A DNA stretch of 30,575 nt from Chlamydiales bacterium (GTDB taxonomy: Bacteria; Chlamydiota; Chlamydiia; Chlamydiales; JAAKFR01). The DNA lies in contig JAJACO010000155.1 in the NCBI GenBank assembly GCA_022601475.1, positions 1 through 30,575 of the forward strand, read 5' to 3'. Made by a program: the position numbers and the translations under genes. This document shows positions 1-30,575 of the stretch, one piece after another; position 1 is the first letter of the stretch; the number at the start of each line of letters is the position of its first letter. The notes under the pieces were generated by a model, which saw only the letters and a program-made list of their open reading frames with translations, had not been told where the DNA came from and did not search any database.

Positions 1-64
1 CCACAAAGATAAGGATGTTGGCTAAAAACCGCATCCCTTTTGATTTACCAGCGTCACTGCACAT
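1..64 (-). CDS. Possible 5' end of a gene running off the left edge (MCSDAGKSKGMRFLANILIFV...)
   Basis: ATG at 64 (alternative in-frame ATG at 34) opens a frame with no stop before the window edge. The peptide becomes hydrophobic and the upstream DNA is AT-rich with a TATAAT at 72-77 on the minus strand. Too short to verify. Confidence 0.3.
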   Translation of the reverse strand, partial: MCSDAGKSKGMRFLANILIFV

Positions 65-125
65 AAGATTAATTATATAATAAAAGAAGAAACTTTAAAA
101 TAAAAAACGGATTAAAAAGAAATTT

Positions 126-198
126 TGGAGCGTGCCGGAATCGAACCGACGACCTCAACAATGCCATTGTTGCGCTCTACCAATTGAGCTAACGCCCC
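126..198 (-). tRNA. tRNA-Ala(GGC), 3' CCA not encoded
   Basis: Reverse complement GGGGCGTTAGCTCAATTGGTAGAGCGCAACAATGGCATTGTTGAGGTCGTCGGTTCGATTCCGGCACGCTCCA folds as a 73-nt cloverleaf. Anticodon stem CAACA/TGTTG with loop ATGGCAT, G3:U70 alanine identity pair, A73, T-loop GTTCGAT. Followed by AAATT rather than CCA. Confidence 0.97.
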
Positions 199-211
199 AA
201 AAACGTCTCGC

Positions 212-241
212 AACATACCATTTTTTTAGGTTTTTACGCAA
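212..241 (-). promoter_or_regulatory. Putative sigma70/sigma66-type promoter for tRNA-Ala
   Basis: Minus strand TTGCGT (241-236), 18-nt A-rich spacer, TATGTT (217-212), ending 13 nt before the tRNA 5' end. Pattern match only. Confidence 0.5.
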
Positions 242-262
242 ATTAATGCGATCTGGTACAGT
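234..262 (+). promoter_or_regulatory. Putative promoter for the aspC-mreC-nnr unit
   Basis: TTACGC (234-239), N17, TACAGT (257-262) preceded by TGn. RBS GAGGT at 278-282 before ATG 286. The -35 overlaps the divergent tRNA -35. Confidence 0.4.
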
Positions 263-285
263 TCTAGAATATTTTATGAGGTGGT

Positions 286-1479
286 ATGAATTTTTTTGAA
301 AAAGTAGAGCTGGCTCCAGCAGATGCAATTTTTGGTTTAATGCGCACATTTATCAACGATGAGCGTAAAAATAAGGTGAATCTCATTGCGGGCGTCTATC
401 GTACCGAAGAGTTAAAGCCTTTGATATTAGATTGTGTGAAAGAGGCTGAGCAGAGGCTTTTGCTTTCTGAAAGGAGTAAAGATTATTTGCCGATCGACGG
501 GCTGGGTGACTATACTCGATTGACTGAGGACCTTGTGTTTGGTCATCAAGCCCCCCATATATATGGTGCTCAAACTGTGGGGGGCACAGCGGCATTGAGA
601 GTGGGAGGACGGTTTCTCAAGGAACAGGGTTTTTCTAAAATCTATTTATCGGATCCCACTTGGGACAATCACACGCGCATTTTTCAGGCTGCTGGATTAG
701 AGTTAGCGAGTTATCCTTATTTCAATAGGAAAACCAATGGTTTAGATTTTGAAGGAATGGTGAGAGCAATGGATCAAATGGAGGAGCGCTCTGTCATTTT
801 ATTGCACGCCTGTTGTCACAATCCTTCCGGATGGGATCCCACCCTTGATCAGTGGCAGTTACTTTTATCAAAAATTCAGGAGAAAAAGCTCTTTCCCTTT
901 TTTGATTTTGCATATCAAGGTTTTGGAGAATCAATAGAGAAAGATGCTGCAGCTGTGCGTCTTTTTGAACAAGCAGGTAGCGAGTGCGCTGTTGCAGTGT
1001 CTCATTCCAAAAATTTTGGGCTGTATGCAGAAAGATGCGGAGCTCTGTTTTTTGTGACGCGTGATGCGCAGGCGATGCAGCGAGTGGGATCGTGTGTCAA
1101 GGTACTCATTCGCGGAATGTATTCTAATCCTCCTGTCCATGGAGCGCAGATTGTTACTCAGATTTTACAAGAGGCGGCTTTGCGCAAGCAGTGGGAAGAG
1201 GAATTGGGGAGAATGCGTTTGCGCATTTGTCGTATGCGTACAGAGCTTAGCGCGTCCCTAAAGGCTGCGCTTGGGTCGGATCATTTCGATTTTCTAAATT
1301 TGCAGAAAGGAATGTTCTCTTATACAGGTTTAAATTCGCAGCAGGTGCACCAACTTGTCGAGAAATATTCTATTTATTTGGCGCATGATGGGAGAATGAA
1401 TGTTGCAGGTTTAAATCCAGATAATTTAGGTTGTGTGGTAGAATCTATTTCACAACTCATTCAAGCGCATGCGCCCTAG
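286..1479 (+). CDS. aspC: Aspartate/aromatic amino acid aminotransferase (class I, PLP-dependent)
   Basis: Family motifs APADAIFGL, GAQTVGGTAALR, HACCHNPSG, DFAYQGF, PLP lysine SHSKNFGLYAER, GRMNVAG; 397 aa. Confidence 0.95.
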   Translation: MNFFEKVELAPADAIFGLMRTFINDERKNKVNLIAGVYRTEELKPLILDCVKEAEQRLLLSERSKDYLPIDGLGDYTRLTEDLVFGHQAPHIYGAQTVGGTAALRVGGRFLKEQGFSKIYLSDPTWDNHTRIFQAAGLELASYPYFNRKTNGLDFEGMVRAMDQMEERSVILLHACCHNPSGWDPTLDQWQLLLSKIQEKKLFPFFDFAYQGFGESIEKDAAAVRLFEQAGSECAVAVSHSKNFGLYAERCGALFFVTRDAQAMQRVGSCVKVLIRGMYSNPPVHGAQIVTQILQEAALRKQWEEELGRMRLRICRMRTELSASLKAALGSDHFDFLNLQKGMFSYTGLNSQQVHQLVEKYSIYLAHDGRMNVAGLNPDNLGCVVESISQLIQAHAP

Positions 1480-2578
1480 AGCCTATAAAAAATATCTCGT
1501 TGTTGCAGCCACTCTGTTTATTCTTGTCTCGCTACCCGGTTTTTTGATTGAAGGGGTGCGAGCAAAAGTTGTGCGTCTATTTTGTTTTTCTTGGAAGATG
1601 GCTAGTTGCATGCAATCTCAAGAGGAGATCGAAATCTCTCAGATTGAGGGAGAAAATCATCTTTTGCGCATTGAGATTGGAAAATTAAGAGCTTTGCTTG
1701 AACAATCGGTCAAGAATAATAAATTTAAAGAAGAGTTATCTAATCTTTCTCCTCGTCGCTCTGAGGAGGTAGAATATCTCGCTGCGTTGCACGCGCGCTC
1801 TGTTCCCGCGCGGGTGATTTATCGCGACCCTTCGAGTTTTTCAAGTTCCATGTGGATCAACGTGGGCGAGGAGACAAATCGAAAACTCAATCAACGCATT
1901 ATTCAAAAAAATAGCCCTGTTATTTTGGGGCGCGGTGTGGTTGGAGTGATTGACTTTGTGGGCAAAAAGCAGTCGCGGGTGCGTTTAATTACAGATGTCG
2001 CGGTCAAACCTTCTGTGCGTGCAGTGCGTGGCCATCCACAAAATATAGCATTGATTGAATCGATAGATCCTATGTTACGCCACTTGAGTAGTCGAAAAGA
2101 CCTTCCTTTATCAAATGATGAGCAAATAGCGCTTAAGCAAAGCTTGGAACAGCTCAAAGAGAAAATTGGCGAGGGGGGCGAAGCGTGGTATCTTGCCAAG
2201 GGGGTTTTACAAGGTGTCGGAACACCGCTTTGGCGCAATATGAATCACACCTTGCGCGGAGTGGGATTCAACTACGATGTCCCCGATGAGGAGGGGCCTG
2301 CCAGAGAGCTTCTGTCCGGCAAAGCGATCGCAAGCTCTGTTCGAACAGTGCCCATTGTGGAGGTGCAAGATCTTCTGATCACAACGGGAATGGACGGTAT
2401 TTTTCCTCCCGGGCTTCAAGTGGCAGAGATCACAAAAATTTTCCCTTTAAAAGAAGGAGCGTATACCTATGAAATTGAAGCTACTCCGATTTTGGGGAAT
2501 TTGGACTCGTTACAAACGGTGTTCATTTTACCTGCGCTTGGTTACGATGAAACAGAACAACCCCGGTTAAAAATATGA
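1469..2578 (+). CDS. mreC: Rod shape-determining protein MreC
   Basis: N-terminal TM helix and coiled coil, then ARVIYRDP...WINVG, NSPVILGRGVVGVI...SRVRLITD, and C-terminal DLLITTGMDGIFPPGLQVAEI, all characteristic of MreC. Confidence 0.85.
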   Translation: MRPRAYKKYLVVAATLFILVSLPGFLIEGVRAKVVRLFCFSWKMASCMQSQEEIEISQIEGENHLLRIEIGKLRALLEQSVKNNKFKEELSNLSPRRSEEVEYLAALHARSVPARVIYRDPSSFSSSMWINVGEETNRKLNQRIIQKNSPVILGRGVVGVIDFVGKKQSRVRLITDVAVKPSVRAVRGHPQNIALIESIDPMLRHLSSRKDLPLSNDEQIALKQSLEQLKEKIGEGGEAWYLAKGVLQGVGTPLWRNMNHTLRGVGFNYDVPDEEGPARELLSGKAIASSVRTVPIVEVQDLLITTGMDGIFPPGLQVAEITKIFPLKEGAYTYEIEATPILGNLDSLQTVFILPALGYDETEQPRLKI

Positions 2579-4101
2579 AAATAGTGAAAGCTCAAGAGAT
2601 GTCCCGTATCGAAAAACTGGCGTATGCCGCGGGAGCAAAAGAAGAAGACTTTATGCTGCAGGCAGGTGAAGGGGTGGCAGAACTTGTGCAGCGGGTGATT
2701 GCCATGCGTCATCTCAAACCTAAAATTCTTTTATTGTGCGGTGGTGGCAATAATGCGGGTGATGCGTATGTCGCAGGCAAAATTTTGCGCGATGGCGGAT
2801 TTGAAGTGGACGCTTTTGCGCTTGTTTCTTTTGAAAAAAGCAGCCCCTTATGTCGGGCTCAGAGCAAACATTTTATTGCAGAGGGGGGGTCGGTAACCTA
2901 CATTCACGCTGCATCGGAGCTTGTGTTTGGAGAGGCTGAGATTATCGTCGATGGCATTTTAGGAACAGGGTTCCACGGGGAAATTGAAGGTGTGTATAGC
3001 GCTGTCATTGAAAAAGCAAATGCTTCTTGTTTGCCCATTGTGTCCATTGATATCCCTTCGGGCATCAACGGAACAACAGGAGAAAAAGGATCGGTTGCGA
3101 TTAGGGCGTGTGACACGCTGTTTTTAGGTTTGCCTAAAACAGGCTGTTTGATGGGAGAGGTGTGGAGTGATATGGGGAACGTGCACGTATATGATTTCGG
3201 ACTAGACCCTATTTTTGTGGATCAAGCAGATCCCGACGGCTATTTAATCGATGAGGCAAGAGTCGCTCAGCTTTTGCCTACGATTGAACGGACGCGCCAT
3301 AAATATCAGGCGGGATATGTTGTAGGTTTAGGTGGGTCATCCGGGATGCCTGGAGCTCCTATTATGGCAGGCTATACAGCTTTGCGTGCGGGAGCTGGCA
3401 TTGTTCGATTATTGCACCCGGAAGGGATGGAAGCAGAGCTTGCCTCTGCACCGTATGAAGTGATTCGCCAAAGTTATCGGAGTGGAGATGTACAAACGAT
3501 TTTAGAAGCGATGGAGCGAGCGGCCGCTGTGTTTATTGGTCCTGGCATCGGTACTTCTTCTCACGCCTTTAAACTGCTTAAAAAGCTTTTACCCGAGTTG
3601 CAAAAACCGTGCGTGATCGATGCAGAAGCGCTTTTCTTTTTAGCTTCTCAACCAACAGCTCTGCCTCCACAAACGATTTTAACACCTCATGCCGGAGAGA
3701 TGAAACGTCTTTTAAATATTACAGCAGGTATTTCTCTTGCAGAGCTGCTTAAAAAAAGTGGAGACTATGCCAAAGAGAAAAAAATCACACTTGTGCTTAA
3801 GGGGGCGCCCACCTTTATTTTTCACCACGACCATCCTCCCTTTATTTGTGCAAAAGGAGATCCAGGAATGGCAACAGCGGGGAGTGGTGATGTGCTTACA
3901 GGTGTGATTGCTGCGTTTTTGGCGCAAACACACGACCCTTTAAAAGCGGCAATTTTAGGAGTGTATTTCCATGCAGTGGCTGGAGAGTATGCAGCAGAAG
4001 AGTACACTTCTTATTGCATGACAGCTACAGACATTACAGAATCCTTGCCGCTTGTTTTTGAGCAGTTCCAAAGCTTTGAATCAAATACGCACCCAGCTTA
4101 A
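2575..4101 (+). CDS. nnr: Bifunctional NAD(P)H-hydrate epimerase/dehydratase (YjeF_N plus carbohydrate-kinase-like domain)
   Basis: LCGGGNNAGD, DGILGTG, SIDIPSG, HKYQAG, ALRAGAG, IGPGIG, VIDAEAL, LTPHAGEM, VLKG, GMATAGSGDVLTG. Confidence 0.95.
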   Translation: MKIVKAQEMSRIEKLAYAAGAKEEDFMLQAGEGVAELVQRVIAMRHLKPKILLLCGGGNNAGDAYVAGKILRDGGFEVDAFALVSFEKSSPLCRAQSKHFIAEGGSVTYIHAASELVFGEAEIIVDGILGTGFHGEIEGVYSAVIEKANASCLPIVSIDIPSGINGTTGEKGSVAIRACDTLFLGLPKTGCLMGEVWSDMGNVHVYDFGLDPIFVDQADPDGYLIDEARVAQLLPTIERTRHKYQAGYVVGLGGSSGMPGAPIMAGYTALRAGAGIVRLLHPEGMEAELASAPYEVIRQSYRSGDVQTILEAMERAAAVFIGPGIGTSSHAFKLLKKLLPELQKPCVIDAEALFFLASQPTALPPQTILTPHAGEMKRLLNITAGISLAELLKKSGDYAKEKKITLVLKGAPTFIFHHDHPPFICAKGDPGMATAGSGDVLTGVIAAFLAQTHDPLKAAILGVYFHAVAGEYAAEEYTSYCMTATDITESLPLVFEQFQSFESNTHPA

Positions 4102-4109
4102 AGCTGGGT
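4091..4109. repeat. Perfect 9-bp palindrome overlapping the nnr stop codon
   Basis: ACCCAGCTT-A-AAGCTGGGT. No U-tract on either strand, so not a classical intrinsic terminator. Confidence 0.8.
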
Positions 4110-4238
4110 ACGCTCGCATCGACATCAAGCATCAAACATAGGTCGTGCAAGCAGAATCAATCACCTACTACTCATAAATGTAAAGATAGAAATATCAATA
4201 GAATCAATTGCTTAACTCCTGTAGATACAGGGACGTAT

Positions 4239-4850
4239 ATGAGTGGTCTTTTTATTGGGATGCCTTGTTTTTTTAGACAACTGGATACAGATGGCCGCTG
4301 TCAAAGCTTTACACAGACTTCTCAAAATGATTGGGTTTACTGTTTAGAACTTCTGCAGCCCGATACAATGGCTGTTGTAACCGGAAGTGAGCTCAGCTTG
4401 TTTTCTCCTCCCAACAATAGAGGCAGATGGACGCAAGGACTCCCTCTAATCAGAGAAGAAGGGACAAGAAATTCGAAGCAAAGACCTCATATTTCATCTA
4501 TTTGTAATTTAGGAAATAACAAAATAGTCTTAGCAGACTTCTGTGGAAAGATAAAAACAGTCGATTATTTTACAGGAAATATAGAGAGCGTTTATGACGA
4601 ACATGTGGGACGTGCATGGAAAGTTGTGAAAATCGAAGAGAAACTATTTGCAAGTTGTGCAGATGACGGCAGTATAAAAATATGGGACATTCGAGCAGAT
4701 AAGAGTGTGCTGACGTTTTCAGGCTTTCCTGGGCGTGTTTCTAATCTTCTGTATCTTGATGATCAACAGGTTCTTGTAGCGGGATCCTGTCCCGATGATA
4801 TCCGAAGAGCTGTTGATAAAGCGCAGTTAGATTTCATAGAAATCAGGTAG
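4239..4850 (+). CDS. WD40-repeat (beta-propeller) protein, probably a 5'-truncated remnant
   Basis: Clear WD40 repeat EHVGRAWKVVKIEEKLFASCADDGSIKIWDIR, plus GFPGRVSNLLYL...LVAGS. The frame stays open upstream to 4080 with no ATG and encodes a further WD-like segment. AT-rich (17/60 G+C at 4501-4560). Confidence 0.7.
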   Translation: MSGLFIGMPCFFRQLDTDGRCQSFTQTSQNDWVYCLELLQPDTMAVVTGSELSLFSPPNNRGRWTQGLPLIREEGTRNSKQRPHISSICNLGNNKIVLADFCGKIKTVDYFTGNIESVYDEHVGRAWKVVKIEEKLFASCADDGSIKIWDIRADKSVLTFSGFPGRVSNLLYLDDQQVLVAGSCPDDIRRAVDKAQLDFIEIR

Positions 4851-4932
4851 GTATGGACTGCTGGTGTCAATTTAAAAATAAGGGATTTATAGATCTTGCT
4901 TTAAGCTTCTGCAAGAATGCGATTGAACTGAT

Positions 4933-5248
4933 CTACTAACAGGATGGGCAGGATCCGCCTGACGGCGGGCAAGATAGGCAGTGAGGATTATACCCATTAT
5001 GAAGAAACTGCGTTTGCCTGAAAGGCGATAGTGAACAAAGAGAATTCTTCTTCTGAAAAAGGACTCTTTTTAAGAGAAATCCAAACAAATTCCCTTTTTC
5101 AGAAGAAGAATTCTCTTTGTTCATGGTGTCGCTTACGCGACATAAACGCAGTCTACCACCTTTATTGAACAAAGCTTGAGATTAAAAAATCATTTTATCC
5201 TGCCTATCCTGCCCACCGTTAGGTGGATTTTGCCTATCATGTTAGTAG
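4933..5248. repeat. Nested palindromic element: 49-bp imperfect terminal inverted repeats around a four-way junction with a perfect 31-bp stem
   Basis: 4933-4981 versus the reverse complement of 5200-5248: 41/49 identical. 5032-5062 is the exact reverse complement of 5093-5123. 5007-5015 pairs with 5144-5152. Mini-hairpins at 5016-5026 and 5127-5142. Confidence 0.92.
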
Positions 5249-5328
5249 AATCATCGGATGGAGATTTTAGAGAAAAAATTTATTTGCGTGCTCTTAGATT
5301 GACACCATTGAGGCATGGACTGTTTGTT

Positions 5329-6285
5329 TTAACTCAGATTGCGTTTGTACCATTCCACGAAGTGCCCTAGACCTGTTTCTAGATCGGTGACGGGGTTATA
5401 TCCCAATGCGCGTTGAGTCTCTTCAATATCGGCAAATGTTGTTTCAACCTCTCCTGCGCTTGCCCCTTTAAGCACAATCTCTGCTTTTTTATGGAGTAGC
5501 TTTTCGAGTATAGCTACAAATTCTAAAAGAGGAACAGGTTGATGGTTGCCTAAATTGAAAAGCGCATACTCTGTTTGATAATCAAGCGCCGCTAAAATGC
5601 CCTGCACCACATCTGCGATATAGGTGAAGTCACGTTGCATTTTACCCTGGTTAAATAAATGGAGTGGTTTGCCCTCCAAAATTGCCTTTGTAAATGAGTA
5701 ATACGCCATGTCGGGTCGTCCCCACGGGCCATACACGGTAAAAAAGCGTAGTCCAACAGAAGAAATGCCATAAAGATGCTGATAGGTATAAGCCATCAGC
5801 TCGTTTGCTTTTTTTGTTGCCGCATATAGGTTCGCAGGCTTGTCTGTCCGATCAGCAACAGCAAATGGAATTTTTGTGTTTCGTCCATACACAGAAGAGG
5901 AAGAGGCGTAGACAAGCTTGATGTGCGAAAAATGACGCAAAGTTTCTAAAAGAGATAAAAATCCTTCAATATTGCTCGCTATATAAGCCTCGGGATTTTC
6001 TCGCGCATAGCGCACTCCAGCTTGTGCAGCTAAGTTAAGCACATGAGTGAAAGGGTGTTTTTCAAAGAGTTTCCCCAGCCCCAGGCGGTCATTGAGATCA
6101 AGAGAGACAATTTCGATTCCTTTATCTCTTAGGTGCTGAGCTCTTTTATTTTTAAGTTCTACAGAATAATACGCATTAAAATTATCTAAGCCAATCACGG
6201 TATGCCCTTGCGCTTTGAGTTCAAGAGCTGTGTGAAAACCAATAAATCCAGCGGCACCTGTAATGAGAACAGTTTTTTTTGTCAT
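5329..6285 (-). CDS. UDP-glucuronate 4-epimerase (extended SDR)
   Basis: [18 protein letters not shown]-like [60 protein letters not shown]. Confidence 0.88.
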
Positions 6286-7223
6286 ACGGTCAAAAAGAGT
6301 TTTTTAAAGTAGGCGATGGTTGTTTTAAGCCCCTCTTCTAAGGGGATTGTTGGGTGCCAGTTGAGTATTTTTTGTGCGAGGGTAATATCTGGTTTGCGTT
6401 GTTTGGGATCATCGCTAGGCAAAGGAGAGTGCACAAGTTGTGATTGAGATTGGGTGATGTCAAGAATAAGATTTGCCAATTCAAGCATTGTAAATTCTAT
6501 AGGATTTCCCAGATTAATAGGACCTGTTGTCTCAGACTCCATGAGCTTGATGAGTCCATCGACAAGATCTGAGACAAAACAAAAGGAGCGTGTTTGCGTC
6601 CCTTTTCCATAAATTGTGAGAGGGTGGTTGTGAAGAGCTTGAACGATGAAGTTAGAAACCACCCGTCCATCATTGGGATGCATATGCGGGCCGTAAGTAT
6701 TAAAGATGCGAGCCGCTCGGATGGGGACATGGTATTGGCGGTGGTAATCAAAAAAAAGAGTTTCAGCGCATCTTTTTCCCTCATCGTAACAAGCGCGAAT
6801 CCCAATGGGGTTGACATGCCCCCAGTACGTTTCTACTTGAGGGTGGACAAGAGGATCGCCGTATACCTCGCTTGTGGAGGCTTGTAAAATTTTTGCATTG
6901 TGCTTTTTGGCAAGTTCGAGTAGTTGAATCGCTCCAATGACTGATGTTTTGGTTGTTTGGACCGGGTCATTTTGGTAGTGAACAGGAGAGGCCGGGCAGG
7001 CGAGGTTGTAGATTTCATCCACCTCTAGATGAAGCTGTGTGCAAATGTCCTGTTCAATCAGTTCAACCCGAGGATCTAGATGGGCGCGCGATCCTGTATA
7101 AAAATTATCTACACAATAAACTGCATGCCCTTGTTCTAGCAACGCATGGCAGAGGTGAGAGCCTACAAATCCCGCTCCACCGGTTACAATAATTTTTTTG
7201 ATTTTCATGACGCTCTTGCTCAT
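6282..7223 (-). CDS. uxs: UDP-glucuronate decarboxylase (UDP-xylose synthase); alternative start at 7208
   Basis: [70 protein letters not shown]. Confidence 0.92.
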
Positions 7224-7243
7224 TTCAGCGACATCTGTATAAT
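7216..7243 (+). promoter_or_regulatory. Putative promoter for ugd (and the downstream Wzy-like gene)
   Basis: TTGCTC (7216-7221), N16, perfect TATAAT (7238-7243), 38 nt before ATG 7282. Confidence 0.5.
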
Positions 7244-7281
7244 CGATCCCTCTCTAAAAAAGCAATGGGTTGTGGTGCTAT

Positions 7282-8637
7282 ATGAAGATTTTGGTTGTGG
7301 GAACGGGGTATGTAGGGCTTGTCACAGGCGCCTGTTTTGCAGAAATGGGGCATCAGGTCATTTGTCTTGATATCGATCAAAAAAAAATCCTTAAACTTAA
7401 AGAGGGGATCATTCCCATTTTTGAGCCGGGTCTAGAGGAGCTTGTTAAGCGTAATGTGGAAGAGGGACGCCTTGAGTTCTCAACAGATTATGCGTATGGA
7501 GTGGCCCATGCTCTTTTTTGTTTTATCGCTGTTCCTACACCTGCAGATGAAGATGGCTCTGCGGATTTGACTTACCTAAAAAAAGCAGCCTCTCAAATCG
7601 CCGAGCAGATGGATGGGTACAAAATTATTATTAATAAGTCCACCGTTCCTGTGGGATCTGCTCAAGTTGTCAAAACTGTCATTGCTCAAGAGTTAGAGGC
7701 AAGGGGGATCTCGTATGAGTTCGATGTGGTTTCTAACCCCGAGTTTTTAAAAGAAGGGGATGCCATTGTAGACTTTATGAAGCCCGATCGCATTGTGATT
7801 GGGACAGAAAATCCTCGCGTAGAAGCGTTGATGGAGGAGCTGTACGCCCCCTTTAATCTCAATCACGATCGCATTTTATTTATGGATCCTTGCTCCGCAG
7901 AGATGACAAAGTATGCAGCTAATTCGATGTTAGCTGCGCGCATTTCATTTATGAATGAGGTGGCTCAAATCTGTGAGCAGGTGGGAGCGGATGTCCGTTT
8001 AGTGCGTAAGGGCATGGGCTCTGATTCTCGCATTGGGCACGCCTTTTTATACGCTGGCATGGGGTATGGAGGATCGTGCTTTCCAAAAGATATCAAAGCT
8101 CTGCGTGCAACAGGGAGAGAAAATCAATGCGCCACACCTCTTCTAGATGCTGTAGATGCCGTTAATTACACCCAAAAAGAGCGTTTGGGAGATAAGATAA
8201 CTGCTTATTTCTCGAAAAAAGGGGGGCTTGAGGGCAAAACAGTGGCCATTTGGGGTTTGAGCTTTAAGCCCGGCACCGATGATATGCGCGAAGCGCCCGC
8301 TCTTGTGTTAATTCGTCAATTATTAGAGGAGGGAGCTTTTGTCCGTCTTTATGACCCTGTCGCAATGCCAAATGCGCGCCAGTTGCTAAAAAAATCACCC
8401 CAAATCACCTTTTGTCGCAACCCTTTTGAAACGTGTAAGGGAGCGCATGCCATCGCACTTGTCACAGAATGGAAGCAATTTCGATTTATCGACTTCAACA
8501 AGGCGCTTCCTCTGCTCGAAGAAAAAGCCTTTTTTGATGGGCGCAATCAATATACTGCAAAAAGCATGGAAGCTTTGGGTTTTGATTATTTTAGTATTGG
8601 ACAGCCAGAAAAAAAATTGCAACTTGTCCTTTCATGA
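7282..8637 (+). CDS. ugd: UDP-glucose 6-dehydrogenase (start set at ATG 7282)
   Basis: MKILVVGTGYVG, IAVPTP, NKSTVPVG, SNPEFLKEG, AEMTKYAAN, catalytic GYGGSCFPKD, GLSFKPGTDDMRE, FFDGRN. Confidence 0.96.
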   Translation: MKILVVGTGYVGLVTGACFAEMGHQVICLDIDQKKILKLKEGIIPIFEPGLEELVKRNVEEGRLEFSTDYAYGVAHALFCFIAVPTPADEDGSADLTYLKKAASQIAEQMDGYKIIINKSTVPVGSAQVVKTVIAQELEARGISYEFDVVSNPEFLKEGDAIVDFMKPDRIVIGTENPRVEALMEELYAPFNLNHDRILFMDPCSAEMTKYAANSMLAARISFMNEVAQICEQVGADVRLVRKGMGSDSRIGHAFLYAGMGYGGSCFPKDIKALRATGRENQCATPLLDAVDAVNYTQKERLGDKITAYFSKKGGLEGKTVAIWGLSFKPGTDDMREAPALVLIRQLLEEGAFVRLYDPVAMPNARQLLKKSPQITFCRNPFETCKGAHAIALVTEWKQFRFIDFNKALPLLEEKAFFDGRNQYTAKSMEALGFDYFSIGQPEKKLQLVLS

Positions 8638-8667
8638 AAGCGCTACAACTTAATTTACTATAAGAGT

Positions 8668-16800: not shown

Positions 16801-17775
16801 ATGCGCGTTCTTGTCACCGGTGGTGCCGGATATGTGGGTTCAAAACTTGTGCCTGCTCTTCTAAAGCAAGGGTATGAGGTGAATGTTTTAGACCTCTATC
16901 TTTATGGTGATTCTGTTTTGGAACCGCATTCAGATTTAACACAGATTAAAGGAGATATTCGAGACCTTACTGTTTTAGAAGAGGCTCTTGATGAGTGCGA
17001 AGCTGTTATTCACCTAGCTTGTATTTCTAACGATCCAAGTTTTGAGCTTAATCCAGAGCTTGGTAAGTCGATTAACTTCGATGCATTTGAGCCGATGGTA
17101 AAAATGGCAAAAGAGAAAGGGATCAAGCGCTTTATTTACGCGTCCTCTTCTTCTGTTTATGGGGTAAAACAGGTGCCAAATGTGACAGAAGAGATGGACT
17201 TAGAGCCTCTGACTGATTATTCTAAATTTAAGGCTCTTTGTGAGCAGGTGTTATTTGATTACATGGATGAGACGTTTACTTGTACCGTATTGCGTCCGGC
17301 CACTGTGTGCGGCTATGCGCCTCGTCAACGCTTGGATGTTGTAGTCAACATCTTAACCAATCACGCCTATCACAACAAAAAAATTAAGATTATGGGAGGC
17401 GAGCAGATGCGTCCTAATATCCATATCGATGACATGGCCGCTGCGTATTTACATGTGTTAGAGCAGCCTAAAGAGAAAGTGCAGGGAGAGATTTTTAATG
17501 TGGGGTATCTCAATCACACAGTGCGAGAAATTGGTGAGATTGTGGCTAAAGTGTCTGGAGAGTGCGCGCTAGAAGTTGTTCCCACAGACGATAATCGCTC
17601 TTATCATGTGTCATCTGAAAAAATCGCTCAAAAGTTAGGTTTTGTCCCCTTAAGAACTCTAGAAGATGCGGTACACGATTTAATCGAGGCTTTTAAAGAA
17701 AATAAGCTCCCCAATGCGATGGAAGATGCACGTTATTTTAATATTAAAACAATGAATCAACTGGAGCTTAAGTAG
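16801..17775 (+). CDS. NAD-dependent nucleotide-sugar epimerase/dehydratase (SDR; start set at ATG 16801)
   Basis: [50 protein letters not shown] upstream. Confidence 0.9.
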   Translation: MRVLVTGGAGYVGSKLVPALLKQGYEVNVLDLYLYGDSVLEPHSDLTQIKGDIRDLTVLEEALDECEAVIHLACISNDPSFELNPELGKSINFDAFEPMVKMAKEKGIKRFIYASSSSVYGVKQVPNVTEEMDLEPLTDYSKFKALCEQVLFDYMDETFTCTVLRPATVCGYAPRQRLDVVVNILTNHAYHNKKIKIMGGEQMRPNIHIDDMAAAYLHVLEQPKEKVQGEIFNVGYLNHTVREIGEIVAKVSGECALEVVPTDDNRSYHVSSEKIAQKLGFVPLRTLEDAVHDLIEAFKENKLPNAMEDARYFNIKTMNQLELK

Positions 17776-18789
17776 ATGCGTGCTTTAGTGACAGGTGGTG
17801 CCGGTTTTATTGGGAGTCATCTTACAGAGCTTTTGTTAGCATCTGGACATGAGGTTTTAGTGGTTGATAACCTTAACTCGGGGCGATTACAAAATTTAGG
17901 CAGTGTACACGCTCATCCTGGGTTTTCTTTTCATGAGGTGGATATTTGTGACAAGTTAGCGTTGACTCCTCTATTTGAGGGGGTAGAATGGGTTTTTCAT
18001 CTTGCGGGGTTAGCCGATATTGTCCCTTCGATCGAAAATCCTGCGGATTATTATAAAGTGAATGTGGAGGGGACATTCAATGTGCTAGAGTGCGCCCGCT
18101 CTGCTGGTGTAAAGCGATTGATTTATGCAGCCTCCTCTTCGTGCTACGGCATCCCCAAAGCCTATCCCACGCCCGAAACAGCCGAGATCTCCCCTCAGTA
18201 TCCTTACGCATTGACCAAATACTTGGGAGAAGAACTTGTGATGCACTGGGAAAAGGTGTATCAAATCCCCGCAGTGAGCTTACGTCTTTTTAATGTATTT
18301 GGTCCAAGATCCCGTACAACAGGCACATATGGGGCAGTGTTTGGAGTGTTTTTGTCACAAAAATTGCATGGTAAACCGTTAACAGTTGTTGGAGATGGCA
18401 CTCAAACACGCGATTTTACGTATGTTGAAGATGTAGCGCGCGCCTTTTTGAGTGCAGCAAATAGTTGTGTTTCTGGAGAGATTTTTAATGTGGGTAGTTC
18501 CTCGCATTATAGTGTCAATCAGCTCGTAGAGCTTTTGGAGGGTGAGGTTGTTTCAATCCCCAAGCGGCCAGGTGAGCCCGATTGCACCTTTGCTGATGTA
18601 GGTAAAATCCAAGATTTACTCAACTGGAGGGCGGAAGTGCCTTTTGAAGAGGGTGTCAAAAGGTTGCTTGCGTGCATCGATGATTTTAAAAGCGCTCCCT
18701 TGTGGGAGCCTGAGTCCATTGAAAAAGCAACAAAGAGTTGGTTTACTCACTTGAGCGAAGGAGAAAAAGCTTGTTTAGACAACGTTTAG
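17776..18789 (+). CDS. NAD-dependent nucleotide-sugar epimerase/dehydratase (SDR)
   Basis: TGGAGFIGSH, FHLAGLADIVPS, YAASSSCYG, YALTK, LRLFNVFGP, QTRDFTYV. Confidence 0.9.
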   Translation: MRALVTGGAGFIGSHLTELLLASGHEVLVVDNLNSGRLQNLGSVHAHPGFSFHEVDICDKLALTPLFEGVEWVFHLAGLADIVPSIENPADYYKVNVEGTFNVLECARSAGVKRLIYAASSSCYGIPKAYPTPETAEISPQYPYALTKYLGEELVMHWEKVYQIPAVSLRLFNVFGPRSRTTGTYGAVFGVFLSQKLHGKPLTVVGDGTQTRDFTYVEDVARAFLSAANSCVSGEIFNVGSSSHYSVNQLVELLEGEVVSIPKRPGEPDCTFADVGKIQDLLNWRAEVPFEEGVKRLLACIDDFKSAPLWEPESIEKATKSWFTHLSEGEKACLDNV

Positions 18790-19355
18790 ATGAATTATCC
18801 GGCGTGATAGATCGGTGTGTTTACACTACCAGCCAAGGAGAGGTGAGCGCTTCTGAAGCACTAAAAATGTTTCATTTTTTGCTAGAACAAGTGACGCAAG
18901 TAGAAGGCATTGTCTATGTGATTGGCAATGGAGGGAGCGCAGGTATCGCTTCGCATTTTTGTACAGACTTGCTCCGCACGCTTCAAATCTCTGCAATGAC
19001 TTTTTCAGATTCTAATATCCTCACTTGTTTTGCCAATGATTTTGGGTATGAAAATGTGTATAAAATGCCTCTTATGTGCAATTTACGCTCACGCGATTTA
19101 CTTGTAGCTATTTCAAGCTCTGGATCTTCTCAAAATATTGTAGAGGCGTGCCAAGTGGCTCGAGACAAAAAAGCGGGATTGATCACTTTGAGTGGATTTG
19201 AGCCGGACAACGCTTTGCGAGGGCTTGGAGAGTTAAATTTTTGGCTGGAGAGCGCTGATTATGGACTTGTAGAGACGGGTCATTTTTTTCTATTACATAC
19301 GATTGTGGATACATGCAAAACAAAATCAAAGCGCTTAGCAACATCCGCGGTGTAG
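18771..19355 (+). CDS. gmhA: SIS-domain phosphosugar isomerase, GmhA-like (sedoheptulose-7-phosphate isomerase); start set at TTG 18771
   Basis: IGNGGSAGIASH, TCFANDFGYE, AISSSGSSQNIVEA, ITLSGF, final VETGH...H. AAGGAG RBS 7 nt before the TTG. Confidence 0.75.
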   Translation: MFRQRLDELSGVIDRCVYTTSQGEVSASEALKMFHFLLEQVTQVEGIVYVIGNGGSAGIASHFCTDLLRTLQISAMTFSDSNILTCFANDFGYENVYKMPLMCNLRSRDLLVAISSSGSSQNIVEACQVARDKKAGLITLSGFEPDNALRGLGELNFWLESADYGLVETGHFFLLHTIVDTCKTKSKRLATSAV

Positions 19356-20839
19356 TCGCGCAAGAGCAGGGGAGTGGAAACAAAATTGTGCACTGTCACG
19401 GTGTGTTTGATCTGCTCCATCCTGGGCATTTGCGCCACCTAAAAGAGGCGCGTAAACAGGGAGATAAGCTTGTTGTTTCGATCACTCCCGACAGATTTGT
19501 AAACAAGGGGCCGGGGCGTCCCGCTTTTGAAGAAAAACTCCGCCTCGAGCAGCTCGCTTCTTTAGTGTATGTCGATTATGTGGTGCTCAATGATGCCAAA
19601 GATGCGGTTTCTGTGATTCAAACAATTCAGCCCGATGTCTATGTAAAGGGGGCTGAATATCAAGATCACAAGGGGGACATTACCGGCAAGATTTCCGATG
19701 AGGCTAAAGCAATAGAGCGTGTGGGTGGCAAAATTTACTACACAGATGACATTGTGTACAGCTCCTCTGAGTTAATCAATCGCTTTGTGGATACAGATGC
19801 TCAAAGAATAGCTCCCTTTATAGAACAACTAAAAAAACACACTTCTCTTGATGAACTATTAAGCCGGGTTGATTCATTTAAAGATCTTAAAGTGCTTGTT
19901 GTAGGCGATGCGATCATTGATGAGTACCAGTATGTCGCTCCCTTGGGGCAAGCGGGAAAAGGAGTGCATCTCACCGCAAAACTCTTAGAAAAAGAGGTGT
20001 TTTTGGGAGGTTCTTTAATTATTGCCAACCATTTAGCTTCGTTCGCTTCGAATGTAACTCTTTTAACAGGTGTGGGCAAAAACTGCTCCAACCTAGAGAC
20101 AATTACCCAAAATCTCGCTCCGAACGTGGAGACAAATTTTGTCTACTTTGATGCGTATCCTACTCTGACAAAGACGCGGTTTGTGCTAGAGGATGGCAAA
20201 ACGATTACTAAGCTCTTTGAGACCTATTCGAGCAATCATTCTCTTGTAGAGCAGAAACACACCGACCAAATCACACACTTTTTAAACAAAAAAAGTGCAG
20301 AATATGATCTGATCTTAGTGTGTGATTTTGGAAATGGATTTACAAATCCATCCATTGTAAACACTTTGAGTGATCAAAAGGGCTTTTTAGCTGTTAATAC
20401 GCAGACAAACAGTGGAAATCGTGGGTTTAATGTGGTCACTCAATACCATCGAGCTGATTTTATTTCTCTTAATGAACCTGAACTACGTTTAGCAGCGCAC
20501 GATCGCTATAGTCGTTTGGAAACCGTTGTCGAAGATATTGCGGGACTTTTAAATTGTGCGCGTGTCTCTGTAACGCGTGGTGTAGAGGGTGTGTTTTTGC
20601 ACACACAGAATGCAGAATCTGTGTGGATTCCTGCATTGACAACACGCTCTATTGACCGCGTTGGCGCGGGGGATAGTTACTTTGCCTTAGCAAGTCTAAG
20701 CGCAGCTAAAGGTTGCTCTTCTTTAACAAGTGGTTTTTTGGGGTCTGTGGCAGCTGCAATTGACGTACAAATTGTGGGAAATAAAGAAGCGGTACAAAAA
20801 ACAGAACTGTGTAAATACATCACCCGGTTACTTAAATGA
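19313..20839 (+). CDS. Bifunctional nucleotidyltransferase / PfkB sugar kinase (HldE-like, reversed domain order)
   Basis: N-terminal HxGH cytidylyltransferase-like domain (HGVFDLLHPGHLRHL, PDVYVKGAEY, YSSSELI). C-terminal ribokinase-fold domain (VVGDAIIDEY, LNEPELR, VTRG, DRVGAGDSY). Confidence 0.88.
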   Translation: MQNKIKALSNIRGVVAQEQGSGNKIVHCHGVFDLLHPGHLRHLKEARKQGDKLVVSITPDRFVNKGPGRPAFEEKLRLEQLASLVYVDYVVLNDAKDAVSVIQTIQPDVYVKGAEYQDHKGDITGKISDEAKAIERVGGKIYYTDDIVYSSSELINRFVDTDAQRIAPFIEQLKKHTSLDELLSRVDSFKDLKVLVVGDAIIDEYQYVAPLGQAGKGVHLTAKLLEKEVFLGGSLIIANHLASFASNVTLLTGVGKNCSNLETITQNLAPNVETNFVYFDAYPTLTKTRFVLEDGKTITKLFETYSSNHSLVEQKHTDQITHFLNKKSAEYDLILVCDFGNGFTNPSIVNTLSDQKGFLAVNTQTNSGNRGFNVVTQYHRADFISLNEPELRLAAHDRYSRLETVVEDIAGLLNCARVSVTRGVEGVFLHTQNAESVWIPALTTRSIDRVGAGDSYFALASLSAAKGCSSLTSGFLGSVAAAIDVQIVGNKEAVQKTELCKYITRLLK

Positions 20840-21738
20840 CGCAAGCACTCACACTTGACTATGAACTCAAACGGATCCGCATGGTTGAAGAGGCGATTGC
20901 GGAGCGCTATTCTGAGCAACAAATGCGCTGTCCTGTACATTTGAGCATTGGACAAGAAGCTGTGGCTGTTGGTGTGTGCTCACAACTTAAAGAGACAGAT
21001 CTTGTGGTGAGTGGGCATCGCGCGCATGCACATTACTTAGCTAAGGGAGGCTCTCTAAAAAAAATGCTCGCCGAGATTTATGGCAAGCAAACAGGTTGCT
21101 GTAAAGGACGAGGAGGCTCGATGCACCTTGTCGATTTAGAGGCGGGCTTTTTGGGTTCTACACCGATTGTGGGAGGGACTATTCCCATCGGCGTAGGAGC
21201 AGCTTTTGGATCTGTTTTAAAAAATCAGTCGCATGTTGTGACGATTTTTCTTGGGGAGGGCTCGACAGAAGAGGGTGTTTTTGCAGAGAGTTTAAATTTT
21301 GCAGCGCTTAAAAAATTGCCTGTTTTGTTTGTTTGTGAGAACAATCTCTACTCTGTTTATTCGCCGCTAGAGGTGCGGCAACCCAAAGAGCGTAAAATTC
21401 CTTTAATTGCGGAGGCGCACGGCATTTTTGCTCTGCAAGGAGATGGGAATGATGTGGAAGAGGTGATCGATCTAACCTCTCAAGCGCTCGAACATATACA
21501 TGCGGGAAGAGGTCCTTGTTTGCTTGAGTTTGCCACCTATCGTTTTAGAGAACACTGTGGCCCACATTTTGATCCATATCAACCTGAAGAAGAAGTGCTT
21601 TTTTGGAAAGAGCGCGATCCTTTATTAAAAGTGAAGATAGATGTGGAACCGATAAAAAGGGAGATTGAAGAGGCATTTGCTTTTGCTCTTTCAAGTCCAT
21701 TTCCTATTGCAGAACCAAAAGATGAGCACTATGCCTGA
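20836..21738 (+). CDS. TPP-dependent dehydrogenase E1 alpha-like subunit
   Basis: HLSIGQEA, HRAHAHYLAKG, GRGGSMH, TPP motif GEGSTEEG...ENN, TYRFREHCG. Confidence 0.9.
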   Translation: MTQALTLDYELKRIRMVEEAIAERYSEQQMRCPVHLSIGQEAVAVGVCSQLKETDLVVSGHRAHAHYLAKGGSLKKMLAEIYGKQTGCCKGRGGSMHLVDLEAGFLGSTPIVGGTIPIGVGAAFGSVLKNQSHVVTIFLGEGSTEEGVFAESLNFAALKKLPVLFVCENNLYSVYSPLEVRQPKERKIPLIAEAHGIFALQGDGNDVEEVIDLTSQALEHIHAGRGPCLLEFATYRFREHCGPHFDPYQPEEEVLFWKERDPLLKVKIDVEPIKREIEEAFAFALSSPFPIAEPKDEHYA

Positions 21739-22801
21739 CATCAAGTTTAGCCAAGCGATTTTACAAGCGACCGACCAATTAATGGAACTCGATGCTTCGA
21801 TCTACCTCATGGGGCTGGGAGTTCCGGATCCTAAAGGAATTTTTGGAACAACAACAGGATTAGAAGACAAATACGGCGCAGATCGAGTGATGGACATGCC
21901 CACATCCGAAAATGCCATGACAGGCGTTGCTATTGGATCTGCAATCATGGGAATGCGTCCGATCATGACCCATCAAAGGGTAGATTTCATGCTCCTTGCT
22001 CTTGATCAACTGATCAATAACGCAGCTAAATGGCATTATATGTTTGGTGGTCAAATGAAAGTGCCTCTGGTCGTTCGTTTAATTATGGGGCGTGGATGGG
22101 GGCAAGGACCGCAGCATGCACAAACCTTTCAGAGTCTTTTTGGCCACATTCCCGGTTTAAAGGTGGTGATGCCCTCGAGCCCACACGATGCAAAGGGCTT
22201 GCTTGTCGCCGCTGTGCAAGATGATAATCCTGTGATCTATTTGGAGCACAGGTGGCTCCACTCTATTCATGGCGAGGTGCCAGAAGAGCTTTATAGCATT
22301 CCTTTGGGGAAGGCGCACCGCCTCTTAGAGGGCTCTGATCTCACCTTTATCGCTTGCTCTCATATGACATTAGAGGCCTTTAAGGCGGCAAAAGCACTAG
22401 AAGCGGAGGGCATTTCTTGCGAGGTGATCGATCTAAGATCGATTCAACCTCTTGATAAAGAGATGATTTTAGAATCCGTGCGCAAAACTGGTAGAGCGAT
22501 TATTGCAGACCCCGATTGGAAAACGTGCGGACTGGCTGCAGAAATCAGTGCTCTTTTGGTAGAGGAAGCATTCGATGCATTACGCAGCCCTCCCAAGAGA
22601 GTGACCTATCCAGACGCGCACTCCCCAACGAGTTGGGCGCTTGCTAATCACTACTACCCAACACACGCTGATTTAATGATTACAGCTCTTCAAATGTTGG
22701 GTAAATCCGTGCAGGCGCGCCACGTATTAGAAACACTATTAGATTCTAAAATGAAGGAGCCGTTGGATACTCCAGACCCTTCTTTTACGGGTCCATTTTA
22801 A
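21731..22801 (+). CDS. TPP-dependent dehydrogenase E1 beta-like subunit (start set at ATG 21731)
   Basis: DMPTSENAMTG, MRPIMTH, GQGPQHAQ, PGLKVVMPS, YLEHR, EVIDLRSIQPLD. Confidence 0.9.
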   Translation: MPDIKFSQAILQATDQLMELDASIYLMGLGVPDPKGIFGTTTGLEDKYGADRVMDMPTSENAMTGVAIGSAIMGMRPIMTHQRVDFMLLALDQLINNAAKWHYMFGGQMKVPLVVRLIMGRGWGQGPQHAQTFQSLFGHIPGLKVVMPSSPHDAKGLLVAAVQDDNPVIYLEHRWLHSIHGEVPEELYSIPLGKAHRLLEGSDLTFIACSHMTLEAFKAAKALEAEGISCEVIDLRSIQPLDKEMILESVRKTGRAIIADPDWKTCGLAAEISALLVEEAFDALRSPPKRVTYPDAHSPTSWALANHYYPTHADLMITALQMLGKSVQARHVLETLLDSKMKEPLDTPDPSFTGPF

Positions 22802-22813
22802 AGAGGTTTTTGG

Positions 22814-23803
22814 ATGAAAAAAGTTTTAGTGATTGGAAGCAATTCTTTTTCTGGTAGCGACTTTGTCGATCTTTTGCTCGAAGAGGGGGACTATCATGTG
22901 ATTGGAGTGAGCAGATCGAGTGAGAAAGAAGCGCTTTTTTTGCCCTACAAGCAGCGGCTGTGTCCCAATTTTCAGTTTCACAAAATTGATTTAAATCACG
23001 ATCTTGCCAAACTAGAAGAGATTTTGGATGCTGAAAGACCCGAGTACATCGTCAACTTTGCAGCTCAAAGTGAGGTGGCGCCTAGTTGGCAGTATCCTCA
23101 CCATTGGTTTCAGACAAATGCAGTCTCTTTAACGCAGCTTGCGAACATATTAAAAGATAAGACTTTTTTAAAAAAGTATGTCCATATCTCTTCTCCCGAA
23201 GTGTACGGCACGTGCGAGGGTTTTATTAAAGAGCAGACTCCTCTCAACCCAACAACACCTTATGCAGCCTCCAAAGCGGCGGGCGATTTTTCTCTTTTTA
23301 CCTTTGCCAAAAATTTCAACTTTCCGCTTGTGATGATCCGCGCTACCAATGTGTATGGGCCCCACCAGCAACTCTTTAAGATTATTCCTCGCTCGATGAT
23401 TTATATGAAACAGGGGCATAAAATCCCTCTACATGGAGGGGGTAGGGCGGTCAAATCGTACATCTATATTCGCGATGTTTCTTTAGGGGAGTTACTCGCT
23501 ATGGAACAAGGGCGTCCGGGAGAAATTTATCATCTCTCACCCGATCAAGGAGTCGCTGTAAGGGATGTTGTCAAAACCATCGCCAATAAATTAAACCTCC
23601 CCTTTGAAAATGTAGTTGATGTGGTTGAGGAGCGCCTAGGACAGGATAAAGCGTATACAATAGACTCCTCAAAAGCACGTACAGAGCTTGGATGGCAGCC
23701 TGCAGTTAGTCTTGAGGAGGGAATTGAAAAAACACTGAATTGGGTTAACGGCTCATTTGAAACCATCACACAACAACCCCTAGAATATATACACAAGGAA
23801 TAA
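22814..23803 (+). CDS. NDP-sugar 4,6-dehydratase-family SDR (RmlB/Gmd-like)
   Basis: VNFAAQSEV, HISSPEVYG, PYAASK, RATNVYGPHQ, KSYIYIRD, ERLGQDKAYTIDSSKAR. The Rossmann motif is atypical (GSNSFSG). Confidence 0.8.
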   Translation: MKKVLVIGSNSFSGSDFVDLLLEEGDYHVIGVSRSSEKEALFLPYKQRLCPNFQFHKIDLNHDLAKLEEILDAERPEYIVNFAAQSEVAPSWQYPHHWFQTNAVSLTQLANILKDKTFLKKYVHISSPEVYGTCEGFIKEQTPLNPTTPYAASKAAGDFSLFTFAKNFNFPLVMIRATNVYGPHQQLFKIIPRSMIYMKQGHKIPLHGGGRAVKSYIYIRDVSLGELLAMEQGRPGEIYHLSPDQGVAVRDVVKTIANKLNLPFENVVDVVEERLGQDKAYTIDSSKARTELGWQPAVSLEEGIEKTLNWVNGSFETITQQPLEYIHKE

Positions 23804-23805
23804 GA

Positions 23806-24465
23806 ATGGGACAGCAAATTGATCTATTAGAAAATTATCCCAAAGCGAAGCGTAATGTGAAAGAGCGGGGCGCAACAAAAACAGAAGAAGATCGAACAAT
23901 TGCGCGCGCTTTTGGAAAAGAGTTTTTTGATGGAGAGCGCAAGCACGGCTATGGAGGTTTTAGCTATAGCCCCAGATTTTGGCAACCCGTTGTGCCCACA
24001 TTCCAGAAATTTTATGATCTCTCGGCTCAATCTAAGGTTTTGGATGTGGGATGCGCCAAGGGATTTATGGTGTACGACTTTAAACAATTGATTCCGGGCA
24101 TTCAAATAGAGGGGATCGATGTCTCCTCCTACGCCATTGAAAACAGCCAAGAGCAAGTGCGCTCTTATTTACAGGTCGCAGATGCAAGAGCTTTGCCTTA
24201 CTCAGACAACAGCTTTGATCTTGTCATTGCGATCAACACGATCCATAATTTAGAAAAAAATGAGCTGATTGTAGCACTAAAAGAGATTGAACGAGTGAGC
24301 TGTGGTCACAGTTTTATCACGGTGGATGCGTACCGCAACGAGGAAGAAAAAGAGTTAATGAACGCATGGAATCTCACCGCTAAAACCATTTTATCGGTAG
24401 AGGAGTGGGAAGCGCTTTTTCAGCAAGTGGGCTATACAGGAGATTACTATTGGTTCATCCCTTAA
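23806..24465 (+). CDS. Class I SAM-dependent methyltransferase
   Basis: Motif I VLDVGCAKG, GIDVS, LPYSDNSFDLVIAINTIH. Confidence 0.88.
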   Translation: MGQQIDLLENYPKAKRNVKERGATKTEEDRTIARAFGKEFFDGERKHGYGGFSYSPRFWQPVVPTFQKFYDLSAQSKVLDVGCAKGFMVYDFKQLIPGIQIEGIDVSSYAIENSQEQVRSYLQVADARALPYSDNSFDLVIAINTIHNLEKNELIVALKEIERVSCGHSFITVDAYRNEEEKELMNAWNLTAKTILSVEEWEALFQQVGYTGDYYWFIP

Positions 24466-25253
24466 TTGTCATTGGATCCAATGGATTTATCGGTAGCCAC
24501 TTTTGTAAAAAATGGCCCGAAGCTTTGGGCATTTCGCGCGCAGAGCTCGATCTAACCGATCCGCAGATCCATTTTTCTACTGCAGGTTTTGAATATGCTC
24601 TCATTGCAGCGGGCGTTTGTCAACTGCATGCATGCGAGACAAATCCACAACAAACTCATCTTTGCAACGTAGAGGGAACGCTTAAATTAGGAGAGCTTTT
24701 GCTTCAAAAGGGAGTGTGTCCTATTTTTTGTTCTTCTGATGCGGTCTTTAATGATCGGTTAGAGTTAGCTCCTCTCAATGTGTATGGAACTCAAAAAGCT
24801 TTACTAGAAAAAGAAGCGGTTAAACTAGGTGCTCTTGTGATCCGTTTGAGCAAAGTGTATGGAGAGGATCGAGGGGATGGAACTCTTTTTGATGAAATGG
24901 CTGGTCGGTTGTCTCAACATCAATCGATTGAAGCGGCAAAAGATCAAATTTTTTCTCCGGTGCATATCGACGATGTGCTCTTAACTGTTGCAAACTGCAT
25001 CAAAACAGAAGCAAGGGGAATAGTGAATGTGACAGGTCCTCATTACGCCTCTCGCTATGAGATGGCTATCACACTTGCAAAAGGTTTAGGTGTCTCCTCA
25101 AACTTAGTCAAGGCGATTCAATTAGCTGATAGAAAAGAGGAATTTAAACGGGCCAAAAACACGCCTTTGAATTCTTCCTTTTCAAAAATAGCGTGGGAGC
25201 AAGGAGTGCAACACGTGCTCAACAATTATAAGCAGGAAGTGTATGGAACATAA
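24450..25253 (+). CDS. RmlD-like NDP-4-keto-sugar reductase (start set at TTG 24450)
   Basis: GSNGFIG, FCSSDAVF, YGTQK, DQIFSPVHI, SRYEMA. AGGAG RBS 7 nt before the TTG. Confidence 0.78.
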   Translation: MVHPLIVIGSNGFIGSHFCKKWPEALGISRAELDLTDPQIHFSTAGFEYALIAAGVCQLHACETNPQQTHLCNVEGTLKLGELLLQKGVCPIFCSSDAVFNDRLELAPLNVYGTQKALLEKEAVKLGALVIRLSKVYGEDRGDGTLFDEMAGRLSQHQSIEAAKDQIFSPVHIDDVLLTVANCIKTEARGIVNVTGPHYASRYEMAITLAKGLGVSSNLVKAIQLADRKEEFKRAKNTPLNSSFSKIAWEQGVQHVLNNYKQEVYGT

Positions 25254-25911
25254 AGAACAAGAAACGTGGGATTTAACCGCCGAGATGCTGGGCAATGACT
25301 CTGTGGCACTCTCGGATCACTGGTCGTATAATTTTAGAAACGACCCCAAAAGATTAGCCTTTGTGCTAGCGCGTTATAAATTTGCTGCAAAAATGGGCTC
25401 TAAAAACCGCTCTCTACTCGAATTGGGATGCGGAGAGGGAATTGGCGCTCCTATTTTGGCTGAAATGGCCACTCATTATACAGGAGTGGACTTAGATGAT
25501 GCAGCGATCTTAACAGCTAAAGAAAACTTTGATCCACAAAAATTCTCTTTTTTATACGACGATTTTATGGGCAAAACCTTTGGGGAATTTCAAACAGTGA
25601 TCAGCCTAGATGTTGTAGAGCACATCTATAAGGAGCATGAAGCTGTTTATTTTAAAACTTTGCTTCAAAACCTCACCTCCGATGGCATTGCGATTGTGGG
25701 CACTCCCAACATCACAGCCGCCCCCTACGCTTCTGAGGCAAGTAACCTAGGACATGTGAATCTTTTTTCTCAAAAACGACTAAAAGAGACGCTAGAAATA
25801 TATTTCCATAACGTTTTTCCTTTTGGTATCAACGACGAAACAGTGCACACAGGTTACGCCCCGATGGCGCATTATGTGATGTGTGTGGCATGTAATCGGA
25901 GAGATGTATGA
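25243..25911 (+). CDS. Class I SAM-dependent methyltransferase
   Basis: LLELGCGEG, GVDLD, SLDVVEHI, GTPN. Confidence 0.88.
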   Translation: MEHKEQETWDLTAEMLGNDSVALSDHWSYNFRNDPKRLAFVLARYKFAAKMGSKNRSLLELGCGEGIGAPILAEMATHYTGVDLDDAAILTAKENFDPQKFSFLYDDFMGKTFGEFQTVISLDVVEHIYKEHEAVYFKTLLQNLTSDGIAIVGTPNITAAPYASEASNLGHVNLFSQKRLKETLEIYFHNVFPFGINDETVHTGYAPMAHYVMCVACNRRDV

Positions 25912-26651
25912 ACCAATTTAAAGAACAATTTCAACAACAAGGCTGGTTTGTTTTTGATCTCCTCGATCCAAAACCTGTACTCCAAACGCGTGCCTTTTTA
26001 AAAGAGGCGCTTTTCAAGCTGTGTGGAAAACAGAGCTCTCTTGAGGAATATCACACCCATTTTTTGGATGATCAAGAACACACAGAAATGCAAGTTAAAC
26101 TGACGCAGATGTATCGAGAACAAAAATGCGGTCCCTCTATTATCGAGGCGCAGCTTCCCTTTTTTCAAGATCTTTTGGGTCCGGACCTCTCTGTGCAAGC
26201 TAACCCCTATTTACGCATCACCCGCCCTTGTAAAAAGCAAGACAATATCGGCTATCACAGAGACACTTTTTATGGTGGATCGCCTTTTGAACTCTCCGTG
26301 TTTATCCCCTTTGTCGACCTTCCAAAAGAGAGTAGTTTAAGCGTTCTACCAGGCTCTCATGTGCAGCCGGATACGCATTATCCCACAACACAAGTTGAAA
26401 ATTCTGATACTCAAGTGCGCAAAGGGACAGCCAAACATCAACTTGGCTTTTTATATGCCCCTAAAATGATGGATTCCTCAATCGAAGAGCAGATGCACGC
26501 GCTTGCACCTGTTGATTTAAGTGCAAGAGCTGACTATTATCAACCTTTGAGTCACTCAGTCGTGACACAATCCGCAAACCAATACCTAAAGGCCAATGGA
26601 CAAGAAACAAGAAAGCATGTCGAATTGGAGCTGTGTCACACAGCTTCTTGA
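25908..26651 (+). CDS. PhyH-like 2-oxoglutarate/Fe(II) oxygenase-family protein, apparently missing its distal strands (possible pseudogene)
   Basis: YHRD (HxD), FIPFVD, LSVLPGSH are present. The expected later G-x-x-x-x-F...H...N...R segment is not seen. Confidence 0.7.
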   Translation: MNQFKEQFQQQGWFVFDLLDPKPVLQTRAFLKEALFKLCGKQSSLEEYHTHFLDDQEHTEMQVKLTQMYREQKCGPSIIEAQLPFFQDLLGPDLSVQANPYLRITRPCKKQDNIGYHRDTFYGGSPFELSVFIPFVDLPKESSLSVLPGSHVQPDTHYPTTQVENSDTQVRKGTAKHQLGFLYAPKMMDSSIEEQMHALAPVDLSARADYYQPLSHSVVTQSANQYLKANGQETRKHVELELCHTAS

Positions 26652-27276
26652 ACAAGAAAAACCGATCCAATTTGGGCGCTATAACAGCTATCTAATGCAC
26701 AATACCCCCAAGAGGATGCTCTTTTCTCTCTCCTATTACAAATTTGCCGCCAAAATGATTGGCAGCAATAAAAAAGTGCTCGACGTGGGCTGTAATGAAG
26801 GCTTGGGAAGCTGGGTGATCGCAAAAGAGTGCGGCTATTGCAAAGGGGTTGACTTTGATGCGCCGGCGATACAGTCAGCACAACGCAATTTTCAAGAGCG
26901 CTCTGTCGCATTTGAACATGCCGATTTTTTAGATATGCCAACGGAGCAAAAGTGGGATGCTGTTGTGAACTTTGATGTCATTGAGCACATCTATCCGGAG
27001 CATTCGCTTGCATTTATCGAAAAAATTGCTATTAACCTCTCTTCTACAGGAATCGCTGTGATCGGCACGCCGAGTGCCATTAGCCAGCAGTTCGCCTCTC
27101 CAATTTCTAAAAAGGGGCACGTGAATATTTATACACATGAGAGATTAGAATCTGAGCTTTTAGCCCAATTTGAGAATGTTTTTTTATTCGCAGCCAATGA
27201 TGAGGTTGTGCATACGGGGTATTTACCTTTAGCACATTATTTTATCGCTGTTTGCTGCAAACCAAAGAGAAATTAA
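26596..27276 (+). CDS. Class I SAM-dependent methyltransferase (paralog of 25243-25911)
   Basis: VLDVGCNEG, GVDFD, NFDVIEHIY. Shares YKFAAKM, GHVN and NDE.VHTGY.P.AHY with the upstream paralog. Confidence 0.88.
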   Translation: MDKKQESMSNWSCVTQLLEQEKPIQFGRYNSYLMHNTPKRMLFSLSYYKFAAKMIGSNKKVLDVGCNEGLGSWVIAKECGYCKGVDFDAPAIQSAQRNFQERSVAFEHADFLDMPTEQKWDAVVNFDVIEHIYPEHSLAFIEKIAINLSSTGIAVIGTPSAISQQFASPISKKGHVNIYTHERLESELLAQFENVFLFAANDEVVHTGYLPLAHYFIAVCCKPKRN

Positions 27277-27277
27277 T

Positions 27278-28147
27278 ATGCAAACGCTCAATCGATGGAC
27301 ACGCTCTTTGCTCAAACGTCTTCCGGGAGGGCCGCAATATCTGCAAAAGCGGATGATTTATAAAAAATATCTCTTTAAGCCCTGTTCTAAAGAGATTTAT
27401 AGCGGCTTGCACGGTCACAAAAAAGAGGCAGACGCCGTCTATCTCGAAGCCTTTGACCGTATCTTTTTGCTGATCAGCGCTTTTTATAGCAATGGCCTGC
27501 GTGGGGATATCTATGAATTTGGAGTGATGAATGGCTATACAGCTGCGCTTTTAGCAGACTGTATGCTAAGATTTAATCTTCAACAAAGCCAATTGCAGCT
27601 TTTTGATTCCTTTGATGGGTTGCCTGAGATGAGCGAGGTGGATCGCGATAATTATGAATATCAAAATGGGCAATGGGACAAAGGAGCGCTAAAAACACCT
27701 CAAGGACTCGAGGTGTTTTTAAAACAAGAATTACAAAAAAAATTGGGCCTACAACGGGTGCACGCCTTTAAGGGGTATTTTGAAAACACCTTAGAAAAAG
27801 TGATCGCCACAAAAAAATTATCAAAAGCGCTGTTGATCAACCTCGATTGCGATCTTCATAGCTCTTCAAAATTTGTGCTTCAAACGTTATTAGAGCACGA
27901 TTTAATTCAAGATGGAACAGTGCTTATTTGTGATGATTGGATGACAAGCTTTGGAAATCCCAATTTAGGGCAACGGAGAGCCGTACAAGAAATCTTAGAG
28001 TGTTACCCGCAATGGAGCTTAGAACCTTACATGAACTACGGTCTAGGTTCTCAGGTATTTGTGATGCACAACCTCTCAATTACAAAAGGAAAAAAACTCG
28101 ATGAAGACAAAAGCGTGTATTCTCACCCAGCTCAATGCGCCTCTTGA
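27278..28147 (+). CDS. TylF/MycF-family (macrocin-type) sugar O-methyltransferase
   Basis: GDIYEFGV, LFDSFDGLP, KGYFENTL, INLDCDLHSS, GTVLICDDW. Confidence 0.8.
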   Translation: MQTLNRWTRSLLKRLPGGPQYLQKRMIYKKYLFKPCSKEIYSGLHGHKKEADAVYLEAFDRIFLLISAFYSNGLRGDIYEFGVMNGYTAALLADCMLRFNLQQSQLQLFDSFDGLPEMSEVDRDNYEYQNGQWDKGALKTPQGLEVFLKQELQKKLGLQRVHAFKGYFENTLEKVIATKKLSKALLINLDCDLHSSSKFVLQTLLEHDLIQDGTVLICDDWMTSFGNPNLGQRRAVQEILECYPQWSLEPYMNYGLGSQVFVMHNLSITKGKKLDEDKSVYSHPAQCAS

Positions 28148-29138
28148 AATTTGGGAACTTGAAATCCCCTCTCTTAAAGAAGGGCAGGTACTGGTCAAGA
28201 TTGCCTATACAGGAGCGTGCCATTCTCAACTTAATGAAATAAAAGGACTTAAAGGAGAAGATGCCTTCTTGCCCCACACTCTAGGGCATGAGGGTTCGGG
28301 TATTGTAGAAGCTGTAGGCAACAATGTCACAAAAGTCAAACCATCCGATCACGTTGTGCTCACCTGGATCAAAGCAGAGGGCGCCAATGTAGCTAGCGCC
28401 CAATATAAGAGCGCTAGAGGCGCTGTTAATTCAGGTGCGATCAGTACATTTATGACCTACGCCATTATTTCAGAAAACCGGGTGATTCCCATTCCAAAAG
28501 CGATGCCTCTTAAAGAAGCGGCGCTCTTGGGCTGCGCCATTCCAACAGGAGCGGGTGTTGTAAAAAATGAGATGCAGCTCAAAGAGAGCGACTCATTTGC
28601 GGTATATGGAGCAGGAGGCGTGGGATTGAGCGCACTTTTAGCAGCAAAACAAGCAAAAGCCTATCCACGCATTGCTGTCGATGTCCAAGCGCATAAACTT
28701 GAAAAAGCCAAACAGCTCGGTGCAACGCATACAGTGGATGCGCGCGCAACAAATCCAGCGGAAGCGATCAAGTTGATTACAAAGGGCCAAGGGGTAGATT
28801 TTGTCTTTGAATCTGCAGGCAAAAAGCAAGCCATGGAGCAAGCATATAGCTCTTTAAAGGCTCCTGGGCTTTGTGTATTAGCGGGCAATCTACCCAAAGG
28901 AGAGCGCATCTCAATCGATCCCTTTGATTTGATCGTGGGCAAAAAGATTGTGGGTACGTGGGGAGGTAAAAGTTCTATTGACCAAGATGTGGCTGACTAC
29001 GTCGCTCTCTACCTAAAAGGAGAGCTAGACTTGGCGGCTTTGATCACGCATGAGCACCCGCTTGAAGAGATCAATGCCTTGTTTGAGCTGTTAGAAAGAG
29101 GAGAGGTGGGCCGTGGTCTACTTTGTTGTTTTGAATAA
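28101..29138 (+). CDS. Zn-dependent medium-chain alcohol dehydrogenase
   Basis: GACHSQ, GHEGSG, LLGCAIPTG, nucleotide-binding GAGGVG, VDFVFESAG, ITHEHPLEEIN. Confidence 0.9.
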   Translation: MKTKACILTQLNAPLEIWELEIPSLKEGQVLVKIAYTGACHSQLNEIKGLKGEDAFLPHTLGHEGSGIVEAVGNNVTKVKPSDHVVLTWIKAEGANVASAQYKSARGAVNSGAISTFMTYAIISENRVIPIPKAMPLKEAALLGCAIPTGAGVVKNEMQLKESDSFAVYGAGGVGLSALLAAKQAKAYPRIAVDVQAHKLEKAKQLGATHTVDARATNPAEAIKLITKGQGVDFVFESAGKKQAMEQAYSSLKAPGLCVLAGNLPKGERISIDPFDLIVGKKIVGTWGGKSSIDQDVADYVALYLKGELDLAALITHEHPLEEINALFELLERGEVGRGLLCCFE

Positions 29139-29160
29139 TACAGTGGATTAAAGGAAAAGC

Positions 29161-30366
29161 TCAAGCATTAGATTTGGGTAATCCGAGTCGCTTAATCACC
29201 AGTTCAGCTGTTTGAATACCCTCATTAATCGCGATTCTCTCAGCTTTTTTAAGCAGCTCTCCCATTTGCTTACCAGGATTAATTCCATACGCTTGTAGAT
29301 GGGCTGCTGTGACAAGAGGGGTTTTGTTTTCAATTCTTTGAATAGCTATCTGCAGCTGATGCGCTCTCTGTTGGTGCTCTTCAATATAGTTTTGTTTGTC
29401 GGAGGGCATTTTTTTAGCCGCTTGTATCTCTAGAAAAAGTTTGGAAAGAGGGTGTGCATAAAAATAGGCCCACTCATAGCTCTCTGTGTATTCATGAGAT
29501 GTAGAGAAAAAATCCACAAGCTTGCGATCTTTTACTGTTGCTTTTAGATAACGGCAGAGGTTGATTTTTTGAGCATGGGTGTAGTCGGGAAACAGCTCTA
29601 GCAAATAGAGAATCAGAGGGCAATTAAGGGGAAAATAGGGGAAGAATTGCACCCGTGTTTCGATTTCATCTTTAGATAGATCTTTTAAATGAGCAAAAAG
29701 TACCTGTAGAAGGCCAAAAGTGTGCAATTGAATCATCGCCTGGCCAAACCTGGCAGAGCGCGCCATTTTATTGAGCTCCTGCCACACTCTTTCAATAGAA
29801 ACCGAGGGAAAAACAGTAGACGCGTACGCATGGATCGCCGCTTGTGTTTGAGATTCGATTTCAAAATTAAAGCGAGTGGCAAAACGGACAGCGCGGATCA
29901 TCCGCAGTCTATCCTCTTCAAATCGCTTTTTAGGATCGCCAATGGCTCGAATCACACCCTTTTTTAGATCTTCTCTTCCTTCTACATAATCATGAATCGT
30001 TTCATTTAAGGGATCATAGAACATACCATTGATGGTAAAATCTCTGCGCTCAGCGTCTTTTTCCGGCGTAGAAAAATCCACTCCATCGGGGTGTCTTCCA
30101 TCTTGATAAGGGTGATCTTTTCGAAAGGTTGTGATCTCAAAGTTAAAGCCTTGATAGACGACAATCACAACTCCAAATGCAATCCCAACAGGAATGGTTT
30201 TTTCAAAGAGTTCTTGAATTTTAGAAGGGGGAGCGCTTGTGGCGATATCGATTTCATCCGAAGGCTCATTGAGTAATAAATCTCTCACCCATCCGCCCGC
30301 AATATAAGCGGTGTAGCCCGCATCAAAAAGGGTTTGGCAAATGCTTTTGGCGCTTTGTAATAACAT
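29161..30366 (-). CDS. cca: tRNA nucleotidyltransferase (class II CCA-adding enzyme family)
   Basis: AGGWVRD, DEIDIAT, intact flexible loop TFRKDHPYQDGRHP, RRDFTING, EDRLRMIRAVRF, ERVWQEL. No poly(A)-polymerase [LIV][LIV]G[RK][RK]F signature (IPVGIAF instead). Confidence 0.85.
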   Translation of the reverse strand: MLLQSAKSICQTLFDAGYTAYIAGGWVRDLLLNEPSDEIDIATSAPPSKIQELFEKTIPVGIAFGVVIVVYQGFNFEITTFRKDHPYQDGRHPDGVDFSTPEKDAERRDFTINGMFYDPLNETIHDYVEGREDLKKGVIRAIGDPKKRFEEDRLRMIRAVRFATRFNFEIESQTQAAIHAYASTVFPSVSIERVWQELNKMARSARFGQAMIQLHTFGLLQVLFAHLKDLSKDEIETRVQFFPYFPLNCPLILYLLELFPDYTHAQKINLCRYLKATVKDRKLVDFFSTSHEYTESYEWAYFYAHPLSKLFLEIQAAKKMPSDKQNYIEEHQQRAHQLQIAIQRIENKTPLVTAAHLQAYGINPGKQMGELLKKAERIAINEGIQTAELVIKRLGLPKSNA

Positions 30367-30472
30367 AATTCCATTGTAGGCCTATAGCGATTTTAAATTG
30401 GAGTCTGAAATCCGAAAAAATATACCAATTTTGAGCTAGAGCATACAAATTAAAATCTTCACCCGATGATTC

Positions 30473-30575
30473 TGAGACCGTTGAACAACTCAAGCTTTGC
30501 GTCGTTTTGGAACCTTTTTGCCCCATTTGAAAGATCTCTCGCTCTCTGTACCATATGTACTATCTTCGCTCGAGA
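30473..30575. repeat. Left part of a long palindromic (RPE-like) dispersed element, cut by the window end
   Basis: Shares its terminal 31 nt with 13913-13943. Central GTAC-CATAT-GTAC hairpin (30548-30560); TCTCG (30537-30541) pairs with CGAGA (30571-30575). Confidence 0.6.

Follow-up and report, generated by a model that had tools for sequence, protein, structure and literature searches.

The window (the whole 30,575-nucleotide stretch of Chlamydiales DNA analysed here) contains two convergent genes, at 4239-4850 (+) and 5329-6285 (-), with repeated DNA between them. Per-base coverage by other copies from the same genome is zero up to position 4849 and from 5310 on, and is positive only at ~4855-5309, so the repeat occupies the entire gap between the stop codons at 4850 and 5329. 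This coverage rises and falls in steps: ~14 copies at 4870-4929, ~40 per strand at the arms, 20-30 over the core and 2-8 at 5250-5309. The original prediction had placed a 316-bp nested palindrome between convergent genes. The position is correct and the palindrome is present in the sequence, as the inner part of a 451-bp gene-less composite; its ends are not the limits of the element, since repeated DNA extends from ~4855 to 5309 and is accompanied by further outer inverted ends and a direct repeat. The features are listed below in order of position.

4850-4860, no strand: left flanking direct repeat GGTATGGACTG, candidate target-site duplication (read directly; 10/11 match to 5312-5322; at most 1 nt from the element end)
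4861-5311, no strand: non-coding composite of 451 bp that fills the space separating the convergent genes (from coverage profile, reading frames and fold)
4862-4875, +: outer (layer 1) inverted end, left, TGGTGTCAATTTAA; inverted pair with 5294-5307
4870-4931, +: left sub-terminal module, common to ~14 other copies
4932-4981, +: left arm (layer 2), CAGGATRGG-like 9-mers in tandem, the second unit carrying an inserted GC hairpin (inverted-repeat detection; ~40 copies per strand in the genome)
4955-4968, +: left arm hairpin CCGCC-TGAC-GGCGG (read directly)
5007-5015, +: P1, 5' half, ACTGCGTTT; pairs 9/9 with 5144-5152; invariant in 15 copies
5016-5026, +: small hairpin GCC-TGAAA-GGC (read directly)
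5032-5062, +: 31-bp stem, 5' half; 31/31 paired with 5093-5123
5063-5092, no strand: 30-nt loop, in 'flip' orientation in the window copy; the reverse-complement 'flop' form is found in 8 of 18 classifiable copies
5093-5123, +: 31-bp stem, 3' half; pairs with 5032-5062
5127-5142, +: small hairpin TGTCGC-TTAC-GCGACA; stem invariant among copies
5144-5152, +: P1, 3' half, AAACGCAGT; pairs with 5007-5015
5200-5249, -: right arm (layer 2), inverted copy of the left arm at 84% (inverted-repeat detection)
5213-5226, +: right arm hairpin CCACC-GTTA-GGTGG, the genome's sole copy with this compensated pair
5250-5293, -: right sub-terminal module ('class a'), common to ~7 other copies
5294-5307, -: outer (layer 1) inverted end, right, TTAGATTGACACCA; inverted pair with 4862-4875
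5312-5322, no strand: right flanking direct repeat GGCATGGACTG (read directly)

The two outer ends form an inverted pair at 93%, and a check for target duplications found the 10/11 direct repeat abutting both ends of the composite. By our own arithmetic (not a tool output), a match this good arises by chance with a probability of ~4e-4 over ~50 registers. We regard the repeat as the probable target duplication of a 451-bp insertion (4861-5311). The stop codon TAG (4848-4850) of the upstream gene shares one base with the start of the left direct repeat, which places the insertion directly after the upstream reading frame; this gene encodes 203 aa with a weak match to WD40 repeats. Within the window copy no reading frame exceeds 78 aa, and there is no transposase frame. 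Folded as DNA, positions 4850-5322 reach -108 kcal/mol (z = -14.3).

The inner 316 bp largely have the architecture first described for them. The terminal arms, initially given as inverted copies matching at 41 of 49 positions, were recovered as two 50-nt segments that are 84% complementary. Each arm carries a small hairpin, and the G:C to A:T change on both sides of its stem was borne out; the inserted segment measures 14 nt rather than the 12 nt proposed. Another copy in the genome (C122) shows the half-step CCACC...GGCGG of this change. The hairpin sits between the second and third 9-mer, and its sequence varies by genome (CCGCC/GGCGG, CGCC/GGCG, CGGC/GCCG, AGCC/GGCT and one long variant), with loops that are often of stable tetraloop types, for example TTCG, or GNRA on the other strand; some arms lack it. 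The predicted four-way junction is also there: P1 pairs at 9/9 positions, the stem at 31/31 around its 30-nt loop, and small hairpins are present at both 5016-5026 and 5127-5142. The minimum-energy DNA fold of 4925-5255 is a rod with this junction, at -91.7 kcal/mol against -31.3 +/- 3.9 for shuffled sequences (z = -15.4). The suggestion that the small hairpins could instead pair with each other (GCGATA/TGTCGC), allowing rod and cruciform forms to interconvert, did not hold up, as this pairing is kept in just 6-7 of 15 copies and is thus no conserved feature.

A repeat family in the host genome

The host assembly is a draft of 1.68 Mb in 197 contigs (85% complete, 42% G+C). A BLAST search with the window element returned 94 matches in its own genome, which merge into 74 places, so the element is not single-copy. 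About 10 copies are full length and 81-91% identical to the window copy, which itself reads as an old one. With 45 of the 394 contig ends stopping inside a copy (more than one in ten), this one repeat explains the poor assembly and is a main cause of its fragmentation.

Each of the 29 internal copies sits in a gap between long reading frames, the flanking genes being convergent at 9, tandem at 12 and divergent at 2; copies point either way relative to the genes next to them. Many copies are mosaic or have internal deletions. In three deleted copies (C154:10401-10615, C91:3942-4121 and C17:9704-9874) the breakpoints coincide with short direct repeats (GAAGAA, TTATG), as expected for deletions at long hairpins. 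One copy (contig C20, ~8070-8120, locus L005) contains a ~45-bp hairpin unit (GAGACC...GATCTC), apparently with an ACTTTG duplication, and related units flank several other copies.

Outside the host, the parts of the element differ in their reach. Among one genome each of 185,579 species, an arm 21-mer matched only two chlamydial metagenome-assembled genomes, one of them deposited as Waddlia chondrophila, and the core (P1 with the hairpins) occurred only in the window's own genome among 41 genomes compared. A search of a plasmid collection gave no match to the element. Within the host assembly, no long high-identity repeat of more than 350 bp was found that could be a hidden insertion sequence.

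Paired changes and two loop orientations in the central hairpin

The 31-bp stem is perfect in 13 of 19 copies, though its sequence differs between copies. In an alignment of 15 copies, 6 of the 31 pairs are changed on both sides, including transversions such as A:T to C:G; 99.4% of stem cells are paired, and none of 500 shuffles reached the observed covariation. P1 and the two small hairpins never vary and are therefore uninformative either way.

We next consider the loop, whose orientation can be read against the asymmetric flanks. Among 18 classifiable copies, 10 are flip and 8 are flop. A tree of the flanking sequences leaves the two states unclustered, with 6 changes on 13 tips (the tree is poorly resolved and has no strongly supported branch). 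A single origin of one loop state costs 14.3 log-likelihood units (p-AU 0.016, again on this weakly resolved tree). Because the tree is weakly resolved, the unclustered states favour repeated inversion of the loop without proving it.

The arms show a different pattern. They lie 218 nt apart and are only 84% complementary, and diagnostic differences set left arms apart from right arms in one copy after another. Upkeep of close but not of distant inverted repeats fits hairpin template switching or recombination between the hairpin halves, by which one half would be copied onto the other and the loop flipped; for the perfect short-range hairpins and the two loop orientations taken together, this is the explanation we prefer. 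The same pattern of paired stem changes fits selection on a local RNA or DNA hairpin equally well. Precedents for flip/flop states or for inversion at inverted repeats are the terminal hairpins of parvoviruses, the inverted repeats of plastids and quasipalindrome template switching in E. coli. The likeness to these systems lies in a stem perfected by copying one half and in a loop found ~1:1 in both orientations; the difference is that the hairpin here would be internal to a chromosomal repeat with no known replication role, and its inversion is suggested by the comparison of copies.

A more far-reaching idea, to which we give rather long odds, is that either the segment with the 31-bp stem is actively inverting, its loop flipping time and again in living cells while one stem half is re-copied from the other, or the 9-mer arms, which many chlamydial families share base for base, are the ends for a type of transposase unlinked to any known IS family. 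If the inverting hairpin were real, it would offer a natural system for bacterial tolerance and repair of long perfect palindromes. Compensated stems together with two loop orientations make the family a concrete, testable example of palindrome maintenance.

Three end types and the search for partner transposases

To describe how the layers relate, we treat each pair of ends separately. The arm end, AACAGGATRGGCAGGAT, searched as a 17-mer pattern, was present in 35 of the 301 genomes sampled from the order, spread over many families, with 0 hits for a reversed control pattern; it was not found in the sampled ~1.1-Mb genomes, which we took to be genus Chlamydia. Some genomes hold 40-115 arm matches at one mismatch. 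In these other genomes, arm ends bound elements of 56 to ~430 bp whose insides are unrelated to the window core. Simple arm elements have TA on both flanks in seven cases and GA/TC or AA/TT in other genomes. A TA duplication at the arms is likely; since TA is self-complementary and GA/TC and AA/TT flanks also occur, it is inseparable from an extension of the inverted repeat. Two other duplications were considered and dropped, a 5-bp one by analogy with IS982 (the flanks share only TA) and TTA/TAA (a misfit, because the flanks are inverted, not direct). At loci L054-L068 (in G215, G041, G194, G217 and other genomes), arm elements have an A-run at one border and a T-run at the opposite one, which makes them look like two-way terminators; their neighbours, judged by eye from the DNA, include what are presumably groES (L068) and dnaA (L064).

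The outer end, AATGSTGTCAAYTTAAG, occurs in 10 of 151 genomes of Chlamydiales (0 control hits), where it bounds simple miniature inverted-repeat transposable elements (MITEs) of 132-470 bp. Three of seven such elements examined have clean 10-11-bp duplications, for example GATTGAACGCT, in agreement with the duplication at the window copy. As the ends of each layer are found alone elsewhere, the nested palindrome can be traced to small elements landing inside one another, with the composites then copied as units.

A third type of end, ACCTGAACTTYGGGTTT, bounds the youngest subfamily in the host genome, with 18 right ends at a median identity of 96%. The 15 right ends listed lie within ~170 bp of a contig end, each with a different unique flank, most of them ending in TANTA. 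ACCTGAACTTYGGGTTT is identical to the ends of three IS982-family elements of 1018-1023 bp in another genome, G111. These elements carry a 292-aa IS982-family transposase (NCBIfam NF033520, 1.8e-83; Pfam PF13612), and their 5-bp duplications are TACTA, TAATA and TAAGA. The three copies are at L085:337-1354, L086 and L087, with ends ACCTGAACTTTGGGTTT, and G111 holds ~60 further matches to the transposase, mostly stop-broken or partial. In its ends and its type of duplication, the G111 element matches the youngest host subfamily and not the window copy, which is without recognisable ACCTGAACTTYGGGTTT ends and has the other outer end type with a 10/11-bp duplication.

An autonomous partner with matching ends was identified only for this third end type. 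No close homologue of the G111 transposase is present in the host assembly, where the best match is 29% identical, lies on contig C146 and has different ends. It belongs to an insertion sequence of 1161 bp (C146:748-1908, L089), bounded by 26-bp inverted ends (88%), whose 282-aa transposase is a distant relative of IS982/IS5 types; no other full-length transposase gene was seen in the host assembly. None of the genomes examined yielded a transposase gene with the arm motif or the outer-end motif at its flanks. Candidates from the host and from arm-rich genomes (IS630-family, PF13358; ISAzo13-family, PF07592; other IS982-family, PF13612; and the C146 insertion sequence) have unrelated ends. A 5.3-kb stretch between inverted arms in G033, a genome of the same order, considered as an autonomous element, contains housekeeping genes only.

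A possible sign of mobility is the young subfamily with its different unique flanks. A search for empty sites, one of the checks proposed with the original prediction, recovered none: orthologous gaps in same-genus relatives of G194 were not alignable, and the predicted empty-site junction of the window copy had no exact match in metagenome contigs.

A probable layered MITE and its alternatives

We conclude, with a probability of roughly 85%, that positions 4861-5311 of the window are a MITE-type transposable element, 451 bp long, non-coding and non-autonomous, and built of nested miniature elements. It would have inserted into a ~27-bp gap between two convergent genes and duplicated ~11 bp of target. 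Layer 1 would be the outer ends (TGGTGTCAATTTAA type), layer 2 the 50-bp arms and layer 3 the core with its perfect 31-bp hairpin, so that the 316-bp finding corresponds to layers 2 and 3. The arm 9-mers, interrupted by a small GC hairpin, are putative transposase-binding sites. Copies would spread passively by transposases acting in trans, by analogy with IS982 in G111 for the third end type, and presumably likewise for the outer ends and the TA-flanked arms. The identities first proposed included such a unit, MITE-like, mobile and non-autonomous, and copy number, inverted ends, the lack of a transposase frame and the flanking duplication all agree with it.

The other identities put forward account for parts of the same evidence. 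A structured RNA, either a small RNA gene or a cis-acting 3'-end stabiliser or terminator repeated by chance, would explain the paired changes in the 31-bp stem by selection on the RNA fold. It would also suit an arm hairpin that is fixed in place, changes its sequence across genomes and has stable tetraloops, copies that lie mostly just downstream of genes, and arms that elsewhere in the order are often bordered by A-runs and T-runs like two-way terminators. An Rfam search of the element, however, gave nothing at the gathering threshold; the best match, to a plant miRNA model, scored 52 bits where the threshold is 83, and all matches were of the generic long-hairpin type, which we treat as noise. 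A promoter and terminator scan found no promoter-like site inside the element, its only terminator-like feature being the arm hairpin with its weak T-run. Copies face either way relative to their neighbours, are often deleted or mosaic, and have the loop in both orientations, which alters an RNA but not a DNA palindrome; the flanking duplications and the IS982 counterpart indicate transposition. We therefore consider an RNA improbable. REP/BIME/REPIN repeats, too, form mosaic groups of small palindromes between genes, chiefly downstream of them, and the window family resembles them in this respect. Such units are imperfect palindromes of 20-40 nt whose head is GTAG or CGTC and which a RAYT (Y1 HUH) transposase mobilises as single-stranded DNA. 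The host genome (85% complete) has no match to the Y1 transposase family PF01797, the units here are without a GTAG/CGTC head, and the family has long true inverted ends with 9-mer arrays and direct-repeat duplications beside the outer ends, all of which makes a REP-type unit very unlikely.

We give almost no weight to a retron msr-msd-like unit or an integron attC-like site, a likeness that had been drawn from the layout of outer inverted repeats, small hairpins and one long hairpin. The window lacks a reverse transcriptase, as had been noted, and the host genome has two matches to the reverse-transcriptase domain, a complete one on contig C16 and a short one on C143. The C16 protein (434 aa, intact frame) has a maturase (GIIM) domain and is a group II intron protein: it lies inside a complete 1929-nt group II intron RNA (C16:152-2080, L112; Rfam RF00029, 53.4 against a threshold of 40; RF02005, 49.9 against 49). 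This intron is inserted into arms rather than set beside a single msr-msd, and the element exists in ~70 copies, not at a single locus. As to integrons, attC cores consist of R''/R' sites (RYYYAAC ... GTTRRRY) used by the IntI integrase; the ends of the element read ...CTAACAGG and CCTGTTAGTA, and GTTAGTA misfits GTTRRRY. Equally negligible, in our judgement, is a fold-back chimera produced during assembly. The draft is fragmented, many of its contigs end in the repeat, and at least one join (on C16) looks chimeric; against this, the two arms match imperfectly (84%) and are asymmetric, the loop lacks palindromic symmetry, the 29 internal copies, each set in unique sequence on either side, differ from one another by 9-19%, and related elements occur in independent assemblies of other genomes, some of which consist of one or few long contigs.

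We return to the layered MITE and to its place among described elements. MITEs are small (mostly <200 bp, up to ~400 bp), lack a transposase gene, and have terminal inverted repeats, flanking duplications and many copies (Delihas 2011, PMC3184786). Measured by this description, the inner unit is 316 bp and the 451-bp composite is slightly above the usual range (PMC3184786); there is no transposase gene, the ends are inverted (93% for the outer ends, 84% for the arms), the composite has its duplication, and copies are dispersed over 74 places. Correia/NEMIS, RUP, ERIC and cyanobacterial MITEs are alike in their small non-coding form, terminal inverted repeats, direct repeats, dispersed intergenic copies and stable fold, and the simple arm-type copies share with Correia elements TA flanks without a known matching transposase. 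These known MITEs are unrelated in sequence. The window copy is larger and has at least three concentric layers, each with its own MITE family; its arms are 9-mer arrays with an inserted GC hairpin, and its host is an uncultured member of the Chlamydiae. Rickettsia RPEs and Coxiella QMITEs are likewise hairpin repeats multiplied in the small genome of an intracellular bacterium, with no sequence similarity to the window family; RPEs are often in frame inside genes, whereas here every internal copy is intergenic.

In the literature searched, we found no published description of MITEs in Chlamydiae, and the Waddlia genome paper mentions only "numerous repeated sequences" (PMC2878342). In itself such selfish DNA is ordinary; for this phylum it is apparently undescribed. 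MITE families of this sort seem widespread in environmental chlamydiae, and the element documents one of them, for which one type of end has its IS982 counterpart identified. Its layered build points to small elements that land inside one another and then multiply as a unit. For annotators, it is a caution that hairpins of this kind are not to be taken for RNA genes.

The arms also appear to serve another mobile element. The 5' junctions of the group II intron on C16 and C91 (C91:4122) both lie directly after an arm 9-mer (...YATCC). Joined, the 5' exon on C91 and the 3' exon on C16 give a complete right arm, which makes it probable that contig C16 is a chimera of two intron copies. The intron evidently uses the arms as landing sites, so that one mobile element gives another a safe place to insert. 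A different repeat, which is very abundant, lies at window positions 30533-30559 and at ~40 other places, mostly near contig ends; it surfaced as matches to positions 46-78 of a probe taken from contig C58.

Follow-up and report, generated by a model that had tools for sequence, protein, structure and literature searches.

The window, by which we mean the whole 30,575-nt stretch analysed here, comes from the MAG of an environmental chlamydia (Chlamydiota) that is 85% complete, and it carries a 14-gene operon that we consider rather likely, on sequence grounds, to be devoted to making a modified heptose in nucleotide-activated form, which would be built into a Wzx/Wzy-type surface glycan and would receive a two-carbon (C2) unit from an E1 alpha/beta pair. 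Judged by its similarity and phylogeny, this E1 pair is not a housekeeping one, and the gene set as a whole is not unusual, being one variant of a cassette that is spread over many phyla.

The ORF listing contained 14 co-oriented plus-strand ORFs (g01 to g14, 16735/16801-29138) whose junctions, taken from the listed ORF starts, lay between an overlap of 74 nt and a gap of 12 nt and included ATGA-type 4-nt overlaps at several positions (g04/g05, g10/g11), confirming the tightly coupled operon that an earlier note on this DNA had described. It lies between a divergent GT2 gene on its 5' side (15794-16726, minus strand) and a convergent cca gene on its 3' side (29161-30366, minus strand). Since promoter and terminator scans of the operon gave results no better than shuffled sequence, the operon status is judged by how tightly the genes are packed and by the conservation of their order. 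The domain calls of the earlier note were all reproduced, except that of a PhyH protein (g11), which had no Pfam match and matched TIGR04324 below its cut-off; the family scores of g03, g04, g05, g06 and g07 were likewise all below the curated NCBIfam cut-offs.

The first gene, g01 (16801-17775; the ORF opens at TTG 16735, with ATG 16801 as the likelier start), encodes an extended SDR (Pfam Epimerase, E 4e-45) that is probably a Cj1427-like sugar-nucleotide C4 dehydrogenase. Among solved structures its top match was 6vo6/6vo8 (E 6e-45), which carries only a generic name and which we take to be Campylobacter jejuni Cj1427; g01 has S-S-S-V-Y-G and YxxxK motifs and lacks the dehydratase Glu. Among 48 well-flanked loci it was present in 41, in most of them immediately 5' of E1 alpha. 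Cj1427 itself acts on GDP-heptose as a C4 dehydrogenase (PMC10680097). The following gene, g02 (17776-18789; Pfam Epimerase, E 5e-65), encodes a GalE/UXS-like extended SDR, an epimerase or reductase whose top PDB matches were UDP-glucose 4-epimerases and UDP-GlcA decarboxylases; it was found in 19/23 chlamydial loci versus 4/25 other loci, and has a counterpart with 61% identity on an Azospirillum oryzae plasmid.

Heptose entry is represented by g03 and g04. The g03 product (18738-19355, start codon uncertain within 18738-18867; SIS_2) is a divergent GmhA-like sedoheptulose-7-P isomerase, scoring 70.6 bits against TIGR00441 (cut-off 209), with best PDB matches that were phosphoheptose isomerases without exception and with the GNGGSA, SxSGxS and C-terminal His motifs retained. 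The g04 product (19313-20839) fuses an N-terminal HldC-like nucleotidyltransferase (CTP_transf_like, residues 29-155) to a C-terminal HldA-like heptose-7-P kinase (PfkB, residues 193-490). Its residues 8-141 match positions 325-453 of the HldE model NF008454 and TIGR02198 aligns to residues 187-502, so that both HldE halves are matched, in reversed domain order; PDB matches included 5x9q and 4e84 (heptose 7-phosphate kinase). Because the same genome encodes a canonical GmhA (C8:276-731) and canonical HldA (C52) and HldC (C58) as separate genes outside the window, together with heptosyltransferases, g03 and g04 are best regarded as dedicated paralogues, in agreement with the heptose chemistry that the earlier note had proposed for them. 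Moreover, neither RmlC nor an Rml-type pathway was found in the genome and its single NTP_transferase-type gene lies outside the window, which leaves g04 as the operon's sole sugar-activating enzyme. No GmhB-type phosphatase turned up in this genome, at its 85% completeness, nor in those of four chlamydial relatives, of which two are closed; a GmhB-like HAD phosphatase is present in six distant cassettes.

At the centre of the operon, g05 (20836-21738; E1_dh, E 2e-53) encodes a ThDP-dependent E1 alpha of the E2-independent type, with G-E-G...N-N as its ThDP motif and Y-R-F-R-E-H-C-G-P as its family signature, and g06 (21731-22801; Transket_pyr and Transketolase_C) encodes E1 beta, its ORF opening at 21665 and its orthologues fitting an ATG at 21722 or 21731. 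Scores against PDH E1 models were below cut-offs (g05 reached 264 bits against 394 for TIGR03182), and identity was 27-32% between g05 and the genome's other E1 alpha subunits and 39% between g06 and housekeeping E1 beta subunits. Besides the window, the genome holds three E1 sets; of its three E2 genes, two adjoin E1 genes (C62, C41) and the third is on C8. The window pair is thus a fourth E1 set, one that lacks an E2 (27-39% identity to the other E1s), and no E2 or E3 gene was found on its contig, as the earlier note had stated for this pair. The phylogeny against housekeeping E1s that had been put forward as a refuting test placed the pair in a separate clade (SH-aLRT 99), which for g06 held 81 rows and left housekeeping and fused E1s outside it, and hence gave no refutation.

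Directly after E1 beta, here and in most loci, comes g07 (22814-23803; GDP_Man_Dehyd, E 1e-49), an RmlB-like SDR from a non-canonical subfamily and a candidate 4,6-dehydratase for NDP-sugars, which scored 210 bits against TIGR01181 (cut-off 365) and had dTDP-glucose 4,6-dehydratases as top PDB matches. The earlier label of 4,6-dehydratase-like holds as to the RmlB-like family but has to be corrected as to the motif, since S-S-P-E stands where RmlB has T-D-E and the Asp is missing; S-[ST]-P-E-V-Y-G and YAAS[KR] are kept across 56 aligned g07 sequences (Lys in 43, Arg in 13). Then follow a class I SAM methyltransferase belonging to the cassette core (g08, 23806-24465; Methyltransf_25, Methyltransf_11; in 33/48 well-flanked loci, across phyla) and an RmlD-like SDR of the 4-ketoreductase type (g09, 24405-25253; RmlD_sub_bind, E 1e-23; 84 bits against TIGR01214, below cut-off), a chlamydial accessory that the comparison of well-flanked loci found restricted to chlamydial ones. 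Two further class I SAM methyltransferases, g10 (25243-25911; Methyltransf_23) and g12 (26596-27276; Methyltransf_31, Methyltransf_25), are paralogues with 40% identity.

Between them lies g11 (25908-26651), a remnant of a PhyH-like 2OG-Fe(II) oxygenase in which the TIGR04324 match (E 9e-13) is confined to the N-terminal half. Unique to g11 is the in-frame loss of 114 nt after about position 26497, which removes the distal His and the 2OG-binding RxS Arg and leaves H-R-D, while all 12 orthologues have 38 extra residues with V-H-G and R-W-S motifs; an independent Logan assembly encodes the identical 247-aa product. The PhyH label of the earlier note is to be corrected accordingly, and the 2OG oxygenase step has probably been lost in this genome. 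The operon ends with a TylF-family O-methyltransferase (g13, 27278-28147; PF05711, 51.8 bits, cut-off 23), a rare accessory with an orthologue in locus L006 alone (66% identity), and a medium-chain Zn-ADH (g14, 28101-29138; ADH_N and ADH_zinc_N), a core member (28/48 well-flanked loci) and candidate branch ketoreductase, in which reading the sequence by eye showed candidate catalytic Cys/His/Cys ligands and no structural-zinc Cys loop of the usual kind.

The cassette is common to many bacterial and some archaeal phyla. Its core, consisting of the Cj1427-like SDR, SIS protein, fusion, E1 alpha/beta, RmlB-like SDR, methyltransferase and Zn-ADH, was kept in order in 66 of 400 Chlamydiota genomes as well as in many other phyla, and the order SDR, E1 alpha, E1 beta, RmlB-like recurred in both. 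In the 48 well-flanked loci g07 was present in 37, g04 in 35 and g03 in 31, and many related loci had extra ThDP enzymes (YerE-like in 18, split transketolase in 11). The surroundings of the operon are consistent with the Wzx/Wzy surface-glycan setting proposed earlier: a polytopic Wzx-like flippase (10472-11740, minus strand; NF041503 WZX_like, E 2e-10, below cut-off), whose homologues (33-37% identity) lie immediately 3' of the Zn-ADH gene in distant cassettes from other phyla, a Wzy_C-type polymerase or ligase (8668-10038, plus strand; PF04932, 35.1 bits, cut-off 31.7), three minus-strand GT2 glycosyltransferases (Glycos_transf_2; 11728-12603, 14968-15807 and the 5' neighbour of the operon) and a Ugd gene. 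Two further plus-strand ORFs (12631-13524, 14157-14954) had no Pfam or NCBIfam match.

In the pathway that we propose, each step of which was assigned by homology, gene context or inference only, the GmhA-like isomerase would convert sedoheptulose-7-P into heptose-7-P, and the reversed HldC-HldA fusion would phosphorylate C1 and, once a phosphatase has removed the 7-phosphate, yield an ADP- or CDP-type NDP-heptose. The Cj1427-like SDR and/or the RmlB-like SDR would then form a 4-keto (6-deoxy) intermediate; as the two are redundant for making a 4-keto sugar, one of them must act otherwise. The E2-independent E1 pair would decarboxylate pyruvate on ThDP and transfer the C2 unit to the sugar carbonyl, giving a C-acetyl tertiary alcohol, which could be reduced or epimerised by the Zn-ADH and other SDRs and methylated by up to four methyltransferases. 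We only infer that the steps follow this order, that C4 is the position involved and that a "C9 skeleton" results. Of the earlier reading of the pathway, heptose entry, the non-housekeeping E1 and the glycan context were supported, whereas hydroxylation was not, given the lost His and Arg of g11 in this genome, and the five chlamydial genomes gave no GmhB gene.

Other uses of the same enzymes have to be weighed against this C-branched heptose. The Zn-ADH or another oxidoreductase might produce a C7 aldehyde that E1 extends to a linear nine-carbon acyloin sugar, a route to which the usual acceptance of aldehydes, and only exceptionally ketones, by ThDP carboligases lends some weight (PMC12247030), as do the resemblance of the Zn-ADH, a core enzyme, to class III alcohol dehydrogenases and the YerE-like and split transketolase genes, which fit repeated carbon additions. 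We nevertheless hold it unlikely: ring-keto-forming Cj1427-like and RmlB-like SDRs flank the E1 pair in nearly all loci, the Zn-ADH gene is usually several genes distant from it, and characterised alphaKADH2 examples use ring ketones (PMC12247030). Slightly more doubtful still is a split of the operon between two or more sugars, in which a modified heptose would stay unbranched, the RmlB-like and RmlD-like enzymes would supply a methylated 6-deoxy sugar, and E1 would serve only one of these products or some other acceptor. The absence of g09 to g13 outside Chlamydiota, as lineage-specific accessories, and the presence of three GT2 genes with two supply genes (Ugd and UXS-like SDRs), which imply several glycan components, would suit such a division, but the operon has a single nucleotidyltransferase in a genome with neither RmlC nor more than one NTP_transferase-type gene elsewhere, and the position of g07 beside E1 beta is fixed across phyla.

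The acceptor of the C2 or acyl unit could also be a non-sugar molecule or carrier, as seems to be the case for E2-free E1 pairs in NRPS/PKS clusters of actinomycetes, or the glycan could receive an acyl decoration. The nearest actinomycete E1 pairs compared (46-52% identical) lie in NRPS/PKS or other non-sugar contexts; that of Streptomyces griseofuscus pSGRIFU1, 49-52% identical to the window pair and in the same 99%-supported clade, adjoins a condensation-domain protein, ACPs and ketosynthases, and that of S. albogriseolus is in a non-sugar context too. Clade membership alone is therefore no proof of sugar branching; yet carrier proteins, lipoyl domains and condensation domains are all absent from the window, and the E1 pair keeps its sugar-enzyme neighbours across phyla, which makes a non-sugar acceptor improbable in our view. 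Lastly, the E1 of an ordinary dehydrogenase for pyruvate, acetoin or branched-chain 2-oxoacids, placed in the operon by chance and served by an E2 elsewhere, might be suspected from generic database names ("alpha-ketoacid dehydrogenase subunit beta", "acetoin:DCPIP oxidoreductase") and from PDH and BCKDH E1s as closest solved structures, but is hardly credible given that there are as many E2 genes as other E1 sets (three of each, with two adjacent pairs), the separate clade and a sugar-gene linkage kept in 48 well-flanked loci.

The C-branched heptose has a close parallel in the alphaKADH2 class of E2-free E1 alpha/beta pairs, which acetyl-branch keto sugars from pyruvate and are known mainly from specialised metabolites; feeding and knockout evidence exists for aldgamycin and in vitro evidence for kibdelomycin KbDH-alpha/beta, and the same role has been proposed for AviB1/AviB2 (avilamycin) and Pau11/Pau12 (paulomycin), so that the precedent invoked in the earlier note is backed by the literature (PMC12247030, PMC4753412). 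Likened to these by architecture and context, the window pair is a two-subunit PDH-E1-like ThDP enzyme without E2/E3 among keto-forming NDP-sugar SDRs; its C2 addition may well be the alphaKADH2 chemistry of antibiotic sugars, and the neighbouring genes fit a route in which a sugar ketone gains an acetyl group from pyruvate and is afterwards ketoreduced or methylated (PMC12247030, PMC4753412). In contrast, the apparent substrate is a heptose rather than a 6-deoxyhexose, and in place of an antibiotic cluster the setting is that of a Wzx/Wzy surface glycan in an intracellular Gram-negative bacterium. In yersiniose A, YerE/YerF, to which the YerE-like LPS enzymes may be added, likewise place a pyruvate-derived C2 branch on an NDP-4-keto surface sugar and then reduce it (PMC4753412, PMC12247030), as we propose here, although YerE is a single-chain enzyme of the acetolactate-synthase-like decarboxylase superfamily; YerE-like genes, which 18 related loci carry next to the E1 pair, are absent from the window. 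The capsular GDP-heptose set of C. jejuni (GmhA/HddA/GmhB/HddC, Cj1427, a heptose 4,6-dehydratase and C4-reductases) leads from sedoheptulose-7-P to a 4-keto heptose by an SDR and on to reductases and O-methylation, much like the proposed route (PMC10680097), but uses GHMP-kinase/GDP activation and no ThDP enzyme, whereas the window has an HldA/HldC-type fusion and, beyond that set, the E1 pair, the Zn-ADH and four methyltransferases. With the ADP-heptose pathway of the LPS core (GmhA, HldE or HldA+HldC, GmhB, HldD) the operon shares three enzyme families, those that isomerise the sugar phosphate, phosphorylate C1 and transfer the nucleotidyl group; it differs in its reversed fusion, in scores far below equivalog cut-offs and in having neither GmhB nor HldD, and the genome's own LPS-core heptose set is separate and canonical.

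The operon occupies the forward strand from 16735 (the ATG at 16801 being the likelier start) to 29138 and comprises 14 genes (g01-g14) in the ORF listing; the window itself is contig C63 of an own-genome assembly of 1.68 Mb in 197 contigs, 85% complete, which an MreC model match (PRK14872) and the nearest relatives of the operon genes assign to Chlamydiota. Neighbouring genes overlap by up to 74 nt or are separated by at most 12 nt, several junctions being 4-nt ATGA overlaps, and the flanks are a divergent GT2 gene upstream and a convergent cca downstream. Since consensus promoter and terminator scans of the window gave counts equal to those of shuffled sequence, we base the operon claim on gene packing and on the gene order conserved elsewhere. 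Outside the operon, two ORFs with N-terminal hydrophobic segments (12631-13524 and 14157-14954), where local GC falls to 36%, had zero Pfam or NCBIfam matches, and a 203-aa ORF (4239-4850) showed weak WD40/beta-propeller matches, every one below the family cut-off.

We analyzed the E1 alpha/beta pair (g05/g06) by domain content, genomic inventory, phylogeny and model scores. Pfam assigns E1_dh to E1 alpha and Transket_pyr plus Transketolase_C to E1 beta, as two separate subunits. The ThDP/Mg motif G-E-G...N-N is intact in g05 (orthologues read G-[DE]-[GAS]): at window 21253-21261 (residues 140-142), G-E-G is found in eight of nine displayed chlamydial E1 alpha sequences, the window's included, and also in Microcoleus (L073), and six other displayed phyla have G-D-[GA]. 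The genome carries three other E1 sets, namely an alpha plus beta pair on contig C41, a fused alpha-beta gene on C58 and a SucA-like gene on C62, together with three E2 genes, one adjoining the C41 set, one adjoining the C62 set and one on C8. No E2 gene was found on the contig of the window, whose pair is the fourth E1 set of the genome and only 27-39% identical to the other E1s. Scores against PDH E1 models stayed below the cut-offs (TIGR03182, 264 vs 394; NF006667, 314.6 vs 321). Cassette-type sequences formed a single group in the E1 beta tree (n = 78; n = 80 with the plasmid pairs of Azospirillum oryzae and Solidesulfovibrio magneticus), and in a larger tree 80 of them, joined by one Streptomyces pair, made up a clade of 81 rows with an SH-aLRT of 99, which leaves out the housekeeping E1 beta and fused E1 of this genome and of four other cassette-bearing genomes. 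These four lines (E1/E2 inventory, no E2 on the contig with low identity, tree and model scores) indicate from sequence that the pair is not a housekeeping enzyme, and the grouping with housekeeping PDH/BCKDH that would have refuted the earlier note is therefore not seen. A protein search with E1 beta for named sugar-branching references yielded nothing but close relatives from Chlamydiota under generic names. In the tree, the E1 beta of L029, a contig labelled as an Acidobacteriota MAG, was nested deep in the chlamydial clade beside L026 and L031, which suggests either that a chlamydial contig was mis-binned or that a transfer took place recently.

Membership of the E1 clade does not by itself prove sugar branching, and one non-sugar actinomycete pair lies inside it. 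Actinomycete E1 pairs 46-52% identical to the window's were found in NRPS/PKS or other non-sugar surroundings. On Streptomyces griseofuscus plasmid pSGRIFU1 (L128:13983-16029), an E2-less pair of 49-52% identity is surrounded by a condensation-domain protein, ACPs and ketosynthases, an NRPS/PKS context, which looks like the same E1 clade put to a non-sugar use; on pSALBX2 the neighbours are ABC-transporter, AMP-binding and acyl-CoA-dehydrogenase genes. Both Streptomyces plasmid pairs were considered as sugar-branching references and rejected, and, since neither context is sugar-related, they serve as caution only. The argument is carried instead by the conserved neighbours, the E1 pair being flanked by Cj1427-like and RmlB-like SDRs in most of the 48 well-flanked loci.

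To obtain these loci, species-representative genomes were scanned with E1 beta; of the 80 loci returned, 48 were well flanked. Among the latter, the Cj1427-like SDR g01 was present in 41, the RmlB-like g07 in 37, the nucleotidyltransferase-kinase fusion g04 in 35, the methyltransferase g08 in 33, the GmhA-like g03 in 31 and the Zn-ADH g14 in 28. Chlamydiota, Omnitrophota, Saganbacteria, Microcoleus cyanobacteria and Undinarchaeota are among the groups that share the gene order g01, E1 alpha, E1 beta, g07; further phyla carry cassette loci as well, some with a different gene order. Genes g09-g13 are accessories of the chlamydial loci, where g02 is also mostly found; the extra genes in other phyla encode a classical SDR (21 loci), a YerE/acetolactate-synthase-like ThDP enzyme (18 loci), split transketolase pairs (11 loci), DegT enzymes (11 loci), B12-radical-SAM enzymes (10 loci) and C-methyltransferases. 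In several distant cassettes, the Zn-ADH is directly followed by a homologue of the Wzx-like gene at window 10472-11740. A plasmid of Azospirillum oryzae KACC 14407 (NZ_CP054615) encodes homologues, 40-61% identical, of g01, g02, g03, the fusion in full length and E1 alpha/beta, the E1 pair lying at about 212.5-214.6 kb, and pDMC1 of Solidesulfovibrio magneticus RS-1 carries a variant of the cassette. The otherwise fixed E1 beta/g07 junction is split in L006, the operon's closest full-length relative, by four additional ORFs of 160, 143, 433 and 96 aa, which may be an inserted element.

Within Chlamydiota, cassette-type E1 beta was found in 66 of 400 sampled genomes and in 41 of 212 genera, and in none of the 29 genomes of one family whose listed members have genomes of about 1.0-1.2 Mb. 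Recent horizontal transfer of the cluster was considered and rejected: its GC content stands at 44.2% and that of the genome at 42.0%, the chlamydial E1 beta sequences fall in one starred clade, and the cca neighbour is kept in several chlamydial loci. From these comparisons, the history of the cluster looks like old, patchy inheritance.

Heptose entry would depend on g03 and g04. The only families matched by g03 are phosphoheptose isomerases (TIGR00441, 70.6 vs a cut-off of 209), and it keeps the GNGGSA, SxSGxS and C-terminal His motifs; in E. coli GmhA numbering, the equivalents of His61 and His180 are retained, with Asp in place of Glu65 and Glu in place of Gln172. In g04, an HldC-like nucleotidyltransferase precedes an HldA-like heptose-7-P kinase, the reverse of HldE, and the HldE equivalog NF008454, with its N-terminal kinase, scored 146.7 vs a cut-off of 521. 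Because a canonical GmhA (181 bits), a separate HldA (295 bits) and HldC, along with two GT9 heptosyltransferases, are encoded elsewhere in the genome, g03 and g04 are extra, divergent paralogues. The operon contains no sugar-activating enzyme other than the g04 fusion. The gene content of the genome, with no RmlC and a single NTP_transferase-type gene, located on another contig, argues against g07 and g09 serving a separate dTDP-6-deoxyhexose route. The weak point of the heptose-entry reading is GmhB: TIGR01656, TIGR00213 and a GmhB-like query from L046 were all without match in the 85% complete genome, as was TIGR01656 in four related chlamydial genomes (L005, L006, L013 and L018, two of them closed), in which the search covered GmhB alone. 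A GmhB-like HAD gene is present in six distant cassettes.

The remaining enzymes were assigned by homology. The extended SDR g01 has as its best solved relative 6vo6/6vo8 (E 6e-45), presumably Cj1427 of Campylobacter jejuni. Cj1427 oxidises GDP-heptose at C4 with 2-oxoglutarate (PMC10680097). The related cassette on S. magneticus RS-1 pDMC1 includes an L-2-hydroxyglutarate oxidase gene (L131:21331-22533) which would recycle the L-2-hydroxyglutarate formed by a Cj1427-type, 2-oxoglutarate-driven dehydrogenase; no homologue of this oxidase was found in the genome of the window. Of the other SDRs, g02 is GalE/UXS-like and g09 RmlD-like. The RmlB-like g07 (TIGR01181, 210 vs a cut-off of 365) reads S-S-P-E-V-Y-G at the RmlB T-D-E position; in the 56 aligned sequences the Asp position is taken by Pro in 53 and by Ala in the other three, and the Glu and YxxxK are kept. 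Class I methyltransferases are encoded by g08, g10 and g12 (g10 and g12 being 40% identical), g13 matched TylF PF05711 with 51.8 bits, above the gathering score of 23, and in the Zn-ADH g14 candidate catalytic ligands are present and the structural-zinc Cys loop is absent, as read by eye.

The earlier note had also included a hydroxylation by a PhyH protein, g11 (25908-26651), a step that is probably lost in this organism. The PhyH call could not be reproduced, g11 having no Pfam match, and only its N-terminal half matched '2OG-Fe(II) oxygenase of sporadic carbohydrate clusters'. In the alignment, g11 lacks 38 residues present in 12 of 12 orthologues, which hold the distal His of V-H-G and, 11 residues on, the 2OG-binding Arg of R-W-S; H-R-D is retained. 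The DNA shows a clean in-frame 114-nt deletion after about nt 26497 (window 26497-26498), unique among the 13 aligned sequences. Since an independent Logan assembly of run SRR15145662 yields an identical 247-aa product, the deletion is unlikely to come from an error of a single assembler. In relatives, the stretch deleted in the window's copy is bounded on each side by a short ATG microhomology.

Taken together, the operon may convert sedoheptulose-7-P to an NDP-heptose and this, in turn, to a 4-keto (6-deoxy) heptose, to which the E1 pair would add a C2 unit; reduction by the Zn-ADH and SDRs and methylation would follow, and the finished sugar would be transferred into a Wzx/Wzy glycan. For the E1 reaction, chain extension on an aldehyde, instead of branching at C4, is a live alternative. 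For this set of genes we found no product that has been characterised. We tentatively propose, as a possibility that we hold with a little less than even confidence, that the cassette builds a methylated surface sugar of an undescribed class, derived from a heptose and carbon-branched or carbon-extended (C9 or larger), in environmental chlamydiae as well as in many other bacterial phyla and some archaeal ones, and that its E1 pair is the first carboligase of the 'alpha-keto acid dehydrogenase 2' (alphaKADH2) type to work on a heptose and in primary glycan synthesis for the cell envelope. If so, thiamine-dependent C-C branching of sugars would be common in the surface glycans of many phyla, intracellular chlamydiae included, the sugar would be a new type of monosaccharide and a possible antigen or host-recognition determinant, and the E1 pair would offer a new biocatalyst for making tertiary alcohols. 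E1-type enzymes of this sort are so far known from actinomycete antibiotics only. The idea can be tested in carriers that grow in culture (A. oryzae KACC 14407 with its plasmid, S. magneticus RS-1 with pDMC1, and Microcoleus strains), whereas no cultured isolate is among the related chlamydial records examined.

The O-antigen of Coxiella burnetii was considered as a possible counterpart and not taken up; two papers on Coxiella LPS make no mention of an E1, transketolase or thiamine enzyme. A 2025 review defines alphaKADH2 enzymes as E1-like pairs by which an acetyl group derived from pyruvate is joined to the ketone of a sugar, on the evidence of feeding and knockout in aldgamycin and of in vitro carboligation by KbDH-alpha/beta of kibdelomycin (PMC12247030), and the same sugar-branching role has been proposed for AviB1/B2 and Pau11/12 (PMC4753412). 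The class is known mainly from specialised metabolites, branching in LPS being the work of YerE-like enzymes (PMC12247030). The window's pair shares with alphaKADH2 its subunit structure, the ThDP motif G-E-G...N-N, the lack of an E2 and neighbours predicted to form keto sugars; in these features it fits this class, and we therefore read the operon as a putative C2-adding heptose pathway.
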